From positions 95,488 to 159,487 of the forward strand of contig DAOMOX010000003.1 in assembly GCA_035444565.1 (NCBI GenBank): DNA of 64,000 nucleotides, read 5' to 3'. The notes under the pieces are model-generated. The model was not told the DNA's origin. It did no database searches and saw only the letters and a program-made list of their open reading frames with translations. How positions within the stretch are numbered: position 1 is the first letter of the stretch; the number at the start of each line of letters is the position of its first letter. Both the position numbers and the translations under genes were made by a program. This document shows, piece after piece, positions 1 to 64,000 of this stretch. This stretch comes from Candidatus Dojkabacteria bacterium (GTDB taxonomy: Bacteria > Patescibacteriota > Dojkabacteria > B142 > OLB20).

Positions 1-2
1 CC

Positions 3-254
3 ATCATAGAAAAATTACCAGATGTGAACATTTTGATAGCTGAAATTGAAGATTCGAAATTAGACAAAAAGTTACAAATTGTATCAGACATAGAACCTGA
101 CATCTTTGTGCCTCTTGTTGATAAATCTAAGTTAGAAGACATCAAAAAAGCATTGGGCGTTGCGAATATTGAATCTGTGCCTACTTTAAACGTTGCTCAA
201 AAGGACTTTGATAGTGAATCATCTGAACTATTAGTGTATTTATTAAATAACTAA
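3..254 (+). CDS. Hypothetical protein, 3' fragment. The frame is open back to the window start; the ORF track calls it 24..254.
   Basis: No stop codon lies upstream in frame before the window edge. No motif recognised. Confidence 0.3.
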   Translation: MIEKLPDVNILIAEIEDSKLDKKLQIVSDIEPDIFVPLVDKSKLEDIKKALGVANIESVPTLNVAQKDFDSESSELLVYLLNN

Positions 255-257
255 AAA

Positions 258-1574
258 TTGGAAATCAAGTTACCTCCACAAAATCTCGATGCAGAGAAAT
301 CTGTTTTAGGTGCCATTCTTCTTGACTCAGAGGCAATATATAAAATTGCAGAGATAATTACTTCCGAAGATTTCTACGACAAAACGAACGGATTAATATT
401 TAAATCCTGTATTGAGCTATTCTCTAATCAAAAAGCTGTTGACGTGTTAACGCTCTCTAGTGTTCTCAAAAAAAAGAAAAAACTAGCAGATGTTGGTGGA
501 GTAAAGTTCTTGTCGGATCTAGTAAGCAGTGTTCCTACTTCAGCACATGTTGAAGAATACGCTCGATTAGTAAAAGAAACATCCTTAAGAAGAAAAATAA
601 TTTCATTGTCATCAAATTTGGAAAGGATGTCATATGAAGAGGACAAGGAACTTTCAGAGCTTCTTGATCAAGCTGAAAAAGCACTTGTTCAAATTTCTGA
701 AACAAGTAGTAAAAGTGACTTCGTTCATATAAGTACATTACTTGAAGATGCATATGAAAGAGCAGAGGAATTGAACAAAAACCCAGGAGCAGTAAGAGGT
801 GTAGCTACTGGCTTTTTATATTTAGACAATTTACTAGGTGGATTACAAAAATCGGATTTAATTATCCTAGCCGCAAGACCATCCGTGGGTAAGACCGCGT
901 TTTCATTAGATATAGCAAGGCATGCCGCAGTTACCGATAAAAAAACAGTCGCTGTCTTTTCATTGGAAATGTCTAGTGCACAGTTGATGGATAGGTTACT
1001 CTCAATGCAAGTAGGAGTGGGCTTGTGGGATCTTAGAACCGGTAGAATCAAGGACGAATTTTTTCCAAAGATATCAGATGCTATGGGAATGCTTTCGGAA
1101 ACAAATCTTTACATTGATGATACCCCAGGTATAAGTATTATGGAGTTGAGGTCAAAAGCAAGGAAATTAAAATTAGAAAAAGGTTTGGATATGATTGTGG
1201 TTGATTATCTCCAATTGATTGTGGGGAATAATCGAGAGGGTCGGGTTCAGGAAGTGTCAGAAATATCAAGATATCTTAAGGGTATTGCTAGGGAGCTGAA
1301 TGTTCCAGTTTTAGCACTTTCACAATTAAGTCGAGCAATTGAACAAAGATCAGATGGAAATCCGATGTTGTCCGATCTTCGAGATTCCGGTTCAATCGAA
1401 CAGGATGCTGATATCGTTCTGTTTCTAAGTAGAGTAGGAGGAGATGGGGAAAATAGCGATAATAGAACACTTACCGTCGCAAAGCATAGAAATGGTCCTA
1501 CTGGTGCAGTTGAATTATTCTTTGTTAAAGAGATGGCAAGATTTAAAGAAATTGATAGATACCATCAGCAATAA
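258..1574 (+). CDS. dnaB: Replicative DNA helicase DnaB
   Basis: N-terminal DnaB fold (LDAEKSVLGAILLD), Walker A ARPSVGKTAFSLDIA, and RecA-like C-terminal motifs. TTG start. Confidence 0.9.
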   Translation: MEIKLPPQNLDAEKSVLGAILLDSEAIYKIAEIITSEDFYDKTNGLIFKSCIELFSNQKAVDVLTLSSVLKKKKKLADVGGVKFLSDLVSSVPTSAHVEEYARLVKETSLRRKIISLSSNLERMSYEEDKELSELLDQAEKALVQISETSSKSDFVHISTLLEDAYERAEELNKNPGAVRGVATGFLYLDNLLGGLQKSDLIILAARPSVGKTAFSLDIARHAAVTDKKTVAVFSLEMSSAQLMDRLLSMQVGVGLWDLRTGRIKDEFFPKISDAMGMLSETNLYIDDTPGISIMELRSKARKLKLEKGLDMIVVDYLQLIVGNNREGRVQEVSEISRYLKGIARELNVPVLALSQLSRAIEQRSDGNPMLSDLRDSGSIEQDADIVLFLSRVGGDGENSDNRTLTVAKHRNGPTGAVELFFVKEMARFKEIDRYHQQ

Positions 1575-1610
1575 AAATATGTTAAATTTAATAATTATTA
1601 AATTACTTAT

Positions 1611-1949
1611 ATGACTAATCCACAAAACGCTAGTATGCCTAAAGATCAAAATGTGCTTTCATTTATGATGCAATTGGTTCAAGAAAAATATGGAGATGAG
1701 ACAGAGATAGAGTTCCTAAATCAAGAATCTGACAGACTCTACGATATGTTTGGTAATAACCTTGTAGATTATTTTGAACCTATGCTTTCTGAAGAACAGA
1801 AACTACAATTCGATCAATTAGTTGCGACCAACCCAGAACAAGAAAGACTTTTGGAATTTCTAATAACTAATATTCCAAATTTAGAACAACAAATACTTCA
1901 GGTATTGGTAAATTTCAGAAACGAATATCTAAGTACCCCACAATCTTAA
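1611..1949 (+). CDS. Hypothetical acidic protein
   Basis: ORF only; no recognisable motif. Confidence 0.35.
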   Translation: MTNPQNASMPKDQNVLSFMMQLVQEKYGDETEIEFLNQESDRLYDMFGNNLVDYFEPMLSEEQKLQFDQLVATNPEQERLLEFLITNIPNLEQQILQVLVNFRNEYLSTPQS

Positions 1950-1965
1950 TATAGCCAGTTTAACT

Positions 1966-2457
1966 ATGGCAGGTGCTCAAGCTAGCATTAACAAAATTAA
2001 GGCTGAAACGCTTACCCTAGAAAGCCAAAAACAAGAAGCAATGAAAGGTAGGGGAAAGCTAAAAGAAGCCGTTTCTGCTATGAAAAATCAACGTAATGAA
2101 ATACAGTCCAATTTAAAACGGATGTATGGAGGTCTTGACCAAATAAATGGTGCTATAAATAGCGTAAAGAACCACCCTTTGGGGCCAGACCATCCACAGG
2201 TAGCGGAACAGTTAGGCAAGTTACGTGCACAGAAAGAGCAAATTATTGGTCAAATCTCATACCTTAAAAAAGGTATGAAGGATATTGGAAATAGAATTAA
2301 TGAATATTCAGGAAAACTTGAATCATTGAATCAAAATATTGAAATGATGGGTTCTGCTGTTAGTGCTAGGAAAGCTGCCTTACAAAAGATTGCAGGGCAA
2401 ATGGCTGCCCAAATTGGTTTAAACTCAAATAGAGAATTGGGAAGAAAAAAGGGATAG
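1966..2457 (+). CDS. Hypothetical coiled-coil protein
   Basis: Heptad-like K/E/Q-rich sequence. No catalytic motif. Confidence 0.35.
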   Translation: MAGAQASINKIKAETLTLESQKQEAMKGRGKLKEAVSAMKNQRNEIQSNLKRMYGGLDQINGAINSVKNHPLGPDHPQVAEQLGKLRAQKEQIIGQISYLKKGMKDIGNRINEYSGKLESLNQNIEMMGSAVSARKAALQKIAGQMAAQIGLNSNRELGRKKG

Positions 2458-2601
2458 GGAACTATTAATTTCAGGGATTTCCCGCTATAATCGATGTACG
2501 TTTTCCATGATTAATGGTCTACTAACGTATATATTGCCAAGATGGCGGAATTCCTCTTCGCCCAGAATAGTCGGGCTACGAGGAACAAGTTGGTAAATAT
2601 A

Positions 2602-2685
2602 GCCAAGATGGCGGAATTGGTAGACGCGCCGGACTCAAAATCCGGTCCCTTCACGGGGGTGTGGGTTCGATTCCCTCTCTTGGCA
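2602..2685 (+). tRNA. tRNA-Leu (anticodon CAA), CCA not encoded
   Basis: Acceptor stem GCCAAGA/TCTTGGC, anticodon loop CTCAAAA, long variable arm, and T-arm GGTTCGATTCC. Confidence 0.85.
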
Positions 2686-2714
2686 TGTTAAATAATTAAA
2701 GTAAACATTGTGAA

Positions 2715-3278
2715 ATGGCATATCTAGCAAGTAATTCATTAAGAGAAGGTTCTCTTTTTATTTATGACGGTCAGAAATATATCGTCTTAAAATACCAACA
2801 CATTAAAAAGGGTAGAGGACAAGCAGTCATTAGAGTCAAAGTTCAAAATATTGTCACAAGATCTAATACAGAACTCACTTTTAGTAATGAAGAAAAATTA
2901 GAAGAATTCACAGCAGAGAAGAAGTCCGCACAGTTTTTATATAGTGAAGGAGACAGTTACTACTTCATGGACAATGAAAATTTTGAACAGTACGAACTCA
3001 ACCGAGAGATTCTTGGTACAAAGGCTGATTTTCTCTACGAAGGATTGAAAGTTGTAGTTTTATTCGTAGAAGACGAACCTTTGAGCATTGATTTACCCAA
3101 ATCTGTTGTATTAGAAGTTATCGATACCGAACCTGCAGTTGCTGGTAATACAGCAACAGGAGCTTCAAAAGTCGCCAAAGTTGGGAATAATCTGAACATT
3201 CTAGTTCCGTTATTTATAAAGGTTGGAGATAAAATCAAGATTAACACAGAGACCGGGAAATATTCATCCCGCGAATAA
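2715..3278 (+). CDS. efp: Elongation factor P
   Basis: KKGRGQ loop and the three-domain EF-P sequence pattern; length 187 aa. Confidence 0.9.
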   Translation: MAYLASNSLREGSLFIYDGQKYIVLKYQHIKKGRGQAVIRVKVQNIVTRSNTELTFSNEEKLEEFTAEKKSAQFLYSEGDSYYFMDNENFEQYELNREILGTKADFLYEGLKVVVLFVEDEPLSIDLPKSVVLEVIDTEPAVAGNTATGASKVAKVGNNLNILVPLFIKVGDKIKINTETGKYSSRE

Positions 3279-3297
3279 TATTTTTTATATTTGATAG

Positions 3298-3999
3298 ATG
3301 GTAAATTTTATTTTAGAACTCATCAGTTTTAACGAAGGAATTGATTATTCGGTAGTTACAAAGATTGTGGTTGTATATTTAGTGTTATTATGGGTTTTTG
3401 TATCTGTTTGGGTATTTAATGATGCCAAATCTAGATTTAACAATCTTTTGGTAGCAGGTATCTTGGCTTTGTTGAACTTGGTACTCTCTTTTCCATTTCT
3501 ACTGATTTATTTATTAATTAGACCCAGTCACAGAGACGAATGGGATGATTCTCCTGAAGGAGGAATCAATATTCCTGTTGCTAACTTTACTGGAAAAGAA
3601 GGGGTAGTGATTTCCTTACAGTTGAAAATCGACACTAAGAAAATTCTTGAAGAGAAGATTGATTATAATCTTGATGTAGCATTGAACAAAGAGAATGAAG
3701 AGCCCACAATTGGGAAGATTGAAATATCTGCTCAGGATGGTGCAGTTGTGAGTCTCGACAATCAAAATGATAACACTACTAATAAACGTAAATTATTACC
3801 TAATTTGAAAAGTAAAATTTCAGATATGGTTTCAAGCTTGAAAGAGAGGCTAGATAGAGATGATGATAACTATGATGATAAAGATGATGACGAAGAAGAA
3901 GATAATGATGTTAGTGAAATTAGTACAGAAAATGAGGTAATTTCTACTTCGAAAAAAAAGAAAAAAAATAAGAAAGGTAAAAAGAAAAAGAATAGATAA
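3298..3999 (+). CDS. Membrane protein with an acidic then poly-lysine C-terminal tail
   Basis: Two N-terminal hydrophobic helices; D/E-rich stretch followed by KKKKKNKKGKKKKNR. Confidence 0.4.
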   Translation: MVNFILELISFNEGIDYSVVTKIVVVYLVLLWVFVSVWVFNDAKSRFNNLLVAGILALLNLVLSFPFLLIYLLIRPSHRDEWDDSPEGGINIPVANFTGKEGVVISLQLKIDTKKILEEKIDYNLDVALNKENEEPTIGKIEISAQDGAVVSLDNQNDNTTNKRKLLPNLKSKISDMVSSLKERLDRDDDNYDDKDDDEEEDNDVSEISTENEVISTSKKKKKNKKGKKKKNR

Positions 4000-5270
4000 T
4001 GAAAAAACCGAATTATTTTGTCAAAGAGTCCAAGTTATCAAACAATCTCCCATATACATTTATCAATGGTTTGGATGTGCAGTCGGTAACGATTATGTTA
4101 TTGGTTGCTATTGGTTCGCGACATGAAGACGAAAAGTTTTCGGGTACTGCACATTTTCTTGAACACATGTTTTTTAAAGGATCCTCAATGCACCCTACAA
4201 GTAATAAGCTTGCGATGGCGATGGAGATGTTGGGAGGGTTATCTAATGCATTCACATCATACGACTACACAGGCTACTACATAAAGGTTCCGCTGAAAAA
4301 TTTTGAAAAAGCCGTTGAATTAATTGCGGATATAATTGTAAATCCGATTTTCCGGAAAGAAGAATTTGAGAAGGAAAAAGGAGTTATAGAAGAGGAAATT
4401 CGAATGTATGATGATCTTCCTTCCGAAAAAATAAAAGATGAATTTAATAAATCATTGTTCGTTAACCATCCTCTAGGAAGAAATATTGCGGGTACTACCC
4501 ATACTTTGGCAAATATAGTAGTAGAAACAATATCGGATTTTAAGGCTAATCACTACCTACCAAAAAATATGCAATTGATTATTGCTGGTGCATTAAATGA
4601 GGATTTTGCATTACAAATTGCTGAGAAATATTTTGCACAACTGAAGGATAACAAAATTCAAGAAAAAGCTATTGCTGATTCAATAAGTCGTTTTGGAGAT
4701 TTATCTACAAAACTTTTACATATCAAAAAGAAAACAGAACAATCACACGTTGTCGTAGGAGGAATTTCTTATGAAAGGAATCACCCTCTAGAATATCCTA
4801 TGAAGATTGGTATGACACTTTTATCCGATGGATTTGGGAGTAGACTATTTCAGAATTTGAGGGAAAAGCATGGAATTGCTTATTATATTGGTGGTGGTGT
4901 GGCAACTTATGAGGACGTAGGTAAATTCTATGTCAGAGCTGGAATTGCAAATAGTTCAACACAGAAGGGGATTGATGAAGTCATTAATTCTTTCAAAGAC
5001 ATTTCCTCAGGTTCTTTTTCGCAAGAGGAGTTAGACAGAGCAAAGAATTATCACATTTCATCGATTCTAGACAATATTGAAACAGGAGAAGATAAAGCAG
5101 GATGGTATGGTATATCTAAAATATTGAATAAGAAATACAAAACCCCGGACCAACAATTGAGAGAAATTGAACTAATTACAAAAGAAGATATAATTCAGGC
5201 ATGGGAAGGCGTAATCAGAGATAGTAATATTCTTGTAGCAATTATATCCGAGAAAGATATAAAATATTAA
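3999..5270 (+). CDS. M16-family (insulinase-like) zinc peptidase
   Basis: Inverted zinc motif HFLEHMFFKG (HxxEH). Confidence 0.8.
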   Translation: MKKPNYFVKESKLSNNLPYTFINGLDVQSVTIMLLVAIGSRHEDEKFSGTAHFLEHMFFKGSSMHPTSNKLAMAMEMLGGLSNAFTSYDYTGYYIKVPLKNFEKAVELIADIIVNPIFRKEEFEKEKGVIEEEIRMYDDLPSEKIKDEFNKSLFVNHPLGRNIAGTTHTLANIVVETISDFKANHYLPKNMQLIIAGALNEDFALQIAEKYFAQLKDNKIQEKAIADSISRFGDLSTKLLHIKKKTEQSHVVVGGISYERNHPLEYPMKIGMTLLSDGFGSRLFQNLREKHGIAYYIGGGVATYEDVGKFYVRAGIANSSTQKGIDEVINSFKDISSGSFSQEELDRAKNYHISSILDNIETGEDKAGWYGISKILNKKYKTPDQQLREIELITKEDIIQAWEGVIRDSNILVAIISEKDIKY

Positions 5271-5307
5271 TAAGAACGAAACATAATTAGTTTAATTTTA
5301 TTATTCG

Positions 5308-6207
5308 ATGGATTTATTTAATTATCCAAAGACTCTGGGACTGCTAATATTTGTGGTAGTTTTCACATATCTCTCTTGGAAAACATTTATCGGAAAATTC
5401 AAACACGAAAAGTTATTTGATTTTACTTTCTTGTATCTATTCTTTGGATTTCTGACAGAAAGGACTCTCTTCATTGTTACTAACTGGATAGATGTAAATA
5501 ATTTACAATGGTCTTTTGTAAGTTTTGTAAATACACTTCCAATTTCTTTGCTAAACTTCGATTTGTTTTCAGGATTCTCATTAATCTATTTTTTCATAGG
5601 GGCGATTTTTGGGATTAGTCTTTATAACTTCATAAATACCATCCAAAAAGTTGAATATAATACTCTAGATCGTATTACCAGATTGGCAATACTCTGCCTT
5701 CTACCATCAGTACTTCTGGGTATGATTTTTACTTTCATTGATACAGGTAGGAGTGGAGCAGAATTCGATATCTCTTTGTATATTCCCAACTTAGTTAGAC
5801 TTTTCGAATTTGTACTTCTATTGGCGATCTTTAATTTCTTTAATAATTTTTGGTTGGCAAAGAGTGGGTTATATACAAGCATCTCTGTATTATTTATAAC
5901 TATTGGAGAAATTATTCTTGATTATCTTGATCCTTCTTATGTTCCCAATTTTTTTGGAATTATAAATTATCACCAAATTATTGGTGTTCTCTCTATAATC
6001 CTTTCGATTAACTTGCTCCTTACTTCAATAGCAACATTACAAGAACAAGAGATTAGGAAAAAACTGAAACCACTAAAGCCGAGTATGAACAAAGGGTTTG
6101 CGATATCTTTCGCAAATCGTAGAAGAGTTTCAAATCCGATTAATATTAAAATTAAGAACCTTACATCAAATAAAAGAAAATATCGAGATTCAATAAATAG
6201 GCCATGA
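5308..6207 (+). CDS. Polytopic membrane protein. A prolipoprotein diacylglyceryl transferase role is a guess based only on its position upstream of lspA.
   Basis: Multiple hydrophobic segments; no confident Lgt signature seen. Confidence 0.3.
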   Translation: MDLFNYPKTLGLLIFVVVFTYLSWKTFIGKFKHEKLFDFTFLYLFFGFLTERTLFIVTNWIDVNNLQWSFVSFVNTLPISLLNFDLFSGFSLIYFFIGAIFGISLYNFINTIQKVEYNTLDRITRLAILCLLPSVLLGMIFTFIDTGRSGAEFDISLYIPNLVRLFEFVLLLAIFNFFNNFWLAKSGLYTSISVLFITIGEIILDYLDPSYVPNFFGIINYHQIIGVLSIILSINLLLTSIATLQEQEIRKKLKPLKPSMNKGFAISFANRRRVSNPINIKIKNLTSNKRKYRDSINRP

Positions 6208-6611
6208 TGATATTTCTATTCTTCCTCTTTGTTGTAGATAGTGTGTTGAAGTTATACTTCGTGAATTATGGTAGTTACGTTTTAAACCCAGGAGTAGCTT
6301 TCGGTATCATTGGAGCCAATCCAGGATTGGTTCAGATTACTCATATCTTTTTAACATGTGTGTTAGTTTTATATTTGTATAAAATTGATTCTAATATTCG
6401 GGTTAAATGTTCAATATCAGCAGTGATTCTGGGCTCAATTTCAAACTTGTTAGATAGATTTATGTATAATGGGGTAGTGGATTATATCGGAGTGTGGATT
6501 TTCCCAAAGTTCAATATAGCAGATTTAATGGTAGTATTTGGTGCATTGTTACTTATAATTTTTGAATTTTATGAATATTACAAAAAAAATAAAAGTAGAG
6601 GAACATCATGA
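6204..6611 (+). CDS. lspA: Lipoprotein signal peptidase II
   Basis: Motifs NPGVAFG, NLLDR, GVVDYIG and FNIAD. Confidence 0.8.
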   Translation: MMIFLFFLFVVDSVLKLYFVNYGSYVLNPGVAFGIIGANPGLVQITHIFLTCVLVLYLYKIDSNIRVKCSISAVILGSISNLLDRFMYNGVVDYIGVWIFPKFNIADLMVVFGALLLIIFEFYEYYKKNKSRGTS

Positions 6612-7491
6612 GGGTAAGAGATTAGATTTATTTCTTGCATTTGAGTTTAACAACTTAACAAGATCAGTTGTAAAAAAACAAATAGAGTCAGGAAATGTCA
6701 AAGTTGATAATGTGATTGAATATAGACCCAATTATAAGGTTAAGAAGAATGATGAAATATTTTGCGAATTTATAATTGAGGACAAAGGTGGTGATCAAAT
6801 TGTACCTCAAGATATCCCATTGAAAATCATCTATGAAGATGAGCACTTGGTAGCAATTGATAAGCCAGTAGGAATGGTTGTACACCCATCAACATCTAAT
6901 TGGGATTCGACTTTGTTAAATGCGTTATTCTACAAATACTCCAATTTAACGGCTGTGGGAGATTCAAAAAGATCTGGTTTAATCCATAGATTAGACAAGG
7001 ATACATCCGGAATTGTTTTAGTTGGAAAAACAAACGAAGGATTATGGTATTACTCTAAATTATTCGCCGATAGAAAAATCGAAAAGACTTACTTGGCAGT
7101 CGTTAAGGGGGACTATTATGACAAATTCGGACCTGTAGAACAAATAGTCGATAACTATTTGGGGAGAAATCAAATAAATAGAAAAAAATTTGCTAAAGTT
7201 CCCCCGAGTAAAGGGAAGAAAGCCATAACAGCGATAACATTTTTAAGAACATTAGAATATCAAAGTCAAATTTATAGTCTTTTGAAGGTTATGCCCAAGA
7301 CTGGTCGAACACACCAAATCCGTGTACATCTTTCTGAACTTGGTTTTCCAATTCTGGGAGATATCATTTATGGAAAGGGGACTGCATATCCTCGACTGAT
7401 GTTGCATGCTTGGAAACTGAAGTTAAGGTTGCTGTCTGGTGAAATGACGGAATTAGAAGCTATCCCAGATGAATCATTTAACAATTTGTAA
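6562..7491 (+). CDS. rluD: RluA/RluD-family 23S rRNA pseudouridine synthase. The start is uncertain; this call overlaps lspA by 50 nt.
   Basis: N-terminal S4 domain and catalytic HRLDKDTSG motif. Confidence 0.8.
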   Translation: MNFMNITKKIKVEEHHEGKRLDLFLAFEFNNLTRSVVKKQIESGNVKVDNVIEYRPNYKVKKNDEIFCEFIIEDKGGDQIVPQDIPLKIIYEDEHLVAIDKPVGMVVHPSTSNWDSTLLNALFYKYSNLTAVGDSKRSGLIHRLDKDTSGIVLVGKTNEGLWYYSKLFADRKIEKTYLAVVKGDYYDKFGPVEQIVDNYLGRNQINRKKFAKVPPSKGKKAITAITFLRTLEYQSQIYSLLKVMPKTGRTHQIRVHLSELGFPILGDIIYGKGTAYPRLMLHAWKLKLRLLSGEMTELEAIPDESFNNL

Positions 7492-7499
7492 TCAAAATA

Positions 7500-8753
7500 A
7501 TGTTTGGAAGAAAAATATTCAGTCTTCGGAATAGGGTAAAAAGAAAAAAGACAACAAAGTCTGGCATGAAAATCACTTCCAGCTATGTGTTTTCTGGAAT
7601 ATTTTTGACACTTCTAATAATTTTTATCGCTCTGATAACCCCTGTAGTGAATGCAATGATAAGGTTTGAACCAAATACCGACTTCGGCAATCAAGACGCT
7701 CAAAAATGGGATTACAGTCAAAAATTTAAAGTACTATTAGTCGGCTTAGATAGGAAAAGTGAAGAGCATGTTTTTGTCGATGCAGTTGCGTTACTTGTAG
7801 TAGATCCTAAGTACGATCAGGTTGGAATCGTCAATATTAATCCAGATATTATGGTTAATGATTCAATTGATGAGACACAAATCTCGTTAAGACGTGGTTT
7901 GATAGATAATAAAAATGGAAATATTGTCGGTTTAGCAGAGGAATTATTAGCGACAAAAATTGACAGATATATTTATGTGGACGAGGTATTTTTTGACAAA
8001 ATGTCGAGGTATACTAAAACTATACACCTTGATAATTCGAGTGATGTAGAAGATCTCGATATATACATAAATGATAGTTCGGCTAAGTGGCAAAAAGGTA
8101 GACACAGTATACAAAGTGGGCAAATTATGGATTACGTAAGAAGTGATAATGATGGAGAGGATAAACAACTGGAGAGACAGTTAGAATTATACAAGAGGTA
8201 TGTCCAAAGTATAGACGTCTCGAAACTCATTCTTGGAACCACTGAGGTCTTGAGAATTATTGAAGATGAGGTTAATACAAATCTCACCCGAAATGAGATC
8301 TACTATCTGTATTACTTTCTCAGAAGAGTACCTCCCACATCTTATAGTTATGCAATAACTAAAAGTGATATACTATCAGAGGTCGGACGTGCTGGTGTTT
8401 ATAATGTATACAGGTTTAATGAGGCTCAATTAGACTACAATACGAATTCGATTTTAGAAAATAAGCAGACTGTTTTTGAACAAACAACCATTGAAGTTCT
8501 AAATGCTAGTGGACAATCTGGTAGAGCAAAGAGGTATTCAAGATGGGTTGGAAATGTAGGACTGGAGGTTATTCACGTAGGTAATGCACCTTTTGCAAGC
8601 GATGATACAGTTGTTTATGCACCAAGTCCAAGTGAATATCCAAATTCGTTTAGAAATCTTAAAGAAATCTTCGGTCAGGATGTTAAAATTATTGAAGAAG
8701 AGTATGATTATAGACACATAGGGAGGGTTGTTGTAGTAATTGGAAAACAATAA
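7500..8753 (+). CDS. LytR-CpsA-Psr (LCP) family cell-envelope protein
   Basis: N-terminal TM anchor, LCP core (LLVGLDRK...VDAVALLVVDP), and a LytR_C-like C-terminus. Confidence 0.65.
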   Translation: MFGRKIFSLRNRVKRKKTTKSGMKITSSYVFSGIFLTLLIIFIALITPVVNAMIRFEPNTDFGNQDAQKWDYSQKFKVLLVGLDRKSEEHVFVDAVALLVVDPKYDQVGIVNINPDIMVNDSIDETQISLRRGLIDNKNGNIVGLAEELLATKIDRYIYVDEVFFDKMSRYTKTIHLDNSSDVEDLDIYINDSSAKWQKGRHSIQSGQIMDYVRSDNDGEDKQLERQLELYKRYVQSIDVSKLILGTTEVLRIIEDEVNTNLTRNEIYYLYYFLRRVPPTSYSYAITKSDILSEVGRAGVYNVYRFNEAQLDYNTNSILENKQTVFEQTTIEVLNASGQSGRAKRYSRWVGNVGLEVIHVGNAPFASDDTVVYAPSPSEYPNSFRNLKEIFGQDVKIIEEEYDYRHIGRVVVVIGKQ

Positions 8754-8778
8754 ATATATTAATTATTAATCAAATTAC

Positions 8779-9570
8779 ATGTCGGGACACTCTAAATGGG
8801 CGAAAATCAAAAGACAAAAAGGTGTTAATGATGTCAAAAGGGGTAATCTTTTCACCAAACTTGCAAAAAATATCACTCTAGCCGCAAAAGAGGGTGGTGG
8901 AGACATCGGAATGAACTTTACCCTCAGATTGGCAGTAGATAAAGCAAAAGTTGCCAATATGCCCTCTGACAACATACAAAGAGCAATTGACAAGGGGACT
9001 GGTAAAGGTTCTGATGGAGTAGTTTATCATAGGGTAACATACGAAGCTCTTGGTCCTGGTGGAGTTGCGGTGTTAGTGGATTGTCAGACTGACAACACGA
9101 ATCGAACTGTATCGGAAGTGAGAAATATGATTGAAACTAATGGTGGTAAGATGGCATCAACTGGTAGCATTTCTTGGCAATTTACCGAAAAAGGTTTGAT
9201 TATTGTCGGGCTCACTAAGATACTACCCAGTAAGCAATTTGGGAAAGATAACGATTATCTCTCGATTGATGCGGAGGAAGCAGAAATTGAGCTTTTTGAA
9301 ATTGAAGGTATCGAAGATTTGAACAAAGTGGAGTGGTTGGTTGAGGATGAAGAGGTTGATGCTTTTGAATTAATCACAGTTAAAGAAGATTTCAGTAAAG
9401 TATTAAAAAGTATCGAACAATTAAATTATAAGATTTTGTCAGCCGAATTAGTAAAAGTTCCAAACGAGAAAGTTGAGGTTAATGATGAAAAGACTTTAGA
9501 AAAAATTAACGATTTTGTACAAAACTTAGAAGATCACGACGATGTTGATTCAGTTTGGACAAATAATTAG
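8779..9570 (+). CDS. yebC: YebC/PmpR family DNA-binding regulator
   Basis: MSGHSKWAKIKRQKG N-terminus. Confidence 0.9.
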   Translation: MSGHSKWAKIKRQKGVNDVKRGNLFTKLAKNITLAAKEGGGDIGMNFTLRLAVDKAKVANMPSDNIQRAIDKGTGKGSDGVVYHRVTYEALGPGGVAVLVDCQTDNTNRTVSEVRNMIETNGGKMASTGSISWQFTEKGLIIVGLTKILPSKQFGKDNDYLSIDAEEAEIELFEIEGIEDLNKVEWLVEDEEVDAFELITVKEDFSKVLKSIEQLNYKILSAELVKVPNEKVEVNDEKTLEKINDFVQNLEDHDDVDSVWTNN

Positions 9571-9572
9571 TT

Positions 9573-10085
9573 ATGCACATGGACTTGTCGACGCAAAATG
9601 GTAAAACAGAGAGGGTAATCTCGATAGATTGTGGAACAGCTATCACGGGATGGGCGATTATAGACAAAAAGGGTAATTATTTAACACACGTTGCAAGCGG
9701 TGCAATACAGACAAGTAAAAATGATGATATGTCTTTGAGACTTAAATACATCTTTGAAGAATTAGAAAAACTAATCCAGGAATATCGGCCAACTACTATG
9801 GCAATTGAAGACCTTTTTTATTTTAAGAATCAAAAAACAGTTATTACAGTTAGTCAAGCAAGGGGGGTTATTATACTTTCTGGTGTTGTGAATCAATTGG
9901 GGGTATATAATTACACTCCCTTACAAGTTAAATCCGCAGTAACAGGTTACGGCAGAGCGGAGAAGAATCAAGTTGCTTTTATGGTAGGTAAAATACTTAA
10001 ATTAAAGGATGTTCCGAAGCTAGATGACATTACTGATGCCATAGCTGTAGGGATCTGCCATCTTAATTCAAATCATGTTCGCTAA
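9573..10085 (+). CDS. ruvC: Holliday junction resolvase RuvC
   Basis: ISIDCGTAITGWA and the C-terminal DAIAVGICH motif. Confidence 0.9.
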   Translation: MHMDLSTQNGKTERVISIDCGTAITGWAIIDKKGNYLTHVASGAIQTSKNDDMSLRLKYIFEELEKLIQEYRPTTMAIEDLFYFKNQKTVITVSQARGVIILSGVVNQLGVYNYTPLQVKSAVTGYGRAEKNQVAFMVGKILKLKDVPKLDDITDAIAVGICHLNSNHVR

Positions 10086-10653
10086 ACTCAAAGGTACAAT
10101 CTCGGATATCTTTTCAGACTTCATTATATTGGATGTCGGTGATGTAGGTTATCGAGTTGAGACTATACAAAATGAATTTCTTGTTGGAGAAGAGAAATCT
10201 TTCTTCATTTACACTCATGTGAGAGAAAATGAGATTCGATTATTTGGGTTGGATACAAAGAATCAATATTCGCTATTTGTAGATTTGATAGGAATATCTG
10301 GGGTGGGTCCGAAATTAGCACAAAATATACTCAAGCAGATACCTTACGAATCCATTATGTCCGCGATTGCCGATAAAAATATTGATACACTTCTTGTAAA
10401 AGGAGTAGGGAAGAAAACAGCACAGAGAATTATAATAGATATGACTTCTAAGTTGGAAAAATATACGTGGGAAGGTTTTACAAGTCAAAACAATTTATCA
10501 CAGGAGTTCAGAAGTCAGGCTCAACAAGCATTACAGAACCTAGGTTTAAGTAAAGATGAAATCAGGGACATAATAAAGGAATATGGTGTGAATCATACCG
10601 AAGAAAAGTTAGAATTATTAGTTAAGTTTGCATTAAAATTCATTAATAAATGA
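10075..10653 (+). CDS. ruvA: Holliday junction branch migration protein RuvA
   Basis: MFAKLKGT N-terminus and HhH motif GISGVGPKLA. Confidence 0.85.
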   Translation: MFAKLKGTISDIFSDFIILDVGDVGYRVETIQNEFLVGEEKSFFIYTHVRENEIRLFGLDTKNQYSLFVDLIGISGVGPKLAQNILKQIPYESIMSAIADKNIDTLLVKGVGKKTAQRIIIDMTSKLEKYTWEGFTSQNNLSQEFRSQAQQALQNLGLSKDEIRDIIKEYGVNHTEEKLELLVKFALKFINK

Positions 10654-11645
10654 TGAACGATCGAATCATAAATGCAGAATCAGAGAGTGATGATGAGTTG
10701 GTACTCTTTGATAGATCGCTTCGCCCTAAACTTTTTAAAGATGTTATAGGTAGAAAGCGCGAGGTCGATAACCTTAAGATTCTAATAGATGCTGCTAAAA
10801 TGAGAAATGAACCGATTGATCATGTTCTACTTCATGGTCCGCCTGGACTTGGAAAAACTTCCTTGGCATATGTTATAGCAAACGAAGCAAATGTACCTAT
10901 TTATACTACCTCAGGGCCAGCAATTGAGAGAAAAGCTGACTTGGCTGCCATATTAAGCAACCTTGAAGATAAGGCGATTTTATTTATCGATGAAATTCAT
11001 CGACTAAATAGATCATTGGAGGAAATCTTGTATTCAGCAATGGAGGATAGTACGATTGACATAGTCATTGGCAAGGGTCCTTCAGCTAGGACATTAAAGT
11101 TGGAATTAAATAAATTCTCATTGATAGGTGCCACAACTAGAGTAGGGATGTTGAGTTCCCCTTTAAGAGATAGGTTTGGTGTAGATATGCACTTGGATTA
11201 TTATGGTTATGAAGATTTAGCATCGCTAATAAGACAAAAAGCAAAAATATTAGATATTGTGATAGATGAAAAAGCTTCTGAGGAAATTGCAAAACGATCT
11301 AGAAGGACTCCTCGAATTGCACAACGTTTATTAAAAAGAGTTAGAGACTATGCGCAAAGCAATTCAAGTAGTAATATAGATGTAAACTCAGTAAAAGAAA
11401 CATTAAACATGTTAGGAATCGATAATTTTGGTCTGGACAGCCTAGACAAGAAAATTTTGCAAGTGATGGTCAAAAACTTCAAAGGAGGACCTGTTGGTAT
11501 AAACACAATAGCAGCGTCACTGTCCGAGGATAGAGATACAATCGAAAATGTGTATGAACCATTTTTGTTGAAAGAAGGTTTTATTATGAGAACAGCGAGG
11601 GGTAGGGTAGTTACGGAAAAAGTATATGAAATATTAGATTTATAA
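10650..11645 (+). CDS. ruvB: Holliday junction helicase RuvB
   Basis: LRPKLF...GPPGLGKTSLA Walker A and the arginine sensor region. Confidence 0.95.
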   Translation: MMNDRIINAESESDDELVLFDRSLRPKLFKDVIGRKREVDNLKILIDAAKMRNEPIDHVLLHGPPGLGKTSLAYVIANEANVPIYTTSGPAIERKADLAAILSNLEDKAILFIDEIHRLNRSLEEILYSAMEDSTIDIVIGKGPSARTLKLELNKFSLIGATTRVGMLSSPLRDRFGVDMHLDYYGYEDLASLIRQKAKILDIVIDEKASEEIAKRSRRTPRIAQRLLKRVRDYAQSNSSSNIDVNSVKETLNMLGIDNFGLDSLDKKILQVMVKNFKGGPVGINTIAASLSEDRDTIENVYEPFLLKEGFIMRTARGRVVTEKVYEILDL

Positions 11646-11647
11646 AA

Positions 11648-12475
11648 ATGCCAAAGATAAATACAAGATCTAGGATAATGATAACAACGTCATTGCTTAC
11701 GTTCTTGTTTCTCTTAGTTCAACAATATGACTTCCGCACCATCTGGCCAATAAATCTCAGTTTTGACCCGATAAAGCCGTTCATCTTGAGTTTCGTAGCA
11801 TATGTACTATGTTATTGGGTGCTTCATTTCAAAGTTTCTGGAGAAAGATATGTGACTATTTTATTATTTCCAGCGATTACCGTATTCGCTTTATCCCTCT
11901 TGTCCGAAATCCTTATAGCGGGGATACTTTCCGAATTCGGACAGCTAGGTCTTGTCCTACTAAGTGCAGTTCTTTTCTGGGTGTTTGTATATATAACTTT
12001 TCTTACTGTTAATGTTTTAAATGTTTCTTACATTCGTGAAATTCCTTTAGGTCAAGCGGGTAGGGCATCGCAATTCATCTTGACTATGATAATTGCATAC
12101 ATTAGTTTCTTTTTGGTATTCAGTAACGATATCTTTCTAGTTTTTCGAGAAGTGTTTATTTTATTAGAAACATTTTTGTTAGTCTATATCACCCTCTGGA
12201 CAATAAAAATCTCAAAACGGCAACGAATAATTGCATCATTAAATATTGGTGTACTGATTGCGTTACTTACATTCATTTTGAGTCTCTGGCCCATAAATTC
12301 CACTTATATAGCCCTTGTGCTGATATTGGTGTTTTACGTATGTCTCGGTATAGCTCTCGAAATAAGGGAATTCATAAGTCAATTTATTTGGGTAGAATAC
12401 GTTTCATTATTAGTATTAATCTTCGTAATGTTGTTTCTCCTAGCAGAGTGGGGGATTAACGGTCACCTCCTCTAA
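11648..12475 (+). CDS. Polytopic membrane protein of unknown function
   Basis: About 8 hydrophobic helices. Confidence 0.4.
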   Translation: MPKINTRSRIMITTSLLTFLFLLVQQYDFRTIWPINLSFDPIKPFILSFVAYVLCYWVLHFKVSGERYVTILLFPAITVFALSLLSEILIAGILSEFGQLGLVLLSAVLFWVFVYITFLTVNVLNVSYIREIPLGQAGRASQFILTMIIAYISFFLVFSNDIFLVFREVFILLETFLLVYITLWTIKISKRQRIIASLNIGVLIALLTFILSLWPINSTYIALVLILVFYVCLGIALEIREFISQFIWVEYVSLLVLIFVMLFLLAEWGINGHLL

Positions 12476-12864
12476 ATAGAGGTAATTAATTAATTGTCTT
12501 CCTTTAACTCCCTCGTTTTCATATTTTCTTTATATGACCAGATAATGGGGGAATGAGATATATATAAATTCATAAATATTTGTAATCCATAATAAAAGAT
12601 AATTTCTGAATAAATAAGGATGAAATAGTACTATATAGAAACTGAGTATAATAACCCTTATATGCAATTAACGAGAGAATAAGGCGGAGAAGTGGGTGTT
12701 TTGCTATTTATTTATAATTAGTTATAATATTTTTAATTCATATATTATTAATAGTTTTTGTTAATGTATGAAATTTCTGAGATTTGAGTTTTATTACCTC
12801 ATTTCTTGGATACCCTTTATTCTCGGGGCTTCTCCCCTACTAATTTTTATCAAAAGAGGGCACC

Positions 12865-13962
12865 ATGGATGATTTCGACAAGTATAATAAGGAAATAGTA
12901 AGCCAGATGCCTTTAATAGAGGATTTCTTTTATGACCTTATAAATAATAATTATTCAGGGAAAACAGTATCTAACTATCAAAGAGATTTATTAGTTTTTG
13001 CGAGTTTTCTATATTCACAGAAATTAAAATTTAAAGAAATCGGGAAATTAGATTTAATTAAATACAAAGACTATTTACGTAATGGGAAATATTTAAAAGA
13101 TTTAAAATTCCTCTATAATAACGAAAATGTCACCGATGATCGTGAAAATCCACTCCCTGAAACGCAACACAAAGAATCGAGCTCTAAGGCATCTAGAAGG
13201 CTTTCTATGTATCAAGGTCGACTTGGAAGTCGCAGTGTAAATCGTATGTTATCAGCATTAAGGAGTTATTTTAGATTTTTGACAGATGCGGATGAAAAAG
13301 TTCCAATTCCTGCAGATGCGATAAAATTAATTAAAACTGAAAAAGTCGTTTCAAATGTTGCTGACTTAGATGAATTAATTTCTTTAATTGAATCTCCAGA
13401 AAATTTTGAAAAGAAAAAAAATGTTCGTTACAGAAACCGTGCAATGTTGGAATTATTATTTTCAACTGGTATGAGAATTTCTGAACTTATAAATTTGAAT
13501 CTTGAAGATTTGAAACTTGATGAGTCTAAAAAAGTTATACAAGATGACAGAATTTTCATCACTGGTAAAGGAAAAAAGCAAAGATTTGTTTATCTCACAG
13601 AACGTGCAAAACATTATCTGGAAAGGTATCTGATGACTCGTGATGACGAATATAAGGCCTTGTTTATACCTTATAGAGGATCTCGGCTAGGTACTGAAAA
13701 TCCTTATGCAGTAAGAGTTTCGGTGAATTATTTACAATATAAAATTAAACAATACAGAACTCGTCTTGGTATAAATATTCCTACTTCCGCGCACAGTCTT
13801 AGGCACGGTTTTGCTACTTATTTATCCGAAAATGGTGCAAATCCGGCTTCAATTCAACGACTTCTTGGTCATGAATCATTACAAACGACAAGCCGTTACG
13901 TTCATACGAGCGACAAGGTCGCACAAAAATCTCATAAAGAATTCCATCCATTAAAAGAGTAG
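12865..13962 (+). CDS. Xer-type tyrosine site-specific recombinase with an extended N-terminal domain
   Basis: C-terminal box HSLRHGFAT...LLGHESLQTTSRYVH with catalytic R, H-x-x-R and Y. Confidence 0.8.
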   Translation: MDDFDKYNKEIVSQMPLIEDFFYDLINNNYSGKTVSNYQRDLLVFASFLYSQKLKFKEIGKLDLIKYKDYLRNGKYLKDLKFLYNNENVTDDRENPLPETQHKESSSKASRRLSMYQGRLGSRSVNRMLSALRSYFRFLTDADEKVPIPADAIKLIKTEKVVSNVADLDELISLIESPENFEKKKNVRYRNRAMLELLFSTGMRISELINLNLEDLKLDESKKVIQDDRIFITGKGKKQRFVYLTERAKHYLERYLMTRDDEYKALFIPYRGSRLGTENPYAVRVSVNYLQYKIKQYRTRLGINIPTSAHSLRHGFATYLSENGANPASIQRLLGHESLQTTSRYVHTSDKVAQKSHKEFHPLKE

Positions 13963-13990
13963 GGTTCCCCTACTCTTTTTTATTTTTTTT
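13957..13990 (+). terminator. Rho-independent terminator after the recombinase gene, possibly bidirectional
   Basis: GAGTAGGG-TT-CCCCTACTC stem followed by TTTTTTATTTTTTTT. The TAG stop codon lies inside the stem. Confidence 0.6.
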
Positions 13991-14017
13991 ATGATTTGGT
14001 TGTTAGACCTGAATTCT

Positions 14018-14446
14018 CTAGGCTACAGCAGAAACCTCAAGTATTTCGATAACCTGCTTACCAGCTGGAGTGTCAAGTTCCACATAGTCCCCTGCTCCAT
14101 TGCCTTCTAGTGCAAGCGCAATCGGTGACTCGGTAGATATATATCCATTTTGTGTATCAACCTGTGTTGGATGTACAACCTTGAATTCACGGGTGCTACC
14201 ATTGATGCTGACTTTGTACTGTTGACCAAAAGTCTTTGGTAGTTCAGTATTTTTCAAGGAGTCTAATAGCGAATCGATTGACTGCTCTAGATAATCTTTT
14301 TTGTCTAATAACTCGTGTAACACAGCAGAATCATCTGCATCGTTTTCTTTTCGATCTCTTTCGATTTGTGTGCCGATTGAATCAATTTGTTTTTTTAGGT
14401 CTTGTATTTTTGCAAGTATTTCTTCTCTCGATTTCGCCTTCTTCAT
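14018..14446 (-). CDS. greA: GreA-family transcript cleavage factor. Start taken at MKKAK; the ORF-track extension to 14512 is rejected.
   Basis: N-terminal coiled-coil plus C-terminal FKBP-like domain (SPIALALEGNGAGDYVELDTPAG). Confidence 0.7.
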   Translation of the reverse strand: MKKAKSREEILAKIQDLKKQIDSIGTQIERDRKENDADDSAVLHELLDKKDYLEQSIDSLLDSLKNTELPKTFGQQYKVSINGSTREFKVVHPTQVDTQNGYISTESPIALALEGNGAGDYVELDTPAGKQVIEILEVSAVA

Positions 14447-14456
14447 TGTAATTTGA

Positions 14457-14489
14457 TAAAAAATAAAAAAACCTCTCGTTTTTGAGAGG
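14457..14489 (-). terminator. Intrinsic-terminator-like hairpin plus U-tract about 10 nt upstream of the greA start
   Basis: On the minus strand: CCUCUC-AAAAAC-GAGAGG followed by UUUUUUUAUUUUUU. Confidence 0.5.
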
Positions 14490-14655
14490 TGGAATACACG
14501 ATGGGTATACACCTCTCAAGTGATTAGTGATTTATTCATAATAAAAATTTGTGTGCAACAACAATAATGCATTTCTTTTTTCGGTTTTCCTTTATATATC
14601 ACAACGAATTATATAACGTTGTTTGAAAATAGTGTCACAAATAATACAATTTTTT

Positions 14656-17250
14656 TTATACAATAGCAATAGCACTTACCTCATCGCCCTTCTCTAGCGA
14701 CATTAGGCGGACACCTGCTGTTTGTCTACTTCTCTCAGGTAGATCATTTGTTGGAGTTCTGAGTGCTTTTCCAATTTTGCTGATAATCAATAGGTCCATT
14801 CCAGGATGGTCAAAAATCCTTGCTGTTGCCAAGAATCCAGTCTTTTTATTGATTCTGGCTGCATATACCCCCTGCCCTCCTCTTTTCTGTCTAGGAAATT
14901 GTGATAATTTGCTGACTTTTCCGTAACCATTTCTTGAGATTGTTAATAATAGGTCTTCTTGTTTACGGACAACATCCATAGCGATTACAAAGTCTCCAGC
15001 GTTCTTAAATAATATTCCTCGTACTCCCATGGTGTCTCTTCCTGTTGGTCGAACATCTTTCTCATGGAATCGGATCGATCTGGCTTGTTCTGTGATTAGT
15101 AAGACTTCATCATCACCGTTGGTTGGTTTTACCCAGGCTAATTCGTCTTCTTTTGATAATTTAATTGAAATCAAACCATTTGTTCTGATATTGCTGAATT
15201 CTTCGATAGCAGTTTTCTTTACCGTTCCTAATTTGGTGGCCATGAAAAGGTATTTGTAGGATTTTTTCTCACGTTTGTCTTCTCCTTCTTGTATTGTATC
15301 TTCATCATATAGTTTTCCATCTTCTCGTTTACTTAAGATACTTGTTACGAGTTCGTTCTGGTCTATATTTATTAAATTGATAATTGCTTGTCCTTTTGCT
15401 GTTCTACCAAACTCAGGTATCTCGTATACTTTCTTGAAAAATACTCGGCCTCGATTTGTGAAGAATAAAATATCGTCATGAGTAGAACAACTCAAAATAT
15501 GCGAAACTCCGTCATCTTCTTTTGTTCCCATTCCTGTTTTTCCTTTTCCTCCACGCTTTTGTTGTTTGTAAGTATTTTCATTGATTCTTTTAATGTAACC
15601 TTGTTCACTTACCGTAACGAAAACATTCTCTTTATGAATTAAATCCAATTCTGAAAATTCTCCAACCTTGCCCTTGTGCAACTTTGTTCTTCGTTTGTCG
15701 GAAAGTCTTTCCTTCAGTGATGTAAGTTCTTGTTCAATAGTATTGATAACCATATCGGGAGTTGTAATTAATTTGATCAGTTCTGCGATAGTCTTTTTGA
15801 TTTGCTTGTATTCTTCTTCAATCTTTTGTCTTTCTAGTGCAGCAAGTTTTCGGAGTTGCATATCAAGTATTGCTGTCGCTTGAATTTCACTCAATGCGAA
15901 TTTCTTTATCAAGTTTGTCTTAGCTATGTCAGCATCTTTTGAACTTCTGATTGTGTTTATGACTTCATCAAGATTATCAAGAGCAATCATTAATCCTTCT
16001 AGAATATGTTCTCTTTCTTTAGCTCTCGCAAGGTCAAATTCCGCTCTTCTTATTATGATTTCTTGTCTATGCGTAATGAATAATTCAAGAATTCTCTTTA
16101 GGTTCAATAATTTTGGTTCACCATTAACCAATGCAAGCAGATTCATATTGAATGTTGTCTGCATCTCTGTATATTTGTACAGTTTGTTGAGAACTGTATT
16201 GGGGTTACCATCTTTTTTAATATCAATCACCACTCGGATTGTTTTCGTGGATTCATCTCTCAAATCTGCAATTCCAAGGATTTTCTTATCGCGGTGAAGG
16301 TCTGCAATTTTTATTACCAGGTTGGATTTGTTTACTTGGTAAGGAAGTTCGGTTACAACAATTCTAAATTTACCGTTTCCTCTTTCTTCTATGTGTGCAA
16401 CTGCACGCATTAAAACTCTCCCCCGACCTGTTGCATAACCTCGAATGATTTCTGCTTGGTCGTACATTTCTGCACCAGTAGGAAAATCAGGCGCAGGTAT
16501 GAATTTTGCTAAATCTTCGATAGTAGTTGAGGAGATGAATTCAGGGAATCTGTCCTTTGGCAACTTATGTAAATCTTCAACAGTTCTAATCTCTTCTGCA
16601 TATTTTAGATCAAGTTGCTGGTAGTCAAATTCGTTGCCAAGCTCTATCATAGACTTCAACCCATCCACGATCTCTCCTAAGTTATGTGGAGGTATTTTGG
16701 TTGCCATTCCAACAGCAATACCCTCTGCTCCATTCAAGAGTAAGTTCGGGAGTAAAGAAGGTAATAGATTTGGCTCGGAATAACTTCCGTCATATGTTGG
16801 AATGAAATCTACCGTATTTTTATCGAGATCTTGCAGAATCTCTAGAGCATTCTTACCGAGCCTAGATTCTGTATACCTCATGGCTGCAGCTGTGTCTCCG
16901 TCTATTGAACCGAAGTTACCTTGTCCATCTATAAGTGGATACCTGAAACTGAAGTCTTGAGCCATACGAACCATAGCGTCGTAAACAGCAGTGTCTCCGT
17001 GAGGATGATATTTACCTATTACTTCTCCAACTGTTCTAGCAGATTTCTTGTAACCTTTGCTAGGAAGAAAACCTTGTCGATACATAGCGTATAAAATCCT
17101 CCTCTGTACAGGCTTAAGTCCATCTCTAACCTCCGGAAGTGCTCTAGCTACAATAACGCTCATTGCGTAGTTGATGTAAGAAGTAGACATCTCATCTACA
17201 ATATTTCGAGAGTTAATTGTGCCTGTTGTTTTTAGACCTTGATCTGTCAT
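14656..17250 (-). CDS. gyrA: DNA gyrase subunit A
   Basis: [23 protein letters not shown] active-site region; 864 aa. Confidence 0.95.
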
Positions 17251-17260
17251 TTGCTTAATA

Positions 17261-19204
17261 TTAAATATCTACGGTTGCTTCTTTACTGTGAGTTTGAATA
17301 AATTTCTTTCTAGGTGCAACTTCTGCTCCCATCAAAATATCAAAAATTTTATCGGATTCTTCACCATCTTCGATTTTGATTTGTTTAAGAGTTCGACTTT
17401 CAGGATTCATTGTTGTTTGCCATAATTGTTCAGGATTCATTTCTCCAAGACCTTTGAATCTTTGAATACTTTTTGGTGACTTCTTAGCGGCTTTTAATTG
17501 TGCTGTTAATTCTTCTAATTTTGAATCGTTAGCAACCCAGTAGTTTTCGTCTTTATTGATTTCTACTTTGTATAGTGGTGGCTGGGCAACGTATAGATAT
17601 CCCTTTTCAAGTATTGGTTTCAAGTGGCGATAGAATAATGTCAAAACAAGTGTTGTAATATGTTCTCCATCAACATCAGCATCGTTCATCAAGACAATTT
17701 TGTGATATCTGAGCTTTTCAATATTCATTGTGTCGGAAATACCTGTTCCAAGTGCTATTACCAAGTCTTTAATTTCTTTATTATTCATAATTTTATCAAG
17801 ACGGTATTTCTCAGTATTAAGAGGTTTTCCTCTTAGTGGAAAAATCGCTTGAGTATTTCGATCACGAGCTTGTTTTGCAGATCCTCCGGCAGAGTCTCCC
17901 TCTACTATGAACAATTCTGAAATTGTAGGATCTTTACTAGAACAATCGGCAAGTTTTCCTGGTAGGCTTCCACCATCAAGTGCACCCTTTCTGATGACTG
18001 CATCTCTAGCTGCTTTTGCCGCTTTTCGTGCTTTGTTGGAAAGAACTGCTCTAGAAATAATGTTCTTCGCATCTTGGGGATTCTCTCCCAGGTAGGTTTT
18101 TAGCGATTCTTCAACAACTTTTCTTACAGCTTGTGTGACTTCTGGATTATTAAGCTTAATCTTCGTCTGTCCTTCAAATTGCGGGTCATGAATTTTGACT
18201 GAAACAATTGCTGTGAGCCCCTCTCTTGTATCATCTCCACTAAGTTTGAGATCTTTTTCCTTATCTGTCGCAATCGTAGAGAAATAATCATTTAGACTTT
18301 TGGTTAATGCGATTCTAAAGCCAGATAGATGTGTTCCCCCTTCAGGGTTGTGAACATTGTTAGCAAAAGCTAATACTCTTTCTTGTAGATCAGTTGTGTA
18401 TTGGACAGCGACCTCAACATCGACATCTTCTTCTGTTTTGTGTACATAGAAAATATTTTTATTAACAGGTTTATAAGAAGAATTTATTTGCTTAATGTAG
18501 GATTTCATTCCGTTCTGGAAATAGAATGCATAATGTCTAGGTATATTTGTTTCTCCTCCTCTATCTTCTTCCTCACGATCATCTCGAACAACTATACGAA
18601 CACCCGCGGTTAAATAAGCTTGCTGTCTGAAGCGAGTATGAAGTTTCTTAATACTGAATTGCGTAGATGTGAAAATTGTATCATCAGGAGTAAATGTGAT
18701 TTTTGTGCCAGTTTCATCCGATTTTCCTAAAACAGCCACGTCTTTTAATGGCTTTCCAATTTTGTACTCTTGCATGTAATGTTTGCCATCTTTGAAAACC
18801 TCTGCTTTCATATTGGTACTGACGGCGTTTACGACTGAGAGTCCAACCCCATGTAATCCAGATGACACTTTATAAGATGATTCGTCAAATTTTCCTCCGG
18901 CGTGAAGAGTCGTAGCTGCGATTTCTAAAGCGCTAACTTTTTTTATGGGATGAATATCAACCGGGATTCCGCGTCCATTATCAGAAACACTTATTGATCC
19001 ATCTTTGTTTAGACTGATTTCAATCTTATCTGCATATCCACCCAAAGCTTCGTCAATTGAGTTGTCTACAATTTCATACACGATATGATGTAGACCTGTA
19101 ACATCAGAATCTCCGATGTACATCGCAGGTCTTTTCCGTACGGCTTCTAATCCCTCAAGGATTGTTATAGATGAAGCATTGTAAGAATTATCCTTTTTGC
19201 TCAT
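17261..19204 (-). CDS. gyrB: DNA gyrase subunit B
   Basis: GHKL ATPase N-terminus, toprim EGDSAGG, and PLRGK motif. Confidence 0.95.
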
Positions 19205-19249
19205 AAAATTACATCGTAAGTGAAAGTAGTTATTCTAGCATAAGCTCGA

Positions 19250-19912
19250 CTAATATTTCATATTAATTACCATATTTTCTAATGCAAGTCTTTTAGATGT
19301 ATTACCAGATATCATTATAGATGTTTGTTCTATCAAAGCAATGTTTTGTTTGAGTTTTGTATCGGAATGGTCCGCTTCGAGCTCTTTTTGTAATGTTGTA
19401 AGCAAATTTAATAAGAATTTTTGTATTGATCTGTTTTGTTCTATTAAGTTTTTCTCACTCATTATTTCATCTATAAGTTTGAATTGTTGTGTTCTACTAA
19501 TTTTCATAAAATCGGTGCCTTCTATGGATTGCGAGATTGTCGTATCTTGGATAATCTCACACCTAGAAAGAACAGTAGGTAAAAGGTATGACGGGTTTGA
19601 TAGTGTAAGTGCTAGAAAACAATTAGCATTGGGCTCTTCTAAGAGTTTCAAGATGGAGTTTTGAGCTTGAACAGTCAATAGCTCTGCATTTTGGATGACA
19701 GCAAATTTGTTCGGACTACTGTAAGGTTTAACTTTGAACCACTCTTTCAACTTCCTTGTTTGGTCAATCCCTATTGATTGTTTTTTATCAGCGGGTTCAA
19801 CATGGTAAAAGTCTGCATTGATGTCTTTTATCTGCAAACTTGAACATAATGAGTCGATAGTCTCACTAATAAAATCAGCACGAGAAGAAGAAATTATGTA
19901 TGACTTAGACAT
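19250..19912 (-). CDS. holB: DNA polymerase III delta-prime-like clamp-loader subunit, short form
   Basis: Motifs GIDQTR, LLKLLEEP and TVLSRC; no N-terminal Walker A. Confidence 0.6.
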   Translation of the reverse strand: MSKSYIISSSRADFISETIDSLCSSLQIKDINADFYHVEPADKKQSIGIDQTRKLKEWFKVKPYSSPNKFAVIQNAELLTVQAQNSILKLLEEPNANCFLALTLSNPSYLLPTVLSRCEIIQDTTISQSIEGTDFMKISRTQQFKLIDEIMSEKNLIEQNRSIQKFLLNLLTTLQKELEADHSDTKLKQNIALIEQTSIMISGNTSKRLALENMVINMKY

Positions 19913-20026
19913 AACTCAAAAACAATTAAGTAAGTTGATAAAGAAATTAATAGAAAAAAAACTGAATAAAAGGTAGACTATAATAGTATCTAATTTTATC
20001 ACTTTGAGAGGCAAAAGACACAGTAA

Positions 20027-21823
20027 ATGAACCTAACAACTGCCCAAACAACTTCTGTTACAGCTGGTAATGACGCTACGAGTTTAGCTACGTCCGATAA
20101 TTTCAACCTTCAACAAAATGAGCTTGTTGCCAAGTTAACCGAAAAAGGACTTATCTCTAAGGAAAATTTCGATCAAGCTAAGGTAAAAGCTCTCACAAGT
20201 GGGAAAAATATTGAAGATATACTCTTTCAGGATAAATTAGTGTCACCAGAAGAGTTTTATAAAATTAAAAGTGAAATTTATCATATTCCTTTCATAAGTA
20301 TTGCTGAAAGAAGAATTCCAGTAGAGATATTAAACATTTTCTCCAAAGATATTGCGAAAAAAAATCAGGCTGTTGCTTTCGAAGAAACTCCTGACGTAGT
20401 TAAAGTTGCTATGGTTGATCCGCTCGACCTTCAAAAGACTAGGTTTCTCACAACGATCATTGGAAAGAAAATTGAGCCATATTTTACTGACCCAATTTCT
20501 ATAAAGACAGTAATCGATACAAGATATGGAGCACAAATTACAAGTGAGGTTGATGAAGCGCTTGAAGACGTTGCGGATATTATTGATGTTACCGGTGATG
20601 GTGATTTTAGTAACGAGGATATCACTTCTGCTCCAGTCGCGAAAATTGTAAATATGATTTTAGAATACGCAGTCAAACATAAGGCATCTGATGTACACAT
20701 CGAGCCAAGAGAATCAGGGATTATAGTCAGATATAGAATGAGTGGGGTTTTATCTGAAAAATTAAACTTTCCTAAGAAGCTCGAGAAACCAGTTGTTGCT
20801 AGGATCAAAATTCTCTCAAATTTAAAAATTGACGAACATAGAGTCCCACAAGATGGTAGATTTCAAGTAAAAATGGACAATCAAATAGTTGATATTCGTG
20901 TTTCTATTATGCCCTCAGTCTATGGTGAAAAAGTTGTGTTACGTTTACTTGAACGAGGTGGTAATGCCATAAGTTTCGAAAGTACTGGGATCAGGGCCCA
21001 GGCAAAAGATGACTTCTTGAAGGGTTTAAAGAAAACACAAGGCATCATCTTAGTAACAGGTCCTACCGGAAGTGGTAAAACCGTAACCCTAGCCTCTTCT
21101 CTTATGATTCTAAATCATCCTGAAGTAAATATTGTCACTCTCGAAGATCCTGTAGAAATTAGAATCGAAGGTGTTACACAAATTCAAATAAATGCGGATA
21201 TTGGTTTAACATTTGCTAACGGACTGAGGTCCGTCTTGAGACAAGACCCTGACATCGTGATGGTAGGAGAAATTCGTGATCAAGAAACAGCGAGATTGGC
21301 TGTGCAGGCATCATTAACCGGACATTTGGTCTTAGCGACACTACATACAAATAATGCAGCAGGAGCAATTCCTAGATTGATAGATATGGGAATTGAGCCA
21401 TTTCTATTAGCATCAACAATAAACGTTGTAGCAGCACAGAGATTGACTAGAAAGATATGTGACAATTGTAAGATGGAATATATGGCGAACGATGAACAGG
21501 TAGAAGAAATTGAAAAAGTACTTTCTAATGTTCCAGGGTTTGATTTTGCTAAACTTTTAAGGCAGAATAATAACAAGCTAATATTATACAAAGGAAAGGG
21601 ATGTCCTGAATGTGGGGATAGTGGATACAAAGGTAGGATTGGAATATTCGAGGCATTTTCTATAGATGAGGGAATAATGGGGTTAATATCAGACTCTGCC
21701 GTAGCAAACGAAATAGAGAAAGTTGCAGTTAGTAATGGAATGATTACAATGATTCAAGACGGATATCTGAAGGTTTTAGAAGGAATGACAACAATTGAAG
21801 AAGTTCTTCGTGTAGTTAATTAA
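20027..21823 (+). CDS. pilB: Type IV pilus assembly ATPase PilB (GspE family)
   Basis: GspE N-terminal domain, Walker A VTGPTGSGKT, and a tetracysteine motif (CDNC...CPEC). Confidence 0.9.
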   Translation: MNLTTAQTTSVTAGNDATSLATSDNFNLQQNELVAKLTEKGLISKENFDQAKVKALTSGKNIEDILFQDKLVSPEEFYKIKSEIYHIPFISIAERRIPVEILNIFSKDIAKKNQAVAFEETPDVVKVAMVDPLDLQKTRFLTTIIGKKIEPYFTDPISIKTVIDTRYGAQITSEVDEALEDVADIIDVTGDGDFSNEDITSAPVAKIVNMILEYAVKHKASDVHIEPRESGIIVRYRMSGVLSEKLNFPKKLEKPVVARIKILSNLKIDEHRVPQDGRFQVKMDNQIVDIRVSIMPSVYGEKVVLRLLERGGNAISFESTGIRAQAKDDFLKGLKKTQGIILVTGPTGSGKTVTLASSLMILNHPEVNIVTLEDPVEIRIEGVTQIQINADIGLTFANGLRSVLRQDPDIVMVGEIRDQETARLAVQASLTGHLVLATLHTNNAAGAIPRLIDMGIEPFLLASTINVVAAQRLTRKICDNCKMEYMANDEQVEEIEKVLSNVPGFDFAKLLRQNNNKLILYKGKGCPECGDSGYKGRIGIFEAFSIDEGIMGLISDSAVANEIEKVAVSNGMITMIQDGYLKVLEGMTTIEEVLRVVN

Positions 21824-21842
21824 TTAAGAAATCGCTTAAAAT

Positions 21843-23285
21843 ATGCAAAACACAGTACTGCCCCAGGATAACAACGTTAGGGAATATTCTGGACCTCCCC
21901 TTCCAAGATCAAATAACCTATTTAATGATATTGATTATCAACTTAGCACTGATTTTCGTGACACAGTGTTACAGCCTACTCCGATGGTTGATTCCGTGCA
22001 GCAGACTGGTCCTCAGGATCAAAACAATGACAACTTAGTTTCAACTCAGAATACACAAAATAATGTCCAGCCATCTCAGGGTGATAGTTCACAATTTCAA
22101 AATGTGGGAACAGAACCTGCTTCAACATCGGGAGAGCAATCCCCTATGGCTAGTACTTTACCAACTCTTCAAGTTCAAAGAACAACTGAGCAGAACCAAA
22201 TCAATCTGGGTTCCAACCTTACGAACTTCAATTCAATTAATGAATTACTATCATTAGCCGTTGAGAAAGGAGCTTCTGATTTGCATGTTTCTGTTGGTTA
22301 CCCTCCCTTACTTAGAATAAATGGAGATTTACTTCCAGTTCCTTCACAGGTATTAACAGAAGAGAAAGTCTCACAACTATTTGGAGAAATTTTGATGGAA
22401 AATCAGAAGAAACAATTACTGAATTATTTGGATATTGATTTTTCTTATACTCATTCTACTGGTAATCGATTTAGAATAAATATCTTTCACAAACAAGGAA
22501 ATCTTGCAGGTGCATTTCGATTGATACCATCAAAGATTCGAACAATTACAGATTTGGGGATGCCCAATATACTCCAGGATTTTACTACAGTTGCAAATGG
22601 GTTGGTTTTGATTACTGGTCCGACCGGAAGTGGTAAAAGTACTACAATAGCATCAATAATTCAGGAGATAAATCTTTCTCAAGCGAGACATATTATTACG
22701 ATTGAAGATCCTGTGGAGTACTTGTTTCCTCGTGCAAAAGCACTTGTCAATCAACGAGAGGTCGGCAAAGATGTCCGAAGTTGGACTAGAGGTTTGAGAG
22801 AAATATTAAGAGAAGATCCAGATGTTGTGTTAGTTGGGGAAATGAGAGATTATGAAACCATTGCCTTAACCATAACGGCTGCAGAAACTGGTCATTTAGT
22901 ATTTTCTACATTGCACACTAATTCTGCATCTCAGACAATTGATCGTATTATTGATGTATTTCCAGATGTGCAACAAGCACAGATTAGGGCTCAATTGGCT
23001 AATGTAATTCATGCTGTTGTCTCCCAGAGACTTATTCCCCTCAAAAGTGGTGGAAGAAAAGCAGTTTCTGAAATTATGATTGCTACACCTGCAATTAGAA
23101 ATGCAATTCGTGAAAAGAAAACATATCAAATCGATAATATGATTCAGACAAGTGCCGAGTTAGGGATGATCAGTTTGGAGAAATCACTTGTCAATTTAAT
23201 AAGATCCGGTGAAATCACACTAGACGAGGCACAGGCATATACAGTCAAACATAATGATCTAATTAGCCTATTAAAGCAAAACTAA
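21843..23285 (+). CDS. pilT: PilT-family retraction ATPase with a roughly 125-aa low-complexity N-terminal extension
   Basis: ASDLHVSVGYPP, ITGPTGSGKSTT and HLVFSTLHTNSA motifs from about residue 125 onward. Confidence 0.8.
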   Translation: MQNTVLPQDNNVREYSGPPLPRSNNLFNDIDYQLSTDFRDTVLQPTPMVDSVQQTGPQDQNNDNLVSTQNTQNNVQPSQGDSSQFQNVGTEPASTSGEQSPMASTLPTLQVQRTTEQNQINLGSNLTNFNSINELLSLAVEKGASDLHVSVGYPPLLRINGDLLPVPSQVLTEEKVSQLFGEILMENQKKQLLNYLDIDFSYTHSTGNRFRINIFHKQGNLAGAFRLIPSKIRTITDLGMPNILQDFTTVANGLVLITGPTGSGKSTTIASIIQEINLSQARHIITIEDPVEYLFPRAKALVNQREVGKDVRSWTRGLREILREDPDVVLVGEMRDYETIALTITAAETGHLVFSTLHTNSASQTIDRIIDVFPDVQQAQIRAQLANVIHAVVSQRLIPLKSGGRKAVSEIMIATPAIRNAIREKKTYQIDNMIQTSAELGMISLEKSLVNLIRSGEITLDEAQAYTVKHNDLISLLKQN

Positions 23286-24499
23286 TGGCAATATTTAAAT
23301 ACGAAGCAGCAGATAAACAAGGTAAAGTTGTTGCAGGAAAACGTGATGCGGAATCAGCCAAGGAGATTGTGGATTTCCTTCACGAAAAAGACTTGATTGT
23401 GATTACAATCGAAGAAAGTTTTGATTTGAAAAATCTATTCTCACTTCAGGTGGGTGGAGTTCCATACAAAGAAAGAGTCTTCCTGATAAAACAACTCACC
23501 TTTATGTTAGAAGCTGGCTTACCTATTCTGCAATCTCTAGAAGTACTTGTCGATCAAGCAAAATACCCTAGCCTCAAAGAAAAGCTGAAAAAAGTATATC
23601 TTGATGTCAAAGGCGGACTTCCTTTGGCGACCTCTTTCGCAAAACAAGATGTAATTTTTGATGAAATCCAAATAAGTCTAATCCAATCAGCGGAGAAAAG
23701 TGGAAACTTGATTGAAGTTATGCAACAGATTTCTATTGATATTGAAAAAAAACAAAAATTAAAAAATAAAGTAAAAAATGCCTTAATCTACCCTACTATC
23801 ATAGTTTTGACTGCGATTGTAGTGATGATGATTTTGGTAATTTATATGGTCCCGGCTGTGGTCGATCTTTATGCTGATCTTGGAGCTGCAGATCAGATTC
23901 CTCTAGTGACAAGGATTTTAGTCGCCATAAGTAATTTCTTTACCTCTCCGGTGGGAATCATTATTACCGTTCTTGTTCTGTTAGGGTTAGTTTTAGGATA
24001 TAGGGTTGCACATGCATCCGAAGGTGGTAGAAGAGTTATCGATAAGGCATATCTTAAAATGCCAATCCTAGGAGTATTATTAAACAATGTTCAAGTAGTA
24101 GAAATGACCAGGATGTTAGCTATGCTTCTAAAGAGTGGAATTCCGATCATTGATGCAATGTATTCTACAGCTGGTGGTTTAAGTAACATTCATTATAGTA
24201 ATGCAATGATTTATTCGGCAGAGAAGGTTTCAAAGGGATCGGCTATTGCATTATCGTTAGCAAAAACTGATGTAATCCCAAATATTGTGATAAAAATGAT
24301 AGCAACCGGAGAAGATACTGGCTCGCTAGACAAAATATTAAGTGATTTGTCCGAATTCTACGAGAATGAAGTGAATGAGATGACTGCAAATCTTACAAGT
24401 ATGATTGAACCGATTATGTTACTGATAGTAGGTGTAATGGTTGCATTCTTAGCTGTTGCTGTCTACTTCCCTATTTATAACATCGCTCAAATTATTTAA
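23285..24499 (+). CDS. pilC: Type IV pilus inner-membrane platform protein PilC (GspF family)
   Basis: Two GspF repeats and three TM segments. Confidence 0.85.
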   Translation: MAIFKYEAADKQGKVVAGKRDAESAKEIVDFLHEKDLIVITIEESFDLKNLFSLQVGGVPYKERVFLIKQLTFMLEAGLPILQSLEVLVDQAKYPSLKEKLKKVYLDVKGGLPLATSFAKQDVIFDEIQISLIQSAEKSGNLIEVMQQISIDIEKKQKLKNKVKNALIYPTIIVLTAIVVMMILVIYMVPAVVDLYADLGAADQIPLVTRILVAISNFFTSPVGIIITVLVLLGLVLGYRVAHASEGGRRVIDKAYLKMPILGVLLNNVQVVEMTRMLAMLLKSGIPIIDAMYSTAGGLSNIHYSNAMIYSAEKVSKGSAIALSLAKTDVIPNIVIKMIATGEDTGSLDKILSDLSEFYENEVNEMTANLTSMIEPIMLLIVGVMVAFLAVAVYFPIYNIAQII

Positions 24500-24522
24500 T
24501 TTTTATTTATTATCTTTTATTA

Positions 24523-24957
24523 ATGAAAGCAAAAAAGGCTTTTACGTTACTTGAATTGCTAGTCGCTATGGCAATTATTGCCGTTCTAATTGCCTTGGCA
24601 ATTTTCGGTATTATTCAAGTACAAAGAAATTCCAGAGAAACTCAAAGAAGAAAGGCAGCCGAGGATATAAATATAGGTATACAAGACTATTATACAAACT
24701 ATGGTGAATATCCTGATGTATTAACTTTTGGAACAATTTCTACTGGTGTAGGAGTTGAAGTTTCAGATTCGACTGGTGCAAATGTGATTGAAGTACCTCT
24801 AAAAAATGCCGCAGAACCAGGTGCTACAACAACAGCACAAGCTACAAAATGGTATTTTTCCAACACTGCACCAGGGTACAAATTGAATTATTGTAATGAG
24901 CGAGATGTTGAGATATTTGCAGGTACTGATGAAACATCAGGTATGACTTGTCCTTAA
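24523..24957 (+). CDS. Type IV pilin (candidate major pilin)
   Basis: Class III signal KKAFTLLELLVAMAIIAVL and a C-terminal Cys pair. Confidence 0.75.
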   Translation: MKAKKAFTLLELLVAMAIIAVLIALAIFGIIQVQRNSRETQRRKAAEDINIGIQDYYTNYGEYPDVLTFGTISTGVGVEVSDSTGANVIEVPLKNAAEPGATTTAQATKWYFSNTAPGYKLNYCNERDVEIFAGTDETSGMTCP

Positions 24958-24971
24958 TCAAAAATAAATAA

Positions 24972-25454
24972 ATGATAACCAAGGCTGAAACTAAAAAATC
25001 ATCAAAATCACTCGCGATCTCTCCTCGGAGATTGCGAGTGTACTTGGTTTTCATTGGAGTATTATTTTTAGGCTTATTGATTCTCGGATTATCTTTAAAC
25101 CGTTATGCGCTTTGGCAAAAAGGTGTTAGAGAGAATCAGAGAGTTGAGATGATGAATAAAATCGTTACTGAACTTGAAAAATTCAAAGCTGAGAATGAAG
25201 ATTATCCTGAAGCAGTATTTTTTAAAACTGACTCAGTTTTAATTTGTCCGAAAATAGATTGTTTAATTAGTACAGAATTAGAATTAAAAGGATCAACGAA
25301 GGGTGCCTCAGACCTTCAGCCCAAAACTGATAAAGAATTCACAAGTTACAAATATGAATTGAGCGACAATACTTTTAAACTAGCATTTTGTGACGAAGAT
25401 GGTCAGGTTAATAATTTCGGAGAAGCATCTTATGATGAAATGATTTGTAAATGA
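24972..25454 (+). CDS. Membrane-anchored cysteine-rich protein, possibly pilus-associated
   Basis: Single N-terminal TM, no prepilin motif, six Cys. Confidence 0.35.
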   Translation: MITKAETKKSSKSLAISPRRLRVYLVFIGVLFLGLLILGLSLNRYALWQKGVRENQRVEMMNKIVTELEKFKAENEDYPEAVFFKTDSVLICPKIDCLISTELELKGSTKGASDLQPKTDKEFTSYKYELSDNTFKLAFCDEDGQVNNFGEASYDEMICK

Positions 25455-26287
25455 ACTTAATAATGGAAATAATATTAATTCTTCAGATTTTTGTTTTAGG
25501 TCTGGTGTGGGGTAGTTTCCTCAATATGGCAGTATATCGAGTTAAGCATAATCTGAGTTTTTCGGGGAGATCTTTCTGTGATCATACAAAAGAGAAACTT
25601 ACCTGGAAGGATTTAATCCCCCTACTCTCTTATTTCTTTTACAAAGGTAGGTGTCGACACTGTAAAAAGAAATTACCAGCAATTTATCCTATTGTAGAGT
25701 TTACGACAGGTTTAGTTTTTGTTTTAGGTTTTTGGTACTTATGGAATAATTTTCTAGATAAGCCATTATTTGGATTAAATTTATTTATCATCGTTATTTA
25801 CTCCTTGTTCTTCCTTTTTTTCGCAGTTTATGATTATCTCTATTGGGAAGTAAATGTAAAAGCTATCAAGTTAGCATTAGTTATTTCTGCGCTATTTTCG
25901 TTAACAGCAATTGTACTTTCAGATAAACAACTTGTCGTCTCAGGTATAAGCGGATATTTAGGTGCGCTTATTGCAGGATTAATTATTTACTTAATTGTAA
26001 AATTTACGAAAGGCTCTGGTATGGGTGAGGGAGATATATATTTAATGGCTTTTGCTGGTTTTGCAGTAGGTATAGAAGGTCTTATTCCTCTGTTCTTGAT
26101 AAGTTCTGTAAGTGGTTCGATTATAGGAATTATTAAAGCGTTGAGAGTGGGTAAACTTCATGGCGTGCAAATACAGTTTGTTCCTTTCATCAGTTTTGCA
26201 GCTCTAGCTGTTTTATTCTGGAAGGATTCAATTTTGAAATTACTTTCACTGGATGAATTTTTCTTACTGATTTCTGAATATTTATGA
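25451..26287 (+). CDS. pilD: Prepilin peptidase PilD (A24 family)
   Basis: N-terminal CxxC...CxxC zinc motif and a polytopic membrane domain. Confidence 0.8.
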   Translation: MNLIMEIILILQIFVLGLVWGSFLNMAVYRVKHNLSFSGRSFCDHTKEKLTWKDLIPLLSYFFYKGRCRHCKKKLPAIYPIVEFTTGLVFVLGFWYLWNNFLDKPLFGLNLFIIVIYSLFFLFFAVYDYLYWEVNVKAIKLALVISALFSLTAIVLSDKQLVVSGISGYLGALIAGLIIYLIVKFTKGSGMGEGDIYLMAFAGFAVGIEGLIPLFLISSVSGSIIGIIKALRVGKLHGVQIQFVPFISFAALAVLFWKDSILKLLSLDEFFLLISEYL

Positions 26288-26832
26288 TACGGATAAAAAA
26301 GGGGTATACATTATTAGAGATTTTGGTTGTGATGGCAATTATAGCAATACTTCTATCAATGTTAATACAAGTTATGGCTAATTTCAGAAGAACTATCGAG
26401 TTGCAACAAGCGAGTGACTTGTTAACTTCAAGTGTAAATGAAACAAAAAACTATGCGGCAAATAATGTATTACCTGATGGCATAGTAATTGATGATGATA
26501 GCATTTATGCGTATCAATTAGTTCCTCAGTCGAACGATATTGAACGAAGAGTTTGCCAAAAAATTGGAAATTCAATATTTTGGGATTGCTCGATTTCAAC
26601 AAAAGTCGATAATTTTATTAATCTTGATAATAATAATGTTTTACTTAACACTGTTGGATGCGATAGTATGATTTTAATTAATTTGATAAGTGACTGGCAG
26701 GTTGAAAACAGCGGCACTTATAGCGATTCAATCTGTGAGATTGAACTTTCTCATAAAACAGATCCAGAAGTCTTTAGAAGGTTTATATTTGATGGAGCAA
26801 AAAATACTTTTGAAGTAAAATATGGAAATTAA
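26284..26832 (+). CDS. Minor pilin / pseudopilin
   Basis: Prepilin N-terminus KKGYTLLEILVVMAIIAIL. Confidence 0.6.
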   Translation: MIRIKKGYTLLEILVVMAIIAILLSMLIQVMANFRRTIELQQASDLLTSSVNETKNYAANNVLPDGIVIDDDSIYAYQLVPQSNDIERRVCQKIGNSIFWDCSISTKVDNFINLDNNNVLLNTVGCDSMILINLISDWQVENSGTYSDSICEIELSHKTDPEVFRRFIFDGAKNTFEVKYGN

Positions 26833-27337
26833 AAAACTAAACATAAAAGCATTTGGATTATTGGAATCAATAATTGCTATCGGTGTTTTTGGGGTTACCA
26901 TAGTAGTGGGTTTATCTTTGATTGTGAAGTCATTAGCGATTATAAAAGATAACCAAGTTGCAGATCAGGCATCAGCCTTCGTTTATTCATCTTTAGAATA
27001 TGCTCGCTCACCAATTGTAAAGCCTGAAACTCTTACGAAGGGGTTATTTTATAAGGTGAATACAGGTTTGCAGGGGCAAGTTACTGGTATCACTTCGACA
27101 TCTTCTGCTTCCGAGATCGAGGCAAACTCTTCATGTTCATCTTCATCTGAGTTTTATGTTGATATTGATGGTCCAGACTCTAACGGCACATTTTGTAACC
27201 AAATCACTGTAGATTATGTTAATCCGCTCGACCCTACAAATAGTGATTATATTATCAGGTCTATAGGAGTCTATAAGATCAAAGATGGCTATAAACTCAC
27301 CGAATCAATCGGTTTTAAAAACAGAACTCAATTATGA
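26822..27337 (+). CDS. Minor pilin-like protein
   Basis: N-terminus KAFGLLESIIAIGVFGV, PilV-like. Confidence 0.5.
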   Translation: MEIKKLNIKAFGLLESIIAIGVFGVTIVVGLSLIVKSLAIIKDNQVADQASAFVYSSLEYARSPIVKPETLTKGLFYKVNTGLQGQVTGITSTSSASEIEANSSCSSSSEFYVDIDGPDSNGTFCNQITVDYVNPLDPTNSDYIIRSIGVYKIKDGYKLTESIGFKNRTQL

Positions 27338-27936
27338 TTATGACTAAGACTATTAAAAATAAGAAAGGCTTTTCGCTTCTTGAAATGTTAGTGACTTTAG
27401 TGGTTTTTGCTGTTCTTATGACAATGATAGTTCAAGTATTAATCCTTAGTATCAATGCAGGGAGAAGAATCGCTGGTAGATCGAAAGTTAGAGGTGATTT
27501 ATCAGAAATTGCGGTTATGATTAGACGAGATTTCCGCAATTCAAGCAGAATTGATCAAACCCTTTGTGGTGAAAGTATCAGTTTCGTTAACCCTGATGGT
27601 ACAAACGCCGTTTCATCTGCTCCCGCTTGCTTTTTCAATTTGACAGGAAATGACTATGCTTGGGTATATGGGACTAATGTAACAGAATGCCCGGAGAACA
27701 AGTTGTGTAAACTAAAGCAGAATCCATCGGGGGTTTACGAACTCTATTATCAATCTTCTGACATTCTGAAGTTCGATCCTATCGGCACTCGTTTTGAACT
27801 TACACTCTATCAACAAACAGAAAAAACCACTCAAGGTATTTTGTTAGCCTCACTTACTGCAAATGTTTCTGATGATGTGAATATTGAGGTCTCCACGCAG
27901 TATCGTCAAATTAGTGTATTTACTAGGAACTTTTAA
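27334..27936 (+). CDS. Minor pilin / pseudopilin
   Basis: N-terminus KKGFSLLEMLVTLVVFAVL. Confidence 0.65.
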   Translation: MIMTKTIKNKKGFSLLEMLVTLVVFAVLMTMIVQVLILSINAGRRIAGRSKVRGDLSEIAVMIRRDFRNSSRIDQTLCGESISFVNPDGTNAVSSAPACFFNLTGNDYAWVYGTNVTECPENKLCKLKQNPSGVYELYYQSSDILKFDPIGTRFELTLYQQTEKTTQGILLASLTANVSDDVNIEVSTQYRQISVFTRNF

Positions 27937-28775
27937 GGTTTAGGTTTTGATACTACCTTGTTTGTTCTAAGAGCATAATCCAATATCTCTAAAGATGGAT
28001 CCTTAGTAGGGATTTGAAGCTCTAGTTGAATTGATGGAGAGTTCCCTAAATCGTCGTCTATTTCAGCTGTTGCTAGTATTATATATGCCTGAGGGGGTAA
28101 ACCTGAGTCTGGTGATGTTGGTTCTAGAAGTGATAATTCAGTATTACTGCCAATTCTCATAATTGGTTTCATCCTCACAGATATCGGTGCGTAAACTCCA
28201 CTTGGTTCTACACTATCTAGACATTGTTTAATGTCAAATTCGAAACTATTCGAACCATCTGGGATAAATGATAAACAACTTATAGGATCATTTGGATCGA
28301 AGATATCAAAATTATCATAAATACTCTGTGAGGTTTTATATTCACCAATATTAGACTTATAGTCAATGTTTACAACCCAAGCCACCTGCCCTTTCCAACT
28401 AAATTTTAAGTTGTCCTTATATCCTTCTAGAGGTATCGTTATATTCTTGTCTTTTCCAACTGGGATATCCGAAAAGTTAATGATCAGATCTTTTACTATG
28501 TAGAGCATTTTTTTCGAAAGAGCATTACTAAATTCTAATCCAGTTAGTTCAATATCACATGTTATTGAAGCCTCAGGACATGCTGGATTTTGGCCAGAGA
28601 TGATTTTTAGTAACTCCTGTTCTACAGCTGAATAATACTCTTCGTATTGTTCAGATTGGAATTGATCAAGAGTATCTCGCCTAACATTTTTTGAAATCAA
28701 AACAAGCAATATACTAATAATAGCTAATGCCAACATCAAGATTATTAGTATTTGTCCTTTGTATGCTTTTTTCAT
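27933..28775 (-). CDS. N-terminally anchored protein of unknown function inside the pilus cluster
   Basis: Single TM; no canonical prepilin cleavage motif. Confidence 0.35.
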   Translation of the reverse strand: MKKAYKGQILIILMLALAIISILLVLISKNVRRDTLDQFQSEQYEEYYSAVEQELLKIISGQNPACPEASITCDIELTGLEFSNALSKKMLYIVKDLIINFSDIPVGKDKNITIPLEGYKDNLKFSWKGQVAWVVNIDYKSNIGEYKTSQSIYDNFDIFDPNDPISCLSFIPDGSNSFEFDIKQCLDSVEPSGVYAPISVRMKPIMRIGSNTELSLLEPTSPDSGLPPQAYIILATAEIDDDLGNSPSIQLELQIPTKDPSLEILDYALRTNKVVSKPKP

Positions 28776-28779
28776 AATA

Positions 28780-30828
28780 CTATTGTGCCCTAATAAATTG
28801 ACCTTCTCTTATGTTATAACCAAACACATAAGACATAAGATCACCGTAAATATATAGATATCTGGGGTCGTATTCAATTATCTCGGAAGGTGAATATTGA
28901 CTTCTGATGTTTCCAAGATTCCTGTTTAAAGACATGTTACCTGCTGTTTTATCTGTCTCTACTACCCCACCCTTTATGTATAAGCCATCTCCGGAAGGAT
29001 CTGCAACGGTACTAAATAGTCCAGTCACAAAATATCCATGAACCTGGTCATAAACAGTTTTGTCTGGATCTGCAGAACCTAATCCATCACCAGGTAATAT
29101 TGTTGTTGTTCCTTGAACAATAAACATACAACCATTTTCGAAGCCTTCGTTTACCAAGTTTGGCTGAATACTTAAATTACCACTGACAAGAAAAATACTT
29201 TTTGTGTCACAAATATTCACATCAATCGTCAAGTCTCCTGATAAATATACAACCACTTCGTTTAGATTCCCGGTGGGGTGTATTTCGGACATCCGATTAT
29301 TAGTTATATTCGAAACTGTGATATTTGATTTCGTGATTGTCGGAGTCGAGTTTTTCAAATACTGATCAAAGTATTCAAACCAGCTGACATCTGTCTTGTA
29401 TTCTGAGTTTGCATCTGCGTAATCATTGAGTTGTGATTCTTTCTCGGAATTCCTCGATGGGAGTGCAAATCCTACAGGTTGAAGGTATAGATTAGTAGAT
29501 AGAAATCTCTCTCTTCCAATAAAACTTGCAAAATTCACATTATCAAAGAAACTATTAATAATATTATTTGAGCTAAGGGTAGTCTGATTAAATGTACTGC
29601 TATATACATTCCCTCCAATTGTGTTTACCCATGGATGGTATACAATCGGAGTTGGAGTCGGTGTAGATGTAGCTGGTGGAGGTGGTGTTGGTGTTGCAGA
29701 TGGTCCAGGCGTTGGGGTACTTGATGAACCTGCATATGCAAATGTTAAGGCAGACATCGACCACTGCATACTAGACCCTAAACCATTGGTTTGTGTGGCA
29801 GGTGGTACATTCCTCGATTGTGTTTGAAAACAAATATACGTGTGATCTTCCGGGATGTTTACATCAGGTGTAAGGTGCGTAGAGTCAATAGTATCCCATT
29901 CGTTTTCTGATGTTGCGTTAAATAAATCTAGGTATACGATTGCACCAGGTATGGAAGATAATCCTCCGTTAGGTACTCCTGGAGCTTTGTTCAAATTGGC
30001 TATAGATGATGGAATTGAACCCGTGCCTGTAACATACCAAAAGGCATTCGGTCGGTACATTTGAGGTGAAACTGTTCGTCTTTTTGTTCCAGACATAAAA
30101 GCAAAATAATCTACTCTTCTATCTTTGGTTGTGTCTCCTGGAAATTCATGGCAGACTACGTTACTCCATTCCCCCCACTTGGTATCATCCGAATGATTTC
30201 CTAGATTATTCATATATGTACCATCAAATCCACATTTCACTTCCAGATGACTATCGACGGGTAAAGTAGGATCATTATGTATAATCATTGCTCCAACTCC
30301 GAATAATTCCATATCGGCTCCTAAAGTATCTTTTCTAATTGTGAATGTGTTTGTTCCTGAATTGTTTATGCCCGTAGTACCGAGGTCTACAATGTAGCCC
30401 CAAAATGTTGTACCTGGGCCCCCTAAAACAGCTGGACCGAACACCCCATGTAGCGGATTAGCGATTACGGTATTGAAGCCACCACCATTAACACTTAATC
30501 TCAAAGTACTATCTTCAGTTGCTTTTCTAACAGTCCAATATAAATATACGTTCTGTGCAGGTCCGTTTATAGCCTCTACTGTGAATGAACCATTATAGAC
30601 CCCACCACTTATGCGGTCTATCATACCTAGACCACCTACTTTTATGTTATAACGTCCCTCAAGGTCTTTTTCATAAATACAGCTTCCTGAGTCTAGTTCC
30701 CTATTCACCATTGCAGATACAGGATTAGTAAGAGGAAGGATAATCAAAGAAAAGGCGAAAATGCCTAAAAAGAAGAGGAAAATATTATTAACTTGTTTTT
30801 GGACAGTTATTTTCATGTTATTAAACAA
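28780..30828 (-). CDS. Large secreted or cell-surface protein with a Pro/Thr-rich linker; candidate pilus-associated adhesin
   Basis: N-terminal signal/anchor, linker SSSTPTPGPSATPTPPPPATSTPTPTP, and a Cys-containing C-terminal region. Confidence 0.4.
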   Translation of the reverse strand: MFNNMKITVQKQVNNIFLFFLGIFAFSLIILPLTNPVSAMVNRELDSGSCIYEKDLEGRYNIKVGGLGMIDRISGGVYNGSFTVEAINGPAQNVYLYWTVRKATEDSTLRLSVNGGGFNTVIANPLHGVFGPAVLGGPGTTFWGYIVDLGTTGINNSGTNTFTIRKDTLGADMELFGVGAMIIHNDPTLPVDSHLEVKCGFDGTYMNNLGNHSDDTKWGEWSNVVCHEFPGDTTKDRRVDYFAFMSGTKRRTVSPQMYRPNAFWYVTGTGSIPSSIANLNKAPGVPNGGLSSIPGAIVYLDLFNATSENEWDTIDSTHLTPDVNIPEDHTYICFQTQSRNVPPATQTNGLGSSMQWSMSALTFAYAGSSSTPTPGPSATPTPPPPATSTPTPTPIVYHPWVNTIGGNVYSSTFNQTTLSSNNIINSFFDNVNFASFIGRERFLSTNLYLQPVGFALPSRNSEKESQLNDYADANSEYKTDVSWFEYFDQYLKNSTPTITKSNITVSNITNNRMSEIHPTGNLNEVVVYLSGDLTIDVNICDTKSIFLVSGNLSIQPNLVNEGFENGCMFIVQGTTTILPGDGLGSADPDKTVYDQVHGYFVTGLFSTVADPSGDGLYIKGGVVETDKTAGNMSLNRNLGNIRSQYSPSEIIEYDPRYLYIYGDLMSYVFGYNIREGQFIRAQ

Positions 30829-30947
30829 ATTTAACCCAGTTAAATAATTTTTGCAAGATTCCTCAACCTAAATTGAATTTTCCTTGATTAATATTTCAAG
30901 ACTTATTAGAATTAACTAGTTTATAGTAAAACTGTCTGTATATATTT

Positions 30948-31979
30948 ATGAAACTGCCTGAATTCTTTGGTTTAGATATTGGGAACCACTCCCTTAAAAT
31001 TGCACAGGTTAAGTACCTGGGAACCGATACTGCACAACTTCTTAAATTAGCCAGAGCTGATATAGTTGGTGGAGTTGTCAACAACACTGATTTACCAAAC
31101 TTAGCTAAAGAAATTAAGAACCTCAAAGAAACTGCTGGAATCAATACCAAAAAAGTTGTTATTGCCCTACCCGAGTCTTCAATATTTTCTCGACTTATAT
31201 TGTTACCTGATGTTGACGAGTCAAAACTCGAACAAGCAATATATTACGAAGCAAAGCAATATCTTCCTGTCACAATAGATGAAGTTCAACTTGAATGGGT
31301 ACAAGTCAGTAAAAGCCAACGTGATGGAAAAACATTTGTCCAATGGCTTATTGTTGCAGCCCCGAAAAAAGTTGTTGCAAAATATATGGAAGTTATGGAT
31401 TTAGCGGGTTTAGAAGTAATTGCTGTCGAAACTGAAACAATAGCCACTGCAAGGGCCTATACCTATAATACGCATTTCAATGAAGGCGTTTTAGTAATGG
31501 ATTTCGGAGGAACAAATACAGATATTTCTGTGATAATGGGAAAAAATGTAATTTTTTCACAAAGCATCGGAACTGGCTCTGATGTATTAACAAAAGCACT
31601 TATGTCCGAGTTTAATCTAGATATTCTCCAGGCTGAACAATATAAAAGGACTTATGGTTTGCTTCGCGACCAAGCAGAAGGAAAAATTGCTGGCGCTTTG
31701 GAACCAATGATGAAGATTATAACGAATGAAATAAATAAGACTATCAACTATTTCCGTGAACATCTTCGAGAAAACACTCCAAAACAAATCTACATCGTAG
31801 GAGACGGCGCAAATCTTCCTGGATTAGCACAGTACCTTACACAAGTTATGGGAATTCCTGCGAGTGTCGTTGACCCTGTGATGTCTCTGAAAGTTGATAA
31901 CAGGATGAAAGCTGAAATAAGTCAAATAAGCACAACTGGATTCTCTGTTGCTTTAGGTTTAGCTCTGAAAACCGAATAA
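30948..31979 (+). CDS. pilM: Type IV pilus assembly protein PilM (actin-like ATPase)
   Basis: FGLDIGNHSLKIAQV N-terminus, FtsA/actin fold. Confidence 0.8.
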   Translation: MKLPEFFGLDIGNHSLKIAQVKYLGTDTAQLLKLARADIVGGVVNNTDLPNLAKEIKNLKETAGINTKKVVIALPESSIFSRLILLPDVDESKLEQAIYYEAKQYLPVTIDEVQLEWVQVSKSQRDGKTFVQWLIVAAPKKVVAKYMEVMDLAGLEVIAVETETIATARAYTYNTHFNEGVLVMDFGGTNTDISVIMGKNVIFSQSIGTGSDVLTKALMSEFNLDILQAEQYKRTYGLLRDQAEGKIAGALEPMMKIITNEINKTINYFREHLRENTPKQIYIVGDGANLPGLAQYLTQVMGIPASVVDPVMSLKVDNRMKAEISQISTTGFSVALGLALKTE

Positions 31980-31980
31980 T

Positions 31981-32544
31981 ATGAATAACTCAGGATTTAA
32001 CCTACTACCTAAAAAATCTGAAGAATTAAGACTAAAAGAACAAAGACGCGATAGTTATAGTGTCTACTATACATTTCTAGTTTTTTTCGGTGTTGTATTA
32101 TGGTTTGGGTTAGTAATTTTCAACAATTTCGTCGTGGACAGATCCACAAATGATTGGAAGGAAATCAACAAAGAAAAACAAGATAAAATTAATAATGAAT
32201 ACGCTCAAACACGAAGAATACATGGCGAATTAGTTGTTAAAACCAAAAGTATTGCACCTTTATTAAAAAATGACATTGATCCCGAAACAATTTTCCTAGT
32301 AGCAGAACAAGCTTTTTCGATTAATGAAGGAGATGTGAGTATAGTTGGATACGGTCGTAACGAAGATGGTAGTTTTACTATTAGTATCGCAGCAACTAAT
32401 CATATTGTAGTTGCTGAAAAGGCCCGAAGCTTGAGGAATCTAAATATGGTAAAAGATCTAAGTGTGGACAAGGTCACACAAGGACCTCAAGGTAATCAAT
32501 TAATTGCAGATTTTAATTTCTTAGTAGACAAATCACTACTTTAA
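31981..32544 (+). CDS. pilN: PilN-like inner-membrane pilus assembly protein
   Basis: NLLPKK motif followed by a single TM; adjacent to pilM. Confidence 0.55.
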   Translation: MNNSGFNLLPKKSEELRLKEQRRDSYSVYYTFLVFFGVVLWFGLVIFNNFVVDRSTNDWKEINKEKQDKINNEYAQTRRIHGELVVKTKSIAPLLKNDIDPETIFLVAEQAFSINEGDVSIVGYGRNEDGSFTISIAATNHIVVAEKARSLRNLNMVKDLSVDKVTQGPQGNQLIADFNFLVDKSLL

Positions 32545-32545
32545 G

Positions 32546-33283
32546 ATGGCTCAGAATATTAATAACAAAATAGTCGACAAAAGAAACGATGACGATTATA
32601 TGTTCGCGAAGAAAAAACCTAATTACCGTAAATTATTTCACTTTTACTTAATTCCGATAATTTCTGTCTCAATCTTTCTTTTACTTCTAGTTTTAACTAT
32701 TATTCCAAATGTAAAATATATGATGGATGGTTTGGAAGAAGGTAAAGAATTAAAAAAAGAGTCTGAACTTTTAGACCAAAGGATTGCGATACTCAAAACT
32801 CTTAAGAGTCGTGAAGAAGAAGATTTGCAAATTCTTAATAAGGTAAACTTAATAATCCCTTCTGAACAAAGTGAGGTTGTTAACTTTAGGCAAAAAGTAG
32901 CTGGACTAGCCACGCAACAAGGTCTTATTGTTGAGTCTTTGCAGGCGGGAGAGAATATCATAGAAGATAAAAAAAATGATACAGAGTCATCAAATAATCA
33001 ACTAATTGAGATTCCTTCAAAGTTTAGTTTCGCAGGAGAATTTGATGCTTTTAGACAACTTTTCCTCAAATTATATGAAGGCGAAGATTTTTTTATTATC
33101 ACAAATATGGATTTGAATGTTAACAACTCATTTCAATCACCAGGTGCTTGGAAGGGTCAATTTGATCTCACAAAATATCAATTCTCAGCTAAACAAACAG
33201 AAGATGACTTTATGAATATTTCCGAAAAAGAACCCGTAAACAAAAGCGTTATAACCTTTATTGAGCAGAATTTTGGAATTTGA
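32546..33283 (+). CDS. pilO: PilO-like pilus assembly protein
   Basis: TM plus coiled-coil, in the positional order pilM-N-O. Confidence 0.45.
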   Translation: MAQNINNKIVDKRNDDDYMFAKKKPNYRKLFHFYLIPIISVSIFLLLLVLTIIPNVKYMMDGLEEGKELKKESELLDQRIAILKTLKSREEEDLQILNKVNLIIPSEQSEVVNFRQKVAGLATQQGLIVESLQAGENIIEDKKNDTESSNNQLIEIPSKFSFAGEFDAFRQLFLKLYEGEDFFIITNMDLNVNNSFQSPGAWKGQFDLTKYQFSAKQTEDDFMNISEKEPVNKSVITFIEQNFGI

Positions 33284-33291
33284 GTGAGGTT

Positions 33292-33525
33292 TTAGTCTGC
33301 GACTTTGATGTAGACTCTTTTATTTTCCCTTTTTGCAATGATACTCAAGATATTTCTAATTGCCCTTATGTTCATTCCGCCTTTTCCAATTACTACCCCT
33401 CTCTCTTCTTCTGGCAACTTAAGAATATAGACAATATTGTCTTTATCTTCCTCTTGAGTCTCAATCTTTACTTCATCGGGATTAGATACGATTTTAGTTA
33501 CTATGTAATGAAGGAGTTCTAACAT
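33292..33525 (-). CDS. KH-domain RNA-binding protein (YlqC/UPF0109 type)
   Basis: VIGKGG KH loop; located downstream of rpsP as in many bacteria. Confidence 0.7.
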   Translation of the reverse strand: MLELLHYIVTKIVSNPDEVKIETQEEDKDNIVYILKLPEEERGVVIGKGGMNIRAIRNILSIIAKRENKRVYIKVAD

Positions 33526-33534
33526 TTTATTTTG

Positions 33535-33933
33535 TTATTTATCTGATTTAGCTTTTTCTTCTTTTGAATCTACTTTAACTTCGGCTTTTTCCTCATTTTT
33601 AATTTCTATTTTTTCTTTTTTTACTTCAACTTTTTCTACTTTTTTTGTTTCAGTTTTCTCTGTCTTCTTGACTGTCGGTCTTTTGATGTCTGCTTTTATC
33701 AATCCGTTAATCACCATAAGGGACTTAACAGTATATGTTGGTTGTGCACCATTTCCAATCCAGTAATTATATCTATCTTGATCGATTTTGAATTTGTCTT
33801 TTTTAGCGAAAGGATCGTATGAACCTAAGTATTCCAAAGCTAAAGTATTTCTTTTTGTTCTGGCATTAGTGACAACAACTCTGTATGCAGGTTGTTTTTT
33901 CTTACCAAATCTAGCTAATCGTATTTTTACCAT
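33535..33933 (-). CDS. rpsP: 30S ribosomal protein S16 with a K/E-rich C-terminal tail
   Basis: MVKIRLARFGKKKQPAYRVVV. Confidence 0.9.
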   Translation of the reverse strand: MVKIRLARFGKKKQPAYRVVVTNARTKRNTLALEYLGSYDPFAKKDKFKIDQDRYNYWIGNGAQPTYTVKSLMVINGLIKADIKRPTVKKTEKTETKKVEKVEVKKEKIEIKNEEKAEVKVDSKEEKAKSDK

Positions 33934-33987
33934 TATTTTTTATTAAATTAAAAAGGAAATGAATTGTAGCAGATTATCTCCCCTCTC

Positions 33988-34701
33988 TCAAGTTTGAGAG
34001 ACCAAATCCTGCCAATGATCTAACGCGTATTGAGCTGCATTTTGTTCAGCTTCTTGTTTACTTTTACCTTTTCCTTCACCAAATACCCTATTTACAATTT
34101 TTACAGACATTAAAAATTCTTTGTCATGGTCTGGTCCGACTGCGGATTTCAACTCATATATTGGTGTGAAGTTAAGTACTTCTTGGGAAAGTTCTTGCAA
34201 CTTCGACTTTGAATCTATATCAAGTCTATTTTCAATAATTTCGTTTAACTTAGGAAATAATTTCTCTATTACGAAATTCCTAGAGACTTTATATCCCTGG
34301 TCAAGATAGATTGCTCCGAGTATGGATTCAAAGGTATTAGCAAGTATATAAGGTCTAGTTCTGCCCCCAGTAACTTCTTCTCCCTTGCTCATGAAGATAT
34401 ATTCGCCTATTGTTAATTCAAGAGCTGTGTCGCCTAAGCTAGTAGTTTTTACAAGTGCCGAGCGAAAGCTGGTAAGTTCTCCTTCTGGGCGTTGTGGGTG
34501 CTGTAGGAATAGATATTCGGTAGTAATTAGCTCAAGTACTGCATCACCCAGGAACTCTAGTCTTTCATTGTTTTCAATATCTTCAGAATGATTTTCATTT
34601 AGATAGGATCTGTGTGTTAATGCCGTTTTAAGTAGTTTTTTGTTTATAAATTTGATTCCGAGTTTTAATTCTAGCTCAGAAAGGTCTTTTGTGTTTTTCA
34701 T
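33988..34701 (-). CDS. rnc: Ribonuclease III
   Basis: ERLEFLGDAVLEL signature plus a C-terminal dsRBD. Confidence 0.9.
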   Translation of the reverse strand: MKNTKDLSELELKLGIKFINKKLLKTALTHRSYLNENHSEDIENNERLEFLGDAVLELITTEYLFLQHPQRPEGELTSFRSALVKTTSLGDTALELTIGEYIFMSKGEEVTGGRTRPYILANTFESILGAIYLDQGYKVSRNFVIEKLFPKLNEIIENRLDIDSKSKLQELSQEVLNFTPIYELKSAVGPDHDKEFLMSVKIVNRVFGEGKGKSKQEAEQNAAQYALDHWQDLVSQT

Positions 34702-35141
34702 TTTATGTATTTTGATTTATTTTCAATTAGGTTGCCAAGCACTCCACTGATGAATTTTCGACTCTGGTCATTGCTAAATTCTTTTGTGAGTTCTATAGCT
34801 TCGTCTATCGCAACTTTCTCAGGTGTAATATTTAGTATGAATCCTTCGAGAATTGCGATACGAAGTATTTGCAAATCCATTGTGGCAATTTTATCAATCG
34901 GCCATTCGGGTGCTAGTACTTCAATAATCTCATCAATTTGTATCTCATTAACAGGCATCCCCTCTATAAGTTCGCGAAACAAGGCTTTATCGTAATCTTT
35001 GATTTCATCTTCCTCCAAAATTTTATTGATTGGAAATAGCTCTGTATTATTATCGTTTTGGTCTAGGTTTTGTTTGTGAAAATAGAGTTCGAAAATTTGC
35101 TGGAGAGCTAAAATTCTAGCGTTATGTCGGGAATCTTGCAC
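34698..35141 (-). CDS. nusB: Transcription antitermination factor NusB
   Basis: ARILALQQIFE N-terminus, all-helical, about 147 aa. Confidence 0.75.
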   Translation of the reverse strand: MQDSRHNARILALQQIFELYFHKQNLDQNDNNTELFPINKILEEDEIKDYDKALFRELIEGMPVNEIQIDEIIEVLAPEWPIDKIATMDLQILRIAILEGFILNITPEKVAIDEAIELTKEFSNDQSRKFISGVLGNLIENKSKYIK

Positions 35142-35155
35142 AGATTGTATATTTA

Positions 35156-35332
35156 ACTAACTTTTAATACTTTTACACCTTTGAATGTACCGCATTTTGG
35201 ACAAACATTGTGTGTAAGTCGTTTTGAACCACATTCTTTACAAGTTGTAAGTGTAGGTTCTGAAAGAGCGTGATGTGCTCTTCTTTGGTTTTTTCTTTGT
35301 TTCGAAATTTTTCTTTTTGGTAATGCTCCCAT
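35156..35332 (-). CDS. rpmF: 50S ribosomal protein L32 (58 aa, below the ORF-track cut-off)
   Basis: Hand translation gives MGALPKRKISKQRKNQRRAHHALSEPTLTTCKECGSKRLTHNVCPKCGTFKG, which has the L32 zinc-ribbon pattern. Confidence 0.8.
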
Positions 35333-35409
35333 TTATCTATATTAATCAATAAACTCGAACTATTTTATCACAGAAGTATCGCAAAATAAATGATTCCTGC
35401 GCATTTAGC

Positions 35410-35967
35410 TTAATTAGTACGTTCAAAGATAGTAATTTTACTCAATCCATACTTCTTTTGCCAAACATTCTGACCAATTAATGCGTTTATATTAATTGTT
35501 TCGGGATAAATTTCTTTGCTTGGATATCTAAAAATAATGTAACCATTTACTTTTGTTACCATTAATGATGATTTAACAACTTCTAATTTCTCCTCTAGTT
35601 TTAATGGGAATGGCGGGTCAATAAAAATTAGTTCAAATCGATTCCTACAATTCTTCAGATAATCCTGAACTCTCATCTCAAGCACATCAATTTGATTCTC
35701 TAGGTTAGTTTTTTTTCCGTTTTCTAAAATCAATTTAATTGCTTCTGAATCATTTTCTACAAAGGTTACATGTTTCGCCCCACGACTAAGAGCTTCGAGA
35801 CCAATTGCTCCACTTCCTGCAAATAAATCAAGGCATGACGCATTTGTTAAGACTGGAGCGAGTGTATCAAAAAGGGAGATTTTAATCCTGTCTGTGATTG
35901 GCCTAGTAATCCCATCTGCAACCAACAATCTGGTGTTTTTGGCAATTCCGGCAGTAATTCTCGACAT
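35410..35967 (-). CDS. rsmD: 16S rRNA (guanine966-N2)-methyltransferase RsmD
   Basis: LDLFAGSGAIGLEALSRGA and FIDPPFP motifs. Confidence 0.85.
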   Translation of the reverse strand: MSRITAGIAKNTRLLVADGITRPITDRIKISLFDTLAPVLTNASCLDLFAGSGAIGLEALSRGAKHVTFVENDSEAIKLILENGKKTNLENQIDVLEMRVQDYLKNCRNRFELIFIDPPFPLKLEEKLEVVKSSLMVTKVNGYIIFRYPSKEIYPETININALIGQNVWQKKYGLSKITIFERTN

Positions 35968-35970
35968 GAA

Positions 35971-36153
35971 TTAATTGAATAAACTTACTCTTAATATAAT
36001 TAATGTCGGAACAGTTGTCACTAGCAATACTAAACCGGTAGAAAAGATTGCATTCGATCTAAAAACAAAACCAGTAAGTATTATGGCGATGCATGCCACA
36101 AAAGCTAGTAATGAAAATAATGATAAGTTGTGCAAAACTTTATAATTATTCAT
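35971..36153 (-). CDS. Small membrane protein (60 aa)
   Basis: Two hydrophobic segments; ORF only. Confidence 0.25.
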   Translation of the reverse strand: MNNYKVLHNLSLFSLLAFVACIAIILTGFVFRSNAIFSTGLVLLVTTVPTLIILRVSLFN

Positions 36154-36196
36154 GGGTGTTACGGATATGCTCTATTATAGCACGAATGCCATGTTT

Positions 36197-36718
36197 TTAG
36201 TAATTTACAAATTGGGGATTGATTTGTTGTGAGTTGTTTTCGCGCGAAGTTGTGGGAATGGTCCATTGGCGGACTATCTCGTATACCACTATACCGTAAC
36301 TAGTAGCAATATTTAGTGAGTGTTTGGTGCCATGCATAGGGATTTTAACCACTTTTTTACATTTACTTAATAAATCTTGGCTCACTCCAGAGATTTCGTT
36401 TCCAAAAACAAGAGTAATAGGTTTTCTAAAGTCTGTCTCGAAGTAGCTCACTGCGTCATCTGTTATTTCAACACCAATTATTTCCGTCGTTTCTTGGCAA
36501 TATTCAATAGCTTTTATCTTGTCTGGTATGTATTGCCATTTAACCGATTCCGTCGCTCCCAAGGCTGTTTTAGGTATTCTATTGTGCGGTGGGTATGGTG
36601 TAATCCCTGTAAGAATTAACTCTTCTATTCCTGCTGCATCTGAAGTACGAAAAATTGAACCGACATTGAATGCAGATCGAATATCTTCGAGTAATACTTT
36701 GACAGGGAAATTCTTCAT
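36197..36718 (-). CDS. SpoU-class RNA 2'-O-methyltransferase (TrmL/TrmH-like)
   Basis: NVGSIFRT, LVFGNEISG and SLNIATS motifs of the SPOUT fold. Confidence 0.75.
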   Translation of the reverse strand: MKNFPVKVLLEDIRSAFNVGSIFRTSDAAGIEELILTGITPYPPHNRIPKTALGATESVKWQYIPDKIKAIEYCQETTEIIGVEITDDAVSYFETDFRKPITLVFGNEISGVSQDLLSKCKKVVKIPMHGTKHSLNIATSYGIVVYEIVRQWTIPTTSRENNSQQINPQFVNY

Positions 36719-37497
36719 ATCAGTATTAATATTAAAGCTAATATGATTCTGTAGATGGCACTTATCATTATGATGTTTCTATCGATTAGTTTGTTGAGTA
36801 ATTTAATCGCGAATATTCCGCTTAAAAAGGAACTTAAAAAGCCAAAAAATAAAATCGCAATCCCCTCCCCTGTCGGATTATTTATATACTCTATGGATTT
36901 TAAAAATAAACCTGCCGAAATTATAGGAATACTTGCAAAGAAAACATATTCAACGAGTTTTTTCCTGTCTACTTTAAAGAATAAACCTAGTGTCAACATA
37001 GTCCCAGACCTAGACATTCCACGGATCAAGCTTAAACCCTGCCCTACTCCGACTAAAGTTGCAGATAAATGGGTAATTTGAGAAGTTTCTTTATTCCTTT
37101 TCGAATAAATATCTGCAATAAGTAAGAAAATACCTCCAATAATTAACGTGAACTGAATAACCCGCGTACTTCCTAGTGTACTTTCAATCAGGTCATTCAA
37201 TAAAAAGTAAATGATTACTGTGGGTATGGTGGTGAGTATTAAATTGATAATTAATTTCGTATATTTGCTTTCTTTTCGGTGTTCTAGTAAAGATTTGAAA
37301 ATCGATATAAGGCGTTTTCTGTAGTATATGATTATCGCAAGTAATGTCCCTGCGTGTGCTAAGATGTCAAAAGTTAACGAATGTTCACCCCAATTAAATA
37401 ATTCAGGGACAAGTACAAGATGTGCGGAGCTCGATATTGGCAGAAATTCTGTGATTCCTTGTACAATTCCTAATATTATAGATTGAAAAATTGTCAT
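36715..37497 (-). CDS. uppP: Undecaprenyl-diphosphatase
   Basis: GITEFLPISSSAHL and the BacA membrane fold. Confidence 0.9.
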   Translation of the reverse strand: MTIFQSIILGIVQGITEFLPISSSAHLVLVPELFNWGEHSLTFDILAHAGTLLAIIIYYRKRLISIFKSLLEHRKESKYTKLIINLILTTIPTVIIYFLLNDLIESTLGSTRVIQFTLIIGGIFLLIADIYSKRNKETSQITHLSATLVGVGQGLSLIRGMSRSGTMLTLGLFFKVDRKKLVEYVFFASIPIISAGLFLKSIEYINNPTGEGIAILFFGFLSSFLSGIFAIKLLNKLIDRNIIMISAIYRIILALILILI

Positions 37498-37500
37498 AAT

Positions 37501-39456
37501 TTACTTTCTATATAAAATTTCAGATGCTTCTTGAACTTGCTTTAATTGTTCCAGGTTACTAAATCTAGCGATTTTCAAGTTTGGAAGACCCGACTGCTGA
37601 ATTCCGTAAACTTCTCCAGGTCCTCTTCTATTTAAATCGTACTCTGCTATTTTAATGCCATCTGTGTTTTTTGCAAAGAATTCTAGTCTATTACGTACTT
37701 CTTCTTTATTTTCATTGAAATACAACAAACAGCATGCATTTTGATTATTACGACCTACCCTACCCCTCAATTGATGCAACTGGGCTAGTCCAAAGCGTTC
37801 TGCAGACTCAATTATTATGAGATTTGCACCTGGGATATCTATTCCAACTTCTACAACTGTCGTTGAAACAAGAATTTGTGTTTTCCCTTTGGCAAACTGT
37901 TCAATTTTTTTATCTTTTATATCTGCTTTGATTTTCCCATGTATGACATCGGATTGAAATTCATTGAACAGTTTTTCTATAATTGGATATGATTGTTCTA
38001 GGTTCTTAATTTGCATCTTCTCAGATTCTTCAATCGCTGGGAAAATCCAAAATGCCTGCCCTTCATTGTTTACGACGTTCTTTATCCAATCATAAGAGTC
38101 TGCTCGTTTTTGCTCCGGGACCAAAAATGTGCGTATCATTTTTCTTTCCTTTGGTGGATAAATCTTACTTACTTGATAGTCACCAAATAACGTCAATGCA
38201 ACGGTTCGTGGGATTGGTGTTGCTGTGAGCTGAAGGAGGTGAGGAACTTTGTTATTCGATTTAAGTTCAAGAAGCTCTCTTCTCTGTTCAACTCCAAATC
38301 TATGTTGTTCATCAATAATCACCATTGCCAGATTATGAGTCAATTCACTTTTGTGCTTAAGTATGGCATGTGTTCCAATGAGTAATTGACTTTTAGAATC
38401 AAGTTCATTGTAAGTCTCTTTTGTTATCAGACTGATTTTGTATTTCTTATCTAGTAATTTCGAAATGCTCTTATAATGTTGTTGAGCGAGAATCCCTGTG
38501 GGTGCAAGGAAGACGACTTGATACCCATTCTCCAACACTGGTAGCAGTCCCAAAAGTGCAACAATAGTCTTTCCACTACCTACATCTCCTTGTAGAAGTC
38601 TTCTCATAGGATGAGGTTTGCCAATATCGTTATGGATTTCTTCAATTGTTGAATTCTGACTTTCGGTGAGTGTGAATGGTAATTTCGTTTTAATCTTCTC
38701 CATGCTTTTATTATTTAGCGAGATACTGAAAGCTGGTTGTGTTTTTATTTTAAGGCTGTTTTCTATTAATATTTTTTGGATATTAAGTAATTCATCAAAG
38801 CCAAGTCTTCTCCTTGCTTCGGTTATATCTTTACTTTCTTGTGGGAAATGGATAAATTTCAAAGCGTCTGTAAGTTCAAGAAGATTGTATTTCTCTCTAA
38901 TCAGTTGCGGAAGTTGATCAACGAGATCCTCAATTTGATCAATATTATCAATTAGGTATTTAATTTTTACCCTCAACCATTTTGATGTGATACCTTTTGT
39001 AAGAGGATATGCAGGCACGATTCTGCCAATATGAATATTTTCATAATCACCGCTTCTAACAATTTCGTATTCAGGAGAAGTTAATTCAGGTTTTGTGCTT
39101 TTGGGGTTTAATTTACCACTAATAAGTAAATCTATTGGTGGAACTAATGACTTTGTGAGGTACGGTTGGTTAAACCATGTAACATTTAGTTCGACTTCCC
39201 CATCAGTCAGCGTTCCTTTTTGGATAAACTTACCATTTCGAAGGCGAATATTTTTTAATTTTACCAGAGTGGCATTTACGGTCCTCTTCTGGATTTTGTC
39301 CAATTCTGACAACATACCTACAGTGGATGAGTCTTTATAATACGATGGGAAGTAATTTAGGAGGTCCTTAACAGTTTCAATTCCTAATAGGGATAACAGT
39401 GCAGCATATCTATACCCTACACCGGGCAAGCTATTTATATTATCAGTAAGATGCAT
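37501..39456 (-). CDS. recG: ATP-dependent DNA helicase RecG
   Basis: Wedge domain, GDVGSGKT Walker A, DEQHRFG. Confidence 0.9.
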   Translation of the reverse strand: MHLTDNINSLPGVGYRYAALLSLLGIETVKDLLNYFPSYYKDSSTVGMLSELDKIQKRTVNATLVKLKNIRLRNGKFIQKGTLTDGEVELNVTWFNQPYLTKSLVPPIDLLISGKLNPKSTKPELTSPEYEIVRSGDYENIHIGRIVPAYPLTKGITSKWLRVKIKYLIDNIDQIEDLVDQLPQLIREKYNLLELTDALKFIHFPQESKDITEARRRLGFDELLNIQKILIENSLKIKTQPAFSISLNNKSMEKIKTKLPFTLTESQNSTIEEIHNDIGKPHPMRRLLQGDVGSGKTIVALLGLLPVLENGYQVVFLAPTGILAQQHYKSISKLLDKKYKISLITKETYNELDSKSQLLIGTHAILKHKSELTHNLAMVIIDEQHRFGVEQRRELLELKSNNKVPHLLQLTATPIPRTVALTLFGDYQVSKIYPPKERKMIRTFLVPEQKRADSYDWIKNVVNNEGQAFWIFPAIEESEKMQIKNLEQSYPIIEKLFNEFQSDVIHGKIKADIKDKKIEQFAKGKTQILVSTTVVEVGIDIPGANLIIIESAERFGLAQLHQLRGRVGRNNQNACCLLYFNENKEEVRNRLEFFAKNTDGIKIAEYDLNRRGPGEVYGIQQSGLPNLKIARFSNLEQLKQVQEASEILYRK

Positions 39457-39459
39457 TTT

Positions 39460-39591
39460 TTAAATACTTAGAACTGCGGAAAGTATTGGTACGACTACTA
39501 TCCCTAGTATGACTACAATCGAAAATATCCATTTCAATAACGTGATATTTTTTTTGTATGATGTTCTTAATATGCTTTTGATTTTTGCCAT
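39460..39591 (-). CDS. Possible 43-aa membrane peptide (unannotated small ORF)
   Basis: Hand translation gives MAKIKSILRTSYKKNITLLKWIFSIVVILGIVVVPILSAVLSI. Confidence 0.2.
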   Translation of the reverse strand: MAKIKSILRTSYKKNITLLKWIFSIVVILGIVVVPILSAVLSI

Positions 39592-39598
39592 TTTATGT

Positions 39599-40822
39599 TT
39601 AATCAATAAATTTAATCCAAAATTTCTTCCCTACTCGTAGGAATTGAAGGTTTTTTCGTTCAAATTGTTTATTTATATCAGTTTCAACTTCTCCATTTAT
39701 CTCCACCGCATTCGCTCTGATCAATCTTTTTGCTTCTGCATTACTTTCAACAGAGTTTGTTGATGTAATTATTTCCTTAAGTGTTGGGGTGTCACTTGAA
39801 AAATTTGATACAGAAAAGGTGTCTGTTGTCTCAGGTGCTAAATTATTTTGTACGGTATTGGTGAAGAATTGCTCTGCTCTCTTAGCAAGTTCTTCACCTT
39901 CGTGAATTTCGGTGATTTCATAAGCAAGTTCTTTTTTAATTTTCATCGGATCATTTTCGGTTTTTAGGCGATTTTCAATAACTTCAATTTCTTCGAGAGT
40001 TTTGTTTGTAGCAAGTTTGTAGTAATGGATGATTAAATCATCAGGAATGCTCATCACCTTAGCATACTTCGTTTCAGCACTATCGTTTATGAATATGCAG
40101 TTTCCGATGCTCTTGCTCATTTTATTAACACCATCCGCAGAAAGCAGGAAGTGTGTTGTTAGAACGAACTTGTCTTTGTTCTTGTATGCTTTCATCAACG
40201 TCCTGCCCATTAACATGTTGAAGGTTTGATCTCTTCCTCCGAACTCACCATCAACCTCAAGTTCCACAGAATCATAACCCTGGATAAGAGGATACAGGAA
40301 TTCATGAAGAAAAATTGGCTTATTACTTTTTATCCTTTCGTCGAACATATCCCGCTCAAGCATTTGCTGGACTGTGGTGTGAGATGCGAGTTTAATAACG
40401 TCACTTAAAGATAGTTTCTCATTCCATGTAGAATTAAATACAATTCGAGCAGGATTGTCAGAACCTTCAAAGTCGATATATTTTGCAATTTGCTTTTGGT
40501 ATTCTTTGGAATTTTCTTCGACTTCTTCTTTTGAGAGCAATTTACGTGTTTCCGACTTATCTGTTGGGTCCCCTAGTCTTGCAGTGAAATCCCCTACTAA
40601 AAATATAATTTCATGACCCATTTGTTGCAATTCCTTAAGCTTGAGAATTGGAATCAAATGTCCAAGATGCAGGTTTGGTCCAGTAGCATCAGCACCTATG
40701 TAGAATTTTAATCGTTCGCCTGATTCCAATCTCTTCCTAAGTTCTTCGGAGGATGGATAGATTTGATCTATCTTGTGATCTAGGAATTTATTAATACTAT
40801 TTGAATCTGTATTTATTTGCAT
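39599..40822 (-). CDS. tyrS: Tyrosyl-tRNA synthetase
   Basis: HIGH-type motif PNLHLGHL, KMSKS, and a C-terminal S4 domain. Confidence 0.9.
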   Translation of the reverse strand: MQINTDSNSINKFLDHKIDQIYPSSEELRKRLESGERLKFYIGADATGPNLHLGHLIPILKLKELQQMGHEIIFLVGDFTARLGDPTDKSETRKLLSKEEVEENSKEYQKQIAKYIDFEGSDNPARIVFNSTWNEKLSLSDVIKLASHTTVQQMLERDMFDERIKSNKPIFLHEFLYPLIQGYDSVELEVDGEFGGRDQTFNMLMGRTLMKAYKNKDKFVLTTHFLLSADGVNKMSKSIGNCIFINDSAETKYAKVMSIPDDLIIHYYKLATNKTLEEIEVIENRLKTENDPMKIKKELAYEITEIHEGEELAKRAEQFFTNTVQNNLAPETTDTFSVSNFSSDTPTLKEIITSTNSVESNAEAKRLIRANAVEINGEVETDINKQFERKNLQFLRVGKKFWIKFID

Positions 40823-40890
40823 ATGATTTATCTATCAATCATTTGATTATAGGCATGTCAGCTTATAACTTCAAGTAAATGAATTTTGAA

Positions 40891-42717
40891 CTAAGTTTTT
40901 GATTTTAATTCGAGTTTAGTGAGATTTTCAAACTCTTTAATATATTCTGAAATTGGTTCTAACCCTTCCTCCCAAAAACTTTGTCGATGAATGTCGACAT
41001 TAAGCATTTTTATCAATTCGTTTAATTCTAGAGAACTACCTTTTTTTAATACTTCGATATATTTATTCGTGAAATCATCTCCATCATCAAGGTAATGACC
41101 ATATAATGCATTACTCAATGATTGTCCGAAAGCGTATGAGAAAACATAAAAATTGTAATGATAGAAATGGGCAATTGCTATCCACCAATATTTATGTCCT
41201 TCGGACAACTTTAAACCTTCTCCAAACATCGGTTGTAAGAATTTTTGGAAATTATCGCTGAATTCATCTACGCTGAGCTCACCTTTTTCTCTCCTGAGTT
41301 TATGTAGTTCTGATTCATACAGATAAAAAGCATTCTGTCTGAAAATCGTAGCGAAGATTTCTTGTAATCTACCGCCGAGTAAATTTATCTTTTGTTTATT
41401 GTCATGGGTTGATTCGAAAATTTTTCTAAAAACGAGATTTTCGCAGAAAATGCTCGCAATCTCAGCGAATGGAGTCACAGGCCAAAAGTTTAATAATGAT
41501 TGCTCTCTACTCAAATATCCATGTATAGCATGCCCAAGTTCATGAGCTAAAGTTCGTACATCGTTCGCCTTTCCAGTAAAATTTGTAAGTATGTATGGAT
41601 TTTTTGTAGGAACAGTGTATGCGCAGAAAGCACCTGATTTCTTGCCTTTTGAAAGTTCTGCGTCAATCCAGTTATTGTCGAAAAATTTTTTCGCGATTTC
41701 GTAAAAAACAGGTGAGAATTCCATAAAAGCGTTTAAAATTAAATCTTTAGTTTCTTCATATGTATAAACTGGTTCTTCAACCTCAGGATAAATGATTGAA
41801 TAGCGATCCCATTCAAAAAGTTTTTTTCCAAGTATCTTGCTCTTCGTTTTATAAAACTTCTCACTCAGGTCATAGTTTGCCTTAATGGTATCCGTCATTG
41901 ATTCAACAGTTTTGGCATCAACCTCATCGCTTAGGAATGTGGATTCCTGAGTGAATTTATAACTTCGAATATCATCTGTAATTTTTTTGTCATGTACTAG
42001 GGTGTTCAAAATAAAGGCAAACGTACGTGCGTTCTTTTTATAGACACTTGTGATCGATTTTGCAGAAGATTCTCTAAGCCCTCTATCTTTATTGCCAGAA
42101 AGAATATTCGTTATTTCAGAATAGTTGTAATTCTTGATCTTGTTATCAATCTCTAATGGGAATTCAAGCTCTGCACTAATTTGATCATAAAGTCTTATAA
42201 ATGCACTTGCACCAGTTTGATTCTTTTTATTAATAATTATTTCCTCGTTTTCTTTTAATGTATGGCTTTTAAACTTCAGGATTCTTGTAAGGAATTGTTT
42301 ATAATTTTCTAATTCAGGACTTTCAAGATATTTGTTAATTGAGTTCTCTGGGATTTCGAGGATTTCTAACTCAAAGAACATCAATTTATTAGAGATTGTA
42401 TTCGTATACTCATCCGCTTTTTGATAGAAGTGATTAATCTTATCCGTGACCGAATCTTTTGCCTGAAGTAAACCGGCGAAGGATCCATATGAGGCAACAG
42501 AGGTGAGAATATCTTCGTATAAAATTATTGACTCTTTCAATTCAAGGGGGGTAAGTTTTCCCTCTGAGATTTTACCCCTGTAGTTTTTTTCAAATTGATT
42601 AGATTTGATGTCGATTTCTTTCAGGTCTTGTGTAATTCTGGGGTCGTCTATACCTTTATATAGATTGCCTAAATCCCACACTACTCCCTTGGCCAGATTT
42701 AATTCGGATTTCTTCAT
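40891..42717 (-). CDS. pepF: M3B oligoendopeptidase F
   Basis: HELGHAIH zinc motif; about 600 aa. Confidence 0.85.
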   Translation of the reverse strand: MKKSELNLAKGVVWDLGNLYKGIDDPRITQDLKEIDIKSNQFEKNYRGKISEGKLTPLELKESIILYEDILTSVASYGSFAGLLQAKDSVTDKINHFYQKADEYTNTISNKLMFFELEILEIPENSINKYLESPELENYKQFLTRILKFKSHTLKENEEIIINKKNQTGASAFIRLYDQISAELEFPLEIDNKIKNYNYSEITNILSGNKDRGLRESSAKSITSVYKKNARTFAFILNTLVHDKKITDDIRSYKFTQESTFLSDEVDAKTVESMTDTIKANYDLSEKFYKTKSKILGKKLFEWDRYSIIYPEVEEPVYTYEETKDLILNAFMEFSPVFYEIAKKFFDNNWIDAELSKGKKSGAFCAYTVPTKNPYILTNFTGKANDVRTLAHELGHAIHGYLSREQSLLNFWPVTPFAEIASIFCENLVFRKIFESTHDNKQKINLLGGRLQEIFATIFRQNAFYLYESELHKLRREKGELSVDEFSDNFQKFLQPMFGEGLKLSEGHKYWWIAIAHFYHYNFYVFSYAFGQSLSNALYGHYLDDGDDFTNKYIEVLKKGSSLELNELIKMLNVDIHRQSFWEEGLEPISEYIKEFENLTKLELKSKT

Positions 42718-42752
42718 TTGAAAATTATTAATTTCAGAATTATAACAGAATG

Positions 42753-43445
42753 TTAATTTTCACTTCCAAAGTGAATAACGGCGAGGCATGTATTCTCGTA
42801 TGAGGATATGTTTATCTCACATAAATATGCAAATCCCATATGTTGGTTCCTATTATCGAGCATTGCTCTGTTGTGACTAGGACTCTCCTTCCAACCTCTG
42901 ATTATAGAAGAGCTTGAATAGTAATTTACGGCTAGGTTTTCTGAGGCATATTTGAATTTATATCCTGCGTCACTAATAAATAACCAAGGATTACCGTGAT
43001 CAAAATAATTATTTGTGACCATGTGATTCGCCTTATTCAAGGAGCTAGTTTCAAGCCTCGAGTCTACTACGACTTCTTCTAGACCTTTAGATTTCCTGTA
43101 TTCATTTACCAAAGTATAAATTTCACTTTTGTCTATAGAAACAGGATTGTTTTGAACGATTGTATTAGTAGATTTCTGTGCAGAATTATTTTTAACTTGC
43201 GCAATATTGTCTGGGTTGTTAATGGGTGTTGGTGTTAGTGTAACTGAATTATAAATGCCAAGGATTTCGAGATTAGGTCTATTGCCATGTGCAGTAATTT
43301 CGGTATTATCTGAAGTGATGTTAGCATAAGATTCGACTTTCGATTGATAGAATTTCACAAGTGCGGTTGTAAGCCCAAGTGTGAAGAAATACAAAAGCAA
43401 AAACACAATAATTATTTTCTTCTTTTTTGTTTGGTCAACGTACAT
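42753..43445 (-). CDS. Membrane-anchored CAP/SCP (PR-1-like) domain protein
   Basis: CAP motifs SHNRAML and SENLAV; N-terminal TM. Confidence 0.6.
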   Translation of the reverse strand: MYVDQTKKKKIIIVFLLLYFFTLGLTTALVKFYQSKVESYANITSDNTEITAHGNRPNLEILGIYNSVTLTPTPINNPDNIAQVKNNSAQKSTNTIVQNNPVSIDKSEIYTLVNEYRKSKGLEEVVVDSRLETSSLNKANHMVTNNYFDHGNPWLFISDAGYKFKYASENLAVNYYSSSSIIRGWKESPSHNRAMLDNRNQHMGFAYLCEINISSYENTCLAVIHFGSEN

Positions 43446-43457
43446 TTGAATTATCTC

Positions 43458-43676
43458 CTATGAAATAAATTCGAATCGTGGCTTCTTTTTTCCTTCTATT
43501 TCCACCTCTTCCAAAAACATATCCAAAGGTCTGACCCATAACTGGGAAGTTTCGTTTTCATAAAGTGAAATGTAAACAACTAAATCTTCCAATGATTCGC
43601 TGTGCTTGGCTAATCCAAGAGCAAGGTATTTCTTGCCTTTATAATGTCGATATTGACCGGGGACAAATTTTCTCAT
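43458..43676 (-). CDS. DUF1653-like small protein (start taken at MRKF)
   Basis: GQYRHYKGKKY...VVYISLYE...WVRPLDMF pattern. Confidence 0.45.
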   Translation of the reverse strand: MRKFVPGQYRHYKGKKYLALGLAKHSESLEDLVVYISLYENETSQLWVRPLDMFLEEVEIEGKKKPRFEFIS

Positions 43677-43772
43677 CTGGAAATAATAATATTTAATATT
43701 ATACCCATTTATCAAGTCTTAATAAAATCTTACTTTTAACTTTCGACTGTGATAACATCAATTGATTAATAT

Positions 43773-44795
43773 ATGCACTTGGTTAGCGTAGTAAACGACA
43801 GGTATTCCTACTTAGATAACTCTAAAGATTACGAGTTGAATTTTCTACAATCTTGGGAATGGGGAGAAATAAAAAAGCCAAATTGGGTTCCACTAAGATT
43901 AAAGATTGATAATTATCCTCTAACAGTATTATTGAAGAAACTACCTTTAGTAAATAAGCAATTTGGCTATATCCCACGTGCATTAGGATCCGCGAGATTT
44001 GATAATAATCAATTTCAGGAGCTCGAGAAATATTTAAAAAATGAGGCAGGATTAAGCCACATTCTACTTGAACCAGATACTGCAAGCGTAGAAGCAAAAC
44101 AGAGACTATTAGACTTAGGTTGGGTTAAGGCAGGACACACAATTCAACCCCAAAACAGCAATGTCATTAAGTTGGATGAAGGTGAAGAAGCTGTATTCTC
44201 TCGTATGTCTGGTAACTATCGTAAGAAAATCCGTAGAGCAGTCAAACATGGTTGTGAAGTTGAGGTATTAACTTACGAAAATGATAAAAATGCTGTAGAT
44301 AGATTCTTTAAAATCATGGACGAAATATATCATCGAACAAAATTTATTATGTCCGGAAAATATTACTTTGAGAAAATTTGGGAAGAATTTGGTCCTATTG
44401 AAAAAGCGAAAATACTAGTAGTGAAATACGATGGAAACGATGTAGGTTCAATTATGTACCTTTATGATGAAAAGGTAGCATATGAGCTCTACGGTGGAAC
44501 CGGTCAATCAGGGAGGTCTATAATGGCGAACTATTTATTGAAATGGGAAGGTATAAAACATGCAATCAATCTAGGTAAGAATTCCTATGATCAATGGGGT
44601 GTTGCCCCGAAAGTTGATGGTGTATATGAACATAAACATCCACTTTCGAGAATTTCGGAGTTTAAAGCAGGGTTTGGTGGTGAAGATGTTGAATATCTTC
44701 CTCAATTTGTGAAAGTGTTCAATCCCCTCACCTATTTTTATTATAGAGTTGGCTTGTTTGTGAGCAGATTGAAGCTTAAGTTAAAGAAATTATGA
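43773..44795 (+). CDS. FemAB-family peptidoglycan interpeptide-bridge aminoacyltransferase
   Basis: FemAB-like GNAT duplication with LQSWEWGE and YGGTGQSGRSIMANYLLKWEGI. Confidence 0.65.
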   Translation: MHLVSVVNDRYSYLDNSKDYELNFLQSWEWGEIKKPNWVPLRLKIDNYPLTVLLKKLPLVNKQFGYIPRALGSARFDNNQFQELEKYLKNEAGLSHILLEPDTASVEAKQRLLDLGWVKAGHTIQPQNSNVIKLDEGEEAVFSRMSGNYRKKIRRAVKHGCEVEVLTYENDKNAVDRFFKIMDEIYHRTKFIMSGKYYFEKIWEEFGPIEKAKILVVKYDGNDVGSIMYLYDEKVAYELYGGTGQSGRSIMANYLLKWEGIKHAINLGKNSYDQWGVAPKVDGVYEHKHPLSRISEFKAGFGGEDVEYLPQFVKVFNPLTYFYYRVGLFVSRLKLKLKKL

Positions 44796-45268
44796 GAATT
44801 CTGCTTTTTACCGAAGGCACAATTTTGATGCATTCGTCTGCACAGCAAGCGTCACGTGAGGAAAGAGTAAAACAAGTTTTGAATAATGAATTTTCTGTCA
44901 AAGATTTTGCTAATTATGTACCAATTTCCCAAGCAAATAAAAAGTTGAAAACATGGGCTAATGCAGGTGCTGAGATTTACTATTTAACTTCAAGAACGGG
45001 TGATCAAGTTGATAAAATATCAATTGTACTAAAAAAATATAATTTTCCGAATCCTGAAAATCTAGCATATCGAGTTGATAAGGAAGAATATTCTGATGTT
45101 GTTAAACGAATTCAACCTACAATACTGATAGAAGATGATTGTGAAAGTATCGGAGGTCAATCAGAAATGATCTCGCCTACTCTTCCAACTGGAATTCGAA
45201 CAATTATTATAAAAGAATTTGCAGGTATTGATAGTTTGCCTGATGTTCCTGATATGATGTTGGTTTAA
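44792..45268 (+). CDS. Hypothetical protein; possibly a degenerate HAD-like fold
   Basis: LLFTEGT sits where the DxDGT motif would be; YYLTSRTG, ILIEDD. Confidence 0.3.
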   Translation: MRILLFTEGTILMHSSAQQASREERVKQVLNNEFSVKDFANYVPISQANKKLKTWANAGAEIYYLTSRTGDQVDKISIVLKKYNFPNPENLAYRVDKEEYSDVVKRIQPTILIEDDCESIGGQSEMISPTLPTGIRTIIIKEFAGIDSLPDVPDMMLV

Positions 45269-45305
45269 TTAGTCAAATGGATAATTCAATAGAAATCAAT
45301 TTTAG

Positions 45306-45989
45306 TTGCTTATGATGGAATTAAATTCGGGACTTACAATTATAGATGGGGATAGAACAAACCTTGGAATCAAAACTGAAAATGTTGGGACTATAACATC
45401 GTGGGAAAGTAAGGGGCGTCCGCCTTTGACAAGCCGAGTGGTTAACAAATTAAAAGGGGTAACACAACTTCATACACCCACAATCGTTGATGCGATTAGA
45501 AAGGTTCCTGGAATTGAAAATGCAGTTGTAGTGGGGGCTGATATTGAACATCTGACAGTTGGAAATGGAATGGTTATAGTCCCTGTACCAGATGGAGTCG
45601 TTGCAATGGTTGCCATTATTAGGGATGCAAAATTCGCGAATCAAATTAAGGTTGCCCTATATAATGAAGTAGAAGGATTCACTAGAGTAGCATTTGAGGA
45701 TTTTGTTAATTCCTTGAAAGAATTAAATCCAATAAATGTGAATTTGGGAATGTTTGGGAAACCACCTTCTGATGAAAAGGAATTGGGAGAGTCTTTTCCC
45801 CGAGGATTGGAATTTTACCGAGAGAGTATTTATAAAATTATTCCGTCAATTTCAACTACTAGATCTATGAACATAGTGGATCAGTTAGGCCGAACAAATA
45901 AGCGGAGAAACGAGGGATATTGTGTAATAGCTTCCACTAATGATTTTGAAGGATTAGACTTTGTAACTATATATAACCCATATGATTAA
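45306..45989 (+). CDS. Hypothetical protein
   Basis: ORF only. Confidence 0.3.
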   Translation: MLMMELNSGLTIIDGDRTNLGIKTENVGTITSWESKGRPPLTSRVVNKLKGVTQLHTPTIVDAIRKVPGIENAVVVGADIEHLTVGNGMVIVPVPDGVVAMVAIIRDAKFANQIKVALYNEVEGFTRVAFEDFVNSLKELNPINVNLGMFGKPPSDEKELGESFPRGLEFYRESIYKIIPSISTTRSMNIVDQLGRTNKRRNEGYCVIASTNDFEGLDFVTIYNPYD

Positions 45990-46423
45990 TTTGGATTATT
46001 CTTCAAATAATGTTGCATCAATTTTATATCCTCAAAATCCTTCTCTCTTCCTAATTCTCTTTTGAATTTTATAAATTCCTCAAGTTTTATAAATGGGAAA
46101 CCTTTTATTAAGTCTGCACTTTCTATCAAATATCTTGTATCTCCAATATAGTTTCCAAACATAAAGTTCGGAAGAATATCCACATTATCCTTATTTAGCA
46201 TCAATCTACTTGTACGAAGACATTCCTCGCATCTACATTGTTCGTATCCTGAATCAAGAAGTTGTTGATATAGTTTGGGTGTTACCAAGATATCAAGGTC
46301 GTTTGATTTACGAATCCCATGAGCTTCCATGGCTCCACCGACCACCACATATTGTCCTATTGGCAAATCTAGTTCTTTTAATTTTTTATAGATATTCATG
46401 GTAAAAATTGAAAAATAGGCCAA
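45986..46423 (-). CDS. Minimal nucleotidyltransferase-fold protein (Lnu/ANT-like size)
   Basis: GG-x11-DLDILV pattern and a CRCEEC cluster. Confidence 0.4.
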   Translation of the reverse strand: MAYFSIFTMNIYKKLKELDLPIGQYVVVGGAMEAHGIRKSNDLDILVTPKLYQQLLDSGYEQCRCEECLRTSRLMLNKDNVDILPNFMFGNYIGDTRYLIESADLIKGFPFIKLEEFIKFKRELGREKDFEDIKLMQHYLKNNPN

Positions 46424-46680
46424 AGTAGTAACGACAACAAAGTAATGATACCTATTACACCTGTCCTCTCCTTACTCAGTACAAAAGTCGCTCCGATAAT
46501 ACCAAATATTTCAAGCGGAAGTGTAACATAATTACAATATTGACCACACCATTGGTGATTTCTGTGAAAGATTTCAGTAAGATCGTTATTTAATTCCAAT
46601 ATTTGAACAACATCTCTTATTAGGTGATAACAAGAGAAAACTAGAATGATTGCAAAAATAGTGCGAATTGCCTTTTTCAT
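46396..46680 (-). CDS. Small membrane protein
   Basis: Two or three hydrophobic helices. Confidence 0.3.
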   Translation of the reverse strand: MKKAIRTIFAIILVFSCYHLIRDVVQILELNNDLTEIFHRNHQWCGQYCNYVTLPLEIFGIIGATFVLSKERTGVIGIITLLSLLLWPIFQFLP

Positions 46681-46739
46681 GATGATATTTTAACTTAATA
46701 CCATCAAAATTAGTAATAAAGTATATTCTATGAAGGAAT

Positions 46740-46991
46740 TTAAGTAAGATCATTTAGTTTCCCAAGTAATGCTTCTTTCAATCCACCCTGACCTCTTCTT
46801 GATCTTCTCTTTAATAAGTCTTGGTGAGTTTTCATGTAGTCACCTCTTTGATAGTTTTTTTCTATAAACTCAATAGCATTTGGATTATCTGCATAAAAAT
46901 CTCTAAGAGCCTCTACAAACGTATCGTCCCCTTCTCCATTCATAATGACACCGTAATGTTGTGGCAAGATTCCAAATGGGATTTCTGACAT
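46740..46991 (-). CDS. Hypothetical small protein
   Basis: ORF only. Confidence 0.3.
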   Translation of the reverse strand: MSEIPFGILPQHYGVIMNGEGDDTFVEALRDFYADNPNAIEFIEKNYQRGDYMKTHQDLLKRRSRRGQGGLKEALLGKLNDLT

Positions 46992-47000
46992 GATAATAAT

Positions 47001-47651
47001 TTATTCAAACTTTAATAATTTATAAACTTCTTTGCCCGACTTCACAACAACATCAGCTAAAGAGAAATCTTGATGATTCGTGTGTTCATTTGGGATAGCA
47101 ATACAAATCATCCCTGCTTTTTTTGCGGATTCGACCCCTAGTGCAGTATCTTCTATCGCAACACAATACTTAGGTTCTATTCCTAAATTTTTCGCTGTTA
47201 GGGCATATGGTTCGGGGTCAGGCTTTAAACTATTACAATCCTCCTGAGTAACTATAACATTAAAAATATCTCCTATTCCGACCTTATTTAGCATGAGCAT
47301 TGTACCATCTCTCCCAGCAGAAGTCGTTATCGCTATTGGTATTTTTTTGTTATGTAGAGTTTTGATTAGTTCAAGGGTGTGTTCAAAATATTCTGCTTCA
47401 TCAAGATGTTCGTAGAAATAATCATTTTGGATTTTTCTATATTTATCAATATCGAAATCATACTTGTTTTGAAAATAAGATTTATATACATTGAAACTTC
47501 TTCCAGTAATCTGAGGGATATCTTCATCTTGTAGCTCGAAGCCAAGCATTCTAAGGGCATATCTAATCGATTTAATAACTAAACCTTCTGTGTTAATTAT
47601 CACACCGTCTCGATCGAAGATTACTGCTTGTATCTTTAGAGATTGGCTCAT
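47001..47651 (-). CDS. HAD-IA hydrolase (beta-phosphoglucomutase-like phosphatase)
   Basis: AVIFDRDGVI motif I; C-terminal motif IV region. Confidence 0.8.
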   Translation of the reverse strand: MSQSLKIQAVIFDRDGVIINTEGLVIKSIRYALRMLGFELQDEDIPQITGRSFNVYKSYFQNKYDFDIDKYRKIQNDYFYEHLDEAEYFEHTLELIKTLHNKKIPIAITTSAGRDGTMLMLNKVGIGDIFNVIVTQEDCNSLKPDPEPYALTAKNLGIEPKYCVAIEDTALGVESAKKAGMICIAIPNEHTNHQDFSLADVVVKSGKEVYKLLKFE

Positions 47652-48168
47652 ATATTTGTAAGAATTTGATGAGTGAAGTATGTACTAAACAATTTTTATA
47701 AGGAATGGCTGGCTTTCTCGGACTTAAGCTCTAAGAATAATGAGCATCTTCGTTTATAGTGATCATAAATTAGGCAAAATGAAGATTATGTAAAACATAC
47801 TCTAGTCATTTTGCACTCTCGAGTCTTGTTTCTATTCGACTTCACTTCGTTTGTCTCATAGACAAGATCGGAGCAGCGCAAGGCTGTTCCCGACAACGGT
47901 AAAGTTCGTCTTCACTTCGTTCGACTCACTAATTGTTTCGTAAAGGCGCAGCAAGCTGCATCCTCATTCTACTTTATTAAACGGAGGCAAAAAGAATATT
48001 TTGTAAAACAAAATCTAATCTTTTTGCACTCTCGCCAGTGTATTTACTCGTAAACTCGTAAACACTCGCGGAGAGCATGGAACTTCGCTCGAACTTTTTT
48101 TCTTAAGTATCCGCAGATAAAGATACAAATACCTAATGTCTCTTTCAATTATATTAAAGGAAAACACA

Positions 48169-49014
48169 TTATTCAAAATTTTTAATATCTCTCCATATTT
48201 GTAAATAACTCTGTAAATCCTCAGGGTGATGCTTGCGACATGAAGATATCCTTTTAAATAGAGAAATCTTAAGAAAATCTGATTTCCGATCTAAGTTAAT
48301 TGGGAAGATTTTTAGAAACCTTGATAGACATGTATCGTAGTTTTTAGGATTAATTTGCTCAGGAGTAGAGCAAAAAGCAAATAAGAGATCATATAAAGGG
48401 TGACCTATTATTGGATCGGGATCAATTATCCCTAGAGGTTTATCAAACGTGTAGAAGATATTATGAAATCCGAAATCACCATGAATCAGATACTTCGTTG
48501 AGAAGTAATCATGAGAGTATCTTATTTTTATCAGGTCAACCAGTGAATTTAATTCGTCCACTTGAAAAATATCCGAGATATATTTATATGCTTCCTGCGA
48601 TTGCTTAATAATGAAGTCAGCAAAAGACTTAGCTGTAAGAAATCCACTAAGAAACCCAAATCTTTCAGTTTGGGAAATTATTTTATACTTGCTTAAGAAC
48701 GATTCTGTAAGAATCTCTAATATTTCTATCTTGCTGTAGTTTTCACGCAATTTCTTTAAATCTAGATAATCGATTATAAGCTCGTCTGGTTTTGAATATA
48801 TTAATCTAGGTAGGTAAGGTAATTCTGAGTATTCTTTGTAGAAAAACGCTTGTGGAGAGATCGAGTTAACAGCACCTGATTTATATACATATTTTCTGTT
48901 TTTTGACGTTTTTAGGAGAAATATATTATCGCCAGACCCACCAGATAATCTCCTTGAAGAAGTGATCTCACAATCTAATATTAGTTCAATCTCCTGTACT
49001 TTTTTATGATTCAT
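48169..49014 (-). CDS. Aminoglycoside/choline-kinase-like phosphotransferase (APH fold)
   Basis: LIHGDFGFHNI catalytic loop and IIDPD. Confidence 0.65.
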   Translation of the reverse strand: MNHKKVQEIELILDCEITSSRRLSGGSGDNIFLLKTSKNRKYVYKSGAVNSISPQAFFYKEYSELPYLPRLIYSKPDELIIDYLDLKKLRENYSKIEILEILTESFLSKYKIISQTERFGFLSGFLTAKSFADFIIKQSQEAYKYISDIFQVDELNSLVDLIKIRYSHDYFSTKYLIHGDFGFHNIFYTFDKPLGIIDPDPIIGHPLYDLLFAFCSTPEQINPKNYDTCLSRFLKIFPINLDRKSDFLKISLFKRISSCRKHHPEDLQSYLQIWRDIKNFE

Positions 49015-49141
49015 ATTACATGTAAATTTTCACTCGAACATATGAATTATGACTTGAATAAAGCGTTAGTTTAAGCTTAAAAACCTACCGTTCTATCCTC
49101 CCTAAAATTTTAGTGCTTGCATATAAGCCTTATCGAAGATT

Positions 49142-49226
49142 CGGAGAGGACAGGATTCGAACCTGCGGTCCCTTGCGGAACATTGGTTTTCAAGACCAAC
49201 TCATTAGACCACTCTGACACCTCTCC
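49142..49226 (-). tRNA. tRNA-Ser (anticodon UGA), CCA not encoded
   Basis: Minus strand reads GGAGAGG...CUUGAAA...long variable arm...GGUUCGAAUCC...CCUCUCC-G. Confidence 0.85.
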
Positions 49227-49536
49227 ATATTAAATTGTAACACTTAGGTTTTTCCCTCTTCGCTATGCTACGAGGGACTAATTCGCGTAAGTTCGCCTTA
49301 TGGCTCACTAACCGCTCATTGAGCAAGACCAGCTCATTAGACTTCATCCCGCCTTGGCGGGACAAGCTCTGACACCTCTCCATATTAAATTGTAACACTT
49401 AGGTTTTTCCCTCTTCGCTATGCTACGAGGGACTAATTCGCGTAAGTTCGCCTTATGGCTCACTAACCGCTCATTGAGCAAGACCAGCTCATTAGACTTC
49501 ATCCCGCCTTGGCGGGACAAGCTCTGACACCTCTCC
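49227..49536. repeat. Two identical 155-bp tandem units immediately 5' of tRNA-Ser, each carrying a tRNA-Ser 5'-half-like segment
   Basis: Direct reading: 49227-49381 equals 49382-49536. ORF-track ORFs 49204..49398 and 49344..49538 are translation echoes of the repeat. Confidence 0.85.
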
Positions 49537-49880
49537 ATATTAAATTGTAATTGATTGGTTTTTCCCCTACGGGGATCAGTTCAGGTAAACTCTCCCCTCT
49601 TCTGACTTTGTCAGCAGATGGGATTGTTAACCCTTCACAGTCTAGACCAGCTCAAAATGCTCTGCTTGCCCTTCGGAGCCTTGGCAAAGAAGGGACACCT
49701 CTCCATTTTTTCTACGAAATTGGGAATTTCTATTAAATTGTAATACCTTGGTTTTTCCCCTATGGGGATTAATTCGCATAAGCTCGCACTACGTTTCGCT
49801 TGTGCTTGCTAACTCCTTAGTTATAAGACCAACACTATAAACATCATCCTACACTTACTTGAAGTGTAGGACATTCTCTT
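49537..49880. repeat. Two further diverged copies of the same unit
   Basis: Unit boundaries ATTAAATTGTAA, GGTTTTTCCCC-TAY-GGGG hairpin, and CACCTCTCCAT end recur at 49537 and 49731. Confidence 0.7.
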
Positions 49881-50050
49881 CCCGCAAATTCTTATGGATA
49901 AATTATATCAGATATATTCTTATATTCTAATTTTCCTAAACTTCTCTCCAATTCATTTGTTTTAATATGTTGTAATCTTTATTATTTATTTTAAAAAGAG
50001 AGGTAATTTGTATATACAATATAAATAATTAGAAAAAGAATTATTGGTGA

Positions 50051-51109
50051 TTATTCTGATAATAGAAATTCAGTAAGAATTGCTTGATACTTTCTAAGGC
50101 TTGATATGCTAACCCATTCCTTATCAGTTCCGATTCCACCCCCAACAGGACCAAATTCTACTCCTGCGCAATTTACTTCTGTGAAATGTCTTGCATCAGA
50201 TGAACCATTTGCACCATAAAATTTTACAGAGTTTTTTGTGAAATTCGATACAATTCTTTGTAGTTTTATTAAATTAGGATCTGTCTCTTTTACATATAAA
50301 CTGGGTTCATTTACTACGATTTCAATTTCAAAAGTATTATCTAACAATGACTTAATATTATCTAAAATTGTTTCGCTATCTTCGGGTATATAACGGATAT
50401 CTAAATCTATAGTGCATTTATCTGGGATTTTATTGAAACTCTCGTTTGTGGTAGAAATATTACTTAAATTCAAAGTAGATTGCCAAGAATCTTTTAGGGG
50501 AATGGGAAAAGTCTTTTCAAGCTGAGTCAATAAATTATGCATCTTCCAAATTGCGTTTTTCCCTCGCCATGGATATGCTCCATGAGCTGTTTTTCCCTTT
50601 GTTGTTATTCTCAGCCAGATAATACCTTTAGCTTTATTCACTATATTAAATCCTGTAGATTCACCTGCAATAACGAAATTACTTCTTACCCCTTCTTGTA
50701 TTTGGTACTTGGTTCCATCAAATCCACCAGTTTCTTCATCTGTAACTAACTGTAGTCCAAGTGGATATTTTACTTTTTTAGCAACATTGTTAAAAACAGA
50801 AACAAGTGAGGCGACGTTACCCTTCATGTCCATTGCCCCGACACCATATAATCTATCACCTGTAATTACGGGAGTAAATTGTTTTTCTTTCCCAGGTATA
50901 ATATCAAGATGACCATTTAAAATATACTTGAAAATTTTAGGTCGTTTACTTCTGTTATACACTAAAACACTATTTTTCCCGTTTGATTTAAAATTCTCAA
51001 TAGTATAATCAGTTAGAGAGCTCAAACATAAATCTAATGCTTCATTTAAAGCCTTTGTATTTCCTGGAATAGTTTTGATTCTAATTAATTTTTTAGTTAG
51101 ATTAAGCAT
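50051..51109 (-). CDS. M20-family metallopeptidase/deacylase (ArgE/DapE-like). Start taken at MLNLTKK.
   Basis: GHLDIIPG...GVGAMDMKGNVAS metal-binding motifs. Confidence 0.7.
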   Translation of the reverse strand: MLNLTKKLIRIKTIPGNTKALNEALDLCLSSLTDYTIENFKSNGKNSVLVYNRSKRPKIFKYILNGHLDIIPGKEKQFTPVITGDRLYGVGAMDMKGNVASLVSVFNNVAKKVKYPLGLQLVTDEETGGFDGTKYQIQEGVRSNFVIAGESTGFNIVNKAKGIIWLRITTKGKTAHGAYPWRGKNAIWKMHNLLTQLEKTFPIPLKDSWQSTLNLSNISTTNESFNKIPDKCTIDLDIRYIPEDSETILDNIKSLLDNTFEIEIVVNEPSLYVKETDPNLIKLQRIVSNFTKNSVKFYGANGSSDARHFTEVNCAGVEFGPVGGGIGTDKEWVSISSLRKYQAILTEFLLSE

Positions 51110-53114
51110 CGCTAGATAGGTTAGGATAAATTGGAAGCCAGTGAGTGAGTCCATTACCATGAACATTATTCTTTTTCCCTTCCCTAGAACCTGTTGGGAT
51201 CGCGGATCTGAATCCACCCATAAACCGTGGTAAACCACCCACAAGAGAAAAGAAGTTTCTGTCAATAACAATTGTTGGAACACCGTTTATAATTGCCTCG
51301 GGATTCTTTAATTCGGGTTGAACGACATAACATCCTCTTTCTTCGATGTCTCTTAATAATTCTCTTAAACCGTTTACTTTACGGAAATTTAAGGTGTGAT
51401 GACCGTAGGCTCCGTATGTACGTTTTAATGGTTTAAATCTCGTTCCTTTTTCTCCATTTTCTACTTCTGGAACATCGATACCTCTCAAAGCTAGATGGTG
51501 AGCATAAACTTCTGAAATTAGCATTCCACTCGGAGCAGTTTCAAGCAGTTGTTTAATTTGTTTTAATGATTGCGTACTTACATGATTGCTATCGTGTGTA
51601 AGAAGGTCCAATCCAAAAGCTTTAATTACACCATGCTTTAAATCTATTCCTAGCTTAGATAATTGTTTCATGCCTTGTTCACTAAAAACGCTTGAAATAG
51701 GTAATTGATCAAAAAGTTGTAATAAGAGGTCTCTTTCAAGATCTTCATATAGATGGATCGCAAAATTTTCGTCAGCATCCTGCAAATCTGTGTTTGATCG
51801 CGATACATCTTTAAATCCTCTACCTGATAAATCAAAAACTTGCTGTTTTAGTATAGGTGAATAATAATTAGCACTAGGTAAAAATTTCTTAATTTGTTGG
51901 AGAACCACCTCTCTAAGAAATCTTTGAGAATATATTTTGTTTAAATCTTCCGATCCATTAATTTGCAATCCCATCCCGATTGTCTCCATATATTCCTTTG
52001 TATCATTAATCATTTGGGATAAATCCATATCAGGTCCGTCTATATTTAATGTTAAAGAATACATTTTTATATACCTTCTCATATCTGCATCATTTAGTAA
52101 AGATTCCGGGGCTTCGGATGTTGGATCTTTTAGTTTGCTTATAGGATCAGAGGATCTAACTACAAATACATAATCACTATGATTACCGTTTTCTTGTCTA
52201 TATGTTTGTAATTCTTGTGGACTAAAAACCTTATCGAATCCTGTTAACCTATATACCTCATCATCTGGTAATGGTTCATCCGATGTTTTTCCAAATTCAC
52301 TTCCCTTAATTGCGTCGTATTTAGGATCTGTGACTGCAACAATAGCTATTTTTTTCCCACTAATCGTACGCATATGTTCAAGTGTTTCCCTAAACTGAGA
52401 TTCAAAGAAACTGGGCTCACCATTGGGACTTGGAAACATTTTTGATAAAAGTTGATACATTGCAAGTGAATTTTCTAATTCGAAAATTCCTCCACGTATT
52501 ATCTCTTTTACATCGTTAGGAGTCATAGATTCTGCTAGTTCAAGAAACGATTGTGGTAATGCTGTCATATCAATCTGAACCATCATATTAATAGGATTAC
52601 CTTCAGAATCAATTATAAACTGATAATCAGTTTCCCATTCTCGATTCTTTGCTACTAAGTCTCTAAATGCTTTATTATATTCATCATATAATTCAACCAA
52701 TGCAGTGATTACAATATTTGGATAGAATGTGGGATTATCAGGTAAGGTAACAAATGGACCTGCAGTAGACTCTATAAAGTGTTGACTTCGAACAACAGGT
52801 CCTCCCTCTCTGTAATTTATTCCAGGTTTTTGTGGTGGTGATGCAATTGCACCTTGTACGTAGGGATGGTTTGTGTCCAATTCACCGCGATGAGCTCCTA
52901 AAACAATTAATTCTGTAGGAGTGTCAGGAAAAGTATAACCAAGAATAATTACAGGTGTATTAATGATTTGAACTTCAGCACCATTACCATTTGTTTGTAG
53001 TATTCGTGCACGAACTTCATGACCTTCTAGAGAAAGGTGATGATGGTGTGAGGTATGATTAGTTGAACTATCAAAAGGTAATACCGGTCCATTAACATTT
53101 TCATATTGCGTCAT
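51102..53114 (-). CDS. Large (~670 aa) protein of unknown function. Start taken at MTQYENV, just 3' of the terminator.
   Basis: ORF only; no family recognised with confidence. Confidence 0.4.
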   Translation of the reverse strand: MTQYENVNGPVLPFDSSTNHTSHHHHLSLEGHEVRARILQTNGNGAEVQIINTPVIILGYTFPDTPTELIVLGAHRGELDTNHPYVQGAIASPPQKPGINYREGGPVVRSQHFIESTAGPFVTLPDNPTFYPNIVITALVELYDEYNKAFRDLVAKNREWETDYQFIIDSEGNPINMMVQIDMTALPQSFLELAESMTPNDVKEIIRGGIFELENSLAMYQLLSKMFPSPNGEPSFFESQFRETLEHMRTISGKKIAIVAVTDPKYDAIKGSEFGKTSDEPLPDDEVYRLTGFDKVFSPQELQTYRQENGNHSDYVFVVRSSDPISKLKDPTSEAPESLLNDADMRRYIKMYSLTLNIDGPDMDLSQMINDTKEYMETIGMGLQINGSEDLNKIYSQRFLREVVLQQIKKFLPSANYYSPILKQQVFDLSGRGFKDVSRSNTDLQDADENFAIHLYEDLERDLLLQLFDQLPISSVFSEQGMKQLSKLGIDLKHGVIKAFGLDLLTHDSNHVSTQSLKQIKQLLETAPSGMLISEVYAHHLALRGIDVPEVENGEKGTRFKPLKRTYGAYGHHTLNFRKVNGLRELLRDIEERGCYVVQPELKNPEAIINGVPTIVIDRNFFSLVGGLPRFMGGFRSAIPTGSREGKKNNVHGNGLTHWLPIYPNLSSDA

Positions 53115-53126
53115 AATAACTATTTT

Positions 53127-53154
53127 AAAAAACAAAAAAACCGCCTTTCGGCGG
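53127..53154 (-). terminator. Rho-independent terminator after the MIP-channel gene
   Basis: Minus strand: CCGCC-GAAA-GGCGG followed by UUUUUUUGUUUUUU. Confidence 0.65.
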
Positions 53155-53312
53155 GATAAATAATTTTCATTCATATCATCCTACGCCGAGTTAACGGTTG
53201 GTAAAGAGGATGATAATAAATGAACTGTTGTAATACATTTCTATAGTTTTAACAAAAACTTTTCGAATTTTAACATGATACTTTTCATCTGACAACAATA
53301 TCTTATATTTTT

Positions 53313-53927
53313 TTAGTCCAGTTTGTTAGATATTAATCTATAAAGCTGGAATCCGAATACTGCGCCTAGTAAATCAATAAACACATAAACCACTGAAGAG
53401 ACTCCCAAACCTAACATGACCGCTGGGTTTAGAAATGCTCCGGCTCCAAATAAAGAAGCTATTGCTAAACCAACTAACAATGAACCACCGATCACTACTC
53501 CGTATAATTCATCATCAACTGCTTTATGTACTACAGCGGAAATTCCAAAAGTGAAAATCAACATTCCAAGGAACTCACCAAATAATGCTGAATTTTCAGT
53601 TGAAAATCTGATTGGAGACGTTAAATCTAGGAAATTTGATAAATAGAATGCTGACGCACCTCCAAGTAATTGAGCCATTAGATATGCAAGTGCTTGTTTG
53701 GCTTTAATTTTCTTCAGTGAGAAAATTCCAAGAGTAACACCTGGATTTAAGTGGGAACCAGATATACTACCAATGGTATAAACGAATATCAGCAAAGTAA
53801 GCGCTGCCAACACAGCTGTTGAGACAGTGAAGTCACCTGCAACTGATACAATAACAACGATTGACAGAATAAAAGTCCCAAAGAATTCTGCAAAATACTT
53901 TTTTAAGTTTTGTGTATCTATTTCCAT
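53313..53927 (-). CDS. MIP-family channel (aquaporin/glycerol-facilitator-like)
   Basis: SGSHLNPGVTLG and GAFLNPAVMLG half-repeats. Confidence 0.7.
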   Translation of the reverse strand: MEIDTQNLKKYFAEFFGTFILSIVVIVSVAGDFTVSTAVLAALTLLIFVYTIGSISGSHLNPGVTLGIFSLKKIKAKQALAYLMAQLLGGASAFYLSNFLDLTSPIRFSTENSALFGEFLGMLIFTFGISAVVHKAVDDELYGVVIGGSLLVGLAIASLFGAGAFLNPAVMLGLGVSSVVYVFIDLLGAVFGFQLYRLISNKLD

Positions 53928-53950
53928 GATAAATTTTGTAAAAAATAAAA

Positions 53951-55096
53951 TTAATTTTGTAGAATTTTTTCAATTAACTTAACTGAAAGTCTTACACATG
54001 GGTCAAATGTATTCAAGTATAGAAACTCGTCTTTTGTATGTTCCCCTCCTCCAGGCGGTCCAAGATAATCAAGACATGAGATTTCAGGATTAAATGAAGT
54101 AAGTCTGTTCATATCAGATGCACCACCTTTATGTACCGAGTCAATTTCTAAACCTATTTCCTTGCCTACTTGGCGTGCAAGTTTAAAAAGTTTTAAATTA
54201 TTTTCTGTCTCCTCTACTGGGAAACCGTTAACTTTATTGGTTGTTTCTAGTTTGATAACTTTATCCTTGGGAGTTATTGCCTCGATAGCAGATTTTACAC
54301 GGTTATACTCTTCAATACTGTCTAATCTTGCATCGAGAAAAATCTCAGCTTCGGGTGCTAGGACATTAAGCGCTTGCCCTCCATTAAATTTACCAATGTT
54401 AATTGTAGTGCCTTTTTTGTAATCAGATAGTCTTAAAATATCTTGAGATTGAGATAATAGTTCATGTATTGCACTATGTCTCATACTTTCTTTATTTAAT
54501 ACTCCTGAGTGTCCACCAGGTCCATTGGCTTTTATTGAATATCCTAAAATTCCCTTTCTCTTTGTAACAAGTAATTTTTCATTTATATTTGGCTTAACGT
54601 CCAAACTCCCCTCCCCTTCGTAAACAAGCAAGTTTTCAATATCTTGGGCAATTTCTTCAAAATCAGGATAATGAGAGGTCAAGAAGTGTTCTTCCTCGCT
54701 CGTGAATAATAAATTAATGTTTTTGAATTGGTTTTTCTTATGGAGCTCCTTGACTGCCTCTAATATAACAAGCACCCCAGCTTTCATATCCGCGGTTCCT
54801 GGTCCGAAAAGTTTGTCATCAGTTAGCTTAATTGTAAAGTCAGAAATATCTGGATAAACAATATCTATGTGTCCGGTGAGTGTAATTGATTCTAGTTTTG
54901 AATCCCATTTCTTTGCTTTCCCCATCAAAATTGGGGCTAAATCTTTGTTGGTGGATTCGAATGATACCCAATTTATTGGGATATCCTTTAAATATTCTTT
55001 AACAAATTGTTGTGCTCGGATTACCTCGGATCTTTTAAATGCGAACGAATCTATTCTTATAAATTCAATTAATTTATCTATGACTTCTTTTTTCAT
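53951..55096 (-). CDS. M20-family metallopeptidase/deacylase
   Basis: LTGHIDIVYP...LFGPGTADMKAGV. Confidence 0.75.
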   Translation of the reverse strand: MKKEVIDKLIEFIRIDSFAFKRSEVIRAQQFVKEYLKDIPINWVSFESTNKDLAPILMGKAKKWDSKLESITLTGHIDIVYPDISDFTIKLTDDKLFGPGTADMKAGVLVILEAVKELHKKNQFKNINLLFTSEEEHFLTSHYPDFEEIAQDIENLLVYEGEGSLDVKPNINEKLLVTKRKGILGYSIKANGPGGHSGVLNKESMRHSAIHELLSQSQDILRLSDYKKGTTINIGKFNGGQALNVLAPEAEIFLDARLDSIEEYNRVKSAIEAITPKDKVIKLETTNKVNGFPVEETENNLKLFKLARQVGKEIGLEIDSVHKGGASDMNRLTSFNPEISCLDYLGPPGGGEHTKDEFLYLNTFDPCVRLSVKLIEKILQN

Positions 55097-55173
55097 TAAT
55101 CACAATTAATTAATTGATTTTACAAGAAATCATTAAATATGCCTATACATTTGATAAATAACATAATTGTAGG

Positions 55174-58100
55174 ATGTTCTATACATTGCTAAAATCCTGC
55201 TATAATAGTCTATCTTTGATTCTGAACAATATGAAATATAGATCTAAATTGACCCCAAAGAAGCGTACTCGCAAGGTAAATCCAGCGAGGATTAAAACTT
55301 ACTCTGGCCAAAATTGGCTCAAACAATCGAAGGCAGGAAGTAAGAAATCTAAAAAGAAAAAAAGAATTACTAGCAAACGTGTAAAAAAGATCTTATATAT
55401 TCTTCTACTTACTTTTGTTGTATTTTGCTTTGTTGGATTGATTGCAGTTCTTACCTATGTGCAGTCTTTAACTGAAGATTTGCCAAGTCCAGACAAGCCT
55501 TTTGGTCCGAAAAACTCTGCTAGTGAAATTTACGATAGAAATGGAAAGTTATTATATAGAGTGTTTGCAGATCAGAATGCAGATCCAGTGAAAATCGAGG
55601 AAGTTCCCGAACTATTGAAATGGTCTTTCCTTGCTGCTGAAGATATAGATTTCTATGAACATCCAGGAGTAGATATACCCGGTGTTATCAGATGTGGATT
55701 AAGGTATGCTACCGACGGAAATGAAACTTGTGGGGCTAGTACTGTTACACAACAGCTTATCAAACAGACAGCACTTACAAACGAAAGAAAAATAGAAAGA
55801 AAAGTTAAAGAAATTATTCTTGCACTTCAAATTGAACAAGATAGAGATAAAGACGAAATCTTGGAGATGTATCTTACAATTGCACCTGAAGGAAGTAATG
55901 TTTATGGTGTTACTTCTGCTTCAAAATTTTATTTTGATAAAGAGTTGAAGGATTTGAATTTGGCAGAGATGGCTATCATAGCAGCAATCCCTCAAGATCC
56001 AACTAGGCTCTCCCCTACCAAATCAGCAAACCCAGAGGAAGCCAAAGTAAAAGTCAAAGCTAGACAGGAATATGTTCTGAACCAACTTGAGAAATATATG
56101 GATAAGATTAATAAAGAAATCAAAGAATCAACTGGACAAGAAAATGCTTTAACAAAAGAGATGATTGATGAAGCTAGAGGTTTTGAGTTGGCATACAAAG
56201 AGCCGAAATTCGAAATTAATGCCCCTCACTTTGTGTTTTTTGCTCAGAAACTGCTACAAAACAGACCATATAATAATGGAGAACCATTTACTTTGAATGA
56301 ACTTGAAACCCAGGGATTACGTATCTACACCACACTTGACTCTGACTATCAGCAAATTGCCGAAGAACAAGTTAAAGTTGGTGTTGATACTTATGGAAAG
56401 CAATTTGGTGCCTCAAATGCTTCATTAGTCTCCTTAAATCCAAAAAATGGGGAGATTTTGGCTATGGTAGGCTCATATGACTATTTTGGAACCGAATCCC
56501 CTGAAGGTTGTACTGTAGGGTTAGATTGTAAATTTGAACCAAAAGTAAATATTTCCGATACTTTACAATCATATGGTTCTTCTATGAAGAGTATGGTCTA
56601 CTATAAAGCAATAATGGACAAGGTCATATTCCCTGGATCAGTATTACCTGACATTCCTATTCAAATAGGCAATTACAAACCAAAAAACTATGAAGGTGGA
56701 TTTATAGGTCTAAATACTGCAAGGCATCATCTTGTTGAATCACGTAATATTCCTGCGATAGAGTTAATCCAAGCGGTTGGAGTTGAGAACTTCATTTTGG
56801 AGATGCAAAAATGGGGCTATACTACGTTCACAAACCCCGAAGGTTATGGACCTGCTGTTTCTGTCGGCGGTGCAGACATAAAACTTATTGAGCATGCTCA
56901 GGCCTATGGCGTTCTTGCCAATGCTGGTAACTTCACTCCATATGAAGCAATATTGAAAATCGAAGATAAATCTGGAGAAATCCTATACGAGCATAAAGCA
57001 GAACCAACGTTAGTTGCAGATCCTAGAGGTGTTTATCTTGTAAATCACATGCTTAATGGTAAAAACAAAGGTCCAGGTGTTAGTTGGGATGGTCGTGATA
57101 TTGCTGGTAAAACAGGAACATCGGAAGGACAAAGAGAAACATTATTCGCAACGTATACACCAGAAATTGTGGCTGTTGGGTGGTTAGGTAATAACAATAA
57201 CGAAGGGATGCGTTATGGAGCATCGGGTTTGACTTCTGCTAAACCATGGGTGTCCGAATTCGTAAAAAGAATTGGAGATTCAATTCCAAAAACTGAATTT
57301 CCCCGCCCCGAAGGTATTGAGTTCAGTAATGCCAGTTGTAAAATTAATGACAAATTCGGATGCGAAAATTACAAAGGTGATTTAGCTATTACTGGTTTCA
57401 AAGTTCCTCCTTACGTGGAATTTCAAGAGGTTGTAGTGTGTACAGATCAGATGGATAGATTGGCTAGAGAAATTGATATCAAAGTAGGACAATCCACCAA
57501 ATTGAATGCAGCTAAATATACTATGCCTGTCAAAGATTTACAGGGATTTTTAGACAATTTCTTGAAAGGAAGTGATAAGTTATTTACTATTCCAACTGAA
57601 TATTGCACGATCAATAGAAATCCTAGTGGTACATCAGAACCATGGGCAAATATATCATCCCCTACTTCGGGTGCAGTATTATCGAAAGAGCTTGTAATTG
57701 CTTATGAAGCATTCTCACCTGACAGTGAAGTTGATAGAGTTGAATTCTATTTGGATAGTACTCTTCTAGGGAAGTCGTCAAACGCATCTGGAAGTGCAGA
57801 TTTCGATATAAGCGGTCAAGCACCTGGAAGTCGAACTTTGAGACTAGTGGTTTTTGATAAAGCTGGAAAAAATGGTACCTCGAGTATACCTGTTGAGATT
57901 AGAGGAGACTTGAAAATCACCTCTCCATCAAACAATTCCGAAGTCAGGAAAGGAGACTTCGTAGATGTAAGATTTAGTTATTCAGGTGGCTCTTTAAATC
58001 AGGTTACATTAATTGTAGATGACAAGGTTGAAACTCAATGCTCAGATTCTAAATGTACTTGGGAAGTTAAAAGTGATACTGGTGAGGTGAAAATAAAAGT

Positions 58101-58194
58101 ACGTGGCAAAAAATCAGGAGAAACTATTGAGTCAAATACTATTACAATCAGAGTGAGAGGTGGTCAGATTGTCCCTACAATCATTCAGAATTAA
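55174..58194 (+). CDS. Class A penicillin-binding protein (GT51 transglycosylase + transpeptidase) with a roughly 300-aa C-terminal extension
   Basis: AAEDIDFYEHPGVD, GASTVTQQL (GT51); SxxK, SRN and KTGT (TPase). Confidence 0.85.
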   Translation: MFYTLLKSCYNSLSLILNNMKYRSKLTPKKRTRKVNPARIKTYSGQNWLKQSKAGSKKSKKKKRITSKRVKKILYILLLTFVVFCFVGLIAVLTYVQSLTEDLPSPDKPFGPKNSASEIYDRNGKLLYRVFADQNADPVKIEEVPELLKWSFLAAEDIDFYEHPGVDIPGVIRCGLRYATDGNETCGASTVTQQLIKQTALTNERKIERKVKEIILALQIEQDRDKDEILEMYLTIAPEGSNVYGVTSASKFYFDKELKDLNLAEMAIIAAIPQDPTRLSPTKSANPEEAKVKVKARQEYVLNQLEKYMDKINKEIKESTGQENALTKEMIDEARGFELAYKEPKFEINAPHFVFFAQKLLQNRPYNNGEPFTLNELETQGLRIYTTLDSDYQQIAEEQVKVGVDTYGKQFGASNASLVSLNPKNGEILAMVGSYDYFGTESPEGCTVGLDCKFEPKVNISDTLQSYGSSMKSMVYYKAIMDKVIFPGSVLPDIPIQIGNYKPKNYEGGFIGLNTARHHLVESRNIPAIELIQAVGVENFILEMQKWGYTTFTNPEGYGPAVSVGGADIKLIEHAQAYGVLANAGNFTPYEAILKIEDKSGEILYEHKAEPTLVADPRGVYLVNHMLNGKNKGPGVSWDGRDIAGKTGTSEGQRETLFATYTPEIVAVGWLGNNNNEGMRYGASGLTSAKPWVSEFVKRIGDSIPKTEFPRPEGIEFSNASCKINDKFGCENYKGDLAITGFKVPPYVEFQEVVVCTDQMDRLAREIDIKVGQSTKLNAAKYTMPVKDLQGFLDNFLKGSDKLFTIPTEYCTINRNPSGTSEPWANISSPTSGAVLSKELVIAYEAFSPDSEVDRVEFYLDSTLLGKSSNASGSADFDISGQAPGSRTLRLVVFDKAGKNGTSSIPVEIRGDLKITSPSNNSEVRKGDFVDVRFSYSGGSLNQVTLIVDDKVETQCSDSKCTWEVKSDTGEVKIKVRGKKSGETIESNTITIRVRGGQIVPTIIQN

Positions 58195-58198
58195 CCAG

Positions 58199-60637
58199 TT
58201 AATTAATTCTTAGCTTCAAATCGAGTTTAGATTGAAGTTCTTTAGCTACAAAACTTTCGAGTTTATCGACTTCCTCATCGGTTAAGGTTTTTTCATCACT
58301 AGAGAAAGTTAATGTAATCGTATAGCTGATCTTCTCATCTTTATTAACATAAGTGTCTTTCAGAACAATATTTTTCAATAATCCTACTTCAAGATTCCTA
58401 ATAGTTCTTTCTATATCTGAATAGTTTACTTTTTCAGGTATCCAAAAACTAAGATCCCTGTTTGTCTCTGGGTAATTCGGTAAGGCCTTGTATGAGTTCT
58501 GATTATTTACGAATTGTACTAATTTATCTAAGTTGATTTCAGCAATTGAGATTAAACCTTGAATTTCATTATTGTAGATTACTTCTGGGTGTAATAGGCC
58601 GATATTTCCAACAGTTTCATTCTCAAGAATAATTTCAGCAGATTGGAATGGGTGGAAAGTTTTAGAATATTTGTTTCCAGATGAGATATTCTTATAATTA
58701 AATTTTATGTTTAATAAATGTGATAAATATTCAGTGATGCCTTTTATTTCCTGGAATGTATTGGAATTGTTTTCTTGATGGTTGATTGCGATTGCAATAG
58801 TCCAAGGTTGTATATGAATACCATCGTTTTCAAGTTTTTTTGTAACTACCCTATTAACTTCAAAAATCTTTGAATTTAAATATTTAGGTTGATTCTTCTT
58901 TATACTTGATATCATACTTGGCACTAGTGAATTCCTTACATATTTTAATTCGGGTGCCAGTGGATTAGATAGTTTCAGAAAGTCTGTAGTAATTAGATTT
59001 GACTTAGTTATATCAGTTTCTCCAATGAAGCTATATGTCTTTACTTCTGTATACCCAAGTGCACTAATAGAATTGGTAAACAGTCTAAAGAGTGAACTTG
59101 TGCTGTATATCTTAGCTGGAGTAAGATCTTTTTCTGGCAATTTCGGCGTTATGTTCTTATAGCCATAAATTCTAGCAACTTCCTCGACAAGGTCTTCTTT
59201 GATATTTATATCTTTTCTAAATGTAGGAATGACAAATGTTAACAATGTTTGGGTCTCAAGGTTTGGTTCAGACCCGTCCGAATTCTCTTGTTCGAGTAAA
59301 TTAATTTGAAGTCTCTTCAAAAGGTCAATAATTTCGTATTTCGTAAAATCTGTTGAGAGTAGTCTGTTAATCATCTTGACGTCAATCTCTACTTGTTTCG
59401 GGATGGATGGGTCAGGATAATAATCAAATAGTTCGTCTGCAACCTCTCCACCTGTTAAATCGGAAATCAATGTGTAGGCATTTCTAATAGTCTGTACTGT
59501 GAGGTTTTCGTCCAAGCCTTTTTCAAATCTGGTGCTTGCCTCCGTTCGGAGTCCTAATTGTCTAGAACTTCTACGGATATTGTACATGTCAAAATTAGCT
59601 GCCTCTAATAAAATTGTATTTGTTTCGGTGGAAATCTGAGAGTTGTAGCCACCCATTATTCCTGCGATATCCTCCACATTCTTTTCGTCTGCAATCACAA
59701 CAGTTGTATTATCTAAATTTCGTTCTATTCCATCGAGTGTTTTCACTTTTTCACTATTTCTTGCTTTTCGGACAATTAGTTTGTTTCCAACAAGTTTGTC
59801 ATAATCATATGCATGTAGAGGCTGACCTTTGTCGAGCATTACGAAATTTGTGATGTCAACAATATTATTGATGGACCTCTCTCCTACTGAACTTAATCTA
59901 GCTTTAAGCCATATCGGTGAGTCTTTGACTACTAATTCCTCTACTAATAACGCACTAAATCTTTTGCAAAGATCTTTGTTAACAGAAATTTCAATTTTGA
60001 TTTTCTTCCCGCTACCATTTGGAAGAATCGATTCTGGAGGTGTGGTATCCTCTAGAAAGTCAATTGCCAGTATTGCCGAAAGTTCTCTAGCAATACCAGT
60101 ATGAGAGAAACAATCACCTCTATGTGAAAGTGACTTGTTCTCAATTTCGTATACCCAATCTTGTAATAAGTCGGTTAAGTTTTCGCCAACGGGCAAATTC
60201 TCTTCTAATATCATAATTCCGCTATGATCTTCACCTATACCAAGTTCTCTCTCGGAACATATCATACCGAATGATTCGACACCTCGGATTGTTGTGGTAC
60301 TTATATCAAGCGTATTGCCCTTGGTATCAGTGTAAACTCTCCCCCCAGGTAAACAAAGCGCAACTTTGATTTTTTCTTTAACATTTGGAGCTCCACAAAT
60401 TACCTGAATTCGATCATTACCATCAGAGGTGACCTGACAGATGCTTAGTTTGTCACTATTCTCATGTTTTTTGACTTCTAAGACTTCTCCCACAACGATA
60501 TTTAATAAATCTTGCCTTACAGGGATAATTTGTTCTACTTCAGCAAGACTGGTGGTAAGAGATTCTGCTATGGTTTCCGTTGAAAATTTATCAAGTTCTG
60601 GAAGATAATTTTTGAGCCATTTATGTGATATCAGCAT
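58199..60637 (-). CDS. pheT: Phenylalanyl-tRNA synthetase beta subunit
   Basis: MLISHKWLKNYL N-terminus; B3/4, B5 and C-terminal anticodon-binding layout. Confidence 0.9.
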   Translation of the reverse strand: MLISHKWLKNYLPELDKFSTETIAESLTTSLAEVEQIIPVRQDLLNIVVGEVLEVKKHENSDKLSICQVTSDGNDRIQVICGAPNVKEKIKVALCLPGGRVYTDTKGNTLDISTTTIRGVESFGMICSERELGIGEDHSGIMILEENLPVGENLTDLLQDWVYEIENKSLSHRGDCFSHTGIARELSAILAIDFLEDTTPPESILPNGSGKKIKIEISVNKDLCKRFSALLVEELVVKDSPIWLKARLSSVGERSINNIVDITNFVMLDKGQPLHAYDYDKLVGNKLIVRKARNSEKVKTLDGIERNLDNTTVVIADEKNVEDIAGIMGGYNSQISTETNTILLEAANFDMYNIRRSSRQLGLRTEASTRFEKGLDENLTVQTIRNAYTLISDLTGGEVADELFDYYPDPSIPKQVEIDVKMINRLLSTDFTKYEIIDLLKRLQINLLEQENSDGSEPNLETQTLLTFVIPTFRKDINIKEDLVEEVARIYGYKNITPKLPEKDLTPAKIYSTSSLFRLFTNSISALGYTEVKTYSFIGETDITKSNLITTDFLKLSNPLAPELKYVRNSLVPSMISSIKKNQPKYLNSKIFEVNRVVTKKLENDGIHIQPWTIAIAINHQENNSNTFQEIKGITEYLSHLLNIKFNYKNISSGNKYSKTFHPFQSAEIILENETVGNIGLLHPEVIYNNEIQGLISIAEINLDKLVQFVNNQNSYKALPNYPETNRDLSFWIPEKVNYSDIERTIRNLEVGLLKNIVLKDTYVNKDEKISYTITLTFSSDEKTLTDEEVDKLESFVAKELQSKLDLKLRIN

Positions 60638-60652
60638 GATTACGTATTAATT

Positions 60653-61702
60653 CTAAAATTGTTTAAGGAAGTCAAACTTTCCACTATAAAAATGTCTTAT
60701 ATCTTCAATATTATATTTCAACATCACTAGTCTTTCTAAACCAAAACCCCACGCAAATCCACTATATACATCACTATCAATTCCCCCCATCTTTAATACA
60801 TTGGGATGAATCATTCCACATCCCAAAATTTCTAACCATCCAGTGTTCTTACAAACATTACAGCCTTTACCATCACACAAGATACATGTTAGTGACATCA
60901 TTCCCCCGGGTTCGACAAATGGGAAAAAATCAGGTGTAAATTTTACTTCTACTTCTTTTTCGTAAAATTCGCTGAAGAAAGTCTTAAGTGTGGCAAGCAT
61001 ATTATTTAATGTGACGTTTTTGTCTACATAGACTCCTTCGACTTGAGTAAATGTGTGCTCATGTCTGGCATCGGTAGCTTCGTGTCGGAAGCACCTGCCA
61101 GGAACTATTACTCTGATTGGAGGTTTGAATTCCTTGAGAATTCGATTTTGCATAGATGATGTATGTGTAATAGCAATCTGGCCGTCTTCTGTCCAAAATG
61201 TGTCCCAATTATCTCTCGCAGGATGACCTTCTGGTAAGTTTACAGCAGTGAAATTGTGATAATCATCATCAATTTCATAGGGATAAACTATATCAAATCC
61301 CATCTTTTGGAATATGTCTTCTGTCTTCCATTGCATCTGTGTTACTGGGTGAATATGTCCGATTTGTGGCTCATATACTGGAAGTGTTACATCAATTTTT
61401 TCTTTGTCCGAAATCTTGTTGTGTTTGATCTTTAATATTCGGACTGAATTGTTATCAACTATCTCCGAAAGTTGAGCTTTTATTTTATTCGCTTCTGAAC
61501 CTATTATCACTCTATCCTCATCTGAAAATTCTTTCAGAGTTCTCAAAATATCAGTAAGTTTGGATTTACGACCAAGAAATTGAACTCTAAGTGTTTCATT
61601 TTCTTCAAGGGTGGTAACTTTTTCAAGCAGGGGTTTCGCTGTATCAATCAAATTCTTGACGTCATCTAGCGTTTTTTGTAGGTCGGGTTTTGATGCGCTC
61701 AT
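60653..61702 (-). CDS. pheS: Phenylalanyl-tRNA synthetase alpha subunit
   Basis: FRHEATDARHEHTFTQVEG class II motifs. Confidence 0.95.
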   Translation of the reverse strand: MSASKPDLQKTLDDVKNLIDTAKPLLEKVTTLEENETLRVQFLGRKSKLTDILRTLKEFSDEDRVIIGSEANKIKAQLSEIVDNNSVRILKIKHNKISDKEKIDVTLPVYEPQIGHIHPVTQMQWKTEDIFQKMGFDIVYPYEIDDDYHNFTAVNLPEGHPARDNWDTFWTEDGQIAITHTSSMQNRILKEFKPPIRVIVPGRCFRHEATDARHEHTFTQVEGVYVDKNVTLNNMLATLKTFFSEFYEKEVEVKFTPDFFPFVEPGGMMSLTCILCDGKGCNVCKNTGWLEILGCGMIHPNVLKMGGIDSDVYSGFAWGFGLERLVMLKYNIEDIRHFYSGKFDFLKQF

Positions 61703-61721
61703 GTGACACTAAGTAGTGTTT

Positions 61722-62066
61722 TTATTTTTTGACTGCTTTGACTACTTCAGCAAAAACGTCTTTGTTATGTAGTCCAAGTTCAGAAAGAATTTTTCTGTTT
61801 AGGTGAATATCATTTATTTTTAGTTTATTGATGAATTCACTATACTTCATATCATGTTCGGATAGTGCTGCGTTTATTCTTTCTATCCAAAGTCTTCTGA
61901 AATCTCCTGATCTCTTTCTTCTATGTGCATATGAATATTGACCAGCATGAAGCATTGCTTCCTTTGCACGTCTATAAAGTTTAGAATACGAAAGTCTATA
62001 ACCTTTTGTGCTATTAAGAACTTTTTTATGCTTTTGATTTTTTGATTTGCCTCTTTTAACCCTCAT
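61722..62066 (-). CDS. rplT: 50S ribosomal protein L20
   Basis: MRVKRGKSKNQKHKKVL...GYRLSYSKLYRRAKE. Confidence 0.95.
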   Translation of the reverse strand: MRVKRGKSKNQKHKKVLNSTKGYRLSYSKLYRRAKEAMLHAGQYSYAHRRKRSGDFRRLWIERINAALSEHDMKYSEFINKLKINDIHLNRKILSELGLHNKDVFAEVVKAVKK

Positions 62067-62070
62067 TTAA

Positions 62071-62271
62071 TTACGATAATAAACTAATAATTTTCTTAGA
62101 CTCTGTTTTGCTTCCTAGAGAGCTTTTGCCCTTTTTTCTAGCTTTTTGCTGTGAAGTTTTATTTGCCTTCAAATGTGCATTATCACCTTGTCTATTGTGC
62201 ATAATTTTGCCTTTCCTGGTTACTCGAAACCTTTTGGCTGTTGCTTTATGTGTTTTTTGTTTGTTTTTCAT
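62071..62271 (-). CDS. rpmI: 50S ribosomal protein L35
   Basis: MKNKQKTHKATAKRFRVTRKGKI. Confidence 0.85.
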   Translation of the reverse strand: MKNKQKTHKATAKRFRVTRKGKIMHNRQGDNAHLKANKTSQQKARKKGKSSLGSKTESKKIISLLS

Positions 62272-62782
62272 CGTTATTAATTGTTTTCTTAACAGGTCTA
62301 ACTATTAATGAAAGATCTCTGCCATAAAATTTAGCTGGTTGGTCATATTCTATTTTACCTTCCAGATTAGTAAGTACTTTATTTAATACTGATTCAAGTT
62401 GTTCTCTAGCAACCCTACCCTTTGCCTTGATTGTTATCTTAACAGGATGTTTTTTAGCTAGAAATTCTTCAACTTTGGTTAGTTTGTGAGTCAAATCACC
62501 ATCTCCAATGAAGGATTTAAACCACATCTCTTTTATTTCAACACCTTTGCCTTTGTTCTCTTTTCGCTTTTTTTCCTGTTGGTACTTGAATTTTGACCAA
62601 GACATGATTTTACCTACTGGTGGGTTAGCTTTTGCAGCAACCTCAATCAAATCAAGTTCTCTTTCTCTAGCTATTTCTAAAGCTTGAGCCAGGCTGATTA
62701 CTCCTAGACTTTCTCCTTCTTCATCAATCACAAGTAACTCGGGACTTTTTATTTGATCATTCATAGAATATTTTTCTATCAA
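62246..62782 (-). CDS. infC: Translation initiation factor IF-3. The start codon may be non-AUG.
   Basis: INDQIKSPELLVIDEEGESLGV N-domain plus C-domain. Confidence 0.9.
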   Translation of the reverse strand: MIEKYSMNDQIKSPELLVIDEEGESLGVISLAQALEIARERELDLIEVAAKANPPVGKIMSWSKFKYQQEKKRKENKGKGVEIKEMWFKSFIGDGDLTHKLTKVEEFLAKKHPVKITIKAKGRVAREQLESVLNKVLTNLEGKIEYDQPAKFYGRDLSLIVRPVKKTINNDEKQTKNT

Positions 62783-62938
62783 TGTATCCCTTTCTCTTGA
62801 AAAGTATTGTTTATTTATCGTTCTAATAAAAAAATATTAAATATTTGATGTTCTAATCACAACAAAACCAACAGCAACAATCTGTCAGCACATTGATATT
62901 AACAGAACAAATGCAATTTTTCAATGGTTTGGGACCGC

Positions 62939-64000
62939 TTAAAGGTCTAGTTCCAAAGCTATTTCTTGTTCAATTTTGTTTACAAATTCATTTATCCTCA
63001 TCAAACCTATGTCTTGTCCATTAGCCTTTACGGAAATTGAATCAGTATTGGCTTCTTTTTCTCCGATTATTATCAAGTATGGTGTACGTCTACTCATAGA
63101 ATCTGATATTTGTCTTTCAGGGTTGGTTGAGTTTTGATTAAATTCTACTCGTAAATTCTCTTTTTTTAATTCCCTCAATACTTTTATTGCTTTATGGTTA
63201 TATTTACTCTCGAGCGCTATGATCTCGACCTGTACGGGCTCTACCCAAAGTGGAAGTGAACCCTCTCCGTGTTCTAGTAATAAATCAATTAATCTTTCAA
63301 TATTTACTATTATATCTGTGTGAATAAAATATAATTGTTTCTTGTCTTCTGATAGTAGTTTTGTAGGGAGTATTGGATCTAGCGTAATATTTGATACTTC
63401 CCAGCTTCTAGAGTATTTATCTTTAACTTCAATAGTTAGTTTGGGTCCATAAAAATCGGTCTTCCCTTCTCTAATTCTTGACGGGATTTTGAGTTCTAAA
63501 AGTAATTCTTTTAAGTTAGAAATACTTTTTTCCCACAGTCCTTCGTCATAAATATATTTTGTAAGATCTTGGTAATCTGGAATATCTAAAATTGTTTTGA
63601 ACTGACTAAATCCAAGGGCTTTTAGTGTGGTACCTATTAACCTGATATTTTCGGTCAGAGAGTCTTTTAATTTTTCATCGTCTACTATACTAATTACTTG
63701 TGCATCTGTTGTTTCAAGAAAATCTTCGAGATGCTCGATTTTTATTTCGTTAGAATTATGTAAATTACCCTGAAATGTTTTGGAAACTGAACCTATATTT
63801 AGAATGGCAGAATCTTTGTTGGCGTTGTAACTTGTAGTTGCCCTTTCGACAAGGAAGCTTCGTAGATTATTTCTATAAAAAACATCTTTAGAATTTTGAG
63901 TTCCTTTTATTTGTGTAGTTTGCATAAACTCAGGAAATTTTTCGACCAAGAACGCTGGTTTGTTTGTGACCCAAGGTGGTTGCATTAGCTGGAAGTCAAA
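62939..64000 (-). CDS. thrS: Threonyl-tRNA synthetase, C-terminal part. The gene continues beyond the window edge.
   Basis: Class II catalytic core tail (FYGPKL...) and anticodon-binding domain; frame open to position 64000. Confidence 0.8.
   Translation of the reverse strand, partial: FDFQLMQPPWVTNKPAFLVEKFPEFMQTTQIKGTQNSKDVFYRNNLRSFLVERATTSYNANKDSAILNIGSVSKTFQGNLHNSNEIKIEHLEDFLETTDAQVISIVDDEKLKDSLTENIRLIGTTLKALGFSQFKTILDIPDYQDLTKYIYDEGLWEKSISNLKELLLELKIPSRIREGKTDFYGPKLTIEVKDKYSRSWEVSNITLDPILPTKLLSEDKKQLYFIHTDIIVNIERLIDLLLEHGEGSLPLWVEPVQVEIIALESKYNHKAIKVLRELKKENLRVEFNQNSTNPERQISDSMSRRTPYLIIIGEKEANTDSISVKANGQDIGLMRINEFVNKIEQEIALELDL

Follow-up and report, generated by a model that had tools for sequence, protein, structure and literature searches.

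Mobile DNA classically inserts at transfer RNA genes, in nearly all cases at the 3' end and by way of integrase-carrying elements, and most bacterial cases of tRNA integration duplicate the 3' part of the gene and not its 5' part. To our knowledge, very few mobile elements are known from the streamlined, uncultured lineage of Candidate Phyla Radiation (CPR) bacteria considered here. Among small palindromic sequences, REP/BIME repeats with their RAYT transposases (a class of HUH-type enzymes) and the PATEs of IS200/IS605 are short, imperfect palindromes that their mismatches make directional. Their copies lie in either orientation, recognition is of the folded single strand of DNA, structure is better conserved than sequence, and tens to hundreds of copies are dispersed between genes, with no long duplication of the target. 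PATEs carry subterminal hairpins at each end, do not duplicate their target and use a fixed one of 4-5 nt, MITEs have terminal inverted repeats, a short target-site duplication (2-10 bp) and multiple copies, and Cas1-Cas2 type integration makes repeat-spacer-repeat units. Yin et al. are said to have described, in 1981, GC-rich palindromes flanking tRNA genes in Neurospora mitochondria. The GC42 element of yeast mitochondria is a GC-rich palindromic cluster in an AT-rich genome that occurs in many copies with a 2-nt target duplication (PMC4478555). At tRNA genes, the integrative elements known as tycheposons leave partial-tRNA direct repeats in Prochlorococcus (10.1101/2020.12.28.424599), and in Caldiarchaeum subterraneum a 5' fragment of tRNA-Thr is found with a 1.8-kb recombinase element (PMC3293823).

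The 66-bp segment at the tRNA-Leu(CAA) locus

The window analysed here, a stretch of 64 kb from a Dojkabacteria contig, is AT-rich (35% GC), encodes among others DnaB, EF-P, an M16 peptidase, LspA, RluD, RuvABC and pilus proteins, a gene content that, with EF-P homologues labelled Candidatus Dojkabacteria / WS6, assigns it to a CPR bacterium related to Dojkabacteria, and holds two tRNA genes according to ARAGORN and Rfam, tRNA-Leu(CAA) and tRNA-Ser(UGA), both of which carry the feature described below. The intact tRNA-Leu(CAA) lies at 2602-2685 on the plus strand (ARAGORN; Rfam tRNA family, 60.3 bits), next to DnaB, two small conserved ORFs and EF-P, neighbours that are syntenic in relatives. 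A sequence-only reading of the window had noticed a copy of the first 17 nt of this gene (GCCAAGATGGCGGAATT) at 2536-2552, an imperfect 31-nt hairpin (CCTCTTCGC-CCAGAATAGTCGG-GCTACGAGG) at 2553-2583, a spacer (AACAAGTTGGTAAATATA) 3' of the hairpin and a TATAAT box at 2486-2491, and all four are present as it described them. The stub (plus strand) matches tRNA positions 1-17 exactly, and the 17-mer had no other copy in the window beyond this stub and the gene itself when up to 3 mismatches were allowed. The hairpin, recovered on the plus strand by pattern search, folding and a covariance model, is a GC-rich imperfect palindrome of the form TT-CCTCTTCGCC-loop-GGCTACGAGG-AA, in which two inner mismatches are conserved.

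The duplication proved to be larger than the stub, forming a direct repeat of 26 nt on the plus strand, 24 of them identical (repeat family, 92% identity), whose upstream copy (2527-2552) consists of 9 nt of native flank (GTATATATT) plus the stub and whose downstream copy, found by repeat search (2593-2618), consists of GTAAATATA plus tRNA positions 1-17. The repeat thus reaches 9 nt into the native upstream flank, where GTATATATT and GTAAATATA agree at 7 of 9 positions, a match that has a chance probability of about 0.004-0.01 at a fixed position in this window. Between the two copies lie 40 nt that include the imperfect palindrome, giving a period of 66 bp, and at 2585-2594 (plus strand) these run into a right-end motif, ACAAGTTGGT, a 10-mer found identically in the longer element of relatives L140/L141. 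In geometry only, a 26-bp duplicated target around an insert of about 40 bp beside an AT-rich region, with a 66-bp period, resembles a Cas1-Cas2 unit; unlike a spacer, the insert belongs to a hairpin family conserved across loci and lineages, and no cas genes or array were seen. Other classes fit poorly as well: the left end is itself a palindrome of which the right end, ACAAGTTGG, is not the inverted repeat, and the 26-bp flanking repeat and few copies likewise depart from MITEs; one hairpin, a 26-bp direct repeat and differing left junctions depart from IS200/IS605 PATEs; and for an integron attC site the 3' side (GTTGGTA) does not fit GTTRRRY and the 5' side has no RYYYAAC.

We collected orthologous tRNA-Leu loci via EF-P and homologues and by a tRNA-anchored metagenome scan, and computed flank identity to the window over 2.2 kb. 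The 66-bp segment is present in L003 (100% flank identity), L002 (96.1%) and L001 (95.9%), which belong to the same species as the window and whose segments differ from it by 1-2 SNPs, including in L002 one uncompensated SNP in a hairpin arm; by comparison of these assemblies, the insert is fixed in the window species, where its divergence is close to the background rate. It is absent from L330 (82.8%), L287 (81.2%), L136-139 (78.2%), L132 (78.0%), L145 (71.5%) and L347/348 (70.6%), and L140/141 (72.8%) have a longer, related element. The metagenome scan, made with a 30-nt segment of tRNA-Leu, returned 70 loci, 68 of them from other phyla because that part of tRNA-Leu is widely conserved, and the two that came from relatives (L287 and L330) were both empty. 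At insert-free loci the upstream flank continues straight into tRNA position 1, leaving a single clean gap of 66 columns; the tRNA-Leu sequence itself is unchanged, and in an alignment of seven loci it is the stub, and not the intact gene, that adjoins the ancestral flank. The empty-site comparison that the sequence-only reading had called for therefore came out cleanly, with exactly 66 bp missing where flanks are homologous: the segment is a lineage-specific insertion whose target has been duplicated. The same six related lineages that lack the segment rule out a conserved leader, the alternative that would have refuted that reading.

Chance and assembly error are also ruled out. Mis-assembly can produce short repeats near tRNA genes, and many short-read contigs break at tRNA-Leu; against this, the same 66-bp segment, with independent SNPs, is found in three other assemblies from different samples, and related copies occur in L140/L141 and in L008/L011. 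The hairpin arms are no coincidence either, as had been surmised, since the pattern CTTCGC-N(1-20)-GCTACG is observed three times in the window against an expectation of 0.01. Taken with these observations, the likelihood that coincidence or artefact accounts for the feature is negligible.

All seven aligned loci share, without change, a block that contains the TATAAT box (TATAATCGAT); in the relatives its distance from the ancestral tRNA start, to which it lies 5', is 27-45 nt. From its sequence and this alignment, the box (2486-2491, plus strand) is predicted to be the native -10 of the tRNA-Leu promoter, and on that ground the insert would sit between the promoter box and the mature 5' end of the tRNA. 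Because TATAAT is invariant in the seven loci, it is plausible that the insert is co-transcribed as a tRNA-Leu leader, in which case it would probably form an extra leader that is removed by 5' processing.

In L140/L141 the order is native flank, CCAGGATGG, T, CCTTCTTCGC-TTAA-GCTACGAAGG, 47 nt, ACAAGTTGGT, 34 nt and the intact tRNA. Their stub, CCAGGATGG, equals positions 2-10 of that lineage's own tRNA variant, for which the window has CCAAGATGG, and this match of each stub to the tRNA variant of its own locus makes it probable that both lineages formed their stubs from resident sequence. The window and L140/L141 have the hairpin core and the right-end 10-mer in common, with an interior of 1 nt in the former versus 47 nt in the latter, and the arms of the L140/L141 hairpin carry a compensated T/A insertion and retain the same two inner mismatches. 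An element family would be expected to look like this, with shared ends around a variable interior. Parsimony hardly separates two gains from a single old gain with one or two precise losses by way of the direct repeats; that a single old insertion with such losses can also account for the presence in the window species and in L140 counts against an element.

The hairpin family and the tRNA-Ser(UGA) locus

The second tRNA gene of the window, an intact tRNA-Ser(UGA) at 49141-49227 on the minus strand (ARAGORN; Rfam tRNA family, 59.1 bits at 49142-49226), adjoins an array of pseudo-tRNA units on the same strand. Units 1 and 2 are 155-nt tandem units, 100% identical, at 49228-49537 (tandem repeat of period 155, 2.2 copies, 100% match), each of which runs from tRNA-Ser positions 1-15 through a 25-nt hairpin that replaces the GG of the D-loop, tRNA positions of about 18-36 and a unique tail to an inverted family hairpin and GGGAAAAACC-N6-TTACAATTTAATA. 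After the D-loop hairpin the tRNA-Ser sequence resumes (18 of 19 nt) up to the anticodon loop, past which the pseudo-units diverge, and the second hairpin with GGGAAAAACC-N6-TTACAATTTAATA precedes the next 5' end. The D-loop hairpin of unit 1, CTTGTCCCGCC-AAG-GCGGGATGAAG (49342-49366, minus strand), is a diverged one with a weak model match (11.4 bits), and sequence identity places its identical copy at 49497-49521 (minus strand). The family hairpin of unit 1, CCCTCTTCGC-TAT-GCTACGAGGG (49254-49276), is inverted relative to tRNA-Ser and scores 41.3 bits on the plus and 15.9 bits on the minus strand; a second, identical inverted copy was found by pattern search at 49409-49431 (plus strand).

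Two older units follow on the minus strand, as judged by alignment of the array. Unit 3 (49538-49704) is diverged and contains a family hairpin, CCTTCTTTGC-CAAG-GCTCCGAAGG, in the orientation and layout of the tRNA-Leu insert (49670-49693, minus strand; fuzzy search, 42.4 bits, E 2e-8), directly 5' of which the same search placed an 11-nt tRNA-Ser stub (49694-49704, minus strand). The unit reads GGAGAGGTGTC / CCTTCTTTGC-CAAG-GCTCCGAAGG / GCAAG / CAGAG and onwards, tRNA-like sequence resuming after the hairpin, which is the top model match in the window and agrees with the L140 hairpin at 18 of 20 arm positions. Unit 4, the oldest (49705-49883), comprises a pseudo 5' end, a CAAG-loop hairpin, a short CCCC-ATA-GGGG hairpin and a promoter-like block.

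The sequence-only reading had reported hairpin arms common to the two tRNA loci, and the 9-nt arms do recur at 49255-49263/49267-49275 and 49410-49418/49422-49430. Its further claim of an identical layout at tRNA-Ser fails for those copies, which are inverted and lie about 85 nt from the partial tRNA copy without adjoining it, and holds for the diverged hairpin at 49670-49693, directly after the 11-nt stub. Its proposal that tRNA 5' regions have a specific shared element or recombination site is supported by the empty sites and by recurrence at tRNA-Leu of L140 and at the tRNA-Ser stubs, and its word "dispersed" holds for tRNA 5' regions only, no copy having been found elsewhere in about 154 kb.

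Tandem duplication has enlarged the tRNA-Ser array: L008 has a single 155-nt unit, and the window and L011 have two. The genes that flank the array (kinase-like and M20) have no close orthologues, the next best being 64% and 52% identical, synteny stops at the array in the nearest M20 relative, and the loci of the kinase-like and M20 homologues (52-64% identical) contain no comparable tRNA-Ser array. The region is a variable one. In L009, of the same species, the contig starts with a 5' part of GCT anticodon fused to the 3' part and flank of Ser(UGA), and near the tRNA-Ser of one relative lie a large serine recombinase and a 3' fragment of tRNA-Ser. Both orientations of the family hairpin occur at the Ser locus and unequal crossing-over alone can enlarge an array, points that count against an element. 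The pseudo-units were considered as alternative 5' halves of a split tRNA and rejected, having no anticodon stem and no 3' half; for intron-containing, split or permuted tRNAs in general, ARAGORN and Rfam recognised only the two intact tRNAs, and tRNA similarity in the units ends after the anticodon loop.

An alignment of five hairpin copies over a 9-pair structure had 97.8% of its cells paired, compared with 36-62% in slid controls. The stem covaries, with compensatory changes in three of the nine pairs, all in the outer stem, and a covariation score that was reached by 2 of 500 shuffles, and two inner mismatches (C/T opposite T/C; T opposite C) are common to all copies. The loops measure 3 to 13 nt, and left junctions differ among copies (AATT, GGT, GTC). 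Stability is modest, from -3 to -9 kcal/mol as DNA, the strand with purine mismatches being somewhat more stable; the Leu hairpin folds at -7.8 kcal/mol (plus strand) and -9.2 kcal/mol (minus strand) and matches the covariance model with 38 bits (E 2e-7). Because loop length varies, recognition as a folded hairpin would be favoured over recognition of a duplex site with fixed spacer. Two other readings of the sequence were tried and rejected: an origin of the arms and the ACAAGTTGGTAAAT tail by decay of tRNA-Leu (3' strand of the acceptor, spacer, 5' strand) is unsupported, local alignments to tRNA-Leu or tRNA-Ser being no better than shuffled controls, and an intrinsic terminator would need a T-run that follows the stem on neither strand.

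With filters off, the covariance model returned from the 64-kb window and 90 kb of relatives only the known copies (36-42 bits), everything else scoring at most 16 bits. Every family member seen so far is joined to the 5' stub of a class-II tRNA gene, that of Leu-CAA in two lineages and those of the pseudo-tRNA-Ser array. Rfam 15 yielded, also at permissive thresholds, the tRNA family and no match to the hairpin, neither the Ser units nor the Leu segment matched any phage or plasmid record by BLAST, and scans of a viral collection with the hairpin core, the hairpin plus AAGTTGG and the Ser promoter block gave chance matches in coding sequence or nothing. A scan of a genome collection with CCTCTTCGC-N(1-20)-GCYACGAGG produced at least 119 matches, and those listed were chance matches in unrelated, mostly GC-rich genomes.

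The family therefore invites comparison with REP/BIME and PATE sequences, which it resembles as an oriented imperfect palindrome: the copies are imperfect palindromes in the 20-40 nt range whose mismatches orient them, such that the strands separate at 41 versus 16 bits. In contrast to REP sequences, many dispersed intergenic copies are absent from the 64-kb window and 90 kb of relatives, the family being confined to tRNA 5' regions in about 154 kb and flanked by a 26-bp repeat, and a RAYT or other HUH-type transposase was not found among the window proteins scanned with Pfam. With the mitochondrial GC clusters it shares small GC-rich palindromes in an AT-rich genome, presence/absence polymorphism, a constrained stem with variable loops and the lack of an encoded enzyme, and with the Neurospora palindromes the association with tRNA genes; those clusters differ in their host, a eukaryotic organelle, and in having no tRNA stub.

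A constrained stem downstream of a conserved TATAAT box, and hence one that is probably transcribed, might also be an RNA element selected in the 5' leader of the tRNA precursor (for instance to direct processing, to insulate or terminate, or to bind a protein), with the stub as an incidental by-product. The covariation of the stem would agree with this, the GC-rich palindromes beside tRNA genes of Neurospora mitochondria have reportedly been discussed as signals, and an RNase III is encoded in the window. Nonetheless, six relatives express the identical tRNA without the insert, the orientation relative to the tRNA differs among copies such that the RNA mismatches would be pyrimidine-pyrimidine in some and G-A in others, there is no U-tract 3' of the stem, the stems are too short for RNase III, and the hairpin matches no Rfam family. 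We consider a functional leader quite improbable.

Alternative readings: an integration scar or recombination without an element

The stubs bring the locus close to the att scars of integrative elements. As there, partial copies lie beside an intact tRNA as direct repeats (the exact 17-nt stub at 2536-2552 and the stubs of the Ser array), several are stacked at one tRNA in the Ser array, and relatives differ by presence and absence; as in Caldiarchaeum, the upstream fragment is the 5' part of the tRNA. An element with a tyrosine or serine recombinase, carrying its own promoter and the 5' part of a tRNA, could have recombined in the D-arm, displaced the resident 5' part and then lost nearly all of its sequence, such that attL (as stub plus hairpin) and attR would remain, with the Ser array as the result of repeated rounds. 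A partial tRNA copy that forms a direct repeat beside the intact gene is the typical signature of an integrated element, and serial integrations leave several such copies (10.1101/2020.12.28.424599); Caldiarchaeum supplies a precedent in which a 5' tRNA fragment is split from its gene by a 1.8-kb element that encodes a recombinase (PMC3293823). The lack of close orthologues for the flanks of the Ser array (64%, 52%) and the synteny break there are what would be expected at an integration hot spot, and the serine recombinase with its 3' tRNA-Ser fragment near tRNA-Ser in one relative points the same way.

The details of the repeats, however, speak against such a scar. They include native flank (7/9, p <= 0.01), which a copy borne by the element should not share, and the tRNA sequence resumes past the hairpin, both in the Ser units and at Leu, as would be expected of a D-arm insertion more than of an attL junction. 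Only 40 nt separate the Leu repeats, and no integrase or recombinase gene, fragment or remnant lies between or beside the repeats. In the viral collection we found no attP-like junction, the phage and plasmid BLAST was empty, and parallel deletions would be needed for two lineages to keep just the hairpin and the ACAAGTTGGT end. On balance, we regard an integration scar as somewhat unlikely.

Pfam scans of the genes around both loci revealed no mobile-element recombinase, and no transposase or integrase is linked to the insert, which counts against an element, as does the fact that the transposases known to us make target duplications far shorter than 26 bp. The sole tyrosine recombinase in the window (12865-13962) has an Xer-like architecture and lies in conserved synteny in an insert-free relative. 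Also to be set against an element, the insert has just 40 nt, its flanking genes are syntenic housekeeping genes and the hairpins are only moderately stable.

It is conceivable that no dedicated element was involved and that illegitimate or homology-facilitated recombination, be it uptake of a relative's DNA anchored on the conserved tRNA or slippage stimulated by a palindrome, duplicated the tRNA 5' end and brought along a hairpin that is common before tRNA genes in some lineages. The tRNA-Leu gene is identical across lineages with flanks that are only 78-83% identical, making it an ideal homology anchor, and type IV pilus components in the window (PilM and four paralogous pilin-like N-termini) are consistent with DNA uptake. 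Evolution of the Ser array by tandem duplication accords with this account, and so do the membership of both affected tRNAs in multi-isoacceptor families and the junction of a GCT 5' part with a Ser(UGA) 3' part in L009, although the latter may be an assembly chimera at a repeat. Left unexplained would be the co-occurrence of stub and hairpin in at least three contexts while neither is present in the six empty relatives, the conserved ends with a varying interior, and the covariation of the stem with its retained mismatches, and we therefore hold this account to be unlikely.

A candidate palindromic element of tRNA 5' regions

The explanation that we favour, with moderate confidence, is a small palindromic insertion element that is specific to the 5' part (the D-arm region) of class-II tRNA genes and whose target is duplicated. 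Because the ends are shared and the interior is variable, the stem covaries and its mismatches are conserved, and the copies are restricted to tRNA 5' regions, the sequence would be an element with functional ends. In outline, an element of about 40 bp, made up of the GC-rich imperfect palindrome and a short tail ending in ACAAGTTGG, would have inserted at the 5' part of tRNA-Leu(CAA), either through a staggered cut or by site-specific recombination, with duplication of a 26-bp resident target that extends from -9 to tRNA position 17 in the D-loop. Such a duplication would regenerate an intact gene downstream and leave the 17-nt stub upstream, and it is because the resident target was duplicated that the essential gene would have survived and the stub remained. 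The hairpin, with its paired outer stem and conserved inner mismatches, is the part most likely to be recognised at insertion, probably as folded DNA. The element would belong to a family of small palindromic elements of Dojkabacteria-like CPR bacteria, the pseudo-tRNA-Ser array having presumably been enlarged later through tandem duplication, and in the window species the insert would by now be a vertically inherited passenger.

A bolder and, in our view, doubtful extension is that this is a kind of miniature mobile element new to description, one that in CPR bacteria targets the D-loop region of class-II tRNA genes and "heals" its target by duplicating about 26 bp of the promoter-proximal 5' part, such that hairpin-tagged stubs accumulate into pseudo-tRNA arrays. 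Since a TGnTACAAT-like box is retained in each Ser unit, some 7 nt ahead of the 5' end, these arrays might be transcribed, and they could act as decoy RNAs or as landing pads.

The feature belongs with the known tRNA-associated insertion and recombination footprints and with small palindromic elements. Were it no more than a recombination scar, it would count as an ordinary trace of genome plasticity. The case here is that of a tiny palindromic element without an enzyme, at the 5' end of a tRNA gene, together with a regenerated gene and a leftover stub, and a true tRNA-5'-specific element would represent another way for essential tRNA loci to tolerate insertions, would account for pseudo-tRNA arrays and for assemblies that break at tRNA genes in such genomes, and would provide a marker for strain-level variation.

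Contig ends and flanking sequence at tRNA-Leu

Many short-read contigs from different samples (L005-L007, L133, L134, L143 and L346) end exactly at positions 16-18 of tRNA-Leu, and the locus is therefore frequently missing from assemblies. Similarly, two contigs (L010 and L012) stop within the variable arm of tRNA-Ser. Such breaks at tRNA genes likely arise because the tRNA sequence is common to co-occurring relatives. In L140, a lineage with 73% flank identity to the window that carries a longer cousin of the insert, an 11-nt direct repeat (ATTTATCTCTA) lies on both sides of tRNA-Leu (~2705-2735 and 2870-2895), and the spacing between tRNA-Leu and the neighbouring EF-P gene includes ~180 nt of extra AT-rich sequence, compared to 29 nt in the window.

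Recombinase and probable pilus genes in the window

Only one recombinase was found within the window, encoded downstream of ruvCAB (12865-13962). It belongs to the tyrosine recombinases and has the Xer-type architecture, its N-terminal domain being SAM-like, and its position is unchanged in a relative that lacks the 66-bp insert before tRNA-Leu. Elsewhere in the window, four neighbouring genes (24531-27410) have in common a 51-nt 5' segment (61-71% identity) that probably encodes pilin-like N-termini. Together with pilM (30948-31979), this four-gene group resembles a type IV pilus or competence-type cluster.

The tRNA-Ser locus and its neighbourhood

At the start of a same-species contig (L009; GCA_035444845.1, contig DAOMPP010000013.1, positions 1-55), we observed a tRNA-Ser 5' part (...ACTGCTAACGAAGTGTCTC) with GCT in the anticodon loop, joined to the 3' part of tRNA-Ser(UGA) and its downstream flank, both identical to that locus. 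This junction either is a chimera created during assembly from different Ser isoacceptor genes or reflects genuine recombination that replaced the 5' part. In a distant relative (L266, 2585-2900 and 5484-6840; L267, 2154-3479), a partial T-arm-like copy (GGTTCGAATCTTGTCAAGC) is located ~200 nt downstream of tRNA-Ser(CGA), and large serine recombinase genes reside at a distance of a few kb. The arrangement resembles that of classical integration sites at tRNA 3' ends.

Read on the minus strand, the window also contains a non-coding stretch of ~515 nt (47652-48168), with a HAD hydrolase gene on one side and a kinase-like gene on the other. Within it, an AT-rich long inverted repeat of 50 nt (GGCAAAA...TTTTGCC) occurs twice, at 47772-47821 and at 47985-48034, with 86% identity between the copies. 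The stretch also harbors short repeats such as ACGAAGTGAAG(A/T)CGAA and TTTACGAG, the latter present twice, and may represent an unannotated RNA or a further repeat family.

The tandem pseudo-5' array upstream of tRNA-Ser(UGA) is flanked by the kinase-like gene (48169-49014) and an M20 peptidase gene (50051-51283), whose best matches, identical copies aside, reached 52% and 64%. Because neither gene has a close orthologue in the database despite the long contigs available from near relatives, these comparisons suggest that the block around tRNA-Ser is accessory or was acquired horizontally.

Follow-up and report, generated by a model that had tools for sequence, protein, structure and literature searches.

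A stack of partial tRNA-Ser gene copies and hairpin modules upstream of tRNA-Ser(UGA) in Dojkabacteria

The functional tRNA-Ser(UGA) gene of a Candidatus Dojkabacteria bacterium is directly preceded, on its own strand, by four head-to-tail units that each start with tRNA-Ser-like sequence and continue into hairpin modules. The array is real, and within a clade of the Candidate Phyla Radiation (CPR) it is conserved, though in fluid form, at one tRNA locus. Most probably it is a heap of scars left by recombination. The reading favoured here, tentatively and with a little less than even confidence, is that the units are 5' fragments of the tRNA gene that were displaced by site-specific integration and reshuffled by unequal homologous recombination. 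The initial annotation of this DNA had offered three options: an integration footprint, an amplified promoter or leader module, and a family of tRNA-derived small RNAs. The first is favoured, with unequal recombination added to it, although an integrase-bearing element flanked by a 5' fragment was not found in the window (the whole stretch of DNA analysed, 64 kb in length) or in the relatives examined.

Layout of the array

The array and its tRNA gene comprise the following features.

49142..49226 (about 49141/2-49226/7), minus strand: functional tRNA-Ser(UGA) gene (ARAGORN; Rfam RF00005, 59.1 bits)
49227..49381, minus strand: unit 1, 155 bp (sequence reading, Tandem Repeats Finder, repeat search)
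49382..49536, minus strand: unit 2, 155 bp, 100% identical to unit 1
49537..49704, minus strand: unit 3, 168 bp (sequence reading, alignment)
49731..49883 (end about), minus strand: unit 4, the most diverged (sequence reading, alignment)

The tRNA gene lacks an encoded CCA and forms the last 'unit' of the stack. Its first 13 nt recur at -155 and -310, and Tandem Repeats Finder reports for 49212-49550 a period of 155 with 2.2 copies and 100% matches, in agreement with the initial annotation, which had described two identical 155-bp units at 49227-49536. The repeat search returned the same two 155-nt copies at 100% identity, together with an 82% repeat between 49538-49592 and 49731-49785. The two diverged units described farther upstream are also present, with their boundaries revised to 49537-49704 and 49731 to about 49883; these units 3 and 4 are 73-82% identical over their alignable parts. 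On the tRNA strand, units 1 and 2 open with GGAGAGGTGTCAGAG, then CTTGTCCCGCCAAGGCGGGATGAAG and TCTAATGAGCTGGTCTTG, and close with CCCTCGTAGCATAGCGAAGAGGG, AAAAACC and TTACAATTTAATAT. Unit 1 consists of tRNA positions 1-15, a 25-nt D-loop hairpin, tRNA positions ~19-35, a hairpin termed the R core, a terminal hairpin and an A/T block. The tRNA homology of the units stops after the second anticodon base (standard position 35). In unit 3 it extends up to ~position 33 and is followed by an R core longer than those of the other units, and unit 4 comprises a decayed 5' part, a hairpin at 49847-49871, an R core and a terminal hairpin. The likeness to the tRNA drops with distance from the gene, from units 1 and 2 through unit 3 to unit 4. 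The earlier description of units that start with the tRNA-Ser 5' half and share a conserved end motif stands, as ATTAAATTGTAA has exactly four occurrences, each of them closing one unit.

Several other identities were rejected. The units are 153-168 bp long and homologous over their whole length, in contrast to the short repeats (about 25-40 bp) and unique spacers of a CRISPR array. Open reading frames of 64 aa that run across the units shift frame between them, since 155 is not a multiple of 3, and are broken by a 22-nt length difference in the related locus L128; no conserved ORF was found in the 153-168 bp units. The array is thus neither a CRISPR array nor coding, in agreement with the initial annotation, which had excluded both. 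In the Rfam searches, the tRNA family alone reached the gathering score, its matches being the two tRNAs (Ser and Leu), and in 48800-50300 nothing else was credible at E <= 10; tmRNA, Y RNA-like RNA and other Rfam families gave no match.

The number of identical 155-bp copies is uncertain, and the exact count may be a matter of assembly. A comparison of copy number, which the initial annotation had put forward as a probe of recombination, gives one copy in the independent assembly L003 (2.5x coverage) and two in L004, and several short-read contigs stop within the array or the tRNA. These breaks, and the single copy in the low-coverage assembly, are what can be said for the view that the array is an assembly artefact produced by spurious repeat expansion. 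That view is extremely improbable for the array as a whole, because the diverged units 3 and 4 were assembled identically in independent samples and related arrays occur in four other assemblies from different species.

The identical pair also bears on an explanation by purely local tandem duplication, with no mobile element, in which illegitimate recombination or slippage would have doubled the upstream region together with the 5' part of the tRNA, unequal crossing-over would have resized the array and old copies would have decayed. Units 1 and 2 are head-to-tail and 100% identical, they number one or two depending on the assembly, every unit has the same promoter-proximal block and an integrase is absent nearby, all of which suit such a history; moreover, the R core was found at this locus only (~250 kb searched) and so looks like native upstream sequence. 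Local duplication is nevertheless considered possible rather than probable, for reasons that lie in the tRNA-Leu locus and in the relatives described below.

Hairpin modules of the units and the tRNA-Leu(CAA) structure

The modules of the units and the analogous structure at a second tRNA gene are located as follows.

49342..49366, minus strand: 25-nt hairpin in the D-loop part of unit 1, in place of TGG
49497-49521, minus strand: 25-nt D-loop insert, unit 2 copy
49275..49323, minus strand: R-core hairpin of unit 1 (covariance model R1 hits, pair counts)
49430-49478, 49573-49642 and 49766-49824, minus strand: further R cores (covariance model R1)
49254..49276, minus strand: terminal hairpin of unit 1, CCCTCGTAGC-ATA-GCGAAGAGGG
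49409-49431, minus strand: terminal hairpin, unit 2 copy
49564-49574, minus strand: terminal hairpin of unit 3, CCCCGTAGGGG
49757-49767, minus strand: terminal hairpin of unit 4, CCCCATAGGGG
49227..49240, minus strand: A/T-rich block TTACAATTTAATAT, abutting +1 of the tRNA or the next unit
49382-49395, 49537-49550 and 49731-49743, minus strand: copies of the A/T block
2527..2618, plus strand: analogous structure at tRNA-Leu(CAA)
2527-2552 and 2593-2618, plus strand: 26-nt direct repeat at tRNA-Leu, made of 9 nt upstream and tRNA positions 1-17

A 25-nt hairpin insert had initially been assigned to every unit. In units 1 and 2 the insert follows position 15; in unit 3 the hairpin follows position 10 and not 15, as it also does in the short units of the related loci L128, L129 and L138-140. 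Unit A of L129 carries both insertions (after 10 and after 15). The 25-nt hairpin of the window is identical in L129 unit A and missing from the orthologous L128 unit, and the D-loop hairpins are thus regarded as secondary, later insertions. They have differing stems around a (C)AAG loop. Palindromic insertions enter the D-loop part of dead fragments.

Covariance folding with homologues, which had been suggested for the units, gives for the R core the form S1-GUU-S2-GA-S3-variable loop-S3'-GA-S2'-UA-S1', in which the unpaired GUU, GA/GA and UA are conserved. Across seven distinct copies, the same sequences from which the structure was derived, 95% of cells are standard pairs and seven of the nine pairs are changed on both sides. 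None of 500 shuffles reaches these values, and slid controls are 7-43% paired. The R core looks structurally constrained. Its origin as a decayed tRNA 3' half was rejected, as its alignment with the 3' half scores no better than shuffles (37-80% of which score equally). Covariance model R1 locates R cores at tRNA-Ser loci only (186 kb and 66 kb searched). Separately, modules of type M1 downstream of the tRNA resemble the R core by eye, and model R1 is silent on them at E <= 1.

The terminal hairpin is followed by AAAAACC and has arms in common with the hairpin at tRNA-Leu. Between the window and L140 it exhibits a compensatory change, from CCCTC/GAGGG to CCCAC/GTGGG. The A/T block, a putative promoter element, contains TACAAT at -13 to -8, and the block TACAATTTAATAT abutting +1 is kept in four lineages (the window, L128, L129 and L138-140); the short units end in a block of a second type, AAAAAAGAATAATATT. 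A simple promoter scan found no -35/-10 pair at the array.

These features underlie a further explanation, in which the units have a function in the tRNA-Ser transcription unit, as RNA or as regulatory modules. They would act as tandem promoters with structured leaders, or give rise to tRNA-derived small RNAs from the TACAAT block at +1, and selection would keep their hairpins, for instance as signals for processing or stability or as a decoy that binds a protein. The R-core pairing and its conserved unpaired bases, the D-loop hairpins that keep a (C)AAG loop on different stems, the compensatory change in the terminal hairpin between species and the retention of TACAATTTAATAT in four lineages are all in line with this explanation. 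Both strands of the array also fold better than shuffled sequence (z = -5.2 and -4.9), the tRNA strand more stably (-159 vs -142 kcal/mol; z = -5.2), and G-U pairs favour that strand. However, only seven distinct R cores are available and the structure was derived from them, no Rfam family and no -35/-10 pair was matched in the searches above, and the number, order and composition of the units are not conserved. Template switching in replication can make and repair hairpins without selection. A role as functional modules is accordingly rated unlikely. The leader and small-RNA options of the initial annotation retain the points that every unit keeps its promoter-proximal block and that the units contain a covarying hairpin; the evidence for integration is favoured over them.

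At tRNA-Leu(CAA) the first 13 nt of the gene recur at -66, and the direct repeats flank a 40-nt insert that is mostly the hairpin 2553-2583. The arms CCTCTTCGC...GCTACGAGG occur at three sites in the window (2553-2583, 49255-49275 and 49410-49430) and in none of 100 shuffles, which corroborates the initial report that the hairpin arms recur upstream of tRNA-Leu. The shared hairpin reads alike on the plus strand at the Leu and Ser loci and is thus inverted relative to the two tRNAs, so that two RNAs made from these loci would differ, which also argues against functional modules. The tRNA-Leu repeat breaks in the D-loop, and the repeat-insert-repeat arrangement recurs in two further assemblies from this species. 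Such an arrangement is not a plain tandem duplication, as the local explanation would require, and can be given by an insertion that carries a copy of its target. A dispersed miniature repeat of the REP or MITE kind would be expected to have many intergenic copies across the genome; within the 64 kb, R cores and hairpin arms are found only beside the two tRNAs, and at other loci they are found at tRNA-Ser only. Among the matches listed in a scan of genome contigs for the hairpin arms were chance hits in GC-rich genomes, and a match in L107 ('Patescibacteria'; 53% GC, no tRNA nearby) is probably due to chance.

Related arrays and foreign DNA at the locus

The motifs, whose presence in relatives had been left to be checked, recur in three further Dojkabacteria lineages (L128, L129 and L138-140), where related arrays precede the same tRNA; unit number, order and hairpin content vary among the lineages. 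The L128 unit is 97% identical to unit 1 and contains an exact copy of tRNA positions 1-35, with the break inside the anticodon. This break at 35/36 characterizes the unit 1 type in three lineages (the window, L128 and L140), and the short unit type breaks in the D-loop. L138-140 contain one partial unit of the unit 1 type and one short unit. In L141, a more distant relative, the place upstream of HAD is taken by tRNA-Ser(GCU), and units are absent. Synteny with the tRNA is not kept by orthologues of the upstream M20 gene (L006, L007).

The upstream genes of L128 and L129 are 93% identical, yet their arrays read Ub-Ua-tRNA and UA-UB-tRNA, respectively, and L129 contains a fused unit. The identical pair in the window, the counts of one or two copies, the permuted orders and the fused unit of L129 are all attributed to unequal homologous recombination between 5' fragments, which alters copy number and order and makes fused units. 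In the neighbouring HAD protein, the window species, L129 and L140 share only 64-67% identity with one another, yet L129 and L140 have the same 51-nt unit head without a difference; L138 and L140 have the same HAD protein but different inner hairpins. This mosaic sharing suggests that modules have been exchanged or have recombined, and not that they simply decayed by vertical descent. Identical modules in such distant species, differing variants beside the same HAD protein and breakpoints that fall in tRNA loops in independent unit types are difficult to accommodate by local duplication, and so is the fact that the locus demonstrably accepts foreign DNA, as outlined next.

47868..49140, minus strand: 1.27-kb segment between the tRNA 3' end and the conserved downstream flank
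48169-49014, minus strand: 281-aa ORF within the 1.27-kb segment

The 1.27-kb segment is missing in L129 and L140. There, the flank (ATCTTGTCTATGAG...) follows the tRNA directly, and the flank of the window resumes at 47867; thus the segment is an indel at the tRNA 3' end. In L136/L137 (HAD 92% identical), a prophage-like block of >9 kb abuts a decayed unit and a tRNA-Ser 3' remnant. The block encodes a CI-like S24 repressor, an excisionase-like HTH protein, an HNH nuclease and two D12 methylases. The 10 kb examined of L136/L137 contain no intact tRNA-Ser; the block is apparently on the 3' side, its far (left) end, and with it any integrase, lying outside these 10 kb. L138-140 have different genes after the tRNA. 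The tRNA-Ser(UGA) gene takes insertions at its 3' end too, and the locus is an insertion hot spot in the relatives. Neither the 1.27-kb cassette nor the examined part of the L136/L137 block was found to be enclosed by a 5' fragment. Between 47880 and 47960, 3' remnants of the tRNA are a possibility only, as their alignment is not significant (26% of shuffles equal it).

The neighbouring proteins are those of a CPR bacterium, and an HAD phosphatase that is 100% identical to the one in the window is assigned to Candidatus Dojkabacteria at NCBI. The window is otherwise ordinary core chromosome, encoding DnaB, EF-P, RuvCAB, gyrase, type IV pilus, RNase III, PBP1 and M20 peptidases. Its sole recombinase is Xer-like (12865-13962) and lies 35 kb from the tRNA; no phage-type integrase was found in the 64-kb window beside tRNA-Ser or tRNA-Leu, or in or near the units. 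Viral contigs were searched with seven queries (the A/T block, the tRNA-Ser 5' part, the R left end, the tRNA-Leu 5' part, the R-core pattern, the block with the tRNA start, and the unit 3 head), and no attP-like sequence was found. Three viral matches to AATTTAATATGGAGAGGTGT were rejected, as none is accompanied by a tRNA or R-core match and the one inspected, in L152, is a ribosome-binding site in a phage gene. A viral match in L150 overlaps an ORF start in a contig of 60% GC.

Origin of the units and comparison with known systems

According to the favoured reading, each fragment retains the promoter-proximal A/T block together with tRNA sequence that runs as far as a loop, which is the anticodon loop for units of the unit 1 type and the D-loop for those of the short type. 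The fragments are spaced by modules of 100-130 bp, made up of the R-core hairpin, a terminal hairpin and an A-rich tract. The gene may have recombined with integrative elements of a minority class, namely those equipped with the 5' part of their target tRNA. Each integration would have displaced the resident promoter and 5' fragment upstream while the copy brought by the element kept the tRNA intact, and the interiors of the elements would have been lost afterwards. Integration is favoured because the 5' fragments lie upstream in gene orientation with a break in the anticodon loop, because the locus is an insertion hot spot and shares mosaic modules between distant species, and because the copies are stacked with the outer ones older-looking. 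It is weakened because neither a nearby integrase nor an element bounded by a 5' fragment was found, because the remnants between fragments are oddly uniform and small (100-130 bp), because the L136/L137 block is apparently on the 3' side and the viral-contig searches yielded no attP-like sequence, because some breaks fall in the D-loop, which is no recognised crossover sublocation, and because compensatory changes and conserved unpaired bases in the R core are unexpected in decaying element ends.

Integration, local duplication and functional modules are not mutually exclusive. A bolder reading, that the units are no scars but a family of structured elements derived from tRNA-Ser which are maintained and exchanged among Dojkabacteria as small RNAs or as miniature attP-only modules, is given a low probability. 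As small RNAs, the units could be transcribed from their own TACAAT blocks, with the R-core and (C)AAG-loop hairpins as putative binding sites, and could serve, for example, as a decoy or a regulator tied to tRNA-Ser. As attP-only modules, they could be miniature integrative modules that are mobilised in trans and stack at the tRNA 5' end.

Integrons offer one comparison. Their attC sites resemble the units in having hairpins with conserved unpaired bases, covarying stems and a terminal loop of widely varying length, as well as a tandem, cassette-like arrangement. The units, however, hold no genes, and an attC-like identity was rejected since the R-box consensus (RYYYAAC/GTTRRRY) and a nearby integron integrase are both absent.

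Head-to-tail units of a partial tRNA and a spacer beside a functional tRNA are also found at E. coli tyrT, where 178-bp repeats containing the tRNA-Tyr 3' end are a parallel to the array. Plastid trnF pseudogenes form tandem arrays of the same layout (PMC3786074). As in these repeats, copy number in the array varies between strains or species, with the short-read caveat noted above for the window. The window differs in that the R core is unlike the rest of the tRNA, in its mosaic modules in distant species and D-loop-part hairpins, and in its tRNA-Leu case, which is not a plain tandem duplication.

The closest match for the favoured reading is given by tDNA islands, of which the Islander survey lists 159/3919 with 5' fragments and 2083 with anticodon-centred attP sites (PMC4383910). 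Such islands resemble the window in that an intact tRNA gene has partial copies of itself nearby, oriented as the gene is and with the 5' fragments on its upstream side; a break in the anticodon loop (in the window, that of the unit 1 type) and a locus that takes foreign DNA in relatives are shared too. Several stacked fragments, the outer ones older-looking, are also a feature of tandem degraded islands of the type of the Prochlorococcus tycheposons, whose successive integrations leave partial tRNAs (bioRxiv 10.1101/2020.12.28.424599). Unlike tDNA islands, the window has no integrase or cargo between the fragments, so that each 'island' would measure 100-130 bp; its stack is on the rarer 5' side, some of its breaks fall in the D-loop, and its inter-fragment modules hold a hairpin with compensatory changes.

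In Patescibacteria, tRNA-Asn and tRNA-Asp have been described with group I introns at position 35/36 (bioRxiv 10.1101/2025.07.03.662931). These introns share the phylum and the anticodon break (35/36) with the units, but the base before the break is G in the window and not U. The ~105 nt that follow the break lead into a full tRNA from position 1 rather than into a 3' exon, and Intron_gpI gave no match even at E <= 10; a group I intron was therefore rejected.

Short-read assemblies break at the array, and tRNA annotation could be led astray by its pseudo-5'-halves. If the RNA reading is true, the R core is an undescribed structured motif. CPR genomes are tiny and streamlined, and little is known about their uptake of foreign DNA. 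Here, a tRNA gene of Dojkabacteria emerges as a two-sided landing pad, which has a stack of 5' fragments on its upstream side and, on the other, cassettes and a prophage-like block. If integration is the right reading, the locus is a record of the rare 5' type of tRNA integration among CPR bacteria, and the combination of A/T block, tRNA positions 1-35 and R core would provide a handle for finding mobile elements or phages.

Structure upstream of tRNA-Leu(CAA)

Window 2527-2618: 26-nt direct repeat with a 40-nt insert, upstream of tRNA-Leu(CAA).

The 26-nt repeat comprises 9 nt of upstream sequence followed by tRNA positions 1-17, and its copies lie on both sides of the 40-nt insert. The insert consists mainly of a hairpin, CCTCTTCGC-N13-GCTACGAGG, the arms of which also occur in units 1 and 2 of the tRNA-Ser array, the two identical 155-bp repeats that begin with a tRNA-Ser 5' fragment. 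The hairpin has the same plus-strand orientation at the Leu and Ser loci and is therefore inverted in one locus with respect to the other when each is read relative to its tRNA. Position +1 of tRNA-Leu is the exact start point of contigs in the Logan collection.

Segment and modules between tRNA-Ser and the HAD gene

Window 47868-49140: 1.27-kb segment carrying a 281-aa ORF (48169-49014).
Window 47652-48168: intergenic region built from recurring modules (repeat-search families D3 and D15), between the 281-aa ORF and the HAD phosphatase gene.

On its tRNA side the 1.27-kb segment is bordered by CTCCGAATCTT, and at 47868-47877 by CTCCGATCTT. The sole family match of its ORF is weak and fructosamine-kinase-like. 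The intergenic modules include long hairpins, GAGAGTGCAAAA...TTTTGCCTCCG, and stretches resembling the R core, the covarying hairpin inside each unit (TTAGTGAG...CGAACTTTACCG); several end in CTCCG, as does the tRNA 3' end. Two loci from other Dojkabacteria lineages, L129 and L140, lack the 1.27-kb segment, and there the modules directly follow the 3' end of tRNA-Ser. At locus L134 the modules are present in duplicate.

Recombinase and prophage-like genes

Window 12865-13962: tyrosine recombinase, 365 aa, directly downstream of ruvC-ruvA-ruvB.
L136/L137 1-9216: prophage-like block at the tRNA-Ser/HAD locus of a sister genome.

The only recombinase in the window is the 365-aa protein, which matches XerC and XerD best, both below the curated cut-offs, and is probably a chromosome-dimer resolvase. 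The sister-genome block encodes two D12 DNA methylases, an HTH_17 excisionase-like protein, an HNH nuclease, an S24 CI-like repressor and a SEC-C motif protein, together with several proteins that belong to no family; no integrase was found within the 10 kb examined.

tRNA-Ser variants and the pseudo-tRNA module

The window tRNA-Ser does not encode CCA (49141); in the L128 copy, from another lineage, CCA lies directly 3' of the gene (526-528). In its anticodon stem the window gene has a compensatory T-A pair; this pair has stayed C-G in relatives and in the units of the window itself. At a contig end of GCA_035444845.1 (L001, 1-60), an anticodon arm like that of tRNA-Ser(GCU), ACTGCTAACGAAGTGTCTC, is joined to variable and T arms and a downstream flank that match those of the window tRNA-Ser(UGA). 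Either the assembly linked two tRNA-Ser genes across their common 3' part, which would make the junction a chimera, or the two genes have really undergone an exchange. In L141, a more distant relative, tRNA-Ser(GCU) lies upstream of the HAD gene.

L134 4590-4710 and L140 3806-3942: conserved "pseudo-tRNA" module, downstream of the tRNA.

In both loci the module runs from a decayed 5'-like start, GGAGCGACTTGGATGAG, through a small hairpin, an R core and a further hairpin to GAATCCTGTCCTTTACG, in which the T-arm and 3' end of tRNA-Ser survive in decayed form. The module looks like a unit joined to the 3' part of a tRNA.
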